The translations under genes were made by a program, and so were the position numbers. Source: Octopus vulgaris (taxonomy: Eukaryota). From it: 64,000 nt of DNA. The notes below the pieces were generated by a model that was not told the origin of the DNA, ran no database searches, and saw only the letters and a program-made list of their open reading frames with translations. Location of the stretch: positions 104,470,001 to 104,534,000 of the forward strand of contig OX597815.1 in NCBI GenBank assembly GCA_951406725.2, read 5' to 3'. Shown here piece after piece: positions 1-64,000 of the stretch (positions are counted from its first letter, which is position 1; the number at the start of each line of letters is the position of its first letter).

Positions 1-239
1 TCATGTAAATATGCAATATATATGTTTTTCTGAATGAGGTTCTTTATTAGATATTTTATATCTGTCACATGGATTTTATTAACAATACAAAATAAAAATA
101 AATAACAAAAATTGGAGACAGGACAACCACAATGAGAAAAAAATGTATAACAAAAATGTATCTAAATAATACTGCTAGAATTATTTCATTTTTTTTTTTT
201 CATAAATATCAAAGCCTATTTTGCAATCATATTTTGAAA

Positions 240-600
240 TTAAGATCTTTAACATTATGGAATAAATTCGAAAGTTATGCTTTCAATAACCTGAACTATG
301 TGACAAAACTGAAACCATAATCAAAATATTTAACATTCTGAAACAGTTTTGAGTATTATGCTTTAAACAATTTTCAGTATGGAAAGGAGTCAGAAATATA
401 ATTGAAACTTTTAAAATAATAAAACAAATTCATGTGTTACACCTCAAACAATCTTAACTGTAGATTGAAATTGAAGGTATAATCGAAATTTCTAACAATT
501 TCAAACTAGTTCAAGTTTTACACTTTCAACGAGCCTAACTAAAGAAATAAATAAAACACAGTTGAAATTATTAACATAATGAAACAATGTTATGAAGAAC
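240..600. repeat. Degenerate tandem repeat, period 81 bp, about 4.5 units
   Basis: Motif TTA(TG/CA)C(T/C)T(T/C)..A recurs at 275, 356, 437 and 518, exactly 81 bp apart; each unit is preceded by a TAACA/TAAAA..AAAC-like block. Confidence 0.7.
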
Positions 601-1177
601 TATAAATTTATGCATCCAAAACAGAAACAAGAACACTTTTAAAACGTAGAATTTTCATAGATCCTGCTAGTTATTATCTTTCTTAAACATGATTTGAGAA
701 AACACAATAGTTTCTATTTTTGAAAAATAAATTAGGTACAACTTAGAAAACATAAAAATTTCTGGCTAGTGACTTCATCTGAGAGTGTTTGTTGACATTG
801 AAGCAACTACATCATGAAAAGAGTATTTAATTAAACATAAACTGTTAAAATCACTTTAAATTTAAATTTATTTCATGAGGTGTCAAATTTTCAATCACAC
901 AACTGTGACCTGGTCACTGACATCAGTTCAAAAGTTATGCCATAATATTTAAACATCTTAGTATTGATATTGTTTACAATGTGCCTCTCTCTATCTTTGT
1001 AAGTGATCTGTCAATATCATTACAGAAGTGGTTCTGCATCATTCCAGTTGTACTAATTACAAATGGAATCATAGATGTGTTTCTTAATTGCCATAATGTG
1101 TTTAATTCACTTAAGTTTGTGTTCATCTTCATCATCATCATCATCACCACCACCACCACCACCACCACCACCAGCTA

Positions 1178-2403
1178 TTGGATCATTCCAAAAATAATGC
1201 TGCTTTTTCAGTTGCATGAAGGGAGACAGGAGGAGAATAGGATAAACTACCTGCATCAACTTGCTATAAAAACAAGTTGTAATTTAACCTTGTGCTTATT
1301 CTTAATGAAAGTTTTGAAGTGTGCAGTTTGATTTTAACAGTTATATTTTCAAAGCTACAATGAAAGTGATAAAGGAGCATATTCAGTATATTTTGCATTA
1401 TGAGTTCAATAAAGGCAACAATGCAATGGAATGTGCAAAGAATATTAAGGCAGTATATGGGAATTGGACAATAAGCATAAGCCAGTATCAACAGTGGTTT
1501 CAGAAATTCCAAGTCGAAACTACAGCCTAGAAGATGAGCCTCATCCTGGAAGATCAGTAGAGCTTGATGAGGACATCCTGCAAATGCTGGTGGAACAAAA
1601 TCCCATCATAACTGTCAAGGAACTAGCAGAGAAATTTGGATTTGGTCATTCAACCATTCATCAGCACCTGTGTGCCATTAGAAAAGTCAGCAAATTGGGT
1701 CAATGAGTTCCTCACTTTCTGAGTCTAATCACACACAGGGAATGAATGTGTGCCTTCTTTGCTGTCATGTCTCACAAATGAGTTCTCTATAAAAGACAAT
1801 GGATAGGGTAAGGAGAAATGCTGGCACCCCAGACTAAAGAAGGTCTTCACCCACATAAGGTATTGTTATCTGTTTGGTGGGATATAAAAGGTTTAGTCCA
1901 CTTTGAATTTTTAAAACCCAAACCAAATGATAACAAAGGAGATCTACTGTGAATGGCTTGAGCAGCTTATATCAGCGCTAGAAGAAAAACAGCCATCTTT
2001 GGTTTCAAGACGAAAGGTATTCTTCCATCAGAATAACACTTAGCCACATACAGAGAGGATGACATTCCAAAGCCTGGAACATTTTGAATGGACAACGATG
2101 CCCCACCCACCATATTTGTTGGACATTGCCCCATCTGATTATCATTTATTCCACAGTCTTCAAAATCATTTGAATAGGAAAAATATGAATTCTGCAGATG
2201 AGGTAGAACAGTACTGGAGAAGTATTTTTCATTGTGGACAAGTGAATTTTGGAAGAGAAGCCTTGCAAGTCTACTAGATAGATGGAAGAGCATTGTAGAA
2301 AATGAAGGAAAGTATATTTTAGATTAAAAAAAGAACTTTGTTTATCTTAATTTTGAAAAATAAAAGAAGTATAAAAAACTACATTATTTATGGGAAGACC
2401 CAA
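1178..2403 (+). mobile_element. Near full-length decayed mariner (DD34D) DNA transposon
   Basis: Imperfect TIRs ttggatcattccaaaaataatg (1178) and cattatttatgggaagacccaa (ends 2403), TA on both sides (1176-77, 2404-05); about 1.23 kb. Confidence 0.9.
1360..2327 (+). pseudogene. Mariner transposase pseudogene (frameshifts, stops, internal deletion)
   Basis: MKVIKEHIQYILHYEF N-terminal HTH, LEDEPHPGRS, Q*VPH (WVPH motif), PHPPYLLDIAPSDYHLF (YSPDLAPSDYHLF motif), C-terminal WKSIVENEGKY. Confidence 0.9.
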
Positions 2404-2429
2404 TACATTACAGATGAGTTTGTCTTGTG

Positions 2430-4330
2430 TGGATGATGGAGTGTGTAATCAAACAATGAAGACATCTTTTGAGCAAGACATGTCAAAAGGAATCAATCCA
2501 GTAATGATGATGAAATCTAAAGTACAAATTTAATGGATTCAATAGAGACAAAAGTGCTCACATAGCTTTTGTTTATGTAAGTCCACCACTCTCAACAGCC
2601 GTGTTTTACAGTTATACCAACTGAATGAACTGAACAAGTGCTATGCAAATGCAGATTTTTGAGGCTATGTGGATTTTTGAGCTAAACTAAAGCTATCTTT
2701 GAAGATGACAGAATGCACTATTGCGTATTGGATGCAAATTTCTATCTCAAGTTTACTTTGGCCATGGCAGTGAAGGTACTTGATCAATAATTTCCAGAAT
2801 TTTGCTAATGAGTATGTCAAAGACCCTTTCAGAGAACAAGATACAGTTGATTTTTTTCTAGGTCATGTTAATTTTCCAGCCAACATGGGACACACACACA
2901 GCAACATCCATATAGTTTTTAGGAATTACGGCACAATAATCAGCATAATTGAAGTCAGTGATGGTGAAATCTCATTCCACAGTATCACTTGAGAAATCCA
3001 TTGAGCATGTTTTGTGATCCAGTCAAAGGCATAGTGGAAGGGTATTAGAGATGGAACATAGTCCTAGCTGGAAAGCTGAATAAAGTTTGAAGAACTTGGA
3101 TCCCTCTTCGTAATAGCAAATATTTTATCTGTGATCTAGATATTCCAGAAAACATTGTAATCAGCAGAATCAAAAACTGCTGTGAAGTCCACATAACAAG
3201 TAATGGTTCAATGGTAGTCATTATGACATTGTCCAACAACCCTTCAAAGAGTGAAAAATTTGATATGTACAGCCTTGGCTCTGCTGAAAACTACACTGAT
3301 TTGGTCATGTGCACCAAATCAAGGTTATGTTGAAATCTTTCTAGTAGAATAATCCTGAATGACATGACCACAATGTCTATCAAATTATGCCTTAGTAATT
3401 TCTACGTTAACACTTATTACTCTTCTTGAAGCAAAGGAGGAAAACAACACTAACCTTGTGGAAGAGATTCCATGTCATAGAATCAAATCACAGTGCAGCT
3501 GTAGAGCCAAGACATTTAAGCAATTTTTGAAGATTTCAACGGTTAAACCCTCTTCAGACATTGTTCTTCAGATTTTAGATAGCTTTATGCACCTCCTTGA
3601 TGGTTGGTGCATCTGGATTGCATGCACGGAGAATGATATCTTTAGAGTACATGCACAGCTGATTAGTAGAGGAATCATGGTTGAATAGGTTCACAAAATG
3701 GTCATACCAATGACTGTGATGATCAGCTTTTAATATAACTGCTTTAAACATCAAGGAGTATTGGTCTTGTTGCTTTCCATGATTTTAAAAAAAAATCTGA
3801 TGCAGTTTTTGTGAGTCCTAAGAGTAATATTATGTTCCATATCTTGAGTGGCAGCACATTAGAATTCATTGTGATCAGCATAGACAGAACAGATTATTTG
3901 CCTCCATAAGAGTTGATTGTGGCTCCACTACTTTATAACAAATTCTGTTACACAGCCTGATATCCAGTTTTTTTAACTACATCTGGTATAATTTAATTCT
4001 TGAGTTACTACTTCTTACAAGTGATGCTAGAAATTGTTCCATTATTTTTCAGCAGTAATTTAGTTTGTGCAGTGTATCCAAGCTACTGAAGAGGTTTTGC
4101 AATTCAAGTTGAAAGCATGTGGTCTGAATTACTATATTTTAGCTTCACAGTATCATATTTTGGTGACCTTTTACATGGTTTCTAACTTCAGAAGACATAT
4201 AATTTTGCTACCTGGGCTCTTTCATACTATGGTAAGATCAGCTGTTACATACACCATTGGCCCAGCAAGAATGAAGGAAACCTTCAATTTGAATGGTTGT
4301 AAAACCATTGTTCAAGTAATATATATTATG
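2430..4330 (-). mobile_element. Old, heavily decayed RTE-like LINE (APE endonuclease end plus RT)
   Basis: Minus-strand fragments *KSPG..SDH (endonuclease C-terminus, ~4230-4110), WYDHFVNLFN..PTIKEVHKAI*NLKNN..GLTVEIFK (~3710-3520), ITDFNYADY (YADD-like, ~2960-2935). Confidence 0.65.
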
Positions 4331-5099
4331 ATTTTTGACATTTTCTTTTGCATGGAGGATGGTGCTTAAATAAGTATTACTAATTGGCATGTTGCATCAA
4401 AGTTTACTAAAATTTCCTCATCAGTGCAATGATCCTCATCTATAATTTTATTGTAATAACAAATAACAATAACAAAGGTGAATTTGAAACTAGTAAAAAT
4501 TGATATATTACTATTAAACAATAGTACTAGAAAACAATGCTTAACCTTTGTTTTTCTTAGAACAGTGTTCTTCACAAACTGTTCTAATATCATCTGGTTA
4601 TAATCCTCATCATCCTCACTCAGACTAAAACGATCAGAAAAGTGCTTAGACACACATTCTCTCTCTCTTTCTCTCTCCCCTGTCTCCCTCTCTCTCTCCC
4701 TGTCCCCCTGTCTCTCCCTGTCTCTCTCTCTGAAAAGAGGCATCAATCTAAACACTATAGGATATCTATTATTGGGGTAATTCTAACTCTAAAATAGAAA
4801 TAATAACATAGTTGTGAGAGCAGTAGTAGTAACAGTTAAAATCAATATGTGATAAAGAAATTGTTGAAACAGTGGTGGAAAGTAATGGAATGAAAATACA
4901 AATAATTAATTTTTTAATCTTGTGTATACAAAAAACATAATTATATTTTCACGAAAATGTGTAAAATAAATATACATTTGTGTTTATGTGTTGGAGTACA
5001 TAATATAAATATTATCACCATTGACAAATTAATTCTGAGTATGTGCACACATGAATGTATATATACACATGATTTGTGCCTGCTTATGTAAACCTGATG

Positions 5100-5140
<41 letters not shown>

Positions 5141-5221
5141 CATGCATGCATACATACATATATATATATATGTATGTATACACATATAACACTTAATGTT
5201 TGTTTTTATGTTTAGTTGTAA

Positions 5222-5440
5222 TAAGGTTTCAAATTTTGCTGCAAGGACAGCCATTTTTGGGGGAAGGGATGTGTCGATTAAATTGATCCCAGTGTTCAAC
5301 TGGTACTTAATTTATCAACCCTGAAAGGATAAAAGGCAAAGTCAACCTTGGTGGAATTTGAACTCAGAATATAGTGATGAGCAAAATACCACTAAGCATT
5401 TAGCCCGGCATGCTAATGAGTCCGCCGGCTCACCGCCTTA
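5222..5440 (-). mobile_element. tRNA-derived SINE, family A
   Basis: Minus strand ggcggtgagc head, B-box gagttcaaattcc, central gactttgcctt..atcctttc.gggttgataaattaagtaccag; four other copies in the window. Confidence 0.85.
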
Positions 5441-5494
5441 AATGTTTAGTTTTAATATTATAATAAAGAAATAATTTTACATTAATATAAGAGG

Positions 5495-6250
5495 TTACTC
5501 AGTACTTTTGTAGAGTACCAAATTTATTATTCTTAAACAAGAATAGTGTTGACAGCGACTTTGAAGTTTTGGCTAACACACACACACACATTTCTTAAAC
5601 AAAAAAATGTTGTTGATAGTGACTTTGATGTTTTGGTCAGCTAAGTCACTGAAAGACTGTGACGCATTACAGTTAGTCTTGCTTTTATATTGTCTCTGTT
5701 AAGTTAAAAATCATCTTTGGGTATGTTTGTTTGAGTGGGATGGTAATTAGATTTTTATGGTAAGTTGTTATGGAAATATATTTTGAAAAAATTTTAATTG
5801 ATTAAATTTGGTGTTATGTTATTGTCTAGTAGTTATCCATGCATGTAGAACTTTGTAAACAAACCTGCAGGTATTTCTCTTCTGTTTAGTAGGCACAAAG
5901 TGCGATGGTATTTTTGTCAGTTTTGGTATAATGGGAGTCTAGTACTTAAGCCTTTAGTAATTGGGTGTGTCAACTTTTATTTCAAAAGGATGTAAGTAGG
6001 TAGCTGGTCCTGTCTTTACTAGTTGATATTTAAGGTTATTAGTTAGGTATGTTAAGGCTTTGTTGGTATATAGAAATTATTTCTCTAGTGCTTTGATGTT
6101 TACAAAAATATTTGAGTAAAGGTTGTATGTTTATTGTGTTTCTCTCAAGGTGTTCATTATTTTATAAGCAACTTAATTAGTATATAGGGATTTTAAACTT
6201 CCTGTATTGTGGAGGTAGAGTTTGATTAGTGTTTGTTTATAAAATTTCTG
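5495..6250 (-). mobile_element. Decayed Penelope-like element 3' part (GIY-YIG C-terminus plus tail)
   Basis: Minus strand has xTLCLL (CxLCLxEK-like) near 5900; tail 5500-5640 is partly tandem-duplicated and homologous to 37860-37945; eroded GAAA-cg-TC-like HHR half near 5625-5640. Confidence 0.4.
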
Positions 6251-6744
6251 AAGTGAGACTGATATAGAAGGTGTGTATAAAAATGGGAACAAAACTATAA
6301 TATTATTTAATCTAAAAAAAAAAAAAGCTTGCACATAGGGAAAAGATAGAATGGCCATGATTAGAATAACTTCGATCATACATCTGACTGGTCAGGGCTG
6401 ACTTGGAGTTAAACAACAACTACTTCATAACTGTCTTGAAAGCGTCTACTACATCACCTTACTCCTCTTTGAAGTCATTATCTTCAGAATATAATCAATG
6501 TACACAGTTTATGACTCTGACAATCTTTCGGAGTCAATGCTGGTCATCACCTAATCACCCGTGCTGGACCTAATAATTTAGCATTTATGCTTCATGGCAA
6601 ATCACTGTGGCTTTGGCTCACTCTTTGACATCACTAATTGATGTTCTGCAGTATGACTTTATCTACTTACTCCTATACTTATAATTGCCTTTAAATTATT
6701 TATCTTAAAGGTGCAAAAGATATTTTCAAATATCTTCATGTGAA

Positions 6745-7845
6745 TAGCACGGGTTGGATGGTTCGACCGGGGTCTGGGAAGCCAGAAGGCTGCACCAGGC
6801 TCCAGTCTGATCTGGCAGTGTTTCTACAGCTGGATGCCCTTCCTAACACCTACCACTCCGTGAGTGTAGTGGGTGCTTTTTATGTGCCACCAGCACAGGT
6901 GCCAGGGGAGGCTGGCAGCAGCCACGATCGGTTGGTGCTTTTTACGTGCCACCGGCACAGAAGCCAGTCAAGGCAGCGCTGGCATCGGCCACGTTCGGAT
7001 GGTGCTTTTTACGTGTCACCGGCACAGGTATCACAACTACTATTTCCATTTGATATTTATTTCAATGTTTATGTACTTGACTCAATAGGTCTCCTCAAGC
7101 ACAGCAGGTCATGTGCCACTGGCACAGAAGCCAGTCAAGGCAGCGCTGGCATCGGCCACGTTCAGATGGTGCTTCTTACATGCTGCCGGCACAGGTGTCG
7201 TAACTACAATTTTCATTTGATATTTATTTTGATATTGATGTACTTGACTCAATAGGTTTCCTCAAGCACAGCAGGTCACTCTACGATCCAAGGTAAGCAC
7301 AGCAGGTCGTTCTGCAATCCAAGGTACTTTGAATGGGCTGGGGCTATGTGAAACTGGTGCAGGAAGCAGTCCGGGTCTTTGCAGTCACAGCATATCTCCA
7401 GAGATCTCGGTTCTTCGTCATTGTCTCTGTGAAGCCCAACGCTCGGAGGTCATGCTTGACTACCTCATCCCATGTCTTCCTGGGTCTACCTTTCCCTTGA
7501 TACCTTCAACTGTTTGGGAGTGGCACTTCTTCACACATCTCTCCTCATCCATTTGCAGTACATGACCATACCATCGCAAGCGACTCTCTTGCACACCACA
7601 TCTGATGCTTCTTATGTCCAGCATTTCTCTCAGGGTGCTTACATGCTGTCGTGTGTGCACACTGACATTACACATCCAGCGGATCATGTTAGCTTCATTT
7701 CTTTCAAGTCTACACATGTCCTCTGCAGTCACAGCCCATGTTTCACTACCGTGAAGCATGACGGTTCGCACACATGCATCATACAATCTACCTTTCACTC
7801 TGAGCGAGAGACCCTTTGTCACCAGTAGGGGTAGGAGCTTTCTAA
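6745..7845 (-). mobile_element. 5'-truncated RTE LINE (ORF C-terminus plus 3'UTR with ~60-bp internal repeats)
   Basis: ORF 7460-7822 KGRLYDACVRTVMLHGSETW..RLRWYGHVLQM..; UTR shared with other copies. Confidence 0.9.
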
Positions 7846-7854
7846 TATATATAT

Positions 7855-8392
7855 ATATAAAATTTAATAAGGGTAGAAATTGATATTAATCAATTAAAAC
7901 CAGTGGCCTAGCATATTAAAAAAATTCGAAGATTAAAATATTTTTACATACAAAATTTAAAGGACTGACCACTAAAAGTAATGGTTAACATGCTAGATAT
8001 AGACGTCAAATCACTATTTTCCACAAAGAATATGTTCTCAAATAAAAATCCAGCATGAACCAAAGTATTAAAAATAAGCAAGACAAATGAAAATATACGA
8101 AATAAAAATGATTACCTATGTACCGATCAGTTTCGATTCTTATTATCCTCGCATGTGGATACCCGCAATCTCCTCAGCATAGTTTGTCATATAGAAATAC
8201 AATTTGCAAACTGATTGGTACATAGGTAATCATTTTTATTTCGTATATTTTCATTTGTCTTGCTTATTTTTAATACTTTGGTTCGTGCTGGATTTTTATT
8301 TGAGAACATATTCTTTGTGGAAAATAGCGATTTGACGTCTATATCTAGCATGTTGACCGTTCACTTTTAGTGGTCAGTCCTTTAAATTTTGT

Positions 8393-8394
<2 letters not shown>
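7855..8394 (-). mobile_element. PLE-like 3' end with tail-to-tail inverted duplication (arms 7948-8133 and 8208-8394)
   Basis: About 186-bp arms with few mismatches, (TA)n on both sides, HHR at the inner end of the left arm. Confidence 0.8.
8116..8182 (-). ncRNA. Type I minimal hammerhead ribozyme
   Basis: ctatg-CTGAGGA-gatt..aatc-GAAA-ctgatcgg-TA-catag: stem I ctatg/catag, stem II gatt/aatc, short stem III with palindromic GATC loop. Confidence 0.85.
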
Positions 8395-8432
<38 letters not shown>

Positions 8433-8674
8433 ATTTGTTCATAATATGTCCACTTCTTTTTATGCTGGAATGGGTTGGATGAAGGCAGTGTTTTACAGTT
8501 AGATTTCTTAGTTTTACATCAAGGGATTTTTATTCCACAAGCACAGAGATATAGGATGTGTTATTTGCATGGTATGTAACTATGATATCACCATTTTGCT
8601 CCCTGCATTGTTATGCGAGGACAAAAGCAATGTAAATATTTGAGAATATGTACACACACATATATGTACAATGT

Positions 8675-8840
8675 CCTCCATACAGTTCAGTTTACCAATT
8701 CCACTGAAAAGTTGAAAGTATAACCTGCATGAGTTTATAATAGAAGACACTTGCCCAAGATTCCCCACAGTGGGATAGAACCTGAAACCATGTGATTACA
8801 AAGCAAACTTTGTATCTACCCATCTATGTCTACACCTATC
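8675..8840 (-). mobile_element. tRNA-derived CORE-like SINE, family B (decayed)
   Basis: tatagaagacacttgcccaag..cagtgggatagaacc matches the copy at 9992-10140. Confidence 0.75.
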
Positions 8841-8852
8841 AATGCCTGCACC

Positions 8853-9090
8853 CAGTGGCGGACTGGCCAGGTTGCCAGCTTGTCTGATGGTAAGCGGGCT
8901 CCTGCATCATTAGAATACATATATGGGGGCCCAAGTTAGTATCTAAGGGGCCCATTCCCTCAAGTTTGAGAATTTTTTATTCACTCCTGGAAGAATGCAT
9001 TAATTATTTCAACCTGGCTGTGTTTGTCGACAGTTGAAAAAAATACTTTAAACAAAAAAAAAAAAATTAAATGATTGCATTGTAGTTGCA
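8853..9090 (+). mobile_element. hAT-like DNA transposon terminus
   Basis: Begins CAGTGGCGGACTGG followed by two GGGGCCC subterminal motifs; partner end not found. Confidence 0.45.
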
Positions 9091-9254
9091 GGTAGTCTCT
9101 TGGCAACTAATATGGCATTTCCCAGGGCTTATAGCAAATGAAATGACATTTGCGAAAGATACCACACAATGGGATTGAAACTTGACCTTGTTGCTGCGAA
9201 GCCAACTTCTTAACTATGTGGCTATAAGCATTTTTGTGTGTGTGTGGTATTCTT

Positions 9255-9430
9255 TTATTTGCTTTATTTTACTGCAGCCATGCTGGAGCACTGCCTTTAG
9301 TCGAACAAATCGACCCCAGGACTCATTCTTTGTAAGCTTACTACTTACTCTATTGGTCTCTTTTGCCGAACTGCTAAGTTACGGAGATGTAAACTCACCA
9401 ACATTGGTTGTCAAGCGATGGTGATGGGGT
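9255..9430 (-). mobile_element. SINE-like repeat fragment
   Basis: accaacattggttgtcaagcgatggtg end matches the reverse-oriented fragment at 36500-36552. Confidence 0.6.
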
Positions 9431-9554
9431 CAGACACAGTCACATGAACATATACATACATAATATATATAACAAAATAATATATAAATATATGCATATA
9501 TACATACATATACCTACATACCTACATCTATATGTATATATACATGCATATATG

Positions 9555-9990
9555 GGTACAGGACACCAAAAAAAAAAAAAAAACGTTGAACACAATGAGA
9601 AACGAAAACATTGAAAAGAAAAACATGGAAATTGACTTTTTTTTCAAACAATGAAAAAACAGAGTACAAGACATACAACACAAGGAATATTCCCTTTCTT
9701 CAGTTGTCCCTGTTTCAGCTACTCCGCGTTTCGAAGGTAAGGACAAGACGCGACTTCGTTGAAACAATCCTTCCCGCAAAGCAAATTAAATAAAATTTGG
9801 GATTTTTTGCGGAGGGGTAAAAGTGGTAACAAGAACAGGACAGTGAGAACAAAACAAGACCGTAAAATCAATACGAATAAAAACAGTAAAAGACAGGACA
9901 AGGAGAATAACACAGTAAAAACAAACGTTGAGGGTTGTTAAGTCGAGACAATGAAAAAATTATTTTGAACGCATTGAGAAGACGGCGACG
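9555..9990 (-). mobile_element. PLE-like 3' end carrying a rearranged hammerhead
   Basis: Homologous to 60625-60890 (cctgtt.ttgttacca..aaattttatt; 3' end cctgt.c.catatatgcat); minus-strand RRRLL..KIIF..TLN resembles a GIY-YIG ORF end. Confidence 0.7.
9692..9752 (-). ncRNA. Non-circularly permuted hammerhead ribozyme candidate
   Basis: cgcgTC-ttgtcc..cctt(c)-GAAA-cgcg..ggacaa-CTGAAGA-aagg; all three stems pair. Confidence 0.75.
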
Positions 9991-9991
9991 G

Positions 9992-10140
9992 GCTTCTTTC
10001 AGTTTCCGTCTACCAAATTCACTCACAAAGCTTTGGTCGACCCGAGGCTATAGTAGAAGACACTTGCCCAATGTGTCAAGCAGTGGGACTGAACTCTGGT
10101 AGGGAAGCAAGCTTCTTACCACACAGCCACACTTGCGCCT
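9992..10140 (-). mobile_element. tRNA-derived CORE-like SINE, family B
   Basis: Minus strand aggcgcaagtgtggctgtgtggt (A box), gttcagtccc (B box), ttgggcaagtgtcttctactatagcc core. Confidence 0.85.
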
Positions 10141-10396
10141 ATGTCCATTTATAATTACAATCGTCTATACACTGTGGGGGCTGATATTGTTGTCTGTTTC
10201 TCTTGTCAACAAATTGTCTAATAAGTCTAATAAGCCTTCGAAGTTGCATGGAATAACAGATCTCATACTTGAAAAACGGGTAAGATTTAGCGTCAGAAAT
10301 GGTATCTAGCTGTCAAACAGTGCTCTGGGTAACTAATTCGTTTAACTCACGCAAACATGGAAAAATTGGCATAAAATGAACAAACGTAAGTTTTAG

Positions 10397-10547
10397 GGTG
10401 ATCCTTCGGTATAGGTACTGTAAGTGGCTTTGTTTACATTTCTGAAGATAACAGAACACCCCTCCCCTAACCCGAACCCCCCCCCCATATATATATATAT
10501 AAAAAAACTTTCTTAAATGTATCCGGTACTTATACCGAAGTTACGCC
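10397..10547. mobile_element. Small MITE-like element
   Basis: Inverted repeat cttcggtataggtac (10404-10418) and gtacttataccgaag (10526-10540), 14/15 match; internal cctaacccgaaccc. Confidence 0.5.
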
Positions 10548-11450
10548 AGTTTTAGTCTTACAACAAACTTCTTGTGTCATTATTTAAAATAATAATGTCA
10601 TTTCCAACTGTCAAATATTTGAATTATATGAATATTAAAATTCTCAAATATTAATTGCCCGTTAAAAATATGAAGACTCCTTAGAAACTGATAATTAGTT
10701 AATGCAGAGCTCCATGATTTACAGGAGTTATTTTGTTTTTTGTTTGGCTTTAAATATCGAACGAACCTTTTTATTACACTTTATTTATTATGAAACCCAT
10801 TGTTGTTTCAGCTGTCAAATGATCCATTTAATATAATTCTAAGCTCTTCCCCGGCATCACTTAATAATTAATTTCTTGAAAGTTTCTTTTCAAAAAAACC
10901 CCCTAATTCATAATTCTTAGCAGCAAATTGTTTACTTAGTTGGTATCTTTAAACCACCTCCCCGAGTTTCTCTGCTAAAATCACTGTACACTCTTCTCGT
11001 GCGTGTTTATTTAAGTATGTGTACAGTGGTTGTTTAATATTTACATATCTGTACATGTATTTTTCTCTGTGTGTATGTGTGTAATATTAAAGTTATACAA
11101 GAATATATTCATGTGAAAGTATATATGCGTGCATGTATGTGAATGTGTTTACATAAATAAATGAGAAGTGAGCGATAAATTTTATATTTTATAATAAGGT
11201 AAACAGAGTTATACCCCTTATTTTAGAAAGCATTAACCCTAACTTACGCTGTTTACATTTCTATACTTGAAGTTGTGATCTAGTAGAATCGTTCTCGTGT
11301 TGCACAAAATGCATAGAAGCTTTTCTTTCAGTCCTTTACGTTCCGAGTGCAAATACAAAGAGTTTGTATACAATATATACAAACTCTTTGCATTCTAATT
11401 TTGTTCCTGTGGAGAAACTAATAATTTTTGTCGGTTTTAGCTTTTGTGTA

Positions 11451-11453
<3 letters not shown>

Positions 11454-11531
<78 letters not shown>

Positions 11532-11535
11532 TACA
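11454..11535. repeat. (CT)n-(CA)n compound microsatellite
   Basis: Seen directly. Confidence 0.95.
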
Positions 11536-12059
11536 CAAGCCCTTTTCCAGCCCCCACCCCCAATTAGTGGAAAGAAGTTATTCTCGGATCAGGAACTTGA
11601 CTTCAATGGTTGCAACAGAATGGTCCCTGCAAATGCACCAAAGAGAAAGTCTACCTTGTATTGTGTGTGAATACATTTATGTTCTTGTTAATATTAATAT
11701 AAGTGTCTTTAAGTTGAACTTTCAGGAATTTATATATACTATCATTATCATCATCATTATTGTTTTAATGTTCACTTTTCTATGCTTGCATGGGTCAGAC
11801 AGAATTTTCTAGAGCAGATTCTTTACAGCTGGATGCCCTTACTGTTTCAAAGCAAAGTAATATTTCTTCATAGCCACACCTGATTTCATGGAAAATTGGA
11901 AATGAAGGACACTTCTTGTATGACAACTACCATCTGATATCAACACAAGGAATCAGTAATACATATAAATACACATATATGGTGTGTATACACACACGCA
12001 CACACACTCTCTCTCTCTCTCACACACACACTCTCTCTCTCTCTCACACACACAAACAC

Positions 12060-12732
12060 ATCAGCCGCATTTGGATGGTGCTCTTTACGTGTCACCGGCA
12101 TGGGTTTCACATATACAATTTCCATTTAATTTTCATTTTGATATTGATGTACTTGACTCAATAAGTCTCCTCAAGCACTGCAGGTCGCCCTGCGATCCAA
12201 AGTACTTTTGAATAGGCTGGGGCTGGTTATGTGAAACTGGTGTAGCATACAACCATGAACTCACTTTATTTGCTGGGTCTTCACAGTCACAGCATATCTC
12301 CAGAGGTCTCGGTCTTTCATCATTGCCTCTGTGAGGTCCAACGTTTGAAGGTCATGCTTCACTACCTCGTTCCATGTCTTTCTGGGTCTACTTCTACCCT
12401 GGATTCCTTCTACTGTTTGGGAGTGGCACTTTTTCACATAGCTCTCCTCATCCAACTGTAAGTACATGACCATACTAGCGCAAACGTCTTTCTTGCACGC
12501 CACATCCGATGCTTCTTATGTCCAACTTTTCTCTCAGGGTGCTTACACTCTGTCGTATGCTAGCTTCATTTCTTTCAAGCCTATGCATGTCCTCCACAGT
12601 CACGGCCCAGGTTTCACAGCTGTGAAGCATGGCAGTTCACACATTTGTCGTACAATCTACCTTTCACTCTGAGCGAGAGGCCCTTTGTCACCAGTAGGGG
12701 TAGAAGCTTTCTAAACTTTGCCCAGGCTATTC

Positions 12733-12733
<1 letters not shown>
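12060..12733 (-). mobile_element. 5'-truncated RTE LINE
   Basis: GRSRPRKTWNEVVKHDL..DRDLWR; aligns to 7100-7845. Confidence 0.9.
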
Positions 12734-12768
<35 letters not shown>

Positions 12769-12944
12769 TATATATCATCATCATCATCATCATCGTTTAG
12801 CGTCCGCTTTCCATGCTAGCATGGGTTGGACTATATATATATATATATGTATCTGTGTGTGTAATATATATATAATATATATGTAATATGTACAAGACAA
12901 AAAAATTGAACATGATAACACTTATTATTGTTGTTGTTATTGTG

Positions 12945-13145
12945 AAGGTGTGTGCCCTAGTGGCTTGGGTGTTGCACTCACAATTGTTAGATCATTGGTT
13001 CGGTTCCTGGCCCTAGTGATGCATTGTGTTCTTGAGCAAAACCCTTCATTTCACAATGCTGTGTAATCATTTTGATATTTGACTTGTGCATCTGTACAGG
13101 CAATGTCAATTTGATAGAGGGAGTGAGCCAATGTACAGCACATAC
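12945..13145 (+). mobile_element. tRNA-derived SINE (decayed)
   Basis: gccctagtggc A box, ggttcggttcc B box, cttgagcaaaaccctt core-like segment. Confidence 0.6.
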
Positions 13146-13189
13146 AAACCCATACATACCCATACATACCATCATATGTATATATATAT

Positions 13190-13824
13190 GCTACAATTCA
13201 ACACAAAAACGATTCATTGTTGTGATAATGAAGTAGCATAATGCAGGGTACCAAACGTTGCTGTTTCTGATTTTCATAGACATGTGAAACCCACTTATCC
13301 AATTTTTTCACTTTACTGATTTGAACTCAATATTGAGTCAATATTGTTTGCTTGCTAACACCAAACAGCAACACTAATTCACAGACACTTTGAGATGGAT
13401 CTGACTCAGCAGTGGCTTTCAGTTCATCATTATCCACTTTAGTTTCTGGTCAACCACGTTGCTCATTTGTGAAGTCAAAGTTACCAGAACTAAATTTTGC
13501 AAACCAATTTGATACTGTCTGCTGTGTAATAGCATTAGAATGAAATACTCCATTAATGTTCCTAGCTGTTGTGATGCTGTATTTCCAAGAAAGAACTCAT
13601 ATTTCAAAATTGTACGAATTTCTGATTTATCCATCTCTAAACAAAAATAGCAAAAAACGATTTATAAATACTTTATAAAATGAAGAATGAGTTAGAATAA
13701 AGAAATAGATGTGTCAGCTTTCTAACAAAAGATAAAGGTTGTCAAAATATAATTATGGCGCAAAATGAGCAGCTGTCAAAGTCAACCATATACCTTACTG
13801 CAAACTTCGTACTTAACGACCTAA
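13190..13824 (-). mobile_element. Mariner 5' half (TIR plus N-terminal transposase)
   Basis: TA-ttaggtcgttaagtacgaag TIR at 13824; MDKSEIRTILKYEF..; later ESFLC*IV (PFLxRIVT-like). Confidence 0.85.
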
Positions 13825-13846
13825 TATATATATATATATATAAAAT

Positions 13847-14300
13847 ATACTAAGTAATTAAGGGTTTAGCAACGATTTGCCTCACCACACACCGAGTTTA
13901 GAAATAGCAGTCAAAGAGTTATAGCTATTCCTTCTACTAAAAGGGAGATCTCAGTAAAACCACAGCACTTGAAAGGCAAACGCAGGCAAGAGAGAAAGAA
14001 ATGACGACAATCATACAATATTAAGTCACTGATTGTCGTCATTTCTTTCTCTCTTGCCTACGTTTGCCTTTCAAGTGCTGTGGTTTTACTGAGATCTCCC
14101 TTTTAGTAGAAGGAATAGCTATAACTCTTTGACTGCTATTTCTAAACTCGGTGTGTGGTGAGGCAAATCGTTGCTAAACCCTTAATTACTTAGTATTACT
14201 TAAACTTTCCTCGAATGGGGCTTTTACATGCCGAAATCTACTTGGTGAAATTAATGATTATTCCAAATTAATTGATTTCACCCTATATTATTACTGATAT
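13847..14300 (+). repeat. Near-perfect 167-bp inverted repeat (13847-14013 and 14030-14196) plus tail; PLE-like fold-back
   Basis: One mismatch between arms, 16-nt spacer; 3' end aattgatttcaccctatatta resembles the end of the 7855 element; (TA)n flanks. Confidence 0.85.
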
Positions 14301-14959
14301 ATATAAAATATATATATATTATATAATATATATGTATATATATATTATATATATTACATATATATATTCAGTTGCATGCTAATACATGCAACTGAAGCTG
14401 CGATCGCAGGTTGCATCTGGGCATCGGGCCGAAAAACAGTGTTTGGTAGCCACTGCATCTTTGCAGCATCGCCGCTATTTGCCACCGGCACCTGCTCAGT
14501 CGGTCTAGGGTAGCGCATCTGCACTTGCACCCCACTGTTCGCAACAATAAGGTCGGCCTTCTGCATTGGCTGCAGTGCAAATATTAGACTGAGACATAAT
14601 GCATCTAAAATTACATTCTTCTATGTGTCCTTCTTATCAAGACAAGCAATACTGATTCAAGGGAAATATGGTTGCTATTTCTAGAAGGTCTAGCAACTGT
14701 GTAGAGGCAGCTAAGTTGTCATAAGATATTCCAGATTTACCAGATTTTCTCCATTCTATTCTTATTCTAGAGACTACACTGCCCATATGACAGAAAATTC
14801 GTTTTGGAAATGTGGTCTTCTCTGTTTGCAGACTAGAGAATGAGAAGATGTACAAACTGGCCCATTTCAGATGCGGCTGGACTTGTTCAAGGGGAGGTAC
14901 CTTTTCTCCCTCAGAATGAGCTTTTTTTATTTCTGTTTGTTTTCCCCTCCAAACTGACC

Positions 14960-15347
14960 AGGACTGTGCCGGTGGCACATAAGAGAACCATCCGAACGTG
15001 GCCGTTGCCAGCGCCACCCCGACTGGCTTCCGTGCCATTGGTACATAAAAAGCACCATCCGATCGTGGCCGTTGCCAGCCTCGCCTGGCCTCTGAGCCAG
15101 TGGCACGTAAAAAGCACCATCCGATCGTGGCTGTTTGCCAGCCTTGTCTGGCGCCTGTGCTGGTGCACGTAAAAAGCATCCACTACACTCATGGAGTGGT
15201 TGGCATTAGGAAGGGCATCCAGCCGTAGAAACATTGCCAGATCAGACTGGGCCTGGTGCAGCCTTCTGGCTTCCCAGACCCAAGTTGCACCGTCCAACCC
15301 ATGCCAGCATGGAAAGCAGACACTAAACGATGATGATGATGATGATA
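14960..15347 (+). mobile_element. RTE LINE 3'UTR with ~60-bp repeats and (GAT)n tail
   Basis: ggaagggcatccagccgtagaaac..gtccaacccatgccagcatggaaagcagac..(gat)n. Confidence 0.85.
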
Positions 15348-15959
15348 TAGCTTCTGATGTGTGCTTCTGGTCAACAGATCTGATGAGTCACTTATATTGT
15401 CAAGACTGATGATATGCCATAACCCAAGATATACTACTTGATTATTCACATACAAACATGTATATATATGCCCTCACTGCTATGCTCAAGGTATCACTGC
15501 TCCCACCTACCCCACCATTCACACCCACCCTCTATTTTTCTAACCAGGTTCTACACTCATATTCTTATTACTTGTGAGTATACCCTAGCACTACACCATC
15601 TCTCTTCTACTCTCTCTTACACTTTTGCTGTTCCCTAATCTCTCTTTCTCTCTCTTTTCCTTTGGTCTTTCTTTTTCCCCTTCTCATGTTTTTCTTCTGA
15701 CTAGGGAACCAGATATCACCTTTACATCAGCACATTTGTTTCTGGCCTCTTTCTGTACCTCTCTCTCACTCTCTATCTCCCCCCTCTCTCTCTCACTGTG
15801 TAACCATGTACCTCCTCTATAGCAAGACGCCTCTTTCTGCCTCTGTATTTCTCTGTTATACTCTAACCTTTCATCATTTGATAGTGGATCACTTCCTCTA
15901 ATTCCCCCTCTGTTGTGGAAAGACACCTGCTTCTGTCTCTCTGTCTCTTTGTCACACTC

Positions 15960-16172
15960 TAAAAACATCTTGCCAAAACTAACTTCGCCTGTGCTAGTAC
16001 CATGTAAAAATCACCGAGTCCACCCCATAGAATCGTTAGTGTTAGGAAGGGCATCCAGCCATAAAATCTCTGCCAAAACAGACAAAATAGCCTTGGGTAG
16101 AGTTTCCACCTGGCCAGTAGATGTTCCACCTGCATGCATGGAAGATGGATGTTAAACTATGATGATGATGAT
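15960..16172 (+). mobile_element. RTE-tail-bearing repeat
   Basis: aggaagggcatccagcc..catggaagatggatgttaaac(gat)n. Confidence 0.7.
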
Positions 16173-16174
16173 GC

Positions 16175-16185
16175 TCTATCTATCA

Positions 16186-16252
<67 letters not shown>

Positions 16253-16308
16253 CATCCATCCATCCATCCATCCATCCATCCATCTATTTATCTCTCTCTC
16301 TCTCTCTC

Positions 16309-16356
<48 letters not shown>

Positions 16357-16358
16357 TG

Positions 16359-16389
<31 letters not shown>

Positions 16390-16482
16390 GCATGTGTGTT
16401 TGTGTGTATATATATATATATGTATGTATATATTTATGTATATATATATGTATATATTCATGTATATATATATGCATGTGTT

Positions 16483-16527
<45 letters not shown>

Positions 16528-16600
16528 ATATTTATGTATATATATATGTATATATTCATGTATATATATATGCATGTATATTTATATATATGCATGTGTT

Positions 16601-16647
<47 letters not shown>
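16175..16647. repeat. Compound microsatellite (ATCT/ATCC/CT/TA) with higher-order internal duplication
   Basis: Block gcatgtgtttgtgtg..(ta)n..tgtatgtatatatttatgta..ttcatg repeated about 2.5 times. Confidence 0.9.
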
Positions 16648-16649
<2 letters not shown>

Positions 16650-16778
16650 CCAAAGTTATTCTTGTTGCTTATTTTTGATTATAATCACCCCATGGATTTA
16701 TATGGATAACACCATACAAAAGTCTGGTGCATCTAACTTAAGTACCATATTCATTTGAATCTAAATTTTGCTGAACTT

Positions 16779-18085
16779 CATCATCATCATCATCATCATC
16801 ATCGTTTAACGTCCGCTTTCCATGCTAGCATGGGTTGGACGGTTCAACTGGGGTCTGGCAAGCCCGAAGGCTGCACCAGGCCAGTCAGATCTGGCAGTGT
16901 TTCTACAGCTGGATGCCCTTCCTAACGCCAACCACTCCGAGAGTGTAGTGGGTGATTTTATGTGCCACCGACACAGGTGCCAGACGAGGCTGGCAGACGG
17001 CCACGCTCGGATGGTGTTTTTTATGTGCCACCGACACAGGTGCCAGACGAGGCTGGCTGACGGCCACGCTCGGATGGTGTTTTCTTATGTGTCACCGACA
17101 CAGGTGCCAGACGGGGCTGGCGGACGGCCACGCTCGGATGGTGTTTGTTACGTGCCCTCAGCACGGAGGCCAGTCGTTGCGGTACTGGCTACGATCACGT
17201 TCGGATGGTTTTCTTATGTGCCACTGGCACTGGTACCACAAAGATACAAATTCCCTTGATGTTCATCTATTTTGATTTGGTTCGATTTGATTTGATTTGA
17301 TTCGATTCGATTCTCACTTGCCTCAACAGGTCTTCACAAGTGTCACAAGAAGGAAGGTATGCACAGGTGGACTGACTACGTCCCAGGTAGGGGCCACGGA
17401 TTATGGCTTCACTAGTCTTGCCGGGTCTTCTCACACACAGCATACTTCCATAGGTCTCGGTCTCTAGTCATTTCCATGGTGAGACCTAACGTCCGAAGGT
17501 CGTGCTTCACCACTTCGTCCCAGGTTTTCCTGGGTCTACCTCTTCCACGGGTTCCCTCAACTGCTAGGGATTGGCACTTTCTCACACACCTATCTTCATC
17601 CATTCTCGCCACATGACCATATCAGCGCAATCGTCTCTCTTGCACACAACAACTGATGCTTCTTAGGTACAACATTTCTCTCAAGGTACTAACGCTCTGT
17701 CGAGTAAGTACACTGACATTACACATCCATCGGAGCATACTGGCTTCGTTCCTCACAAGCTTACGCATGTCCTCAGCAGTCACGGCCCATGTTTCACTGC
17801 CATGTAGCATAGCTGTTCGTACACATGCATCATACAGTCTGCCTTTTACTCTGAGCGAGAGGCCTTTAGTCACCAGCAGAGGTAAGAGCTCCCTAAACTT
17901 TGCCCAGGCTATTCTTATTCTAGCAGTTACACTTTCAGCGCACCCGCCCCCACTACTGACTTGGTCACCTAGATAGCGGAAGCTATCAACTACTTCTAGT
18001 TTTTCCCCCCGGAAAGTGACGGAAGTTGTTTTCTGCAGATTTTCGGAGGTCAATGCTCCAGAGCATCTGCCACATACAAAAACTA
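16779..18085 (-). mobile_element. Youngest RTE LINE copy in the window, 5'-truncated, about 1.3 kb
   Basis: ORFs 17622-18053 and 17412-17612 (EVVDSFRYLGD..AWAKFRELLP..GSETW..GRGRPRKTW), CpG-rich, 3'UTR with ~60-bp tandem units, (GAT)n tail. Confidence 0.95.
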
Positions 18086-18133
<48 letters not shown>

Positions 18134-18645
18134 ATATGTATGTTTTCCCTCACTATGGATTTCTATTTAACTATTCTCTCTGACCTTGGATTTACCTTAA
18201 GAATACCCAATCTAATTGGATTTAACTGGATTTCTCCTTCCTGTCTAGATGTAATGACCCACAGTAACTGTCATTGACGAGGAACTTTCTTTCACTGTCA
18301 CATATGTTTAACCTATCTCTCTTCAATTACGGCATTCTTAGCATATGGAGTCTTCATTCAACATGATGTTCCAATAGCTGGGATATCCTAGAAACAGCTG
18401 TCAGAGAATCTTTATTATGTAGCTAAATTAAATGTCCTTGTCAAGTCTTGCCAATTTGTTTGCCTTTCCTTTTCTATTTTAATCAATAACTACTGACTCA
18501 AGGGGAACCCACTTTTAGCTGCTTTGGATAAGGGAGTCACAAAATCACACCTTCAACTATTTGAGCAGTCAGAGCACATAGTTATTAGTTTGAGTCACCC
18601 TGATGAAAACTCATCATATCTTTAATATATATATATATATATATA

Positions 18646-18827
18646 TGATAGATCATTAGCTACTTCACACATTTTTTTCTCTCCTTGTTTTTTTCTGTGT
18701 ATCTTTCTGTAGAAGAGCATAGGCTCGAAACGTAAAAGACTTTTTCTATTTCTGAGCGCTATACTAATACATTTGTTTGTTTGTACACCACCTGCCTTCG
18801 TCTTTTGTTTATTTTCGTAAATTTTCC

Positions 18828-18830
<3 letters not shown>
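18646..18830 (+). mobile_element. PLE-type terminal-repeat fragment in a (TA)n array
   Basis: Contains an HHR-like motif; T-rich tail; bounded by (TA)n on both sides. Confidence 0.7.
18702..18739 (+). ncRNA. Minimal type I hammerhead-like motif with variant core
   Basis: tcttt-CTGTAGA-a-gagc(atag)gctc-GAAA-cg-TA-aaaga; A6 of CUGANGA replaced by U. Confidence 0.6.
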
Positions 18831-18874
<44 letters not shown>

Positions 18875-18876
<2 letters not shown>

Positions 18877-19230
18877 GGGACAAGAACACGAAACATCCAG
18901 ACAACTAGGTGATACAAAAAGGGACAACAAAACATCCAGATGGATGATACAAAAAAACAAGGATGGGTCATTCAAAGCTTTCTATCCTCAGTCAAGAACC
19001 AGATCATCCTTGCAATTTTGGCTGATTAATCTTGAGATTGCTCCAATCTGGCCTGCCCCAAGGAAAGACTAAGTTAAGAGCTTTATATTCCTTGGAAGAA
19101 AGCATCGAATATATACAAAAACAAGGACGGAAAAAAAGACAATGTTAGACAAATATAAATACAATAAGAATAATAATAACAGGACATAACAACAGGTGTC
19201 TTTCGACTGGGGATGAATTGAATTCATCCC
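18875..19230 (-). mobile_element. PLE-like 3' end carrying a rearranged hammerhead (third stem set)
   Basis: 3' terminus gtgttcttgtccca-(ta)n resembles the termini at 9555 and 60890. Confidence 0.65.
18981..19041 (-). ncRNA. Non-circularly permuted hammerhead candidate (GAAA decayed to AAAA)
   Basis: gcaaTC-tcaaga..gcc-AAAA-ttgc..tcttga-CTGAGGA; stems I and III perfect. Confidence 0.65.
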
Positions 19231-19802
19231 AAGAAAAGAAAAAAATAAATAGATAGATAGACAGACAGGTAGATGTATACAGTTGTTTGTGCATGTGGAT
19301 ATAAAATAGATAGTAAATCTCTTTTGTATGTTTACAATTAGGTATTTACTTTCCCCTCATTTGTTCTTTATAACCATTTTAGTAGATGTGTTTGTGAGTG
19401 TGCAATGAGGCTATTTTATTGCTTTAGGTAGAGGTATACTACATGTATTTTAATCAAAACATCAACTTTCTGACTATATTACAATTGAAATATATGATTA
19501 ATCCACAAATGTGGTAATAATTTGTTAATGAAACTGATTTAGGTTATTTAATTTAAATAATTGACATTTATATTCTATGTTAGAACATATAAATTAGATG
19601 GTATAAATTTATTTCTGTAATGAAAAGTATGACCAATAATTAGAAAGAATGAGATAATAGTGAAAATATCAAATGGTTAAATGCAAGCTTTGTCAGCAAG
19701 AAGCAATAAATGCAAAAATATCATATGATAATACATAATAAATTGACTTGTAATACTATCAATATAATTTAGTTCCACCTATTTAACGAAATATCATTTT
19801 CA

Positions 19803-19842
<40 letters not shown>

Positions 19843-22403
19843 TGATAGTTTAATTTAATTTCAATATTATTTAGTTCATATAACCTTACACACACATAAC
19901 AACAAACTTTCATAAATATAAAATAGTAAACTAATTTCATAATCAGTCACAAATTATTGTTAAATTTATAAATTTACTTCTCTTGAAAGACTAAGACTGT
20001 TGTCATATTTTATAAAATGCAAAGGAAAAAAAATGGTGCAATAATTTTGCATAAAAGGTGCTTGTGATAAAGAAAGAAATTTGCTATGCTAAATTATGTT
20101 TTAATGGAAATTTCTCTAAAAGAAATTGTTAATTTTATTTATACCAAATAGAATTAGTTAGCAGAATATATTTACTACTTAATTCTAGTTTTATATTATG
20201 GCTATCTAAATATAATTACCGCCTTTATTATTTCTTCAGATCATATTATTTAATAGAATAAATGGCATTTAAGTAATTCAAAAATATTACAGTAATATTT
20301 GCACATGCTTGATATTTTAAAATATATGTCATAAAGTTTTTTTCCATGCTTCAGTTCAGTTTACAATTTCTTTTTCATTTTTTTTTTTCATTCGACAAAA
20401 ATATTTTAAAATTCTTAATAGTATGGAATATAAATTGAGGACATTTACAAGCAAAAATGAATATGAAAATTACATAAGAAAACATAAAGTGGATTTAATG
20501 AAAGAATGCTGTAAAGTTTGTTATAAATAAAAAAATATATAAGAATCCTGCCATGAATGATAAACAGAAGACAACTTCACATACCTTTCAGCAATTCAGG
20601 AAATTAATGGTCACCAACAATTAGTTCATACAAGGAATGTGTATATAATTTACAAATAGATTATTTGGAGATAGCATAAAGTATTATTTACATATTTAAT
20701 TGATACATACATACGGTATACATACTCATACATATGCGGGTATACAGTTACATATATACATATAAATGCACATATATGTGTATATAAATGTGTGTGTTTA
20801 TATGTATGTATGCATGTATGTGTGTGTGCATGTATGTGTGTGTGTATATATGTATATATATATTTACACACATACATACAAACACGTGGATGCACACACA
20901 CAGGCACACACGCATATTATGCATTTTCAGAATAACGTGTAAAAATATCACTGCAATGAATGACATATCCTTATGTCTTATGATTCACAGCTGAAAAATT
21001 CTTTAACTAATTTGAAACTATATAAAGAGAAAGAAGACAAAAAATTGTATCATGTGATTATTAATCTAACCCATTAGATTCTATGATCAACCATTTATAT
21101 AAGGGATGCCAAATGAACTCTTTGTTGAAGAGCTGTTTGCATACATGTTTTTTCATTTAAAATACCATGCTTTTCATGCTTCTTGATCTGAAGCTTAATT
21201 GTATAGCACATGTACTACTGTCTTGCCTTCTGGATCACACCAAACATATGAAACAGATTTACTATCACAGTGTCCATCATAGTGATGTATGGCTAATATT
21301 TTTAGACAAATAAACAAATGAGAACTTTCTTTAGACAATTAGTAAAATCAAATTTTCAGAAATTCTATATCTAATGCACCTAATGTTTGATTTCAAAAGA
21401 AACATAATTTTGAAATCATTTAGTAAGAATTTAAAATCATCAAACTGCTGTTGCTGGGTATATGAAAAAATATCAGGGAAATAATGTCTAGTATACAATT
21501 TCTAATTAGTATACACTGTGAGATTTTTCTGTGAAGAAACTGAAGCTTATATAAGAACAATATCTCTCTAAATTTAATGAAAAAAATTCACAAATTTAGA
21601 TAAGTTTGAATGCCTTGGAGAGATGAAATAAATGATGTTTGATCACTGCTACTAGTTTTCTCAGAATCTGATTTTTTTTATTAACAAGATAAGATAGCCA
21701 ATGAAATATTTATGAGAGAATTAGAAAATGCAAATTATCAGAATTATCAGAGTGACTGAAATAAACAGAGTAAAGTGTTATATTTACAAAATTGGAGATG
21801 ATACATAAACATAAAATTGAAGATATGATATAAAATTTGATCTTTAATTGTGAATAATAATGAATAAATTTCTACTTTAAATTCCTTCTAGATAGATAGT
21901 TGTTGCAGAAGTAAAATAAAAAAAACAACTGGGATAATGAATAATTTTGTGCATACTTTCAGCAGTCACAAATGTAGATACACAGATATTGTTTTGAGCT
22001 GAGTGGCGGTGCTAGATTCCTTTGTTCGAAAATATAAGGACACAGACCATGTCGTATAGCTAGCTGGAGATGATGTCTCCTGGGGCTAAATTACAGCAAC
22101 ATTCATCCTAAACTAGGACTGCCATGTTATGTTGGCAAACAAACTTTACTACAAAGTATTGTTGCTGAATATCTTACGCGAGATTTTAAAATAGTAATTT
22201 ACAAATGTAGGTGTTTATGAGATCACATGATTGACTTGGAGGTCCTACATAGAACCACACAGCACTGAGTAACAAAGCAACAATATTCAAAGCCCAGTTT
22301 CAGTGGTCTGATAATATCAGTTGCTTGGGCAAAAAATAAGATTTTCTAAGGTGAGGTTAAGTTATAGCAGTTAATCTGTTTAACAGCACAGCCTCACACT
22401 TAC

Positions 22404-22427
22404 ATACCTTTGGTGAAGTTCACTATG
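22404..22427 (-). CDS. Candidate microexon (20 or 24 nt) of an unidentified host gene
   Basis: cttaacctaaatttttgcag|CATAGTGAACTTCACCAAAG|gtat|gtaagt: branch-like site, acceptor and two overlapping donors. Confidence 0.3.
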
Positions 22428-24134
22428 CTGCAAAAATTTAGGTTAAGAAGATAATTTCTTCTCACCAATCTCAGACAGTTGAGGAAATATCATGATCACT
22501 ATCCTTCCTTTCCTGACTAAACCATAAAAATGCCAGACAGATGTACTTGGTTCAGTTTGACCAGAACAATTCATGTGCAAACTGCACTACCCTCATCAAA
22601 AGATGCTGTTGGTGTTTGATTTCTTTAACCACATGCATATCCATTGTTACAAGTCACCTAAAAGGAGGGGGGAATTGAAGGAACAAGAAGAACTAGAAGA
22701 TTAAATAACTATGTGTACAATGTCCTAGCATCAAATTAGCTTATATTTTCTGAGTTATGAATAAAGCCGAGTTCTTATTAAAGAAGTCAGTACCTTTTAT
22801 TTCACATTTAGTATTCATAAAAATGCTATACACACACATACACACACATGCGTGTGTGTGCGTGCACACATGCGTGTGTGTGCGTGCACACACACACACA
22901 CACACTTACACACACGCACATATATATGTACATACATGTATAGTGTATATGGGTGAGTATGCACATGCAAATATTTTAGAAAAGCAAAATTGCTCTCAGA
23001 AACAACTTATGGAATATTAAAATTTCTTTCAAAAGCTTTGGTTAATTTTTCAGTCAATCATCCATTATGCATTTTACTACCAGAGCCATTCTACTCCTTC
23101 AGTTGCATTAAAGTGTAATATTTAATTACTATCATTTTTGCCATCTTTATTTTTTCAAGTGGCTCTCTTTAAATGCATGAAGTGTTTATATTTGAGGGTG
23201 ATACATCACTAATTCAAAGACAGACATACCAAAGTACATAGATATTTTGAAGAGATATTTCAATATATTAACCACAGACATGAAAACAAGGACAACAGCA
23301 GCAACATACTATATTTCAGAAGAGCAAAGGCAATGAGACTGCTTTAAATAACTGACTAAATAAAGTTCAGCAAGAAAATTATTCTGAAGAAATGAGTTTA
23401 AATAATAAAATATCCCCCATTCATACCCAGCACAAAATTAAATACAACAAAATCAAACAATATTATTTAAAAAATTACAAACAGTTACTGAACCTAAAAT
23501 TATATTTGAAAATAAAATTATTCATTGGTTCCTTGATATGGCATTCATTTCACACAAATAGTATTTGCATTCTCTCAAGTTACAACTTGAAGATGTTTTG
23601 TGTAAAGATCAACTGATTGAATATTGTTTATCTCTATTGTTCTCTGTTGTTTGCTAATCATTTCTTTAATAATGAAGCTTGAAAATAATTAAACACCAAG
23701 TAGACTTTCTAAAATTACCTCCTTGACCTTCCATAATAGAATATAATGTAATAATCAAGAGTTGTTGCTCATTAGGCTCTTTCAAAGTCATGATTTACCT
23801 TACATTAATAAAACTTGTTGCTGCATGATAAGGCACCTTTAAAATAGCATACCTTACATACACATGATTAATTCACATAAAGAATGCCAGGTAAAAGAAG
23901 AAAAGAATGTTTAAAGTAGTTTGGATAATGACATGTATAAGTGAAAAAGAAGAAAAGCCAAGAGAAAAATGGCAGAAACCATTCTTTACATTCAGTTTCC
24001 AAATGTAGAGAATAAACTGAATCAGTATACTAGAAATAAATAGCAACTGTGACTATGTAAAAATCTAATATCTTGACTTTGCTATAAACTGAAATATCAT
24101 TACTATTTAAGGCATGTACACAATATAAAGGTTA

Positions 24135-24280
24135 GAGAGTGTAAGCATTGTTGTATGGTTAAGAAGTTCCCTCCACAACCATGGGATTGTTGATTTGATT
24201 TCACCAGCATGGTTTATTTTTCTTCTTTCATTTGGAGGGGATGGGTAAATGTCTTATACTCTAGTCTTGTGTTGACTAAT
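24135..24280 (+). mobile_element. SINE family B, old copy
   Basis: tggttaagaagtt..gggtaaatgtcttatactctag. Confidence 0.5.
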
Positions 24281-25839
24281 AATGTTTATATCAATATTGT
24301 GTTTAAACACACATGAACAGGAATTCACAGGAATATTATGTCTGATTGACCTATCTTCTCTTATTTTTCAATGTCTACATTGTACTTTATATCTTACAAG
24401 AACAAGGAAATTAAGTGCCAAACAAACTACTAGGGTCATTATAATTGACTAAATTCTTTTAAAATGCTACCCCAGTAGGCTGCACTCAAAGGAAAAATTA
24501 AAGAAATAAAATAGAAGTTCACTTGAGGTATTAAGCATGTAATAAAGTGATATTTAAATCATTTTCAAGTTACAGTGTATTAATTGTATTTCCTTACTAT
24601 GCATAATAGACAATAAACTGAAAAAGATTATACAAAACATTGCTTTTTATTTTTAATTTAAATTATATATTTTAATATATATATATATACCCATATATAT
24701 ATTTAATAAATAAATCAAAAACTCAATGTTGATTTTCAGAATGACTAATCAAATCTCCAAAATATCTGTACACTCTAAGTTGTAAAAGAGTTGTCCCAAC
24801 ATTATTTGAACATATTTCTCTTTTGTAAAAGAAAAAAATGGTCATTTATTTAAGTAGCATATTATAAAAGAGAATTGCAAATAATCTACTTACTACTTCT
24901 CTATAGATGAAGACATTGAGATTAGCAGAATAGCAATCAAAACTACTGAAAATCATTAGTAAAATGGTGAGTTCAGTAGAGTCATTCATAGAATTTACCA
25001 AGAAATTCAAGAAAAATAAGACAAGATGTTGAAATATTATTGGAAAGAAAAAGAAAATACGATTGAATTATAAAATATTTCTGTTGTAAGTTGTAATTGT
25101 GCAATGTTTCGAATCAGCTGTTTATCACAGATAGAAGATTGACTAGTAATAAAAGGATTTAGATTACATTGAAATCAAGGCATAAATATAATTTCCAACT
25201 AATTCTCTAATCTTGTTTCTAAATCCAAGTTATTGCAGACTTTGTGTAAACCATAGACCATGTTTGGCTGATTGTAGTGTTAGTGATGATGATGATAATG
25301 AAGATCAGGATGGTGGACATAGTGTTGATGATGATGATAATGGTGGTGGTAGGGGAGATGATGATGATGGTATTGTTGGAGAAGAGGCATCATTCATAAA
25401 ATTATTTTAAATTTCGAAAATTATTTTACTTGTTTTCTGTCCAATAAGATAGTGTACTAGATTATAAGTGTTACAGGTCACATGCTACTTGTTACTGCTC
25501 TTACACCTTTTATATGTTACTACCTTACCAGTGTCACATATCTCTACATTGACTGTGTCATATGTTACTACACCAATAGTGTTACTAGGCAAACAGTGTC
25601 ACATGTTACATGTTACCTTACTAACATTGTGAGATGTTCGTACTCTAGCAATTGACTCACCATTATTGATGGGTCCTCTGTAGGTAACAATTGCATTCAG
25701 TTATTTGATTCATTAAATTAACTTCAAAGTGACTGAGTATTAGACAGACACATGTACCTTTAATGTAATTCTCAAATGTAATCAGTGTTATACACTATAT
25801 GTTAAGGTTGGTCTATTGATATAAGTACAGTCTGTCCAT

Positions 25840-25995
25840 AGGCTTCTACATGGTTTCCATCTACTAAATTTTACTTACAAGCCTTATGAGTAAAAGGCTA
25901 TGCTAAAGACAAATATTCAAGATGGCAAACAGTGGGATCGAACTTGAAATTTTATCATTGCAAAAGAAAACTTACCTTCTCAGCATTGCCTGCAT
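25840..25995 (-). mobile_element. SINE family B, old copy
   Basis: gtttccatctactaaatt..ggctat..agac..cagtgggatcgaac. Confidence 0.6.
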
Positions 25996-27344
25996 CTGCA
26001 ATGTTATTTTACTAACAGTGTCATAAGTTATTATACTAACATTCTGAGTGGCTAGCCAATAAGGATGTCTCTACATGGTTCCTCAACATGCTACTATGGC
26101 AGCCAAATTCCTTTTAAATCAAATCCTAATATACTGAAATTCTAGTAAATAAATCTGAAAATGACTAAGTCTTTCATTTTTGGCAAGAAGTAGTCAATAT
26201 TTAAACTAGTTAGTTTAGTGTTAGCATATTTTTACACAAAAAGCATTACTTGGTTAACTAGAAATAATCATGTAGTGAAGGAAAAAAAAACATTAATCAG
26301 TGACTTATATTATTGAAATTATTTCAGCAAGTACAGGTGGGAGGGACAGCAACTTTGTATGTGCTGTGATTTTTTTTACCCCATCAGTGAAGCACAGACT
26401 TTACTATACATGCTGAATAAGTTACGAAAATATTGCAAAACTTTTGACAAAGAAATGTAGTCATAGGCCAGCTATTACTGATGTCAAAAAGTAAAATATA
26501 TTCTGCTAATTCAGTTGGTCTTTTACTTTTTTGTTTCAAATGCCAAACTTGAAAAAAACCTTTCTGAATTTACTGAACAGCATCCTCACTCTGTACTACG
26601 TCTTTATCCTCATCACTACTGTTACCACTCCATCACCAACAGAAGAAAAGTATTGACACACGTTGATCATCTACAAGAAGACCAGATCATCAGTGGTGTC
26701 CTGCCAATCAACAGATTTACAGAATTCTAATTAAACCTACTGAAGATGCTAAGAGATTTGGCTGCTATTTCTAGAAGGATGAATGGACAATTTGGGACTC
26801 TCTTATTCACTTGGTTGTGATATAATTTGTGTTCCAACTTAATCAGAGATGGTTATGTGGGTTGGTTCTGAGGAAATATGTAAAACGCTTGTACACATCA
26901 GTTCTTAAAGTCATAAATGTTCGATTTTGTGGAACTGAATCAGTCTTAAGAACTGTTGTGAACATGTTTACATGAGAGAGAGAGAGAGAGAGAGAGTGAA
27001 AGAGAGTGAGAGAGAGATTAAATTGCTATTTGATGCATAGTTATTCAAACTTAGGGAGAAAATGATGGTGCTATTAGATATGATATTATGATGGGGAGAA
27101 AAATGATGATGAAGACAGTGAAAATGATGATGGCAATAACATCAACAATGATGGCAGTGTTGGTGATGGTGGTGGTGGTGATGGGAGCCAAGTTGACAAT
27201 CATTCTGAAATAGCAAGCAAGATTTCTGTAAGAAGCATATGAAACTTTAAGTCACATGGAGCCAAATCAAGCTGTTTAAAATGATAATATATTTGGCTCC
27301 TACTAAATGTATTGAAAATGTATTTTCTGTTTGTCCACTCACTC

Positions 27345-27389
<45 letters not shown>

Positions 27390-28704
27390 CACACACACAC
27401 ATATATATATATATGTGTGTGTGCATATGTATATATACATAAGTGAGTGTCTGTGTGTGTGTATGTGTGCAGGTGTTTATGAATATGAATGTATCATGTC
27501 ATGTTTTTCCTTTATCCCACTGATCATATGCTATCACGCATCTATTAATGATCTATTATTCAATCTTTTAATAATATTTCATCATCTTGAATATATATAT
27601 ACATAAATATATATATATATATATATCTTTATAAAACAATAATAAGGTTATCTGAAATAAAATAGATATATATGAATATATTATTGATTAATTTGATTAA
27701 GCATAAAGCCATTGAGCAAAGAGAGAGGGTTAGAGAAAGATATGATGATAAGTTCTTGTACAGTAGATTTAGCTCCTTAAGGGAACCTTTTTTCACTCAA
27801 ATTGAAATTGGTATATGAGAAGCTGGAACTGATTCTAAAATCTTATTTTAATTTCCTGTATTTTGTACACTGAACCTTTTCAAGGACCATATCAGCAGAA
27901 AACATGCATAATCATGGCTAGTGAACAACTAGTGTTACATATTAAAATGATCTCATGAAAGTGACAGAAACAAGGTGAGGAAACATGGTATTTTAATCTA
28001 GTTTTAAAGAAGCTATTAAAAAGAATCCTTAATACAGTTTTGTTTTTCTGACCTCTAAATACTTTGTCTTGAAAATTGAATTAAAATGAGTTATTTTAAA
28101 TTATTTCCATTGAGTGTACTTGTCCTTGGTAGCCAGAGTAATTCTAGATTTGTGTGGTTCTTTGATTGGCCCCAGTTGGTTCTCCTCTATAAGGATATCT
28201 CAATTCATTCCTTTTGTATAGTTTTGTGTCTGCACCTAGTTTCCTGTTTTTTTTTATTATCATTAATGTTGTGAAAATACTCACCATTCTTTTAATTCAT
28301 CCTTTTAATGTTCTCTCATCAATCGTTCTTGTGGCAAATAAAATATTATTATTGCTATTGTTGTTGTTATTTATTATTATTTTGCTGAGATAGCAAAATG
28401 CTAATCTAGATATTGTTTGCAATCTACATGAGAGTCATACTGTTCTGAATTTCAATTACACATGACTGGCTTAATTCTCCTCCCTCTGATGTTGGTAAAA
28501 CAGTTATGAGCAATAAACCTGCAAAGCTGGCCTTATACTTACTCAAAAGTAATCATTACTATTTTATTTTCAATTTTTCTTTTTTTACTTTTATTTTACA
28601 GTAGTTTTGATGATAAAAAAATCTAATGGAATAAAAGATGCTTTTCTGATTCAAGTGCACACAATACTTTTCATTCCAAGAAGGAAAGAATTACAAAAAA
28701 AGTG

Positions 28705-28895
28705 AAAAAAGAAGAGAAAAAGAAGGAAAAGAAGAAGAAGAAGAAGAAGAAGAAGAAGAAGAAGAAGAAGAAGAAGAAGAAGAAGAAGAGGAAAGAGGCA
28801 GCGGAGGAAGAAGAGAAAAAACTGGAGGTGGAAAAGAATAAGGAGGAGAAGGAGGAAGAGAAGAAGAAAAATAAGATGAAGATGAAGAGGAATAG
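28705..28895. repeat. (GAA)n purine tract
   Basis: Seen directly. Confidence 0.95.
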
Positions 28896-29000
28896 AACAT
28901 TTTAGACTTTCTCCAATAATTTCAAATTGAGAACAACCTGTGGCAGGAGGATTAAGCACAAACTGAAAAAGGAAATGATGCAACCATGCTAACTACTAAC

Positions 29001-29036
<36 letters not shown>

Positions 29037-30121
29037 TTGTAATAATAATAATATTAAGAAGTCCTTGATTTTGATATTAACATTCTGAAATATAGCAAAA
29101 AAAAATAAGAAACAGCTTCCAAAATATATGAAGCTTGCTCTGTGTAATATAGTATGTAAAAATATTGAAAATAAATCTGAGAAAATATCACTGAACACTG
29201 ACAGCTTTCTTTCTATCTCACTAAATTAATTACTCTTGCCTTAGTACTGTTTTTAAAATTGGAGATCTGAAGTAGGTGAGTTTACTGATATATTTAAAAA
29301 ATTTTTCTTTTTTATATTACTGTTAGCTAATAATAGTGTCATTGGTTCCAGGTTTCCAATGGTGTTGTAAGTGACAAGAGAGTATACTACACCGAGTATA
29401 ATCTGCATGATACCACATTCACAGGGTTTATAGTGGAATGAAACTTTGACTGTTAATTTGTAGAAATGACTTTTATTTTATATAATATTAAAAGTATGCT
29501 GATCTTTAATTCTAAATATATACATGTTCTTTAATCTTTATACATTTAGAAATTAAGGGCTCAATTTACTTTCTAGCATACACTTTTTAAGTATTGATCT
29601 ATCTTGGTATGATTTACATTCCCCACACAAGCACCTTTGTAGATTGTTGAAGTTGTCTTACATTCATTTTTCTGTTATTGAATATATATTTTGTGTTTTA
29701 AACAATAGGATTGTATTTAAGCTTTAAATCTTGAAAACGTTATAGTAAATTTAAATACCAAAATTCAATAATGTTCATACCACATTTTAAACTGCCAATT
29801 ATGCAATACAATTTCATAAAGCAATCTAAAATGTTAGCTTTAAAATTCAGTATCTCAAACCACACATTATAATCATTAATAAAGACAAATACTTAAACAC
29901 AAACAAAAAAAAAGTTCCATTAATTTTGTTGAAATTTTAAAATATTTGTAAGTTTTAACATTTGAGCATGTGCAAAATATTACGTGCCATTAAAAAGTTT
30001 TGCCATGAATGAATAAAAGAAAAAGGTTCAAAGACTCTTGCTTACATACACTGATTTTATAGGAATTTACATTGTTTTCTATTATAAACAGTTTTTTTAT
30101 TTAAGCTAGACAATGAATTTC

Positions 30122-30124
<3 letters not shown>

Positions 30125-30163
<39 letters not shown>

Positions 30164-30172
30164 GTCTATATA

Positions 30173-30229
<57 letters not shown>

Positions 30230-30447
30230 ATATATATATATATGTATATATATATGTATATATATATATGTATATATATGTATGTATATATATATGTATA
30301 TATATATATAAATGTATATATATATACATATGTATATACACACTAACACACATGTATATGTATGTGTGTGTATATACACATATATATATGTGTGTATATA
30401 TATGTATATATATGAATATGCATACACATATATTTGCATATATATAC

Positions 30448-30484
<37 letters not shown>

Positions 30485-30495
30485 CATACATATGC

Positions 30496-30527
<32 letters not shown>

Positions 30528-30550
30528 GCATATATGTATACACACACACA
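30125..30550. repeat. (CA)n/(TA)n compound microsatellite
   Basis: Seen directly. Confidence 0.95.
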
Positions 30551-30670
30551 AATAATTAAATTATTTGAATTGATTGGCAAGTTTTTATTGTTATTCTGAC
30601 TTTCTGGCAGAAATTCATGAGCCCCACACATACTATTATCAACCCATATGCTCATTGAGTTTAGTACTTG

Positions 30671-30706
<36 letters not shown>

Positions 30707-31384
30707 TGTCTTTAAGTTTGCACACATATACAAACACATCCACACAAATGTAAACTCACACATTAACACACCACACACAAAAATTCATCTAACAAGCTGT
30801 TACTAAAACGATTCTATTGTTCAGCCTAAGCATTGGTTTCAAAAACCAAGAAGAAAGCATTACATGCAAAAAAAAAAAAAGAAAAAAGAATTTTAGGAAA
30901 AATGTTTGCACATATATATATATAGAGAGAGAGAGTCTAGAGTCTAGAAGCAGAGAAATCAACACAAAGCAGATGCAATGGTGATTTAATTGATTACAAT
31001 TAAAACAGCAAACCACAATCAAGACATGAGGAAGAAACTCGTTTGTTCTAGTGAGGTTAAGAAAAAAAAATGCATGCAAAAGATGTTGAATTTTTTTTTG
31101 TTTTCTCTCAAAATGTAAAAGCATATACATATGTATATAGATATAAATATGTAAATATGTATATATGTATATATACATATAAATTATAAGAAAAGACTCA
31201 TTTAAGTTTCCTAATGTGCTTAACTAGAATAAATTTTAGATATCATAAATATTGATTTCACTAGCAGAGGAATGTTGTAATAAAATAGGTAATGTAAAGA
31301 CGTGTTCAAATTTAAAAGATTGTGAAACAGAGGGAGAGGAAAAAAGAGCCTGAATATAATTTCAAATGTCAATATATGCACAGC

Positions 31385-31438
<54 letters not shown>

Positions 31439-31652
31439 CATGCATATATTATACCATATATGATCTATATTCCAAGTTATCAATATAATTTCTGTCTATT
31501 AAAATTTTTCCTTGTTTACTGATTTTGCTTATATGATAGTAATTATAAGTTGTCAGTGCTTGCTTAATTGAGAATGAATGTAGTCATCAGTCAACAATAA
31601 GGGAGGAACTTAGGCAGGTGGTATGGCTGGCAGACAGACAGGGTTAGGGAAA

Positions 31653-31659
31653 AATAATG

Positions 31660-31720
<61 letters not shown>

Positions 31721-31731
31721 TGATGATAGTA

Positions 31732-31762
<31 letters not shown>

Positions 31763-31864
31763 TGCACAGGCAAAGGGATTGAAGATACTGTGAATAAATA
31801 CTGGCTTTTAGAGATAGGATGTGATGAGTAGGAATGACTTATCAAAAGAGGAACAGGAAGAAAT

Positions 31865-31912
<48 letters not shown>
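31653..31912. repeat. (AAT)n microsatellites
   Basis: Seen directly. Confidence 0.9.
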
Positions 31913-32433
31913 GATGGGGGTGTTTAAGACATGCTAAAGGTAATAATAAAAAATAACTTTAAAGTGCTTAATTTAATTGCTTCTGTTTGAAATAAATATG
32001 AAATCTAAAATATATTTCTAAATGTATCCAGAAAATTTCTTCACCGCAGTTTCCATTAAGAAAAAAATGAGAATTACTGTTTTCAATTGTTGTATCATTC
32101 TCTTTATATGTTAAGAATTGCACAGACACATGCACACATAAACATATATACATGCACACACATGCATGCATCTGCCTACACACACACACACACACAACAC
32201 ACACACACACACATACACACACACACACACACACATACACACACGCACACACACACACACACACATACACTAACACACACAAACATACACAGACATACAC
32301 ATGCACACACAAACTGCAACTATAGCCATTAGTAAGAATGTTATGACTTCAAAGCTTGTACTATTCTTCCACTAATTGTCCCAGGTGCCTATGAAGCCTT
32401 GAGCAGACATAGACACCTAGACACCTATGTATA

Positions 32434-32467
<34 letters not shown>

Positions 32468-32469
<2 letters not shown>

Positions 32470-32530
32470 GTCCAACCCATGCTAGCATGGAAAACAGACA
32501 CTAAACGATAATGATGATGATGATGATGAT
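32468..32530 (+). mobile_element. Very short RTE 3'-tail insertion in (TA)n; a similar minus-strand copy is at 12776-12831
   Basis: gtccaacccatgctagcatggaaaacagac..(gat)n. Confidence 0.8.
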
Positions 32531-32568
32531 ATATATGTTTATATATCTAACTATTATCTTTATATATC

Positions 32569-32634
<66 letters not shown>

Positions 32635-33614
32635 TACATACATATATACATACATACATGCGCACACACACAAGGTATTGAAGATACAATTACTTAATAC
32701 GTTAACAAAATGATTTTCATATTTTGTATTGAGATTGATTGCAAAAGTGAAGTTCTTAAGTCCATCATCACAATTTACTTTTTCACCCTGAAATGGAGTT
32801 TATAAAAGTCTAGAAAGATTGATAATGGATTTTAGAACTTGACTGTTCCAAACTCACTGAAATTTCTCATACAAAAATATGAAAATAACTGATTAAAATG
32901 ATAATTATTCAGTTGTTCTTACTCATGTCCAAAAGCAAAACTGTCCTCCCATGCATACATATTTTACACACATACATATACACATGAGAACTGCAATGTT
33001 TGATGAATTTTGTATGTGAGCATTGTCAAATAAGTGGACATATATAGCTATTTTTAGCTTTCCCACTTCAAACCTATGTTCCAGCTAAATAGATAGGCTA
33101 TCTGAGATGGTGCTTGTATGTATATGCTGTCTACTTTTTTTCTGACTATTGTTTCACAATTGCAATAGCTTATACTCGCAGCATATCACACAATGAAAGA
33201 CTGCTTGGCACCTCTTTCTCATCTCTTCTACTTTTTCTCCAATCCTTCTTCCACAGAATATTAAACCATTTCTTTCTTACAGACCTTCAGATTTTTAACC
33301 TCAAAGCATAAGCTTCATTAATGTCATCAGTCTTGAAATTCATGAACACAACTAATCTTTAAAAAATATATATATGAACAAGTGATAATACCTGTCACTA
33401 AAAATCACTGTATGCAATTTTACAAATCAATATCATATAATTGAAATAGGGTATATACAGCATGATGGTACCCTATTTCAAACCGTATCTCAGAAAAATG
33501 AAAGATTTATATTAAAATCATATTTGTTACTTGCACACACACACACTCTCTCTCTCTCTCCCTCTCTCTCCCTCTCTTCCTCATCTCTCTCTCCCCCTCT
33601 CTTACATATGCGTG

Positions 33615-33655
<41 letters not shown>

Positions 33656-36600
33656 CTTATCTGTGTTATCTCTCAATTTCAATGATAAGTATTCAGTTGC
33701 TCAGTTGATTAAACTACTTGATAGCATGCAAGTAGTTGATTATTATCCAGAAGATGTGTATCTTTAATGTAATCATCAGGCAGAATCACCATAAGATAAG
33801 ATTAGACTGAGGCTATAGTAAAGAGACTTTCCTAAGATGCTATGCAGTGGGAGTGAACACAGGACTTTGTGACTGCAAAGCAAACTTCTTAACCTTTCAT
33901 TACACCTTCCCACACACTTACACATAGATACATATTTAAATATTTTTTACTGTTATGATATAGTCATGATATCTTCAGGCATTGACTTTTGTTCAAAAGC
34001 TATTTAGCCTAGAATAAAACAATTAAAACATTTTGTGTAAATTACTAATCTTATAAACTGGGATATCTTTTGTTTATTATTGCTGGGCAATATGATGCTT
34101 TGTCAGTGTCCCTTAAAATTCTTTCATCATAGGAGTTGCTATATACAATATACACTATTTGTATAGATATAATTAATATTAAGTTCTATGAAAATATTTG
34201 TTTTCTGATATGGTCATGAGATATCTGGAAATAATGTTATGTAGAAGAAAACTTTAACTGCTCAGATATCACACATGTATTGATTCAGCCATCCCAAGAC
34301 TAACATGTACATTGGAATAGCCACAAGCACATGTATAAGCATAGATATGCATCCCAGTATATATACATATTCATATACATAAACCCATGTGCATATATAT
34401 AATTAATACAGTCAAAAATGGGGAAAATTTAACTCGTCAAATGGGATTCTGAGTAGTGATGTTGAACTGTCTTCTGATATATATTCCAACATGCAGTCTC
34501 ATAATAAATATCAGTTTTATACCTTATAATTCGATTTCACATGAAAAATTACATTCAGATATCCACCAATCAATCTGATATGCCTACAAAATTCACAGCC
34601 TCAAATTAATAACATACTAATCAATGCCTTAAAAATCTCCTGAATTATTTTATGGCATACAGCTATACTCTTTGTAGCTGAACAAACTAAAGATTCTAAG
34701 GTTTCTCAAAACTACACAAAATCTTCACAACAAATCATACCTTATACTAAAATGAGTCTGCAGAAGTTAAAACTCAAAGTTACATGATTCCAATCTTGAG
34801 GTGCCTGAGGAGCAGGAATGAGAACCTTTCTCAAGTAGCACATACAGCTTTATCTTTGAATAAATAATGTTGTTCCACTCTACCTGAGAGCTGTATGAAT
34901 AATTTTTGCATTATTGTAATTCACTTTAATGCAAACTAAAATACATACATACATGCATGCACATATACATACATACATACATTCACACACACACAAAGAA
35001 TAGTCATGGAACAAACCCATCAAAACATCTGTCAAGTGTAAAGAACATACAAAACATATCTTTTATATTGTGCAACAGCATATTCCTGATTATGGTAACT
35101 GGTCAAAATGTTAGTGATAGTTCCATGCTGACTATTGCACTTGTTGTGCATTGATCTGCAGATTGCTATAGTATATGTTGGTTAATCCTATAGTCTGTTA
35201 CTTTGGAATTTCCATTGAATTCAGCCACTTCTCCAGACAAATCTATCTTGGTGAGAAGACTAAGTTTTTTTTCTGTTCAGTGTAAACTTATCAAAAGAAG
35301 TAATTGCATTCATTGAAAATTTCAACTCACAGCATCAACCTAAATATACAATATATACATATGTGTGTGTGAACACACATACACATTTTTAGAAGGCTGT
35401 TTGTTATGGTCAGTCAGAGCATGACTATTGGTTTCACACCTATAAAGCACTTAACTGTATAGTCGACTTATTAGACTCAAATGGTCAGAGGTACATAACC
35501 TTTCTTATAACTGGAGGGAGGAAAACCTCATGCACATTTAATTTTGTAAACAAAAAATACCTGGAACAACCTCTATTGCTAAGTGTTTGGGTGGAGTGGA
35601 GTTATCCCCCTTACATTGGTTCCAGCTGTGTCTGTAACACTTTTCAAAGCTGGTGATATATTCCTATTTGGCAAATGGAGAATTACAAGCTTGAAACAAG
35701 ATATACTTTTGATAAGGGCATTGGCTAAACACTTCTCTTCTGGAGTTTAAAAATGTCTTCAGATCAAGTGAGTTTTTCAAGATTCTTACTCTCTCAACCA
35801 AGCAAAGCTGAGGCATTTATCTTGCTGAGGCATTCCTCTGGTTGTTTTAGGAGCCTCCATTTAATACTGTATGGCATGCATTCCTTCTTTAAATGCCATA
35901 TGTAGGTGGCCTGGGACGTGATGTTGTGCTTCCTCTATCCTAAAGAAGGGTATGTGGTTGCTGAAATATTGCTTAAAGGGGCTGCCTGTGTAACAAAAAG
36001 CCTTCTAAATATGTATTATTGTTCCTATTTTGGATATATGAACTACTGACGATATATATATAGTATGCATATATAAACAGAAATAAATTATCAAATAATG
36101 CAGAAGTCAGTAGTATTGCTTCCCAGTAAAACAAAGCACCATCCCTATTCTTGGTCTGTTCATGGCTAGGTGTTTCAGATGAGTAAATACTGGCATTGAT
36201 GTAGCAACATTTGAAATTGTGTCTAGGTTAGTCTAACCAATGAGAACTAATCAAATTTACGTTAACAAATGTAATTTGGTAAGTTAAAAACCTAGGTTCT
36301 AGATTACCCACATCTGGATTGTACATTCATTTAGTGTTCTTCCTACAGGTAAGATGAAATTTTTTATGTTCGCCACCTGCAAACCTTTTTGCTAGTATAT
36401 ATATACAGTGAAACTTTACTGTAGTGGTATATATTATCAACTGCTATTTCCAGTAAATGTTGGTGTATATATGTGTGTATGTATGTGTATGTTTGTGTAT
36501 CTGTGTTTGCCACCCACCATCGCCTGACAACCAATGCTGGTGTGTTTATGTCTTTGAGAGAGTGTGTGCATGTGTAGATATATGGATGTGTGTGAATGCA

Positions 36601-36842
36601 ATGAGTGTAATCTAGAAGGAAGATATGTGTATTCATCAATGAAGGTAGAGTATTACTTGATATTTATTGGAGTCAATACTTCATGTTTTGAAACTCAACT
36701 TTTCATGTCTCTGATTATCATGCAAAATATGATGAATTTATAATTTATAAGAATTCAAAATTTGCTTGAAGACTGGAGGTAGACTGAAGTAGAAAGAGTA
36801 ATGTTTCAGCTCCAATAACTATAGCATTACAAATGCATACAT

Positions 36843-36916
<74 letters not shown>

Positions 36917-36977
36917 AGACATAATATCATATTTAGCTTCAATAAAAACATCATATATATAAATATATGTATATATA

Positions 36978-37781
36978 ATCATCATCATCATCATTTAACA
37001 TCCGTCTTCCATGCTGGCATGGGTTGGACAGTCCAACTGAAAACTACCAAACTAGGGAGCTGCACCAGGTTCCAATCTGATTTGGCATGGTTTCTACAGC
37101 TGGATGCCCTTTCTAATGCCAACAACTCCAAGAGTGTAGTGGGTACTTTTTACATGCCAACAGCATGGGTGCCACTTACAAAGCACTGGCATTGGCCATG
37201 GCTATGATCTCACTTGGCTTGACAGGTCTTTTCAAGCATGGTATATTGCCAAAGGTCTCAGTCACTTGTCACTGCCTCTGTGAGGCCCACAGTTTGAAGA
37301 ATGCCTTTTACATACCACTGGCATGGGTGCCTGGTATGTGACTCTGACACTGGGCATGACTATGATTTCACTTGGCTTGATGGACCTTCCCAAGCATAGC
37401 ATATCACCTGGGTTTATCTCTTCCACAAGTTCCCTTCATAGTTAGAGATGAGCACTTCACACAGGTGTCCTCATCCATATGCATTACATGAGCATACCAG
37501 TTCAGTGGTCTCTCTTGCACATCACATCTCATGTTTCTTATGCCCAACTTTTCTCTCAAAACGTTTACACTCTGTTCTACATGCACACTGACATTGCACA
37601 TCCAGCAAAGCATCCTAGCTTCATTTCTTTCAAGCCTTTGCATGTTCTTGGCAGTCAAAGCAGATGTTTCACTGCCATGTAGTGTGGCTGTTCACACACA
37701 GGCATCATACAGTCTGCTTTTCACTCTGAGGGAGAGGCTCTTTGTTAACAACAGAGGTAAGAGCACTCTGAACTTTGCCCA
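36978..37781 (-). mobile_element. 5'-truncated RTE LINE
   Basis: RLERNEARMLCWMCNVSV..WYAHVMHM..GRDKPR; 3'UTR and (CAT)n. Confidence 0.9.
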
Positions 37782-38559
37782 TATATATTAATGTTAGTTT
37801 TTTTGGTTCAGTTATAATAAAAACAATTTTACACTAGTGTGATGTGTTACATGTTACTCTATACTTTTGTAGAGTACAAGTTTATAATTCTAAAACAAGA
37901 ATGTTGTTGACAGTGACTTCAAGATTTCAGCTAGCTAAGCTATCTTGACTGTAAATATGCTGCCTCAGAATTTACTTCCCTTTAAGCAACACTAGTATAG
38001 AAAACATAGGATAAATAAATGCTAAATTTACTTGTTTCTTTGAATCCCTTTAATTATTTGTATATTATTGTCAATTGTCACTATATAAGTTATTGTCATT
38101 GATGCTTTGTCTAATTCATTATTGGTATTTTAATATTGAAGCAAATTAACTAGGAATAAAAATGCTAGCAACTTTTGCACAATCAAAGTCTGAAACTATA
38201 ATTAACAGGTGTTCAGAAAAAAATATCCACTCATAAGGATAAGATTGTTAAAATATTTGAGCACTATTAATCCTTATATATACATAATATTTAATATATC
38301 CAACAAATTATATATTATATATAAGGACATATATCTGCATTACATGCTTACAATGCTATGAGAATTATATAAGTTGAACAGGGTCAAAACAATTGCTTAG
38401 AAGTGTTCCATGTAGTGAATGTCTAGACATTTGTGCAAATGGAAAATTAAAAATGTTCCTTTTTCCAAAATAATGGAAAGTGATAAACTATGAAATGCAA
38501 AAGAATAATATTTTATAAGAATTCTAAATTCAAAGCTAAACCAAAAATACTATTTTTGA

Positions 38560-38950
38560 GATGAGGAATTATGTACATTATTTACAATGGATGGTTAGGC
38601 GTCCTCACTTTGTTTGTTGTTACCACAATGCTTCAGCTGATTTACTCCCCAGCCTTCATCAGGTGTTCTGATGGAATTTCAAATATTACCCTTTACTTGG
38701 CTAATGGGGTACTCTGTTCTCATTCCTGAGGTATTCTTTTATGCTGATGTTATTTTTTTGCTGACATTATTTCCCAAGTCCCTACCTGGGACTGAACTCA
38801 GAATCCGAGGATTAATAGCCTGTGCTCTTATCCACTATGCTATATGCCTGAAACATTGTGGTAACAACAAACAAGGTATATGCTATATGCCCTAAATGTG
38901 GTAACAACAAACAAGGTGAGGATACCTATCCATCCATTGTAAATAATGTA
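38560..38950 (-). mobile_element. tRNA-headed, hammerhead-containing short retroelement with inverted tail copy
   Basis: tRNA-like head 38848-38785 (tagcatagtgg A box, gagttcagtccc B box), HHR 38665-38624, tail 38624-38560, inverted tail copies 38849-38950. Confidence 0.7.
38624..38665 (-). ncRNA. Type I minimal hammerhead (decayed)
   Basis: cac-CTGATGA-a-ggctg..cagct-GAAG-ca-TT-gtg; the inverted copy at 38849 keeps GAAA. Confidence 0.6.
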
Positions 38951-39394
38951 AACAAAAAATAGTCAACACCACTACTAAAACCAACCTTCTCTATACAGAT
39001 TACCACATAACATGTCTTTTTGAAAAGCTGTAAATAATGAAAGAGCTTACACAACACGAATCCTGCTTTCCAAAAGATTGTGTCCTTTTTGTAAGATTTC
39101 ATATATAATTAATGATTTTCAAGTAGAGAAAATCTTTCTTCATATATATTATTGCATCAATAATTCTTTCTAACAAATTTTAAATATATATATATGTATA
39201 TGGAATTATTTTTATTGCATGCCTTCCTACATCTCCTACCCTTCAATCTCATTTCTGATATTTTAACAAGTTCAATTTTTAGGAGAAACAATATTTTGCC
39301 ATACCACCTCCTCCAAAATTCCTTTTTATCTTTCATTTCTTATAATATTTTTTTAATCTTCTTTACAAAGGTGGTAAACTGACAGAATTATTAC

Positions 39395-39575
39395 TGTGCT
39401 GGGCAAATTGCTTAGCAGCATTTCTTCTAGCTTTATACATTCTGAGTTCAAATTCCTCAAAGTTCAAACTTCACCTGTCATCTTTAAATAAATAAGTATG
39501 AGTTAATCCTTAGAAGTTGATGTAATTGACTAGCCACATCTCCCAAAATTTGAAATTTTGTTCCTATAGTACAAA
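39395..39575 (+). mobile_element. SINE family A
   Basis: gcttagcagcattt..ttctgagttcaaattcc..gatgtaattgac. Confidence 0.7.
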
Positions 39576-40571
39576 GAATTATTATCTCCTTTACATTCCA
39601 TCATCACTTTATTACCTCCATTATCCTAGTTATATTTAAATTTTCAATTTGATAATTAATACTCTTATATTTTGTTTACATACATTTTACATTAATATCT
39701 TGAGCATAAATACAGCTTTAATACTGATAAGTTTTATATAGACTTTCACTTATACCTATATGCAGATCTGTCATATATGTTAGAGTGAACTCATGTCCAC
39801 TAGATGTGAGAGCATAGGCTGGACTCTGATAGCCTCTTAGTATTTTTAGCATTCAGTTGAACACTATACGGAAACTTTTTAATATGGAAAAACAAAGCCT
39901 AAGACCAGAAAAGCAAAAGTTATATTTAAAGCTCCTAGTTTCCATCACCTAATCTTGCAATGGTTTAATAGCAAAATGAATATACATGTTCACTAAATGT
40001 TGTGTTATAGTTTATTTGGTGAGTGTTAAGTTCTATCCCTATGTCAGTAAATTTAATTTATACTCTATTTCAAGTAGAATAATTATGAAGTGTCCCAATT
40101 CTGAGAATAACTAGTAAGAAAATATCCCCAATAGGTACTAAAAGAAATGAGAATAATGTATACATGCACACATTGAATAAAGGTTTTGTTTGGCATTTCT
40201 GAGGATGTTATTATGTAATAAAACACAAGAGATTTTTGAAGAAGGTCAGTAAGGATCTCCAAAAGATGTCTAAAGATGTCTAGAGATGATGAACCGAGAT
40301 GAGAATACTAGTCTAAATACATGTCTATAAAAATGATAATTTCTTTCAGAAATTTTGACAAATATATATATGAGTATGTATGCATGTGTGTGTGTGTATG
40401 TATGCATGTATGTATATGTGTTCGTGCATGTACATATGTGTACATACATTTACATATAAATACATGTATGTGTGTGTATATATATTTATATTCGCATATA
40501 ATTATATACACACATACACACATACTTAGATATATATATTATATTTATATATAATTACATATATATATATA

Positions 40572-41020
40572 AGACTCTACTCCCAGGAGAGAAGATGGGA
40601 AAGGTATGCAGTAATATATATCTGGAAGATTCTGGAAGGAATTGAGTCAAATTTTGGCATTGAAAGCTACATCAATGCCAGAACGGAACGACACTGCATC
40701 GTGCCAAAGATCCCAGCAATGCCATCACACTTCAAGACCAGTTACTGCAACAGCCTGGGTTCCAAGGGCCCACAGCTTTTTAATATTCTCCCAAAGAGTC
40801 TGAGGAACTTGCACAAAGTAGATGTAGGGGTTTTTAAATCAAAGCTGGACCTCTTCCTGTCGAGAGTCCCAGATGAACATACCTCATTGCAAGAGGTAGT
40901 TATATCAAACTCCATTCTTCACCAAGTGCCACATATTAGAGGAGGCTCTTAGTAATAACAGTGTAGCAAAATGGCGGTGCATCAGCATGGCCGCAGCTCT
41001 GAGCTGAAACTAAAAAGAAA
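40572..41020 (+). mobile_element. CR1-group LINE 3' end
   Basis: RRWERYAVIYIWKILEG..KGPQLFNILPKSLRN..FKSKLDLFLSRVPDE; same family as 56130-56715. Confidence 0.85.
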
Positions 41021-41046
41021 AAAAAATACATATACACATATAATTA

Positions 41047-41082
<36 letters not shown>

Positions 41083-41249
41083 TACACACACACACACATA
41101 TATATATATATATGGGAAGTATTGGTATCTAGTAGACCAAAAGAGTGTCAGGTAACACTAAGTAAGTGCTATGGACAGACCATTCGTTGAACTCTTGGTT
41201 CGATAGTGATATGAGTGAGGAGTCTAATGTGGGTCTTGTATTAGCATGC

Positions 41250-41497
41250 ATATATATATTAGAGAGAATGAAATAACAAAATCAAGGCTGTGAGGAGTTT
41301 TCAGGACATTTATAAGGAAATAGTCTTGCAGCTGTTTCAGAGAAGGTGTGAGAAGACTAAATATAACTTTCTCACACCATCTCTGATGAAGGGATATCCA
41401 TATTATCCCAGAAACAGCTGTAAGACTATTTCCTTATAAATGTCCTGAAAACTCCTCACAGCCTTGGCTTTGTTATTATATTCTCTCTAATATATAT
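41250..41497 (+). mobile_element. PLE-type terminal repeat with tail-to-tail inverted copy
   Basis: Arms 41250-41354 and 41369-41497; (TA)n flanks; intact HHR in the right arm. Confidence 0.85.
41380..41425 (+). ncRNA. Type I minimal hammerhead ribozyme
   Basis: tct-CTGATGA-a-gggata(tccatat)tatccc-a-GAAA-cagctg-TA-aga; palindromic stem/loop III ACAGCTGT. Confidence 0.85.
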
Positions 41498-41539
41498 ATA
41501 TATATATATATATGGAGAGAGAGAGAGAGAGAGATAGAG

Positions 41540-41824
41540 AGGTCGTTGCCAGTGCCACTGGACTGGCTCCTATGCAGGTGGCATGTAAAAAACACCATTT
41601 GAGCGTGGCTGTGGCCAGTACTGCCTGACTGGTCCTTGTGCCGGTGGCACATAAAAGCACCCACTACGCTCTCAGAATGGTTGGCATTAGGAAGGGCATC
41701 CAGTTGTAGAAACTCTGCCAGATCAAGATTGGAGCCTGGTGCTGCCATATGATTTGCCAGTTCTCAGTCAAATCATCCAACCCACACTAGCATGGAAAGC
41801 AGACGTTAAACAATGATGATGAGG

Positions 41825-41832
<8 letters not shown>
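41540..41832 (+). mobile_element. RTE LINE 3'UTR
   Basis: Same UTR as 14960-15347, (GAT)n tail. Confidence 0.85.
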
Positions 41833-41857
<25 letters not shown>

Positions 41858-42305
41858 TACATATAATTATACATATAATATTTATTCAAAAGTGTGCCAG
41901 CATGAGTTGCTAATCAATTTTTTATTCCTGTTCCTCTGATATGCCTGAAGGTAAGCAACTCACACAGACTCATGTTTGAATAAATAATATTATTTCACTC
42001 TAGCTAACATAATTAAGTAGTTTCTCACTTAATCGCATTCAGTTCCTGTGTCAAACCAGCATCAAATATATACATGTATACACACACACACATGAGGAGC
42101 AAAAGGAAACACATGTAAATGAATAAAAGAAAAATGTTTCTAAGTAAGTGGAGTATCATACAAAAATAAAAGAGTAAAATTTTTTATATGTGCTGTATAC
42201 TGGATCCAAAATTTTTTAACTGATCTATCAATATCAATTAAAAACATTCCATTTTTTCTTTTGATGTTTCAGATATATATATTTAGTAACTTCATAGTAT
42301 GTCAG

Positions 42306-42386
42306 GAAAATGCATATACTCTTCCACATTGAAAATGCATATACTCTTCCACATTGAAAATGCATATACTCTTCCACATTGAAAAT
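42306..42386. repeat. Perfect 25-bp tandem repeat, 3.2 units
   Basis: gaaaatgcatatactcttccacatt at 42306, 42331 and 42356. Confidence 0.95.
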
Positions 42387-42763
42387 TTATGTATTATTTC
42401 CTTTGAGAGTAAAGGAATAGAAGTGGTGTTTTGGGTAGATTTTTATCAATGTGTATCTTTCTATTTTACTTTAAAACCCACAGATTTTCTTTCATATGTA
42501 AACAAGTCTTTGGTTATCTTAAAATATATTGGACTAAAGAAAAGAATAATATCAGTTCAGTTTCTTTCTTTTGCCTTTAAATGGTGAAATAAAATAAACA
42601 AAACATATAAAATAAGCATAAGAAGAGACACGATTGAGTTTTAAGTAAATTTGTTGAAAGAACATCAGCCTTATGGACGAGAGGTTGGTAAGAGAAGAAG
42701 TAGCATATTATATGTCAGTTAAGAATGTTAAAGATGGCGGAGCAGGTGAGAGAGCTAACTGGA

Positions 42764-42775
42764 ATAATAATAGTA

Positions 42776-42806
<31 letters not shown>

Positions 42807-42807
42807 T

Positions 42808-42863
<56 letters not shown>

Positions 42864-42915
42864 TGATAACGTTAATAATAATAGCATTAATAATAATAAC
42901 AATAATAATCATAAT
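42764..42915. repeat. (AAT)n microsatellite
   Basis: Seen directly. Confidence 0.95.
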
Positions 42916-43480
42916 GAAATATAACAATAAGTGGGAGAGGAGAAGAAGGAGGTAAAGGAGAATGCAACAGAACCAATAGATCTGATGAGAGAGAGAGAGA
43001 GAGAGAGAGAAGAAGAAGAAGAAGAAGAATTGTGCAGTTCAAGAGAGGTGTCTTATTCTTTCTTTTGAATAGCAGATATTTGAAATGCTCTTTAAGTCCA
43101 GAATTACATTTCACTGCTGTTAGTCAAGCTTGACAGAACTAATGTCCGACAATACTTTTCAGTGATATCTGCTTTAATATCTGAAGTATTTTGCAACATC
43201 TGTAAATTGTGACTTTTTCTTTTTCTGTTTGGGAATTTGAATAACTGAATTCTTTCCAACAAAACCATTATTATTTATATTGCATTAGAATGTAACAAAT
43301 TTGTATAAAATTGAGTTTATCAGTAAATGTTACTGCATGAATACAAACACATACATACACACATATGCACACACACACACATATTTATATGTATGTATAT
43401 ATAAATATACATGCATACATATATACTTACATATATATATACATGCATACATATATATTTACACCCACACACACACATGC

Positions 43481-43558
<78 letters not shown>

Positions 43559-44972
43559 GCATATTGGCAATCATTGACACAAATTAAACCAGACAAAGAG
43601 AATGATTTAAGAATTCCATAACAAGAGTCCTCATGGAAATGAGAAGCTAAATATACATAAATCAATAAATCTATTCATTCAATTTGAATATTGTTAGGGA
43701 GAAATTTTATTTATTTTGTATATTTATTATTACTTCTTATTGATGTTAGGAAGTTAAGTTTTAAAGATAGGAAAAAGTACATTCAGTGATTGCAAGGAGA
43801 GAGATTTCCTCTTTTACATTTTGACCAATGTGTTTGCCAAATTGATAGAAAATTTTCTTTCACACTTTAACAACAATGGTTTTGAAGATTTTTGAGAAAA
43901 TCTATGAAATACAACAGATAAGTTAAGAATTTCACGAAAGTTATGTCCTTAAGTAAAAGAATGTACCAATAACTTAATGAAAACTAATATAAAGAACCTT
44001 TGGATTATTATTTAAATCTGTTACATCTCCAAATAACAGAGAAATTTATTTATAATTTGAATTAGCATTTAACTTCAAAATAATTTTACATTTTAAATTC
44101 ATAAAAAAATTTTGTTTTCATAAATGCTTTACTGTTTTAATTAATGTTCTTATTAAGGACTCATTAGTTATTAATCATTAGGAATTTCAATAATTGGAAT
44201 GGTTTTGCTTGGAAGGAAACTAATCTTAAAACTGTTAACTCTTATTTATGTAAAACGCAGATCGGTGAGTGAATAATGGTTGGATGGATTGGTCAACTTC
44301 TCTCTCTGTAGAACATTGATCAGCACTGCTACTATAAAATTATCTTCCTTCCCTTGGTTCTCCATTTTTGCTTGGTAAAGCAAACTTCTTCATTGGACAG
44401 ACAAAGAATTAACAAAAATTACAAAAAAAAAAAAAATGTCTGTCTCTCTCTCTCACTCTTTTTCTTTTTTCTCTCTCTCTGCCTACCTGCCTGCCTGCCT
44501 GCCTGCCTGCCTATTTGTTTGATTGATAGATTGATTGATTGATTAATTGAGTGAATTATATGATTGTTGAACTGCTTGACTGACGTCTTGTTTGTCTGGT
44601 GGTAAATGAGCATTTTTGTTAATGTTGGAAATGTGTGATAGATACATGTTCATTCAGTGAAGAACTTAAGTGAATTGTAATAATAGAAGCATTAATAATA
44701 ATAATGATAAGAATTGTTTTATGGGAGAAAACTATTGTAATTATTATGTCTGTTGCTATTGTGATTGTAGAATTACTGTAGTAGTAGTAGTAGTAATAGT
44801 AGTAGTAGTAGTAGTAGTAGTAGTTGTAGTGGCAGTAGTGGTGGAGTTGGTGTACGTGGTGGATGTATGTTAATTAGAATAAATGATTATGTAGTTATGG
44901 TAGTTATTATCAGTAGAAGTAGGAGTAGTGTCACTGGATGTCAGCCCAGTGGTGACAGCTGTCTTAACTCAC

Positions 44973-45038
44973 ATAATACACACTGTACGTAGGTGTTGTT
45001 TGACCCTCCATCTTCCACACGGCTGTCGTCCTCAGCAT
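44973..45038 (-). CDS. Candidate 66-nt internal exon of an unidentified host gene
   Basis: tctttgtttgcattgcag|ATGCTG..GTATTAT|gtgagt; length divisible by 3; two open frames (xAEDDSRVEDGGSNNTYVQCVL or MLRTTAVWKMEGQTTPTYSVYY); lies in a GC- and CpG-richer non-repetitive island. Confidence 0.5.
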
Positions 45039-45349
45039 CTGCAATGCAAACAAAGATGCGGAGACTGGAATGTCAGAAATAGGTCCATTTCAGGGACTTA
45101 GTAGGCCTGTCACCAACGGGCACCGATCTGCGTGTTACAAATAGAATTCAAACTTAGGTTGTAAAATGTAGAATAATCTCTATAGAAACTATATTTGTGA
45201 ATTTGGTAGGATTATTGAGTTTAAGTCTTAATAGGACCTGTGAGACGAGACAACCAGTCCCGCAGATACAAGCAGTCATTTGGTGACAAAGCAAGTGACA
45301 AAGCAGTGACAAAATTTTAATAATGAAATCTTGGAAATAAAATTTTCAA

Positions 45350-45525
<176 letters not shown>

Positions 45526-45832
45526 GCGCACAGTTATGATATGAAGTAATGAAGTAATGAAGCAATGATATGACAGAAATCTTTTTCAAAAATAAAAAAA
45601 ATGGAAGTTTTTTCATTCTAATTACTGAACATATACATAAATTAAAAGTTATGATTTAGATTAGAATGTCTTTGAAACAGAAGAAAAATATTTCTGTGTA
45701 TAAACAAAATGAGAAACTAAAGAAAAGATCTTAGTTCCACTTCATTCAAATGGTATAGTCATTGCAGATTATTGTAACTAAAAAGGTGTTTTATATATTT
45801 GCTATCTAAAAAACAATAATGTGTGTAAATCA

Positions 45833-46081
<249 letters not shown>

Positions 46082-47124
46082 ATGATGATAAATGAAGAAA
46101 GAAACCTATGTTTTTTTAAAGAAATGAGATGGAACAAAAGATTTTATGGTGAAATTAAATAAATCATAAATGAACATAATTGAGAAAATATTTTATCCAT
46201 TATTATCATTATCATCAAATATCCTTTTTTTTTAATTATCTATCTCTTTCTTTTTATATTTATTATTTTTTTTAAATTCAGTATAATTGCTCTCATTCAA
46301 ATAAGAACAAAATGTAAAATAAAAAGTTCAGATAAAAAGTTTTGTAAAAATATATTCAGTATGATATGAGATGAAATCAGTGAGAAAATCAAATGATTTA
46401 CGTTATCATAGATATGCAATTATATAAACATTTTATATCAATGTGTTTTTATTATTTTTTTTTTTACTAAGTGAAAGTTAAATGAAAATATCATTTAATA
46501 AACACTGGCTGAAAAACAACAATAAACAAAACCACAGTGATGCTCTATTATTGTAATCAGATCAAGAAAATTAAATTCTTTTATGAACTGTAGTTTATTT
46601 TCAAGTAGAAGAAAAGAAGGATTATAAAGAATTTTATGATCTAAATGTTCATTTATCACATGACAGCTACATCAATACATAGAGGGAGAGAAGAAACATT
46701 TAACAACATATACATACAATTATGGGAATATATCACAAGGATTTGGAATTTTTGTGTATTGGGAAGGAAACATGGGATATAAATGGCACACAACAATTAC
46801 AATCAAATGAAGCATCATTTGGGAAAAAATAAAAGACAAGCAGAAAATAACAGAACTAATGTGGTTTACATAATGTGTTAAAAAGAAGGTAAGATGGTGG
46901 TAATGTAGAACAAATATAAGCAAATGAATGGTGAGATAAACCATAATGAAGAAAGTATAATCAAATGAGAAGTTACTTAAGCTCCATTAATAGTTGATGT
47001 ATTAGAGATGCATGCATGTATGTATGAATGCAAGCATATATACATACACTCACAGACACATGCACTTACATACATACACACATACATACACACATGCATA
47101 CAGACACATGCACACGTACGTACA

Positions 47125-47158
<34 letters not shown>

Positions 47159-47329
47159 CATACATACATACATACATACATACATACATCTTTCAAATGT
47201 TCTGAAGATTTCCTTGTAGATGTTGATAGTTTTTGTTATTCAAGTGACTTAATTATCAGTGAAGGGGTATATTTTGAAAGCATAGTACTCTGAGGAAGAA
47301 CATGGTGGAAAAAGTTCAGAACACTAAAA

Positions 47330-47830
47330 GCTTTGGAGGAAACAAAGAAGGTTTCTCTCTATTGAAAGGTGATTGTAGGATACCTGCGTGCAAAATGCAG
47401 TGTTGCATGGTAGCAATACATGGCATTGAATGAGGAAGATATATGAAGGCATGAAATTTAATGGCAATCATTTTTGATAGATGTGTAATGCTAGTATGCA
47501 TGAATGACTGAACCCAAATGAACTGAGAGAAAAGTGGTATCTGAAGAATTAAATGTGGTCTGCAAGAGAAAAGACCATATTGGTACAGACATGTGATATG
47601 TATAGAGGATGGCAGTTGGGTAAAAAAGTGTTAAGTAATCCAAGTAGAAGGAATCTATATAAGTGGAAGATCAAAGAAGACATGGGAAGAAATAATAAGA
47701 GCTGATCTCAGAAGGCTGAACCTCAAAGAGCATAATAAAGAGATGCATCAAGCAGCAAGATGCTGTACTATATAATCCAACCAACCTATGCAGATACTGA
47801 AAACTCAGATGCAAAACAAAAGATGATGGA
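47330..47830 (+). mobile_element. Old RTE LINE 3' fragment
   Basis: GFSLLKGDC.., WYRHV..EDGSWVKKC..VEG..GRSKKTWEE, tail ccaacctatgc. Confidence 0.75.
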
Positions 47831-47843
47831 ACTGTTTATTACA

Positions 47844-47879
<36 letters not shown>

Positions 47880-48424
47880 GTGATGGTGATGATGGTGATG
47901 ATGATGATGGCGGTGATGGTGGTGGTGGTGGTGGTGGTGGTGGTGGTGATGTATGTATTATTAAATAAATTTTATTTAACATTATATGATTAATAAAATA
48001 TTCTCAAATAAGGAAAAAATAAATCAAAGTGCAAGATGCAAACTGAAAAGGGAATATAATATCAAGTGGTGAGTGGTGTAATATAAATTGTCTAGCAATA
48101 TGTGAACAGATGATATAAGCTTGAGGAAACATAAGGATAATAAGAGCACAGATGAATTAAGCTACAGATAAAGTGAGCTACAGATGAAGTAAGCTGCTGC
48201 AAGGGATTATAACAGTGAATGCATTGATATTGACATGATCATGCAAAGAGAAATATCAAGCAACAGATGATGAAAGTAAATATTTAGCAAAAGAAATACA
48301 AACAAAAACTAACAGTGTGTTATAGTTAAACAATAGTGAATAACTTATGTAACCTATCCATGAAAATATTAAGACAAGAGATTATATAAGATATATTAAG
48401 AAAATAAAAAGTGATTGTTTCAAG

Positions 48425-48662
48425 CCCACCAGTTCATTAGGCTGGAGTTTACCCCAGTTTTTAAGGCATTTAAGCAACTGATAGTACAAACTGCTCCCTG
48501 AATAGAATCTCATTCTGTCATAGAGTAAATTCCCAGTAGCTGCTGCCACTGATTTTCCTGTGACTGGACCAAAGCAATGTGAAATGAAGTAACTTAGTCA
48601 AAGACACAATGATCACAGTCTTGTGATCAAAGTATGAGCCCACACCATAACCACAAGGCCAT
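48425..48662 (-). mobile_element. Old tRNA/CORE-type SINE
   Basis: gcaatgtgaaatgaagtaacttagtcaaagacacaa..accataaccacaaggcca. Confidence 0.5.
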
Positions 48663-49039
48663 TTGCATGGTTAGCATGTTGAGTTAAATTGATTAGACTG
48701 TAGCAATGTTTATGAAATAAATGGCTAGCTCTCATCTGATGAGAATTACAATAATAAAAATGTTGGATGACAATTATGGAACTATGTATAATATAGATCA
48801 AATGAAGAACAAATAATGATCTAAGAGGTAAATGTTTGCATATGTCCTTACATAACAAGAAGGAGGGTTGTTTATTACATTCTACTTGATATGACATGGA
48901 GTAAGTAACTGCTACTAATAAATAAGTACCACTTGATATGACATGGAGTGAATAGCTGAAAATCATTCCAAAATTTATTATACAACTAAATGATTCTAAA
49001 CTAAGAGTAGTTTTTCATGGTAATTTTATGTAATCATTT

Positions 49040-49245
49040 CTACTATAGGCACAAAGCTTGAAATTTTGGGGAAAGAGGATAGTCAGTTACTTAGAACCCA
49101 GTGCTCAACTGGTATTTTATCAACCTTGAAAAGATGAAAGGCAAAGCTGACTTTGGTGGAATTTGAATTTAGAATGTAAAGCTGGAAGAAATGTCATTAA
49201 GGATTTTGTCTGGCATGGTAACAATTCTGCCAACTCATCATCTTA
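49040..49245 (-). mobile_element. SINE family A
   Basis: Aligns to 5222-5440. Confidence 0.8.
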
Positions 49246-49484
49246 GTAATAATAATGAGGATGATGATAACGATGAAGATAATACTTATAAATATTAATC
49301 TCTTACATGTATGCATTCATGTGCAGAACTACATGTCAGTGTATATGGATTAAAGTAATCATTTATGACTTTATACACTCCTTACATATGTGTGTGTGTG
49401 TGTATGTGTGGTGTGTGGTGTGTATATTATATGTATATAAATATGTATGTGTGTTTATATATGCCTACAGACATGTAGGAATAC

Positions 49485-50060
49485 AGGTGTGAAAAATGGT
49501 GGAGAAAATAGCACTCAGATGTCAAAGTTAGAGTAAAATAAAGTGTTTTATTGAAGGTGAAACATTTCACAAACTGTTGCCCAGAATTTCATGTAATTGA
49601 TGATCAAATTAAAGTGAATTGTTATAATAATGTAGTGGTTTATAAATATTAATAAATGAAACAGTAATAATTATTTAGCAATTTATGAGATAAACATTTA
49701 AAGTTGATTGGATATGGGGTGGTTATCATTCTTCAAAATTGCTAGAAATGGTAGGATGAAAACGACTGACTGCTGATGAAAAATAATTTAATCATTAGAA
49801 ATTAGTCAAAGTCAAAATTAAAACCAGATTAAATAGTTCACATTTACATATGGTAACAAGCATAATAATTGCAATCCATCTTGGAAAGAGCAAGCCCATA
49901 CAGGCATAAATCCTACCCTCACTTTATGAAATATCTGCTATGCTTAAGCAAGAAATATTTTATATTGTTTCAGGATAATTCAGTCTTGAATTGAAAGTAT
50001 GGACTATTGAACTATTGTAGACATTCTTTGACATTTTTGATTTCAAGACCTTTACTGTCA
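49485..50060 (+). mobile_element. Decayed Penelope-like element (GIY-YIG C-terminal region)
   Basis: KYLLCLSKKYFI at ~49930-49965 resembles the PLE CxLCLxEKxFI motif. Confidence 0.4.
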
Positions 50061-51263
50061 AATGATTAATGTATAAAACCATCCCCCATTATTACATATG
50101 TTTTTTTAAGTTCTTTTGTTATTACTTTGAATGTGTTGGACATATTTTCCCACTTTTGCACTTGTATTGTTTCCTTCCAACCATTGCATTCGATCTTTAT
50201 TCATTTTTTTCTCCTTTTAATTTTTCCTTTTACCTTTTAGTTTTCATTAGGTCTTTCAATGACCCTTTATATGTAATGCTGATGTTTAGCACGTTACTCT
50301 TATTATATTATTATTCTATTGTAGTGTTTCTTTTAGCACTCCAACTTTGAATTGATTTGATTGATTTCTTTTTACATATCCTCAAATATATTTTCTCCAT
50401 CTCCTTACATATTTCAAAACTGAATTTTATGTCTTATTTTGATTGAATTTTATTCTGTCTCTGTGTATCTGTGTTTGATTTGTATTTCCTTCACACCCTA
50501 CAAGTAGGATGCAATGGAAATCTGCCTTTAGGCTTATATCAATCTAATTTCCGTACTAAATATCTTTTCTACTCCTACCTATCTCTCCTGTGTACATCTA
50601 TATGTATATATATATATATTTGTTTCTTATCCATAATTCTAGATACAAAATATTGATTTTTCTTTCTCTTTCCCTCTTTTGCTTTTCTCTTTTCTGTCAC
50701 ATTTTCTTTCTCATTTTCCTTTTTCCCTTTCTTCTCTGCCTGCCATGAGCATTCCACAAACTCCACTGATACTCATTCACCATTGTCTTAGTTTTATTTT
50801 AACAAAATAATTTGCAAAATATTTTTCTTAAACTCTTGATTTCTAAGATGACTTCCTTCTTCACTGCAATATGTATAAGCAAATTATTTATTCAGGTTTT
50901 AATATAACTTTGATTCATTTTTAATGCATATATTATGTATTTTTAATGGTTAGTTATTTTCAGATTCCAGTAATTTTGAAAGTGATATGCCTCTGTCCAG
51001 TCAGCTTTCAGTGTTTATTTAGTGAGATACTAAATAATTATCAGTTATGTTTATAAGTATTTATAAACCATCATATTATTCCAACAGTTCTCTTCTCTAA
51101 GATTGTCAGTTACATGAATCCCAGTAATCTGCGAAGTTTTTCAACTATAAAATAACAAAGGCAGTTATATGCAATATAAAACCAAAAAGGAAAAACATTC
51201 ATTTATCACTAATTGTAACTGAGAGTGCTGGATGGCACCTATATTGCTAGAAATAAAAGTTGG

Positions 51264-51452
51264 AAAACTCTTAGAACCACAAGAAAACACATTTTCATAT
51301 ACTAACGAGGGAGGTAAGTTACTACTGATGAGCTTGTAATTTTCATGTGAAACTAGACTAGTAAAGTGATCTCACTTGCTGTGGGGTAGTTATCTTCCCT
51401 CTCGGTATAATGTGAAAATGTGCTTCCTTGTGGCTCTAAGGGTTTTTCTATT

Positions 51453-51455
<3 letters not shown>
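51264..51455 (+). mobile_element. PLE-type terminal repeat with inverted tail copy
   Basis: Arms ~51264-51317 and 51389-51448, followed by (TA)n. Confidence 0.7.
51319..51364 (+). ncRNA. Type I minimal hammerhead with mutated cleavage triplet
   Basis: ttacta-CTGATGA-gc..gt-GAAA-ctag-AC-tagtaa; GUC expected, GAC seen. Confidence 0.6.
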
Positions 51456-51500
<45 letters not shown>

Positions 51501-51549
51501 AATAAACACATACACAAACACAAATATATATGCATATACCTATAAATAT

Positions 51550-51725
51550 ATGTTTCAAATTTTCAAATTTGGTGGGTGGAGTTAAGTCAGTTACAATGAC
51601 TACAGTACTCAACTGGTACTTGTCTTATCAACTCCAAAAGGATGACCTCAGTGGAATTTGAACTCAGTATAAAGATGGATGAAATACTGTTCAGTATTTT
51701 GCTTCGCATGCTCATGATTCCATAA
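51550..51725 (-). mobile_element. SINE family A
   Basis: caactggtactt..gtggaatttgaactcag. Confidence 0.7.
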
Positions 51726-51727
51726 GC

Positions 51728-52266
51728 CTATGCTGTGACTGAGAAGACCCAGGAAATAAAGTGTGTTCACAGCTATAACCTACAATAGCATCGCATAACC
51801 AGCCCACTCAAAAATACCTTGAATTGTAGGGTGATATGCAGTGCTTGAAGAGACCTATCGAGTCAAGTACATCAGCATCAACATCAAAATCAAATCAAAT
51901 CAAATTACAATAAAATGGAAATTGTAGTTGTGACCCTCGTGCCGGTGGCACATAAAAAGCACCATCTGAATGTGACCGATGCCAGTGCTGCCTTGACTGG
52001 CTTCCATGTCAGTGACACGTAAAATGCACCATCCTATTGTGGTCGATGTTAGCTCCTCAGGTCCCTGTGCTGGTGGCATGTAAAAAGCACCCACTACACT
52101 CTTGGAGTGGTTGGTGTAAGGAAGGGCATCCAGCTGTAGAAATACTGCTAGATCAGATTGTGGCCTGGTGCAGCCTCCTGGCTGCCCAGACCCCAGTCGA
52201 ATCATCCCACCCATGCCAACATGGAAAACGCGTTAAATGATGATAATGATGATGATGATGATGATA
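51728..52266 (+). mobile_element. RTE LINE extreme 3' end
   Basis: gctgtgactgagaagacc ORF end plus UTR and (GAT)n. Confidence 0.85.
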
Positions 52267-52307
52267 TGTGTATATATATATATATATGTAAATAATTACA
52301 TACATAC

Positions 52308-52470
52308 AGTGCAGGCATGGCTCTGTGGTTAAGAAGTTTGTTTCCCATTCATACATTTCTGATTCAGTCCCACTGTATAGCAAACTAGACAAATATCTTC
52401 TACTATAGCCCCAGATTGATCAAACCTCTTGTGACAGGATTTGGTAGACAAAAACTGAAACTGGCCTGTC
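52308..52470 (+). mobile_element. SINE family B
   Basis: gcaggcatggctctgtggttaagaag..gattcagtcccactg..tcttctactatagcc..tttggtagac. Confidence 0.8.
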
Positions 52471-53050
52471 TCATACATGCATGCAAATATACATACACAC
52501 AAATACATACACCCATAAATACATATATAAAGATAGTAACATTAACATCAGATGTGCAGGCATAGAGGACCATTTAAAATTTCTTTTTGGACATTTTCTT
52601 CTAAATTTATGCCAACTCCTCCAGCCTAAATCAGTAATTGGTTTATTTCTCCAATGTAAATAAGCACCTTTTACTTAGCAACATAGCATAATTCAGACTG
52701 GATTTTAAAAAAATATAACTTATTCTATGTCTATGTGGAATTTTGCTAACATGATCATGGCTAAAATTAATAACACCACTGACATAAACAGCATTACACC
52801 ACCAGTAAGGTATCTGAGAAGACGTGAGCACTCCTCTCATTTTATTTGAACTCTACATCTAAACCGAGATCTGCTTCAATGCTACAAAAAAGCTCATAAA
52901 AAGCCTTCTGTCAGATATATGAAGTGGTTAAAACAAAAAACTGGGATGAAGCTCACCACAACTTAAGTACCTTTACTGCAAAATAGCTTTGGCAACAAGC
53001 ATCTTCCTTTAAAAACAAAATGCCTTGCTCTCATAAATCGACCTCAAAAC

Positions 53051-53097
<47 letters not shown>

Positions 53098-53132
53098 GTG
53101 TGTATGTGTATGTGTGCATGTGTGTGTATATA

Positions 53133-53317
53133 CAAGTGGGTGCTGAAAAGTTCCTGGTCTGAGGGCCAACTTTCTGAGTTCTTTTACAGGGCTTAGAAAA
53201 GCTGAAGGACCACTGCACTAAGTCTGTGTGTCTGAGAGGGGAATGAATAAAATTGTAATTAACTGATCCTCCTGTATTTTCTTTTACCCAAAGCCTGGAA
53301 CTTTTCAGCATCCCTTG
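53133..53317 (+). mobile_element. Mariner-derived MITE (internal deletion)
   Basis: TIRs caagtgggtgctgaaaagttcc and ggaacttttcagcatcccttg, TA on both sides; internal GLEKLKDHCTKSVCLRG resembles a transposase C-terminus. Confidence 0.85.
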
Positions 53318-53411
53318 TATATATAGACCATTTTCAGTCATATGACTGTAGCTAAGTTGAGGCTATGCTGGGGCCAAACTGGGGCACTACTATGAATATA
53401 TATATATATAT

Positions 53412-53711
53412 CACGTGACCACGTGACTGACCAGACCATCAGATGTTTTACACATCGCTGGTCACAATGCGTTCGCACTGTTTTAGCCTTCAAATGATGC
53501 CACCCCGCTGGCTAAGCGAGCAGGCCAACAGAAGAAAGAGAGAAAGAGTGGTGAGAGAGTACAGCAGGGATCATCACCCACTGCCGGAGCCTCGTGGAGC
53601 TTTTAGGTGTTTTTCGCTCAATAAACACTCACAACGCCCGGTCTGGGAATCGAAACCGCGATCCTATGACCACGAGTCCGCTGCCCTAACCACTGGGCCA
53701 TTGCACCTCCA
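53412..53711 (-). mobile_element. Young tRNA-derived SINE, family C
   Basis: Minus strand ggaggtgcaatggcccagtggttaggg (A box), ggtttcgattccc (B box); CpG-rich; 3' end abuts (TA)n. Confidence 0.9.
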
Positions 53712-54399
53712 CTGATCCAGCCAGCAATCATCCTATTTTCCTTACCTCCACTCTACATATATATATATGTATGTATATATATATAATATATATATATATA
53801 ATATATATATATATATATCTTTAATACATTATAGTGTTCTAGTTTTATCTTTTTTTTATCAAAGTTTTTCAATATTTTTATATGTGTTCTTCAGTTTAAC
53901 TCCAAAATAATAATGTATCCCCCAAATAATAATCAAGATTTCTAGACCTTGCTTTGTCTTCAGAAGGAAGGGATATTGGTGAGTGTTCTTGCCTCTTTAT
54001 AATACTTTATACAAATTTTACTTGAAGGGATGAAAAGAAACAATATTCTGATTGATCCAGCAGAAAAATAAACAAAAACAAAGACAAGCAATTTATTTAA
54101 TATACCTCTGTGCCACATTCTTTATATTCAATGACAGCCACAACAACAAGAACAACAATAACTACAGCAACACTGATTCTTGATGAACATCAACATTAAC
54201 TTTGATGGCGTAAGCAACTATATAGTCAGCTTCTACTCAAACAACTATACTAGCAATGCAGACACTTGAACAACATCTGCTGCATCAGTAAAAGAAGCAA
54301 CTTTGGCAATACCTACAAAATCAACAATAATAGTATCAGTAATAAAATCTCTCATCCCTAAATGACCTATTTATCTCTTTGTCTACGACTGTTACTTCA

Positions 54400-54450
54400 A
54401 CTACCACCACCACCACCGCCACCGCCACCGCTGCTGCTGCTACTACTACA

Positions 54451-54524
<74 letters not shown>

Positions 54525-54525
54525 C
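54400..54525. repeat. (CCA/CTA)n trinucleotide repeat
   Basis: Seen directly. Confidence 0.95.
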
Positions 54526-54639
54526 TTTGCTGCCTACTTTGCATCCACCTCCACACTACACACCTTTGGTCAATCCCTTCAAATTTATTCTATTCCACTC
54601 CACCAGACTCTCTACCTGGCTTATACACAAGACAAATGA

Positions 54640-55710
54640 GGGCATATCTCCAGTTGCTTCGAACAAACAAGGCCACTGGCTCTGACAATGTTCCTCCTAT
54701 TACATTCAAAGGCTGTGTCTAGAACTTGTTTCTATATCTGCTAAATGCTTTAATCTCTTGCTCTCTACATCTGGAAGTGCACCTTGGTATATTTCACTGC
54801 AACAAAGGCAACTCCTCTGATCCAGCCAGCAATCATCCTATTTTCCTTACCTCCAACTCAAGATAGACAGCCCTGCCTCAGATGAGTTAATAATAATAAT
54901 CTTAATAATGAGGCTCCCTCTCATCAGTGACCACAAGATTCCCTAGAGACTTACTCTCTTATATTACTCAGTAGTGAGCCCTCACTTTAGAGAAGTTTAG
55001 TGAAAGCTATGCTGCTGTTGCTCGAGGTAAGGCTTTCAACCAAGTCTGGTATGCAAATCTTCTACCAAACTTTCTGCCTACAGTCTCCATGCAACTCTCA
55101 TTTTTCATTTCAATAGCTTCTTATGTGATTGTGCCATTGCAGCAAGTGTTGACAGAGTTCTTTCTGCCTCATGCTTTTCCTTCGATACATCAATGATTTT
55201 CTTGCCACCACACTAATGTATTACTTACACTCAGCCTAGACATCACACACTGAACCTACATTGCTTCCAGAAACAGAGAACTTGGGAGCATTTTCTTTCA
55301 ACAGCAGAAGTAAAAAAAAAAAAAAACTGAAGCACTACTCACATCAAGAAAGACACTACTGCACAGCATCTCCAATAAGCATGAATGATGTTCAGTTAGA
55401 GCCCTCACAGTGACTCCAAATGCTGGGCCTCCTTCTTACCAAGGATCTCTTTTGCAAAGATTGGTCTTTCTCTTCAGGGTGAGAAAGTATTTCATCACTC
55501 AAAAGCTCCTAAAACTCTCCAAGACTCAAGTGAAAACCAGAATGCAGTACAGCTCCCACATCTGGGGCAGTACTCCTGCTATGCACAGAGATATCCTGGA
55601 TCACATCCAGAAAAGGGTTACTTGACTAATTGGAATTCAGTCACTCATGGATATGCACTAACCTCCGCCCTGCAAGGATACTGTCTCCTCTCTCTGTCTT
55701 TTCTATCACT
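54640..55710 (+). mobile_element. Decayed CR1-group LINE RT fragment
   Basis: KATGSDNVP, GNSSDPASNHPI, KAFNQVW, RMQYSSHIWG..LDHIQKR. Confidence 0.75.
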
Positions 55711-55742
55711 AATATAATATTAAGTTAATATAACATATAATA

Positions 55743-55980
55743 AAAGCGGGGTGAGCTGGCAGAATCATTAGCAAACTGGACGAAATGCTTAGCAGTATTT
55801 CGCCTGTCGCTACGTTTTGAATTCAAATTCCACTGAGGTTGACTTTGCCTTTCATCCTTTTGGGGTTGATAAATTAAGTACCAGTGAAACACTGGAGTCG
55901 ATGTAATTGACTTAATCCCTTTGTCTGTCCTTATTTGTCTCCTCTATGTTTAGCCCCCTGTGGGCAATAAAGGAATAAAT
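55743..55980 (+). mobile_element. SINE family A
   Basis: gagctggcagaatc..gactttgcctttcatccttttggggttgataaattaagtaccag. Confidence 0.85.
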
Positions 55981-56129
55981 ATAATGTTAAGTAGTTTATA
56001 TATATAAATCTTTAGTTAAATATATTCAATGAGAATATTATATACTGAATTTATATTGAGTGCTCAATTGTATTAAAGTATTAATACTATTGATTTATTA
56101 AAATATATATATGTGAATGTATATTTTTA

Positions 56130-56715
56130 CTAGTTTCAGCTCCAGAGCTGCAGCCATGCTGGGGCATCACCATTAGCTTTACTACACTTTTGCTACTTCA
56201 AACCTCCTCTGATATGCGTCATTTGATGAATGAGAGAGTTTGATGTTGTTACTCTCAGCTGCATATTTTTCTGTGAGGTAAGTTCATTCAGAACTCTTGA
56301 CAGGAGGACATCCAATTTTGTCTTGAAGGCACCTGTATCTACATCATGTCGGTATCTCAAGATTTTTGGAAGGATATTGAAGAGCTGTGGGCTCTTGAAA
56401 CCCAAGCTATTACAATGTCTGGTCCTATATCCTGAGGACATTTTTACGATTTTTGGTACTATGCAGTGACATCTTATTCTGCTGTTTGTGTAGCTTTCAA
56501 TGTCAAAGTTTGGTACAAGTCCTTCCAGGATTTTCCAGATATATTGCATATCTTGCATATATTGCATATCATTGCATATCTTTCCTGCCTTCATTCTAGG
56601 AAGTAGAGTCTTAACTTTTTTCACTCTCTCCCAGAAGCTCACATGTCACGCTGAGATGATCTTCTTTGTATAGCTTTGCTGGATTACTTCAAGTTCTGCT
56701 GTTAATTTTACACTG
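56130..56715 (-). mobile_element. CR1-group LINE 3' end
   Basis: ORF 56193-56642 YIWKILEGLVPN..PQLFNILP..FKTKLD. Confidence 0.85.
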
Positions 56716-58051
56716 TTTGTGTATGTGTGAGTGTATATATATATATATATATATACACATACACACACACAGATATGTACACACACACACATGCATGTAC
56801 ATGTATACACACACACACACATTTCCACTGAGCTAACTGGTGCTGTATTTCCAGCATTCTGGCACTCCTGATGCATAATCCACTTGGTCCTTCATTAACC
56901 ATTTATGACCAGTTCTTTTACCTTAGAATATTGGCTCTCTAGAATTTTCTCCCTGCTCATGCTTTTACAAGTGTTGATTTGCTGCAGTAGTTTAAACAAC
57001 ATTAATGGCATCAAGCTTACCCCTTTGAAGGACCTGTGAAGGTCATGGTTAATGCTCTTTTCCCCAGAGACAACAAGAAGAAAAGACTACCAGAATATAG
57101 GTTTTTTCATTGTTAAATTTATATATCATCAGTCCAGATTTTTACCTTTGTTACAAGTATGTGTTATATATGACCAATGGGATTAATAATTTTGATTGCA
57201 AACATGAAAGTTGTAAATCTCATGACCCTGATTGTTTTATTGGTTGTGCAAGTATGAAATTCCCCTGCTGACTCACTATGCATTTACAAGGAGAAATTGC
57301 CATGCACTACATCACACATCTAGTTAGAATATCATTAGTGGAGAAAAAGAAATGTCACACTTCATAAGATGCTTCATTTATATACCTTGGTTTATATCAT
57401 GCTGATGACTTCTTAAAAGGATTAAATAATGCTATACATAATTACCAAAGACTAGAAATTTTAACAAATTCAGAATAAGTAAGCAAAATTAAATATGTAT
57501 ATTCTATGCATTTTCTTCCTTATTCATTAATTTAAAATTCAAATTTCTAATCCTGTCGATTATTATGAAGAAATGATTATTTCCATTACTAACTGTCCAC
57601 TTGGGGTCTCCATATGTACAAAATCCACTCAAAAATAGACAATAAGTGATAAAGGCAATACCTATAATGCAGTACAAAGCTAAAATAAACACATAGATCA
57701 TATACACTAGTCACAAACTAAGATAAACACCTAATTGATGATATGTAAAAATCTAACAGCTGAAATCTAAACTCTAGTGATGGTATCCATATCAATCACA
57801 CAGTTCTAGCCTGCTATTAAGGAAAATAAGACATATGCTACTATCACTTCACCATGAAGCTGAAACCCTGAAAGTTTAGAAATGATAGCTCATTTGGGAT
57901 CCTTACCAGTCCAAATAAACTGCAAGGATAAAAAAATAAAGCCCAGCTGAGTTTTCAGTACACCATGCCTGAAAGAAAAGCTGCTGTTCTCCATATATAC
58001 AAATGCGCTTACACACACTCATACACGCACACCTACAAGCACTTACAATTC

Positions 58052-58150
58052 ATATATATATATGTATATATATATAAATATATATATGTATGAATATATA
58101 TATGTATATATATATATATGTACATATATATATATGTATATATATAAATA

Positions 58151-58202
<52 letters not shown>

Positions 58203-58279
58203 TACATATATATGTATATACATATATATATACATACATATATATGTATGTGTGTATATATACATATATATATATATAT

Positions 58280-58315
<36 letters not shown>

Positions 58316-58427
58316 ACATATATGTATGTATATATGTATGTATATATGTATGTGTATATGTCTGTCTGTCTGTCTGTCTGTCTGTATGTACGTATGTATG
58401 TATGTATGTATGTATGTATGTATGTAT
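58052..58427. repeat. (TA)n/(TATG)n/(TCTG)n compound microsatellite
   Basis: Seen directly. Confidence 0.95.
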
Positions 58428-59306
58428 CATTGTGGTGTATCTGCAAGTTCTCATGAGAGGGATGATGTACAAATTATTCAGGATTTAAACTCTAAACAAA
58501 GAGAAATATATAAGATATCCTGGTTTTAATACTTTTAAAACTCATACTCACTTTATTATAAAGTATATTGTTGCTCAGATTATCATTGATTGTTACTATT
58601 ATTATTTTTTTACATTCAAAGGTAGTGAACTGGTAGAAGCATTAGCACACTGGATAAATTGCTTTACACCATTTTCTTCCAGCTTTATGAATGCGCATAA
58701 CAAAACAATACTAATCATAGAGATATATTCATGCATATGTATACATACATATACACATATATATGAACATATAACAAAGACTATATTTAATAAATAACAC
58801 AAGCATAACACACTTATATTTAGAACTCTGAGTTTCTTAATACCACTGAATGCAATTTATTTAGTTCTCACTATCATTTCACTTTATGTAAAAAAAATCA
58901 TGATAGATATAGTTATGATCCACCTAACTTTGTATATACCATTCTTGGTATATACAATGACATTTATATCATAATTGTATTTAATACTATATGTCTCAAC
59001 AAATTCTAAAGCACTTGTACCTAATGATTCCAAAATACAGGGGCAAAATCCAGCAATACCGAATTGAATAAATTTAAACTTACTTTTATTGCTTGTACTT
59101 TTTAATTATAAAATGACAGTATTGTCATTGTTCCATTGCTGGACATTAGCTCCCAATTAATATCAAAATTATTTGACATCTTTTCACTGATAAATTCAAT
59201 CTCATATTTTTTAGGGTTGATTAATCAGTATTTTGAGCCACAGCAAAATTGTCCCCATAACCTTTAAGTATGATATATAGTTTGCATTTAGCTAAATATT
59301 CTAATG

Positions 59307-59814
59307 TAGTGTTTTCCAAATTTGGTGGTATTGCCTCTGGGGATTTGTAAAAATCTTATATAGGTACCAAGAATAAAAGTAGTGTTAGGGGCAATAGATG
59401 CATCTGCACATTCTTTTCTGTTTTTGTCTTCAGTTTAAATATTAACTTTAAAAAGCATAAATATAATAATATGTTACTTAATAGTTACACCCATGACAAT
59501 AACAATAGCAACAATAACATTAGACATAAAAATGTGAATAAGTAAATAAACAAAACCAAACATATGCCACCTGTGCATGTAAATTTTTAACAATATGCAA
59601 AAGCATTATTTAAAAGACTCATAATTTCTGTGTATTTTTATACATGTAATAAACAGCCACTGCATAAGTAACATTAGGTGAATTGCTGACTTTGTGTGTA
59701 CAAATATATGTACAAATAGCATAATAAATTTTGCTGAATCATAAACAAGGGTGCATCAAAACAGTGTTTGTAAATAGAAGTGGGTGGTAATTGGAAAAAG
59801 TTTGTGAAGCATTG
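59307..59814. mobile_element. Old hAT (Charlie-like) MITE
   Basis: Decayed TIRs tagtgttttccaaatt and aagtttgtgaagcattg; 8-bp TSD-like ttctaatg/ctctaatc (6/8). Confidence 0.55.
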
Positions 59815-59952
59815 CTCTAATCTGTTACTTGTTATCTAATTCAAATTTGTAAATTGTAGATTTTGCTTAACCATTTATATTATAAATTTTGTCAGTTAAT
59901 CTTTTTCCATAGTTTTCGGTGATATTTTGGGTTCAAGTCGACTTATGTTTAT

Positions 59953-60143
<191 letters not shown>

Positions 60144-60502
60144 TGTGAAGGTGGCTCATCTGAAAAAGCAATAGGTATGAATAAAAATTGATAGTGTAGA
60201 GAGATCATTTTATTTGTGGCATCTACCCTCTCCTCCCCGATCCATTTTGTGAAGTGGTTAGTGATTGGAAGGACATCATTAATACAGTAGATTAGGTAAA
60301 ATAAAGGAGTGATCTTCCAACAGATTTCTAACCTCATATCTATAATTTTCTGAGCAACTCTCTTAATGGTTATATCTTAAATGCCTGATTTCTATCCAAC
60401 TTTCTACACATGCACCTTTCTCTCTGTTACGAAAACAAAAGAGTTGAATGCATAAACAACGAGAGAAACAAATGGAAAACAGAACAAGTAACATAATGAA
60501 CG

Positions 60503-60565
60503 ATCCTTCATCAGTTGTCAGTTGTCCATCTACTCCTCATTTCCAGTATTGAATGACAATATGAG
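60503..60565 (-). ncRNA. Non-circularly permuted hammerhead candidate (left arm)
   Basis: ctcaTA-ttgtca..GAAA-tgag..tgacaa-CTGATGA; stems I and III perfect, stem II decayed. Confidence 0.65.
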
Positions 60566-60715
60566 TCTTTGAAGGGCAATGGCTCCCATAAACCAAAATA
60601 AAATAAAATACAGTGGAGGATGTATATCTCCTTTGACCTGTTTTTGTTACCAACTTTGACCTTCTGCAAATCCTAAATTTTATTTTGGTTTACGGGAGCA
60701 ACTGCCCTTCGAAGA

Positions 60716-60778
60716 CTCATATTGTTGTTCCATGCTCGAAATGAGGAATAGATGGGCAACTGACAACTGATGAAGGGT
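60716..60778 (+). ncRNA. Non-circularly permuted hammerhead candidate (right arm)
   Basis: ctcaTA-ttgttg..gctc-GAAA-tgag..tgacaa-CTGATGA-a-gggt. Confidence 0.7.
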
Positions 60779-60938
60779 CGTTCCTTACGTTACTTGTCCT
60801 GTTTTCCATTTGTTTCTCTCATTGTTTATGTATTCAACTCTTTTGTTTGCGTATTTCATGTTGTTTGCGGTTTGTGACGCCCTGTTCTCATATATGCATA
60901 TATATATATATGTGTGTATGTGTGTACATATACATATT

Positions 60939-61100
60939 TATTGGGTGGGTGCATAATTATTGTGGCTTTTTTTCAACAAATTTTATTCAACAAAAGCAAT
61001 AACAACATGTAACAAAAACATCTTTAAATGATTATTCTGGAACATATTCACCATCTACTTCAATTACTGCTTCCCATTTGCTTGGCAGATGGTCAGACCA
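60939..61100 (-). mobile_element. Mariner 3' end (TIR plus last codons)
   Basis: Minus strand DHLPSKWEAVIEVDGEYVPE*; TIR tattgggtgggtgcataattattg. Confidence 0.8.
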
Positions 61101-61256
61101 TCATTTAAAGATGTTTTTGTTAAATATTGTTATTGTTTATGTTGAATAAAATTTGCTGGAAAAAAGCCACAATAATTATGCATCCACCCAATAAATATGT
61201 ATATGTACACACATACACACATATATATATGCATATATGAGAACAGGACATCACAT

Positions 61257-61967
61257 ATCTTGAAATACTAAACAGTAAATTTATTTAAAAAATCGCCATT
61301 AGCTTCAACCACACCCTCCAGACGACTTTGGAATCTCCTGCAACTCTTCTGGATGGTCTCCTTGTTTAAGTTGGTGAATGCTGTCATAATCCTTGCCATC
61401 AGTTCATCTTTGGTGTTACAAGGAGTTTTGTTGGTCTCTCACTCAACTGTGCCACATACATAATAATCAAGGGAGTTTCAGTCTGGTGGGTTAAGTGATC
61501 AGATGTTAGGGGTGGTGTGGTCACAGAAATTGTCTGAGAGCCGTATCTGGGTTTTCTTGCTTGTCTTCCAGCAGCCACCCTCTTGACCCAGGGCAACACT
61601 ATCTCTTCCAGGCACTTGATGTAGAACTTCGTGTTGAGTCTGAGGTATGTGGGAAGATAAATGGAGGCATAACATCGCCATCACTAGTGATCACTCCAAA
61701 CACCTTGATGTTGACTGGATGTTTGATTTTTATCACTCTTGGTACATGTCTTCAGATTGCATATTGGAACTTCTGGCCCAAATGCCAAGCAGTAAAGCAT
61801 GTTGTTTCCAAATTTATGGCAGAGTGAATTATGTCATGGAGCTGTTTCTCTCTCAGATGGTGCCCAACCTACCCTACTATACTGTGTAGTCAACAAAATC
61901 AAAACCAAACAATGTGCATGCACAAAATTAAAATATAAAATGGCGACAATTTACCCATCACACCCTG
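61257..61967 (-). mobile_element. Decayed maT/DD37D-like Tc1-mariner element
   Basis: TA-cagggtgtgatggg TIR at 61967; NSPD*NPLDYYVCGTVE..KDELMARI..RRFQSRLEGVVEANG; 3' TIR missing. Confidence 0.75.
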
Positions 61968-63049
61968 TACATACATACACACATACGTACATGTGTGTAT
62001 ATGTATGTATTTATTCCTACCACCCATTATCTCCTAACTACAGTATTCTGCTGCTATAATTAGATGGGAACAGAACTGAACTATATACTTCACCAGCTTT
62101 TTCTTGATACCACTTATATTACTTTCTACCAAAAACCATTTCATTTGTTATTCAATTTGCATTCTTAATATTGTCATCTCCATTCACTTTCTACATTGTT
62201 CACCCTCAATCACACATCATTTCATTCTCCTCCTTCCCCTATCTATTTTACTATTTTTACTCTTCTGCTGCTCATCACAAATCCTTTTTCTATACTGTCA
62301 GTCATTTTGTATTCATCTCATCTCTCCCAACTCATGTATCAGTGATCATCCCTACCTTTATCTGCTACTTGCACCCCTTAACCTAACTTAATTTCTACAG
62401 TTGTCACCTACTCTCCCCTAGTTATAATCCTTGCACATCTCATCTTCATTATACTTTGCCTCTAATCCATTCCACCTCTCTAACCATCTCTTACTCTCCC
62501 AATCATACTTACAGCCTCTACCCTCCTGCACTCCCTGTTCACTTGTTCTCACTCGCTTCTTTCATGTTGTACCCCAAGGCTCCATCCTAGCACCTCATCA
62601 CCACTATTTTTTCTCTTTTTAGCTCCACCCTGGTAACTTCCATCCTCGCTTCTATAATGTGAGTAGCCATGTATACAAGAAACCTCTTCTGTTCTGGCCA
62701 CTTCGTGCATTCTTTAACCCCTCATCTAGTATAATGCAATCTTTCTCTCTGTTGTAGTCTCACTCATTTGAAAGAAATATTTATCTTGCAAGCTTTATGG
62801 AAACCTCACTAGTGCTGATGCCATGAAAAAAAAACACCCAGTACACACTGTAAAGTGATTGCTGTTAGGAAGGGCTCTAAGCAGTAGAAGTCATGACAAA
62901 GCAGACATTCGTACATGATGCAATTCTTGCACCCTGTCAAACTGGGACATTAAATAGTTGTGATGAATATGATGATGTAGACATATGTGTGTGTGTGTGT
63001 GTGTATTTAAGTGCATATGTATGCTTGTGTATGAGTGTGTGTTTATGTT

Positions 63050-63325
63050 AGATGATGTGAAGATGCAAAGGTTCAGTGAACACTGAGAATGTACAGAAAA
63101 TAGATTCTCTCAAAGGATCCTTAGAATTAGTAGATAGTTTCTGTTATCTAGGCGACCAAGTTAGCAGTGGAAGGGGAATCTCTGAAAGCATGATTGCTAG
63201 ACTAAGAATCAGCTGGGAAAAGTTCAGAGAGCTGCTGTCTTTGCTGGTAAAAAAGGGCCTCTTCCTCAGAGTGGAAAGGCAGATTGTAAGATGCCCGTGT
63301 ACAAACAGCTATTTCATGGGATGAA
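63050..63325 (+). mobile_element. RTE LINE internal fragment
   Basis: LELVDSFCYLGDQVSSG..ARLRISWEKFRELL. Confidence 0.85.
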
Positions 63326-64000
63326 GTGATGAGAAATGATTTTTAGATGTTGAGTCTCACAGAGGAGATGATAAGAGACTGTGTCTTCTGGTGATTTGCT
63401 GTGCTTGAGAATAAATAAAATCATGGCCATTCATACATACAGGCATGTCCTCTACAGCCCCCACTTCCATTCACACTCATACATAATTGTCCTCTGGCAA
63501 AACCCACAACCCATCTCCCCCAAGACTACCACTACCACCACCATCCACTACAGGACCCTCCACTTTCCCTCACATCTTTCTGCACACTCACAACACCTTT
63601 ATATGTCTACCTTACCCACCTCCCAGCCACTCCATTTCTTCTCACCATCACTTGCTATCTCTAAATATTTGCCCTCACACTCTTATGAAACATCACCTCT
63701 ATCCTCTCCGTACTACTTATATTCCTCCTCTCTCTCACTCTAACTGTTTCTTCTCTCCCAGCTCCCCCTCTTTCCATGTCCTACTGGTATAGCACAATAT
63801 CTCCTCTATTGTAAAACAGCTACCCCTATCCCTCTATCATAATCCAACGTCTTGCTTTGCACACAACCACTTCTCTCAGTTACATACTCTCTCTCTCTCA
63901 GATGAGAGGTCTTTGTTTTGCAAGCTACTTAGTGAACTCATAGGTACTGGTACCACATAAAAAGTACCTATGTTGGTTCCACCTAAAAAGCACCCATACT

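Follow-up and report, generated by a model that had tools for sequence, protein, structure and literature searches.

The window, a 64,000-nt stretch of the Octopus vulgaris genome (contig OX597815.1, positions 104,470,001 to 104,534,000), contains four copies of three repeat families, named here F1, F2 and F3, each of which carries hammerhead core elements in a non-circularly permuted order. A 5'-truncated copy of F1, 91% identical to the family consensus by blastn, occupies 9450..9986 (-) and has its hammerhead at 9692..9817 (-), a 5'-truncated copy of F2 lies at 18831..19226 (-) with a motif of the same layout at 18977..19103 (-), and F3 is present as an inverted pair, with a 5'-truncated right arm at 60621..60941 (+), motif at 60657..60780 (+), and a left arm at 60428..60604 (-), motif at 60501-60594. 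Cuts are predicted at 9747/9746 in F1, 19036/19035 in F2 and 60721/60722 in the right arm of F3. An earlier note on this DNA had placed four motifs at these sites in an order it called A-C-B, equivalent to S-G-C, and both the sequence and a descriptor scan bear this out; its stems I and III, the triplets GUC, AUC and AUA and the cut site at 9747/9746 are correct as written. The four copies are members of three genome-wide repeat families, of which F1 and F3 are homologous, and therefore they are not four independent observations.

The A-C-B descriptor check that had been suggested was run within the window for all six block orders, with stem II either optional (relaxed) or required (strict). 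Relaxed S-G-C matches were found for three copies, at 9697-9752(-), 18985-19041(-) and 60508-60565(-), and a strict match for one, at 60717-60776(+), against 0.07 SGC matches per window relaxed and none strict in 30 block-wise dinucleotide shuffles. When no insertion after A9 was allowed the scan gave no matches, and it was this that first exposed a problem with stem II. The stem II originally drawn for F1 (ccuuc/aagg) opens with an A.C mismatch at the place where a G10.1-C11.1 pair is needed, and in F2 no such stem forms 3' of the core. The strand ahead of GAAA is instead perfectly complementary to one lying upstream of the cleavage block, as GAAGG/CCUUC in F1, GGCUGG/UCAGCC in F2 and GAGCA/UGCUC in F3.

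The motif drawn in the earlier note is a part of an object about twice as long, the upstream partner of stem II and three further helices, P4, P5 and P6, having been missed. The strands run in the order P4a-P5 hairpin-IIa-P6a-IIIa-UH-Ia-IIb-GAAA-IIIb-P6b-Ib-CUGANGA-P4b. The strand after A9 pairs still further upstream to form P4, P4 runs directly into the P5 hairpin and P5 directly into G10.1, and in P6 the nucleotides that follow stem II pair with those that precede stem I. As P4 and P5 lie between A9 and G10.1 the core would be set in a five-way junction (I, P4, P5, II and III), and not in a three-way junction with an A9-10.1 link of 0-2 nt. P4, P5, P6 and III form a nested layer and stems I and II are pseudoknots. 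An intermolecular fold, which the earlier note gave as the alternative to a pseudoknot, is not required, stem III being 4-6 bp long, extended by P6 and non-palindromic in most families, although that of F1 is palindromic (CGCG). The consensi of F1, F2 and F3 have the identical six helices with junction gaps of 0-2 nt. Another helix, drawn by eye to join the strand that follows stem III with sequence on the 3' side of P4, varied in register among families and was replaced by P6.

All six helices can be followed in the F1 copy of the window, on the minus strand throughout. The 5' strand of P4 (CCCCU, 9813..9817) pairs with 9692-9696 directly after A9, and the P5 hairpin (9774..9812), which has a 7-bp stem and is present in the minimum free energy structure, lies directly between P4 and G10.1, abutting both. 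G10.1 is 9773, the first base of the stem II 5' strand GAAGG (9769..9773), the upstream partner of 9733-9737, and it is followed by the 5' strand of P6 (9760..9767), which pairs with 9710-9717. Block S, with the stem III 5' strand, the GUC triplet and the stem I 5' strand, lies at 9741..9752, block G, with the stem II 3' strand, GAAA and the stem III 3' strand, at 9725..9737, and the stem I 3' strand, the CUGAAGA core (9703-9697) and the P4 3' strand at 9692..9709.

The window copies differ in how well they are preserved. The F1 motif is near intact, its helices being kept bar one private mismatch at 9695 in P4, where the base departs from nearly all other copies in public contigs. In F2 the order and position at 18981 are as previously described, but the GAAA reported there is in fact AAAA, with G12 changed to A at 19019; because of this change and a broken pair in stem II the copy is probably inactive. 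The right-arm F3 motif has an intact core and stems I-III, with substitutions that weaken P5, whilst that of the left arm is truncated upstream, lacks the P4 5' strand, carries C11.1>G and is probably inactive as well. ViennaRNA recovers P4 (3 bp), P5, P6 and III in the F1 window copy; with pseudoknots outside the model, the three window copies folded were no more stable than shuffles (z of -0.6 to -1.0), and values of -2.5 and -3.1 were obtained for the metagenome loci L180 and L182.

Support for the structure comes from 16 representatives of this split form, seven from the octopus genome and nine from metagenome contigs, which were chosen by requiring stems I-III including the upstream stem II and which, with three groups of them related, amount to fewer than 16 independent cases. 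The core (C3 U4 G5 A6 N7 G8 A9, G12 A13 A14, A15.1-U16.1 and H17) is found in the three consensi and in 16/16 representatives, as the scan required. Since selection was on stems I-III, the G-C pair and P4, P5 and P6 are independent tests. G10.1-C11.1 opens the upstream stem II in all 16 even though the scan did not require G-C, whilst other positions of I, II, III and P4 show two to six pair types. With P5 chosen blind, P4 reaches a score of at least 4 in 12/16 representatives compared with 13/226 swapped tails, the four that fail including the octopus Naiad element described below; this test is the tightened replacement of a looser swap control of P4 and P5 together, which was uninformative (16/16 against 122/240). 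P6 reaches a score of at least 5 in 13/16, compared with 20/240 swaps. In a MAFFT alignment of 12 copies of F1, F3 and a related family, F5, the positions of P4, P5 and upstream stem II are 95.5% paired whereas slid registers give 39-52%, figures that come from related sequences and so are not a probability, and eight of their 14 pairs have changed on both sides. MAFFT shifts the S block by two columns between F1 and F3, and stems I and III were therefore counted on anchored strands. Comparative analysis in this way demonstrates the six helices and the spacing of their junctions, and shows that both are conserved between unrelated sequences, and the structural selection and Penelope-like 3' ends claimed in the earlier note are upheld in the form of non-circular hammerhead cores with covarying helices. 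Standard models do miss the motif, as had been foreseen: at the Rfam gathering score no hammerhead appears among the 150 of 236 window matches listed, nor in 20 other loci.

F1-F3 are, judged from their sequence features, non-autonomous Penelope-like repeats. A first look at the 2.8 Gb genome gave 4877 candidates for F1, 5261 for F2 and 2896 for F3, of which 40 were scored and 30 retrieved per family. The genome has 29 exact matches to a 28-nt S-G stretch of F1 (control 0). F1 and F3, with units of ~0.9 kb, are 71% alike. Copies are 5'-truncated to varying extent and end in a TA-rich tract, a 5'-end tail of 30-40 nt follows 6/30 F1 and 2/30 F3 copies (L168 and L169 have a full F1 unit with this tail and a partial tandem), an inverted partner lies within 1.5 kb of 5/30 F2 and 7/30 F3 copies, the window example being 60428-60941, and a direct second copy lies within 1.5 kb in 2/30 F1, 1/30 F2 and 1/30 F3 loci. 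These traits, namely 5' truncation, partial tandems, inverted copies, a tail and microsatellite targets, are among the hallmarks named for Penelope-like elements (PLEs) in the text of PMC8557442. The core and stems I-III are kept by only 8/30 F1, 6/30 F2 and 11/30 F3 copies, and by 8/20 octopus Naiad copies, and genomic copies therefore appear to be decaying. In none of 102 family loci and 15 extended loci was a reverse transcriptase (RT) seen attached to F1-F3, nor an RT/GIY-YIG ORF of their own. The one adjacent ORF, in L025, belongs to a decayed Neptune element into which F1 had inserted, and an assignment of F1 and F3 to the Hydra clade, made on two short motifs and an antisense ORF-like reading, was dropped because no RT match supports the antisense readings.

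Some variation within these families may be recorded here. F5 has the six-helix motif at L077 ~1925-2060(+) and L177 ~5900-6250(+), and F2 subfamilies with compensatory stems occur in L172 and L084. To the eye the F1/F3 tail, for example at the start of the L169 unit, has an AG/GUAAGU that resembles a 5' splice site, with a long pyrimidine tract after it, which recalls the introns in PLE pseudo-LTRs.

Whilst the earlier note held that ordinary PLEs carry type I hammerheads, and this is so for Neptune-type PLEs of the octopus genome, which have sense type I hammerheads in L152 and L163, the clade that is relevant to the split form is Naiad. The 13 Neptune-type loci have type I hammerheads or none, never the split form. 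A young Neptune-type family with many intact 781-aa ORFs was seen in L129, L134, L150, L151 and many other places in the genome; its 3' region contains repeated promoter-like boxes, with no convincing hammerhead within ~4 kb downstream. Naiad PLEs are reported to be without canonical hammerheads, some cores fitting no descriptor (Craig et al. 2021, PMC8557442), and Naiad_Ovul is marked 'HHR_half_core' in that work. Read by eye in its supplement, the Naiad_Ovul and Naiad_Obim consensi show the split layout at a distance of ~100 nt from the 3' end, P4 being weak. The octopus Naiad motif has 273 exact pattern matches in the genome (control 0). In L144 the split motif stands downstream of a broken Naiad RT on one strand, a decayed motif was found in one more of seven octopus Naiad RT loci, and 3/20 further RT loci pass the scan. 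F1-F3 share with Naiad the ribozyme layout and (TA)n targets only: no sequence match of F1-F3 to the octopus Naiad 3' UTR was found, and 0/27 octopus Naiad RT loci end in F1-F3.

The split form is also found beside Naiad-type RTs in other sequence collections. Alignment of 22 of 40 Naiad-type proteins led to 96 RT loci, 80 in metagenomes and 16 in metagenome-assembled genomes (MAGs), of which 77 have at least 150 nt of 3' flank and 19 less. The split layout is present in sense and outside the ORF in 11/96, representing nine families, in ten cases 3' of the ORF and in one 5'; the single antisense match among the 96 was weak and inside an ORF. The layout appeared in 1/1540 shuffled 3' regions and in none of 80 phage controls (from 122 phage loci preselected by core words), 11 of these controls holding ordinary type II hammerheads. 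Three further RT loci, L209, L229 and L261, have a plain type CSG hammerhead. L251 (~2990-3120(+)) and L268 (~745-880 and 5300-5435(+), in both repeats of the element) have CSG in which two closed hairpins separate A9 from G10.1, an arrangement seen in 0/1540 shuffles, and this junction is that of the split form with P4 capped instead of open. Some permuted hammerhead is present in 16/96 RT loci and no hammerhead form in 80/96; a relaxed-core scan of the remaining loci gave only five matches, all implausible.

The ORFs next to the motif are consistent with this assignment. Pfam places GIY-YIG at the N-terminus in 6/6 ORFs tested and RT further back in 3/6, mostly below curated cut-offs, and the products of L144, L180, L181 and L188 have N-terminal GIY-YIG, CxC, DKA and C-terminal RT (again with most Pfam scores below curated cut-offs). 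These four group with octopus Naiad in a quick RT tree, in which the octopus branch is long. In the same tree the split form occurs in three groups, that of the octopus Naiad, the sister of that group and a distant one; CSG and CSG-plus-insert occur elsewhere in the tree, and several large groups have no hammerhead. No Naiad-like RT was found in viral contigs. The Naiad-like elements L258-L273 come from bacterial genome records and are most likely eukaryotic sequence contaminating the MAGs, as Craig et al. remark (PMC8557442). A C-terminal ubiquitin-hydrolase (PF00443) extension was noticed on Naiad-type ORFs P0026, P0027, P0029, P0030, P0032, P0033 and P0037-P0039; L188/L258, L189, L197, L204 and L206 belong to this extension group, and some loci have long open 3' extensions.

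For a view across species, 49 of the 54 Naiad consensi in PMC8557442 were read by eye with no scanner, in short passages from their 3' ends and together with motif hits. The split form is legible in Beroe forskalii (with a stem I of only 2 bp), in Acropora millepora and A. nasuta, with mismatches in A. acuminata, and in a passage assigned by position to Pomphorhynchus laevis, and a Euprymna Naiad has the core, I and III with stem II not clear. Type CSG can be read in three Nippostrongylus families, Haemonchus, Heligmosomoides, Ascaris and one Pristionchus passage. Amongst the rest of the 49 consensi no hammerhead was seen in the 3'-end stretch viewed. At the hammerhead site the Naiad 3' ends of oyster, Tegillarca, Pinctada and Saccoglossus have, to the eye, another conserved and apparently structured motif, and those of mussel and clam another, twister-like one (PMC8557442 consensi); the bivalve and Saccoglossus motifs are candidates for further ribozymes. 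Rfam found nothing in the 11 hammerhead-less RT loci among 20 scanned.

The earlier note named rearranged hammerheads in Xenopus PLE-associated repeats as a precedent and knew of none from cephalopods. That precedent was not found in the literature, Cervera 2014 having only minimal hammerhead motifs there, and S-G-C has already been published as type SGC (HRIMA-1 and variants), with five examples validated in vitro (Eckert et al. 2023, PMC10085705). According to the main text of that paper both types, SGC and CSG, cleave in vitro and depend on a stem I-II helix, and the RNAs were found in no genome of a known organism save for one weak GCS candidate. The present motifs share with type SGC the block order and every core nucleotide, as well as a helix that connects stems I and II on their other sides (here P6) and a short linker between the stem I 5' and stem II 3' strands, 1-5 nt here and typically 3 there. 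They differ in that the stem II strand of type SGC follows directly after CUGAnGA whereas here it lies upstream, with two helices at A9/G10.1, and in that type SGC came from metatranscriptomes and the present motifs are in animal genomic retroelements. The published scheme of six permutations assumes that CUGAnGA is inseparable from its adjacent stem strands, and the descriptors encode this (PMC10085705). By its layout the motif of F1-F3 and Naiad is to be placed in the SGC/CSG cyclic class, with a block C that is not contiguous.

Type CSG, described from two metagenome sequences to which the relevant text of PMC10085705 assigns no host element, has the identical cyclic order, and L209, L229 and L261 are plain examples; the window form is opened in P4, CSG between stem III and P6. 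Naiad CSG of nematodes and metagenomes may be what hosts those two orphan sequences. With the type I hammerheads in the pseudo-LTRs of canonical PLEs and in non-LTR retrozymes (PMC4209133, PMC6765202, bioRxiv 10.64898/2026.07.22.740005) the motifs share sense orientation near the element 3' end, tandem and inverted copies and non-autonomous derivatives, whereas those hammerheads have CGS order, a three-way junction and a short palindromic stem III that needs dimers. They are unlike non-LTR retrozymes in not being type I and in having few tandem units (4/90 loci). In comparison with the Naiad clade of PMC8557442 the motif-adjacent ORFs have the same N-terminal GIY-YIG, CxC, DKA and C-terminal RT, and the (TA)n targets are the same; F1-F3 are ORF-less, and the full permuted structure is not recognised in the text of that paper. 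In the literature we found no account of the split layout or of a link to Naiad, and none that places non-circular hammerheads in the genomes of eukaryotes, and no such layout appears in passages of PMC3088659, PMC6765202, PMC6155905, PMC10162972, PMC12269668 and bioRxiv 10.64898/2026.07.22.740005. Hammerheads 'containing additional helices' are mentioned in PMC13725137, citing PMC4509812, so that there may be a partial precedent.

Taking these observations together, we consider it probable that the motif is a cis-acting, self-cleaving hammerhead of the S-G-C class that is opened in the core between A9 and G10.1 and acts as the 3'-end ribozyme of Naiad-type PLEs. P4 and P5 would stack end to end, with the nick in the stack holding A9 beside G10.1, and with A9 so held the usual active site would form and cut 3' of NUH; in hammerhead chemistry G12 is the base and G8 the acid. 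Single-nucleotide insertions occur naturally at the A9/10.1 link. Published descriptors also permit a one-nucleotide insertion after A9 (PMC10085705), and both suggest that this link tolerates additions. P6 would stand in for the contact between loop I and loop II. The predicted cut lies 170-192 nt ahead of the TA tract, ~170-190 nt from the element 3' end, and read-through or tandem transcripts would be cut to free a unit-length RNA with 5'-OH and 2',3'-cyclic phosphate ends, which may be circularised or serve as an RT template. Release of element RNA by cutting has been proposed for PLE hammerheads (PMC4209133); in the one PLE tested the hammerhead was dispensable for insertion in vitro (PMC11167929). 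F1-F3 would be ORF-less derivatives copied in trans by a PLE RT, most likely of Naiad type, and most of their genomic copies have since decayed.

It would seem rather unlikely that the motif is a conserved, hammerhead-derived RNA that does not cleave autonomously, being either dependent on protein or a 3'-end recognition signal for the RT or RNP, yet there is precedent for this, as one PLE hammerhead did not cleave without protein, with no reads ending at its site (PMC11167929), slow cleavage is common among PLE hammerheads (PMC4209133), and the non-autonomous F1-F3 retain the structure as they would a cis signal. Every representative, however, keeps the catalytic nucleotides and NUH whilst its stems diverge, which would be superfluous for a binding signal, and sister Naiad lineages exchange the split form for plain CSG hammerheads. 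Another reading is that the split form is itself a plain type-SGC hammerhead, with stem II 3' of CUGANGA after one extra nucleotide and the upstream helices as alternative or inhibitory pairings that switch the ribozyme off. The published descriptors allow such an insertion at the same place (PMC10085705), and F1, F3 and F5 can form a downstream stem II of 4-6 bp with G10.1-C11.1, which in the alignment is 4 bp, G.U-rich and 94.7% paired (again among related sequences), with one of its four pairs changed on both sides. We nevertheless regard this account as distinctly unlikely, given that the downstream stem II scores at least 4 in only 1/16 representatives and has 0-1 bp in 10/16, all F2 types included, that in each of the four octopus families tested the duplex energy is more favourable for the upstream partner, and that L251 and L268, which have the P4/P5 insert, offer no alternative partner.

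Cleavage solely between two copies, as a dimer or in trans, is the rule for minimal type I hammerheads of PLEs (PMC6765202), and both the palindromic stem III of F1 and the tandem occurrence of PLE copies would be in keeping with it; as stem III is elsewhere mostly non-palindromic, reaches 4-6 bp with P6 extending it, and direct second copies are so few in F1-F3 (the 4/90 loci above), this is very improbable. That a chance resemblance has been multiplied by repeat copy number might be argued from the window, where four copies reduce to three families with two of them homologous, but the sense layout outside the ORF in nine unrelated families, set against one match in 1540 shuffles and none in 80 phage controls, leaves this a negligible prospect, and the RT-locus scan, the shuffles, the L251/L268 insert and the blind P4 control refute it.

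If the motif is a self-cleaving, core-opened hammerhead as proposed, then a five-way-junction form exists at thousands of copies per genome, the catalogue of six hammerhead permutations is incomplete and the A9/G10.1 link is a place where entire helical domains are plugged in naturally. No small ribozyme has been studied more than the hammerhead, whose wirings were deemed enumerated, as six block orders in which block C cannot be divided; a covarying form from nature that breaks the block C rule would surprise specialists and would offer a new insertion site for ribozyme engineering. Non-circular permutations would at the same time move from anonymous metatranscriptome contigs to animal genomes and high copy number. 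On balance we favour the wider view that in a large part of the Naiads, across many animal phyla, the native 3'-end ribozyme is a non-circular hammerhead, CSG in nematodes and an active five-way form in octopus, corals, a ctenophore and an acanthocephalan. Split and CSG forms at Naiad 3' ends would explain why Naiads 'lack' hammerheads, and so give a testable answer to why elements that are dominant in many invertebrate genomes seemed to be without them and to have only 'half cores'; a supposedly ribozyme-less PLE clade would then always end in some self-cleaving RNA.

Finally, the window contains some other repeats near the copies described above. At 8116-8182(-), within an inverted repeat at 8032-8309, there is a type I (CGS) hammerhead whose stems measure 5, 4 and 10 bp and which probably comes from another PLE family. 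Beside the F2 copy, at ~18705-18735(+), a degenerate minimal type I-like motif can be made out by eye, with an altered core, a 4-bp stem II and GAAA. The truncated 5' end of F1 is abutted by a different short repeat at ~9985-10100(-), which we take to resemble a common octopus SINE tail.

Follow-up and report, generated by a model that had tools for sequence, protein, structure and literature searches.

A split-core RNA, probably of the non-circular hammerhead class, in abundant repeats and Naiad Penelope-like elements of Octopus vulgaris

Abundant repeats in the genome of Octopus vulgaris carry an RNA that, judged from its sequence, is a member of the non-circular hammerhead class opened between A9 and G10.1, where two extra helices are inserted and where the ends of the RNA leave. 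Its order from 5' to 3' is P4a, P0, IIa (with G10.1), J, IIIa-UH, cleavage site, Ia, linker, IIb-C-GAAA-IIIb, J', Ib-CUGAnGA and P4b. This split-core order is none of the six published hammerhead permutations because those take block C as a whole, and block C has been assumed not to be interruptible by more than 1-2 nt (PMC10085705). The intact members are likely to be self-cleaving hammerheads in the split-core fold. The window, which is the whole stretch of DNA analysed, has 64,000 nucleotides (GCA_951406725.2, contig OX597815.1, positions 104,470,001 to 104,534,000); its site is a decayed copy of an abundant repeat, and the intact relatives, not the window copy, are the finding.

The initial annotation had described hammerhead blocks in a rearranged, non-circular order at 18981-19041, and these blocks are found on the minus strand at 18985-19041. 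The feature is thus real, but half of the structure lies outside that interval, its full extent being 18969-19111 on the minus strand. A plus-strand reading was ruled out, the plus strand being without the core. Read on the minus strand from 19041 to 18985, the site block comes first, then the G block, then Ib with CUGAGGA, which gives the block order S-G-C. The site block is formed by IIIa (GCAA, 19038-19041), U16.1-C17 (19036-19037) and Ia (UCAAGA, 19030-19035), and the predicted scissile bond lies between 19036 and 19035, where the family has a truncation edge. The G block is formed by IIb (CAGCC, 19020-19024), which ends in C11.1, by AAAA in the place of GAAA (19016-19019) and by IIIb (UUGC, 19012-19015). 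Ib (UCUUGA, 18992-18997) precedes the core block CUGAGGA (C3-A9, 18985-18991), whose N7 takes all four bases across subfamilies. Stem I of 6 bp and stem III of 4 bp plus A15.1-U16.1 are perfectly paired. The remaining elements, also on the minus strand, are P4a, the 5' strand of the closing helix (19097-19111); the P0 hairpin, which ends directly before G10.1 (19058-19095); IIa, the upstream stem II strand that starts with G10.1 (19053-19057); the two strands of the J helix, which links stems I and II at their far ends as the 'I' helix does in types SGC and CSG (5' strand 19046-19052, 3' strand 18998-19004); and P4b, the 3' strand of the closing helix, located 1 nt after A9 (18969-18983).

The copy that holds this site (18875-19226, minus strand) is a 5'-truncated member of repeat family A with the ribozyme near its 3' end. 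A (TA)n run at 18831-18874, which is the insertion target, marks the 3' end of the element, and a short inverted duplication is located at the truncated 5' end (19210-19230). The ribozyme region of this copy differs from the family-A majority at 8 positions and fails the split-core descriptor. The loss of G12 (19019) had been attributed to CpG decay after a C, with the expectation that a family consensus would restore the G; the family does restore CGAAA, which is present in 88 of the first 100 genome matches listed, and CpG decay fits. The copy had been called a CpG-decay knockout, and this is supported for G12, but G12 is not the sole lesion, as a U-to-A change at 19054 also leaves a mismatch in stem II. 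The ribozyme of the window copy is probably dead. Both C11.1 and G12 decay as CpG in family-A copies: the dinucleotide is CG in 17, TG in 7 and CA in 5 of 29 homologues, and a hand count over the first 100 genome matches listed gave CG 88, CA 5, TG 5, TA 1 and CC 1. Substitutions affect 109 of 691 CpG positions, versus 436 of 10446 positions elsewhere.

Two other families in the window have the same architecture with an intact core, family B at 9692-9816 on the minus strand and family C at 60657-60780 on the plus strand, and a second family-C copy, inverted and 5'-truncated, lies beside the latter at 60428-60604 on the minus strand. Stems I and III of family A are unlike those of the 9.7-kb and 60.8-kb sites in sequence and yet pair perfectly, as had been noticed, so the three window variants covary; the ribozyme region of family A has only 7-nt BLAST matches to families B, C and N (the last described below). 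Families B and C are 73% alike, and the three variants, which had been taken as independent, therefore represent two independent lineages in the window. In families B and C the internal loop between J and stem III is GAA opposite AGUA, and family A has a purine-rich variant of it. We take this loop to resemble a loop-E/sarcin-ricin motif. The window also contains two canonical-order (C-G-S) hammerhead-like motifs of the Penelope-like element (PLE) type, at +41383 and -38662, both of which are decayed by eye and have a short, palindromic-like stem III. Long inverted repeats (MITE-like) are found at 8032-8309 and 13980-14063, with weak matches to microRNA families below the gathering score, and related tandem repeats (62-67 nt and 167 nt), which form one GC-richer family, occur at 6872-7278, 14964-15178 and 16956-17156.

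The genome searched has 2.8 Gb in 227 contigs. The segment 18875-19226 gave 6,465 first-look candidates, with best matches of 87-93% among the 40 scored. Exact matches to a 23-nt pattern place family A at a minimum of 4,184 copies (at least), with none for the reversed pattern, so the window feature belongs to a repeat family and is not a chance occurrence; the corresponding patterns matched 1,015 times for family B and 757 times for family C, with controls of 0. The full family-A element is about 0.8 kb long, Penelope-like and non-coding, and longer copies of all three families are likewise about 0.8 kb and non-coding, in partial tandem and inverted arrangements. Their 5' ends are staggered in A, B and C, and a fixed 3' end at (TA)n is seen in A and C copies; in 26 of 30 family-A copies a TA run lies no more than 120 nt from the 3' end. 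Such arrangements and 5' truncation are known of Penelope-like elements (PMC8557442). The 5' parts of long A, B and C copies (loci L015, L049, L068, L077 and L086) show a splice-donor-like motif followed by a pyrimidine-rich tract, which resembles the 5'-UTR intron of PLEs, and the same loci have a common CACGTG box near the 5' end.

The architecture is defined by the origin of stem II. The initial annotation, as we read it, built stem II from the bases after CUGAnGA and expected it to be paired in a consensus. Stem II is paired, but its G10.1 strand is 5' of the cleavage site: IIa and IIb form 5-7 bp in 10 of 10 lineage representatives and in all 13 parsed copies, with GGCUG/CAGCC in A, GAAGG/CCUUC in B, GAGCA/UGCUC in C and GACAC/GUGUC in N. 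G10.1 is the first base of IIa, immediately 3' of the P0 hairpin, and the gap between P0 and IIa is 0-1 nt in 13 of 13 parsed copies. P4 is formed instead between the bases that follow A9 and those that precede P0. The segment after IIa pairs with the segment before Ib to form the J helix, which has 4-10 bp in 10 of 13 parsed copies, is weak (2-3 bp) in the other 3 and is 88% paired in family A. The distance from H17 to G12 is 13-16 nt in 10 of 10 representatives, which corresponds to a short linker between Ia and IIb.

An ordinary type-SGC hammerhead, with stem II formed by the bases right after CUGAnGA, has the right S-G-C order, short linker and helix joining stems I and II. In families B and C one inserted base allows such a contiguous stem II as a weak helix of 4 bp that includes 2 G-U pairs, and one B variant forms 6 bp. 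In the family-A majority, however, contiguous pairing gives 0, 0 and 1 bp with 0, 1 and 2 inserted bases, in family N it gives 0, 2 and 2 bp, and in C' at most 1 bp. For family A this outcome is one that the initial annotation had itself named as contrary to its model. The same bases form 4-10 bp with P4a, while the upstream strand supplies stem II in every parsed copy. Block C is thus not contiguous with the stem II strand, and the type-SGC reading is very improbable. By the definition of a hammerhead, CUGAnGA, GAAA and NUH are found in the family-A majority and in the lineage representatives, the window copy failing at G12. Stems I-III with G10.1-C11.1 and A15.1-U16.1 are found in 10 of 10 representatives, with stem II from the upstream strand, and it is the joining of A9 to the stem II strand with no more than 1-2 inserted bases that these RNAs lack.

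Conservation and covariation support the split-core pairing. G10.1-C11.1 and A15.1-U16.1 are fixed in all ten lineage representatives, which are related within four families and are not ten independent events, and the other four stem II positions pair in 10 of 10 with 2-4 types of Watson-Crick pair each. Stem I pairs in 10 of 10 at positions 1-3 and in 8-9 of 10 at positions 4-6 (5 of 60 cells unpaired), and stem III pairs in 10 of 10 at positions 2-4 (1 of 50 cells unpaired). Over 53 family-A copies, C3, U4, G5, A6, G8, A9, G10.1, U16.1 and H17 each differ in 2 copies or fewer, whereas N7 takes four states (G25/A3/C1 and A17/T6/C1). The majorities of A, B, C and N score 71-77, a value reached by 0 of 300 core-fixed shuffles per family (maxima 38-52). 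A descriptor, designed after the data had been seen, found 82 sites in 997,736 bases of collected loci, which are enriched for the families and partly overlap, versus 1 site in the reversed set and 0 in each of three block-shuffled sets. It is passed by 13 of 30 A, 4 of 30 B, 12 of 30 C and 13 of 30 N copies, and by 21 of 30 pattern-selected A copies.

The family-A covariation set has 54 sequences, which are the window copy and 53 of 59 loci, the six truncated loci having been dropped. In this set 92.2% of cells are paired, versus 29-48% when the strands are slid, and 19 cells are changed on both sides, versus 8.7 in shuffles (0 of 500). The number of pairs with double-sided change shows no excess (7 versus 6.4 in shuffles, 231 of 500), and neither stem I nor stem II of these 54 sequences has any such double-sided change. 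A chance arrangement of short motifs in an AT-rich repeat would fit with the 61 nt of the window site alone, which fold no better than shuffles (z -0.22 and +0.68), and with the outcome of the Rfam search, in which no hammerhead is among the 150 listed of 345 window matches and none reaches the gathering score in 6 loci; such a miss would be expected for a rearranged order. Chance is nevertheless effectively refuted by the pairing across lineages, and the shuffles, the descriptor controls, the core conservation and the junction edge described below also count against it, so its probability is next to nil.

Single-strand folds predicted for intact A copies contain P4 and P0 without reproducing the full model. 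The energies of nested model subsets are 8-18 kcal/mol higher than that of the predicted minimum-energy fold, with pseudoknots not counted, and z is below -2 in only 2 of 5 intact copies folded, the C and N windows cutting off part of P4. The short links that connect J with stem III also count against the model, as the ends to be bridged are far apart in the crystal structure. Two copies, in a tandem dimer or in trans, would ease this geometry, and the active ribozyme could form between copies as in minimal PLE hammerheads; metazoan PLE hammerheads work as dimers (PMC4209133), and the first 100 family-A matches listed include 6 pairs that share a strand and have a spacing of 680-810 bp. On the other hand, stem III is a real, non-palindromic helix of 4-5 bp in families A, C and N (that of B is palindromic), and P4 closes a single copy. 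Dimers as the active form have only a slim chance of being correct, and folding of the split-core RNA within one copy is favoured.

The 5' ends of truncated copies bear on cleavage. Of 30 pattern-selected A copies, four have as their first base the one that follows the predicted bond, but the pattern itself began there, and junctions with (TA)n were therefore searched for separately, for family A as (TA)n joined within 25 nt of IIb; such junction patterns cover starts only as far as IIb. In a hand tally of the first 100 matches listed, which represent 32 places, 29 junctions are at +1 to +11 (7 at +1 and 22 at +3 to +11), 3 are at -11 and none is at -1 to -10 (P ~4e-8 for a uniform distribution). 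TA microhomology favours +7 to +11; the same 4-mer occurs at -4 to -1, with 0 junctions, and at +9 to +12, with 14. In family B, 26 of 27 junctions are at +1 to +9, with 3 at +1, by a hand tally among the first 100 matches listed, a few of which may belong to other families. Copies that start at or just after the predicted cut suggest cleavage in vivo; most simply, the template of the RT would often have been an RNA with its end at the predicted cut.

The same edge could come from protein cutting or RT stalling on a conserved non-catalytic RNA of hammerhead descent, for example a binding site of the RT or endonuclease. This would agree with a split core that is without precedent in the literature searched and with the competing folds predicted. 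It is unlikely, as the catalytic letters are conserved against a background of variable stems and a variable N7, and as families A and B, which are unrelated, both have their edge at the predicted bond; stalling at a structure, moreover, would be expected at its 3' side.

As self-cleaving hammerheads, intact members would build the usual active site from stems I-III, with the domain of P0 and P4 looped out between A9 and G10.1. Metazoan PLE hammerheads have one extra base at the 9/10.1 junction (PMC4209133), which marks it as a tolerant position, and by analogy a large domain may be tolerated there; a tested hammerhead with a large insertion at A9/G10.1 was not found in the literature searched. 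Transcripts through partial tandems would fold each module, and the RNA would cut after UH as a monomer, tandem copies being cut to unit length. The products would stay paired through P4, stem II, J and stem III, which would favour re-ligation or circles, as re-ligation and circularisation have been proposed for PLE hammerheads (PMC4209133). On the 3' product the RT would come to a stop at the cut and would insert the cDNA at (TA)n, so that the resulting copies would start at +1 or shortly after it.

Naiads have been reported to be without canonical hammerheads and to have 'HHR_core' and 'HHR_half_core' motifs only, with core halves in their 3' UTRs that fit no descriptor, eight of them with the halves 35-50 nt apart (PMC8557442). 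The last 420-480 nt of 52 of 54 Naiad consensi (File S5 of PMC8557442) were parsed by eye, and 10 of the 52 have the split-core form. All helices are present in Chem-3, Amil, 2_Movir, EuTe, Obim and Ovul; the form is partial in Bfor (2-bp stem I), Aacu (mismatches), Plae (cut off) and Esco (weak). Six nematode 3' ends (1/2/3_Nbra, Hcon, Hpol and Asuum) are of type CSG, and the spider ends Ptep and Smim have other S-G-C forms. The nematode hammerheads are clean by eye: their block C is contiguous, and a helix connects stem I with stem II. In Naiad_Ptep and Naiad_Smim the S-G linker contains a hairpin and block C is flanked by a long helix, and ostracod Naiads (Dst), parsed in part, have a C block similar to that of the spiders. 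In the other 34 of 52, no permuted form was parsed by eye in these last 420-480 nt, a point in favour of the non-catalytic RNA considered above. Bivalve and hemichordate Naiad 3' ends show another recurring motif without hammerhead blocks, possibly another structured RNA.

In Octopus vulgaris, family N has 449 exact 16-nt matches to the published Naiad_Ovul 3' end (control 0) and parses into the same architecture. This 3' motif and a protein frame in the genome are nearly identical to the published Naiad_Ovul element. In 11 of 30 RT loci (2 of the 11 are partial matches, and two of the 30 loci overlap) family N follows a Naiad RT on the same strand, about 0.7-1.4 kb further 3', with the RT assigned by likeness to Naiad_Ovul/Obim, Pfam having given 0 families. 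Family N is the 3' UTR of a Naiad Penelope-like element, and the motif is the putative ribozyme in the 3' UTR of some members of the Naiad clade. Families A-C have the architecture of family N but share little or no sequence with it. The suggestion that the architecture predates the divergence of its lineages is supported, as the architecture is also present in Naiad 3' UTRs across phyla. Viral contigs gave 0 matches.

The enzyme that mobilised families A-C could be that of a Naiad or of a Neptune-like element. Copies of A-C have the (TA)n target, the 5' truncation and the partial tandem and inverted arrangements of Naiads, features that are common to other PLE clades and not diagnostic, and they have no ORF with an N-terminal GIY-YIG and a C-terminal RT; a search of 120 A/B/C loci, taken with 1.5-kb flanks, with two Naiad RT pieces as query gave no Naiad coding sequence. 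Naiad RT was recovered here as broken pieces, whereas intact 781-aa frames are present in a Neptune-like family, and either could be the mobiliser of A-C. Five Naiad endonuclease-motif loci are too broken for a visible 3' end. B and C copies abut Neptune-like ORF pieces head-to-head (loci L082 and L107) and, in L183, a piece of a Naiad. Naiad pieces also occur close to A-type copies, at L187 and L206, but there the two are separated by TA runs or other repeats. The joins near 1475 of L082 (family C) and at 1130/1131 of L107 (family B) are to 5'-truncated Neptune-like ORF pieces without a TA run, and may be chimeric insertions made by one RT. The Neptune-like family (L121:2245-4587:+; L122-L124, L126 and L140) has RT-GIY-YIG frames that are 98% alike, and its long tandem-repeat 3' UTR (near 5570 of L121) contains a canonical-order hammerhead-like motif with U3-A8. 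This young 781-aa GIY-YIG family was rejected as the source, its endonuclease being C-terminal and its 3' UTR motif being of canonical order and not split-core.

Among known systems, type-SGC hammerheads (HRIMA-1; Eckert et al. 2023, PMC10085705) share the full core, the S-G-C order, the short linker between stems I and II and the extra helix joining them. In these RNAs block C is contiguous with the stem II strand, whereas here that strand is at the 5' end and P0 and P4 lie at A9/G10.1; they are described from metatranscriptomes, with none in the genomes of known organisms, whereas here thousands of copies are present in an animal genome. Type-CSG hammerheads, described from two metagenomic sequences in the same paper, belong to the same non-circular class and would result from the split-core form if Ib-CUGAnGA were transferred to the 5' end and attached to IIa; unlike the split-core form, they have a contiguous block C and neither P0 nor P4. 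Minimal type-I PLE hammerheads (Cervera and de la Pena 2014, PMC4209133) are also on the sense strand near the 3' end or pLTR of the PLE, keep G10.1-C11.1 and have their insertion (1 nt) at 9/10.1, but they are of the circular class (C-G-S), with a tiny palindromic stem III and a need for dimers. Naiad PLEs (Craig et al. 2021, PMC8557442) share (TA)n targeting, 5' truncation and partial tandem and inverted copies, and A-C differ from them in being without an ORF in the copies seen.

Animal non-LTR retrozymes reportedly have type-I motifs in monomers of 150-400 nt. Defined by tandem arrays of short monomers with a type-I hammerhead, retrozymes do not include the elements described here, whose copies are dispersed, with at most partial tandems about 0.7-0.8 kb apart, and whose motif is not type I. 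Non-LTR retrozymes (bioRxiv 10.64898/2026.07.22.740005) are, like A-C, non-autonomous, hammerhead-bearing and PLE-related, but they form tandem arrays, whereas A-C are dispersed copies of about 0.8 kb with a permuted motif; the main text of that preprint has no mention of SGC, octopus or molluscs.

The split-core order is apparently undescribed, being hammerhead-like and yet failing the contiguity test of all named types. The literature searched has no permuted hammerheads in Naiads or animals and no split-core form, though supplements or subscription papers could hold one, and within it the terms SGC and CSG occur in PMC10085705 only. That paper gives the six block orders as the full set and places non-circular hammerheads in metatranscriptomes, metagenomes and one doubtful bacterial case; 'variants with additional helices' are cited in PMC13725137.

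Taken together, it is likely that animal genomes hold thousands of non-circular hammerheads of active type, and that the split-core form is a Naiad 3'-UTR ribozyme found from ctenophores and cnidarians to an acanthocephalan, a crustacean and cephalopods, with type CSG in nematodes and other S-G-C forms in spiders. One retroelement clade would then have reshuffled the strand order of the ribozyme several times, and the octopus insertions would record cleavage in vivo. The split-core form breaks a C block that was assumed to be indivisible, and it does so at high copy number in an animal. It could explain both why Naiads were reported to be without hammerheads and what their puzzling half-core motifs are (PMC8557442), and the related forms within one clade could show how permutations evolve. 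The sharp onset of 5' ends at the predicted bond points to cleaved RNA as a real template of retrotransposition, and the role of PLE hammerheads becomes testable.

Follow-up and report, generated by a model that had tools for sequence, protein, structure and literature searches.

A head-to-head pair of PLE-type repeats in the octopus genome carries a predicted split-core hammerhead ribozyme, a fold probably common to Naiad elements

In this study, we show that an inverted duplication in a stretch of Octopus vulgaris DNA (64,000 nt, contig OX597815.1, positions 104,470,001 to 104,534,000; hereafter the window) is an ordinary head-to-head PLE-type insertion. The explanation that we consider probable, with a fair degree of doubt left, is that the locus consists of two head-to-head copies, both 5'-truncated, of a repeat (family A) that is ~760 nt long, has no ORF and shows PLE anatomy, and the 3' part of which is predicted to form a self-cleaving hammerhead with a split core. 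To this explanation belongs, at the same joint probability, a modelled strand order that would run, 5' to 3', from the stem II 5' strand and the helix X 5' strand through a cleavage block (stem III 3' strand, UH, stem I 3' strand) and a G block (stem II 3' strand, GAAA, stem III 5' strand) to the helix X 3' strand and, last, the stem I 5' strand with CUGAnGA. As modelled, the fold is a non-circular SGC hammerhead whose ends have been joined and whose chain has been opened between A9 and G10.1. Judged from sequence, the ribozyme is probably a new hammerhead topology that is common to Naiad elements. The parts of the locus, and two further copies of the fold in the window, are the following.

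60428-60610, minus strand: left copy, inverted and 5'-truncated, without the last ~45 nt (tail)
60508-60585, minus strand: left-arm ribozyme copy, with CUGAUGA at 60514-60508, GAAA at 60543-60540 and the predicted cut between 60560 and 60559
60611-60620, minus strand: small inverted fragment of the family-A repeat at the head-to-head junction (by eye)
60621-60895, plus strand: right copy, a 5'-truncated family-A repeat that reaches the family 3' end, followed by (TA)n/(TG)n (boundaries by eye against the family majority)
60696-60700, plus strand: stem II 5' strand GAGCA (G10.1 first), upstream of the cleavage block
60703-60707, plus strand: helix X 5' strand, partner of 60754-60758
60716-60727, plus strand: cleavage block, with stem III 3' strand CUCA, U16.1 (60720), A17 (60721) and stem I 3' strand UUGUUG
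60721/60722, plus strand: predicted cut of the right arm
60733-60745, plus strand: G block, with stem II 3' strand UGCUC, GAAA (60738-60741) and stem III 5' strand UGAG
60754-60758, plus strand: helix X 3' strand
60761-60773, plus strand: stem I 5' strand UGACAA and core CUGAUGA (60767-60773), the chain leaving the ribozyme after A9
60854-60895, plus strand: ~45-nt tail, right arm only
9685-9781, minus strand: family-B copy of the split-core fold, with stems II GAAGG/CCUUC, III CGCG/CGCG and I UUGUCC/GGACAA
18985-19058, minus strand: decayed family-F copy of the split-core fold, unrelated in sequence, with GAAA changed to AAAA

The original prediction of an inverted duplication of ~178 bp was accurate, the arms (60428-60604 and 60677-60853) being 177 nt each, 90% complementary and separated by a spacer of 72 nt. 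Its label of tail-to-tail was mistaken: the left copy lies on the minus and the right copy on the plus strand, so that the truncated 5' ends meet, the 3' ends point outward and the predicted ribozymes face away from the centre, a geometry that is named head-to-head and is the usual form in PLE (PMC3846280). Compared with the family-A majority over 177 columns, the left arm has 15 differences and the right arm 12, with 4 common to both, and the arms differ from each other at 18, which fits with one old insertion event. The tail on the right arm alone resembles the 30-40 bp tail described at one end of PLE insertions (PMC8557442). A second fold-back (60873-61032 and 61100-61255; 131-nt arms, 95%) takes in an inverted copy of the family-A tail and the end of a neighbouring element. 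At 61268-61830 on the minus strand, frameshifted frames have, by their motifs, the look of the C-terminal half of a Tc1/mariner transposase, and an AT-rich long inverted repeat at 8032-8309 is probably a MITE, its match to Rfam MIR8562 being far under the gathering score.

It had been claimed that both arms contain a scrambled hammerhead. This is so in that the cleavage, GAAA and CUGAUGA blocks follow each other in S-G-C order in each arm; it is not so for stem II, which is broken in the left arm (C11.1 changed to G, plus two mismatches; duplex energy +0.1 kcal/mol), and the sequence of this copy suggests that it is likely dead. In the Rfam scan of the window, no hammerhead family appears among the 150 of 236 matches listed, which are microsatellite and hairpin noise only. 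The core elements CUGAnGA, GAAA and UH are present in the right arm, and they are conserved in the majority sequences of families A, B and N as well as in family F. Their order is none of the circular ones (CGS, GSC and SCG, types I, II and III); it is that of type SGC, in which stem II would directly follow CUGAnGA. Here the 5' strand of stem II is instead found ~25 nt upstream of the predicted cleavage site. The earlier pairing of gggu with gcuc thus gives way to the upstream GAGCA, which GCUC prefers with five Watson-Crick pairs (-6.2 vs -2.2 kcal/mol). A fourth helix, X, extends stem III and joins the 3' side of the stem II 5' strand to the 5' side of the stem I 5' strand, with both-side changes in 4 of its 6 pairs. 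The two arms had also been thought to reconstruct an intact ancestor in combination, the left one supplying stem I and the right one stem II. The left-arm UUGUCA/UGACAA does pair perfectly, but the majority form of stem I is UUGUCG/CGACAA, and since the right arm alone forms all four helices, its stem I with two G-U pairs included, no combination of arms is needed. UGACAA is common to both arms, and its partner lost the CpG one way in the left and another way in the right, the left-arm version being, by its sequence, an apparent product of CpG decay.

The four helices were assessed in 47 of the 51 copies returned by a core-requiring pattern, four being left out; conservation of the core among these copies is not independent, since the pattern demanded core-like letters. 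Under the four-helix model 92.1% of cells are paired, both-side changes occur in 13 of 22 pairs and all four helices covary, while none of 500 shuffles reaches the score and slid partners give 30-56%; the covarying cells derive from a handful of subfamily changes rather than from 47 independent events. Covariation of the three core helices I, II and III is thus seen in the alignment, and the descriptor agrees with it. When applied to 1.51 Mb, the descriptor found 77 S-G-C cores, 25 of them with the upstream stem II and helix X (3 and 0 in three shuffles). That the family-A ribozyme is instead an ordinary type SGC, with an extra A after A9, stem II formed by GGGU/GCUC and the upstream pairing as an alternative inhibitory fold, was our own first reading, dropped once the upstream partner was seen, and we now regard it as unlikely, although it keeps the best standing among the alternatives. 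A weak downstream stem II, 4 bp long and rich in G-U, does persist in families A and B and beats column shuffles; its first four pairs are standard in 41-45 of the 47 copies, one of them with a both-side change. An unpaired base at the stem II 5' end is common in PLE hammerheads (PMC4209133), and SGC ribozymes have been validated in vitro (PMC10085705). Against this stands the direct comparison in the same 47 copies, in which the upstream stem is 91% paired with 47 both-side cells and a score of 0.47, and the downstream stem 73% paired with 17 both-side cells and a score of 0.27, its slid controls already reaching 65-71%. In the majorities (30 copies per family) the upstream stem reads GAGCA/UGCUC (A), GAAGG/CCUUC (B) and GACAC/GUGUC (N), Watson-Crick in five of five pairs each, and the best downstream partner gives two Watson-Crick plus two G-U pairs in A and B, where it is 2.3 to 4 kcal/mol weaker, and fails in N. 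The duplex energies of four intact examples, upstream/downstream, are -6.2/-2.2, -5.7/-3.4, -8.3/-3.0 and -8.1/+0.7 kcal/mol. A downstream stem II with at least four Watson-Crick pairs occurs in 0 of the 77 cores, and none was seen by eye in the Acropora, Pomphorhynchus and Eulimnadia Naiads, within the portion of the published consensus set used here (PMC8557442).

The split-core fold belongs to several repeat families. In the genome, which is 2.8 Gb and microsatellite-rich, 3158 first-look candidates were found for the right arm, and a family-A 30-mer has 335 exact matches vs 0 for its reversed control; the repeat is therefore not a product of chance. The full family-A unit is ~710 nt plus (TA)n (~760 nt), has no ORF, contains an intron-like segment (GTAAGT ... 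pyrimidine-tract-CAG; by eye) and is often preceded by a partial copy of its own 3' end (by eye). Family B, related to A, has 5480 candidates and a unit of ~800 nt; partial tandems occur in both families, and further subfamilies were seen with 274 exact matches (reversed control 0). The family-B copy of the window has compensatory stems, and its cleavage site is GUC. Family F, uncovered by the descriptor, is nearly unrelated in sequence (stem II GGCUG/CAGCC, helix X CCGGAUC/GAUCCGG) and is young: its best 40 matches are 96-100% identical, a 30-mer has 1620 exact matches, and at one locus (L429, G000 C6:85539.7-85545.8 kb) ~7.5 units stand in an array with an 830-bp period and 97-100% identity. 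Family N represents the Naiad remnants of this genome (380 exact matches of the motif, control 0), and no BLAST similarity of families A and B to its ribozyme region was detected. Contigs of four sequencing runs contain the repeat; none spans the locus. At four other loci (L145, L152, L155 and L158), fold-back junctions lie inside the ribozyme and use the self-complementarity of its stems.

The proposed link between the scrambled ribozyme and PLE retrotransposition stands as far as the family-A anatomy and the occurrence of the same fold 3' of Naiad RT are concerned; it is indirect, family A having no ORF of its own. The related idea that the rearranged hammerhead might mark a clade was largely right, and the clade is Naiad. 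At 17 of 30 loci, 2 of them seeds, the family-N ribozyme lies 3' of the RT C-terminus on the same strand, and it does so at 6 of 18 more diverged RT loci and at 4 of 7 longer ones, which overlap the earlier sets. The family-N RT piece P0002 matches RVT_1 below the cut-off, and in its best long relatives GIY-YIG is N-terminal and RT C-terminal, so that family N has the Naiad layout. One locus, L424, matches P0005 from EN to RT in order and has no ribozyme match; EN, RT and ribozyme were found together at none of the family-N loci examined. One repeat of the window matches the published Octopus Naiad consensus by eye.

Naiads have been described as lacking canonical hammerheads, with some marked HHR_core or half_core (PMC8557442). 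We judged the published Naiad 3' ends by eye, having reached them via two core words (60 of 62 and 23 of 23 places), and what follows holds for that portion of the PMC8557442 supplement. Of 54 consensus sequences, 8 have the whole split-core layout, namely three from Acropora, Morbakka 2, Pomphorhynchus, Eulimnadia and two from Octopus, which together represent four phyla. It is partial in the Euprymna Naiad, and in Naiad_Esco stems I, III and X are present but stem II is poor. The 3' ends of Naiad_Adux, Naiad-1_Skow, Naiad-4_Dst and Naiad_Ppla showed no clear fold, and several other entries no such layout. Six entries (a Pristionchus, Nippostrongylus 2 and 3, Haemonchus, Heligmosomoides and one further) read as type CSG with block C intact, a type previously known from two metagenome sequences only. 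The further CSG-like entry has an extra U after A9. It is likely that the split-core fold at this locus was inherited from Naiad PLEs.

The 5' ends of genomic copies bear on whether the predicted cut is made. For family A we took approximately the first 90 of the 335 copies that match the 30-mer over the C block and its 3' flank; two pairs among them are not independent, and some far-upstream values reflect subfamily divergence and not true ends. Of these BLAST-defined 5' ends, 24 fall at +1 to +20 from the predicted cut vs 2 at -20 to -1 (Fisher p=5e-5 among copies at risk). In family F (n=30) the corresponding numbers are 8 at -3 to +20 vs 0 at -30 to -5. Such a pile-up is what would be expected if cleaved RNA is copied. 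The family-A peak is not at 0; 15 of the 24 ends lie at +9 to +11, coinciding with AT microhomology to (TA)n, which suggests that the peak is partly shaped by that microhomology.

It may be asked whether the motif is a hammerhead-derived RNA element that no longer cuts and is recognised by the PLE RT, the pile-up arising from RT stalling or microhomology joining. The offset of the peak from 0 would suit this idea, as would the slowness that PLE hammerheads can have in vitro (PMC4209133) and the predicted ground state of the monomer, a long hairpin of stem III and helix X with stems I and II open. However, CUGAnGA, GAAA and UH are kept while the stems change, in three sequence-unrelated families and, by eye, in Naiads of four phyla. 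An RT that reached +9 would have stripped off every 3' partner strand beforehand; the AT-rich sequence immediately 5' of the cut could serve microhomology equally well, yet 5' ends almost never fall there; and the ends of L433, L442, L443 and L439 lie at the cut or at most 3 nt from it, as do those of inverted partners that end at unit positions 533 and 534. We therefore rate a non-cutting element as improbable, marginally more so than an ordinary type SGC.

With regard to the mobile element itself, family A has the anatomy of a PLE-type insertion: 5' truncation, partial tandems, inverted partner, one-sided tail and (TA)n target. An inverted, 5'-truncated partner at the 5' junction was found in 11 of 90 copies, so that the fold-back of this locus is routine. 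Three head-to-head junctions join family-A or family-B copies to other PLE families (L004, L022 and L181), an anecdotal hint of shared machinery. That the repeat is a LINE-dependent SINE or a satellite with a captured ribozyme, its fold-back made by DNA-level inversion, would suit the absence of any ORF linked to A, B or F in the samples examined, but it is the least probable alternative and very doubtful in view of this anatomy, the intron-like segment, the occurrence of this fold on Naiad RT elements and the three junctions with other PLE families.

The RT plus GIY-YIG ORF between pLTRs that an autonomous PLE would have is not present in family A. According to the original prediction, long copies that link to no ORF would count against it, and in family A this is what we find, its ~760-nt units being ORF-less. 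No sense-linked ORF was found in 90 family-A copies with 1.5-3.5 kb of upstream DNA, and no sense-linked RT or GIY-YIG ORF for A and B among 30 GIY-YIG loci and 30 and 20 RT loci; pieces of A or B lie near 4 of the 30 GIY-YIG loci, the ribozyme-bearing ones in antisense. A search with the family 5' segment yielded no autonomous partner, and two pairs of family-F copies ~5 kb apart have no ORF between them. The scored Naiad RT matches are all in short open frames of at most ~300 codons, yet family F is young. We rejected a PLE fragment beside L022 as the family's own ORF, because the split-core motif is absent from the young intact PLE families examined (with frames of 775 aa, 753 aa and ~1200 aa, and the 3' part of a 781-aa family). 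A 4.5-kb pair on C3, also considered, is a segmental duplication. Retrozyme traits are seen in part: A and B form partial tandems and F an array of ORF-less units with a hammerhead each, and the hammerhead is not of type I. Family A is likely a non-autonomous PLE or a retrozyme.

We propose that tandem transcripts would be cut at the ribozyme of each copy, and that the template then reverse-transcribed would be the 3' product, a unit-length RNA or a circular one, with a PLE RT plus GIY-YIG enzyme supplied in trans and a nick in (TA)n as the starting point. Copying would stop at the cleaved 5' end or ~10 nt inside it, and two cDNAs primed at both ends of one break may be joined at their truncated ends to give the fold-back. 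A read-through RNA of the present locus would form an arm-to-arm hairpin of -267 kcal/mol, and this pairing makes ribozyme activity at the locus itself unlikely.

The ribozyme could act in a dimeric form, in which two copies would complete each other's cores by swapping their stem II 5' strands and their stem I 5' strands with CUGAnGA, giving a twofold dimer. A helix measures ~2.8 A per base pair, and an unpaired base spans at most 6-7 A. The linkers between stem III and helix X are 0-3 nt in the Eulimnadia, Pomphorhynchus and Acropora sequences, and by such helix-length estimates the far end of III plus X would fall short of the distal ends of stems I and II, whereas the swapped dimer would close at any length, from which we infer a dimer. 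In family A the linkers are 8 nt and a monomer is possible as well. On this model the chances of dimer action in family A are about even; the dimer is more probable in the relatives with 0-3 nt linkers, in some of which we consider it likely. Dimer action has been proposed for other PLE hammerheads (PMC4209133), and is reportedly also the subject of Lunse et al. (2017).

Eckert et al. (2023; PMC10085705) divide the hammerhead into blocks S, G and C, assume that CUGAnGA is joined to its stems, and arrive at six orders. Their non-circular forms come from metatranscriptomes and metagenomes, with a single GCS candidate in the genome of a known organism, in the sections of that paper on which we draw. 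The present fold is similar to their SGC and CSG types in having all core nucleotides, the S-G-C order (SGC) and a short linker between the 3' strands of stems I and II, and its helix X equals their helix 'I'. It differs from them in that block C is split, the chain starting at G10.1 and ending after A9, and in that there are thousands of copies in an animal genome. An opening between A9 and G10.1 contradicts the block assumption as set out in those sections, and in open-licence PMC and bioRxiv we found no experimental precedent for it. Nor did that open-licence literature yield any description of split-core hammerheads, or of non-circular ones within PLEs. Like Naiads (PMC8557442), the families have (TA)n targets, 5' truncation, partial tandems, an inverted 5'-truncated partner and a one-sided tail. 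Unlike Naiads, A, B and F have no ORF, and A and B have no detectable sequence likeness to the Naiad ribozyme region. They also resemble animal non-LTR retrozymes (bioRxiv 10.64898/2026.07.22.740005), which are ORF-less tandem units with one hammerhead each and have been proposed to be non-autonomous PLEs. The available part of that preprint has type I models only, whereas the units described here, 760-830 nt long, contain an intron-like segment and a split core in permuted order. As in known PLE hammerheads, the site lies near the PLE 3' end and dimer action in tandem transcripts is proposed; those hammerheads dimerise via a palindromic stem III, and the dimer proposed here would swap the stem I-core and stem II strands (PMC4209133).

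If this reading is true, the CUGAnGA strand need not be continuous with stem II, which would be a topology beyond the six of 2023, and non-circularly permuted ribozymes would move from anonymous environmental RNAs to animal genomes, where their copies would number thousands. The spread of Naiads was believed to proceed without hammerheads; judged by sequence, what had been called 'half cores' look like complete ribozymes, invisible to canonical descriptors. The 5'-end pile-up would be genomic evidence on the question whether PLE ribozymes set the end of the RT template, and a self-assembling dimer would account for those SGC examples whose connectivity Eckert et al. were unable to reconcile with the crystal structure. 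A wider proposal is that a class of non-circularly permuted hammerheads has been overlooked in the Naiad PLEs of various animal phyla (nematodes with CSG; cnidarians, an acanthocephalan, a crustacean and cephalopods with a split core as the seventh topology), that the split-core form acts as a strand-swapped twofold dimer cutting only transcripts with two terminal repeats, and that octopus-type genomes hold thousands of ORF-less, retrozyme-like descendants, some of them young; we are evenly divided on whether it holds in full. The near-identical young copies of family F would be good material for a cleavage test, with the L429 array as the best.

The searches also brought up young PLEs. A very young PLE at L142 and L143 (G000 C1:38.876-38.885 Mb; C3:5.853-5.863 Mb) forms a 4271-bp tandem, has more than 100 near-identical copies and contains an intact RT-GIY-YIG frame of 775 codons, with a frame of 454 codons upstream that overlaps it. 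Another three young PLE families, with frames of 781 aa, 753 aa and up to 1200 codons, were seen at L171, L176, L278, L279 and L412-L421; two of these families have type I hammerhead-like cores starting with UUGA. In the window itself, 41377-41430 on the plus strand holds a canonical minimal type I PLE hammerhead with a palindromic stem III (family C, 2711 candidates), and decayed look-alikes of it lie near 38662 and 54927 on the minus strand.
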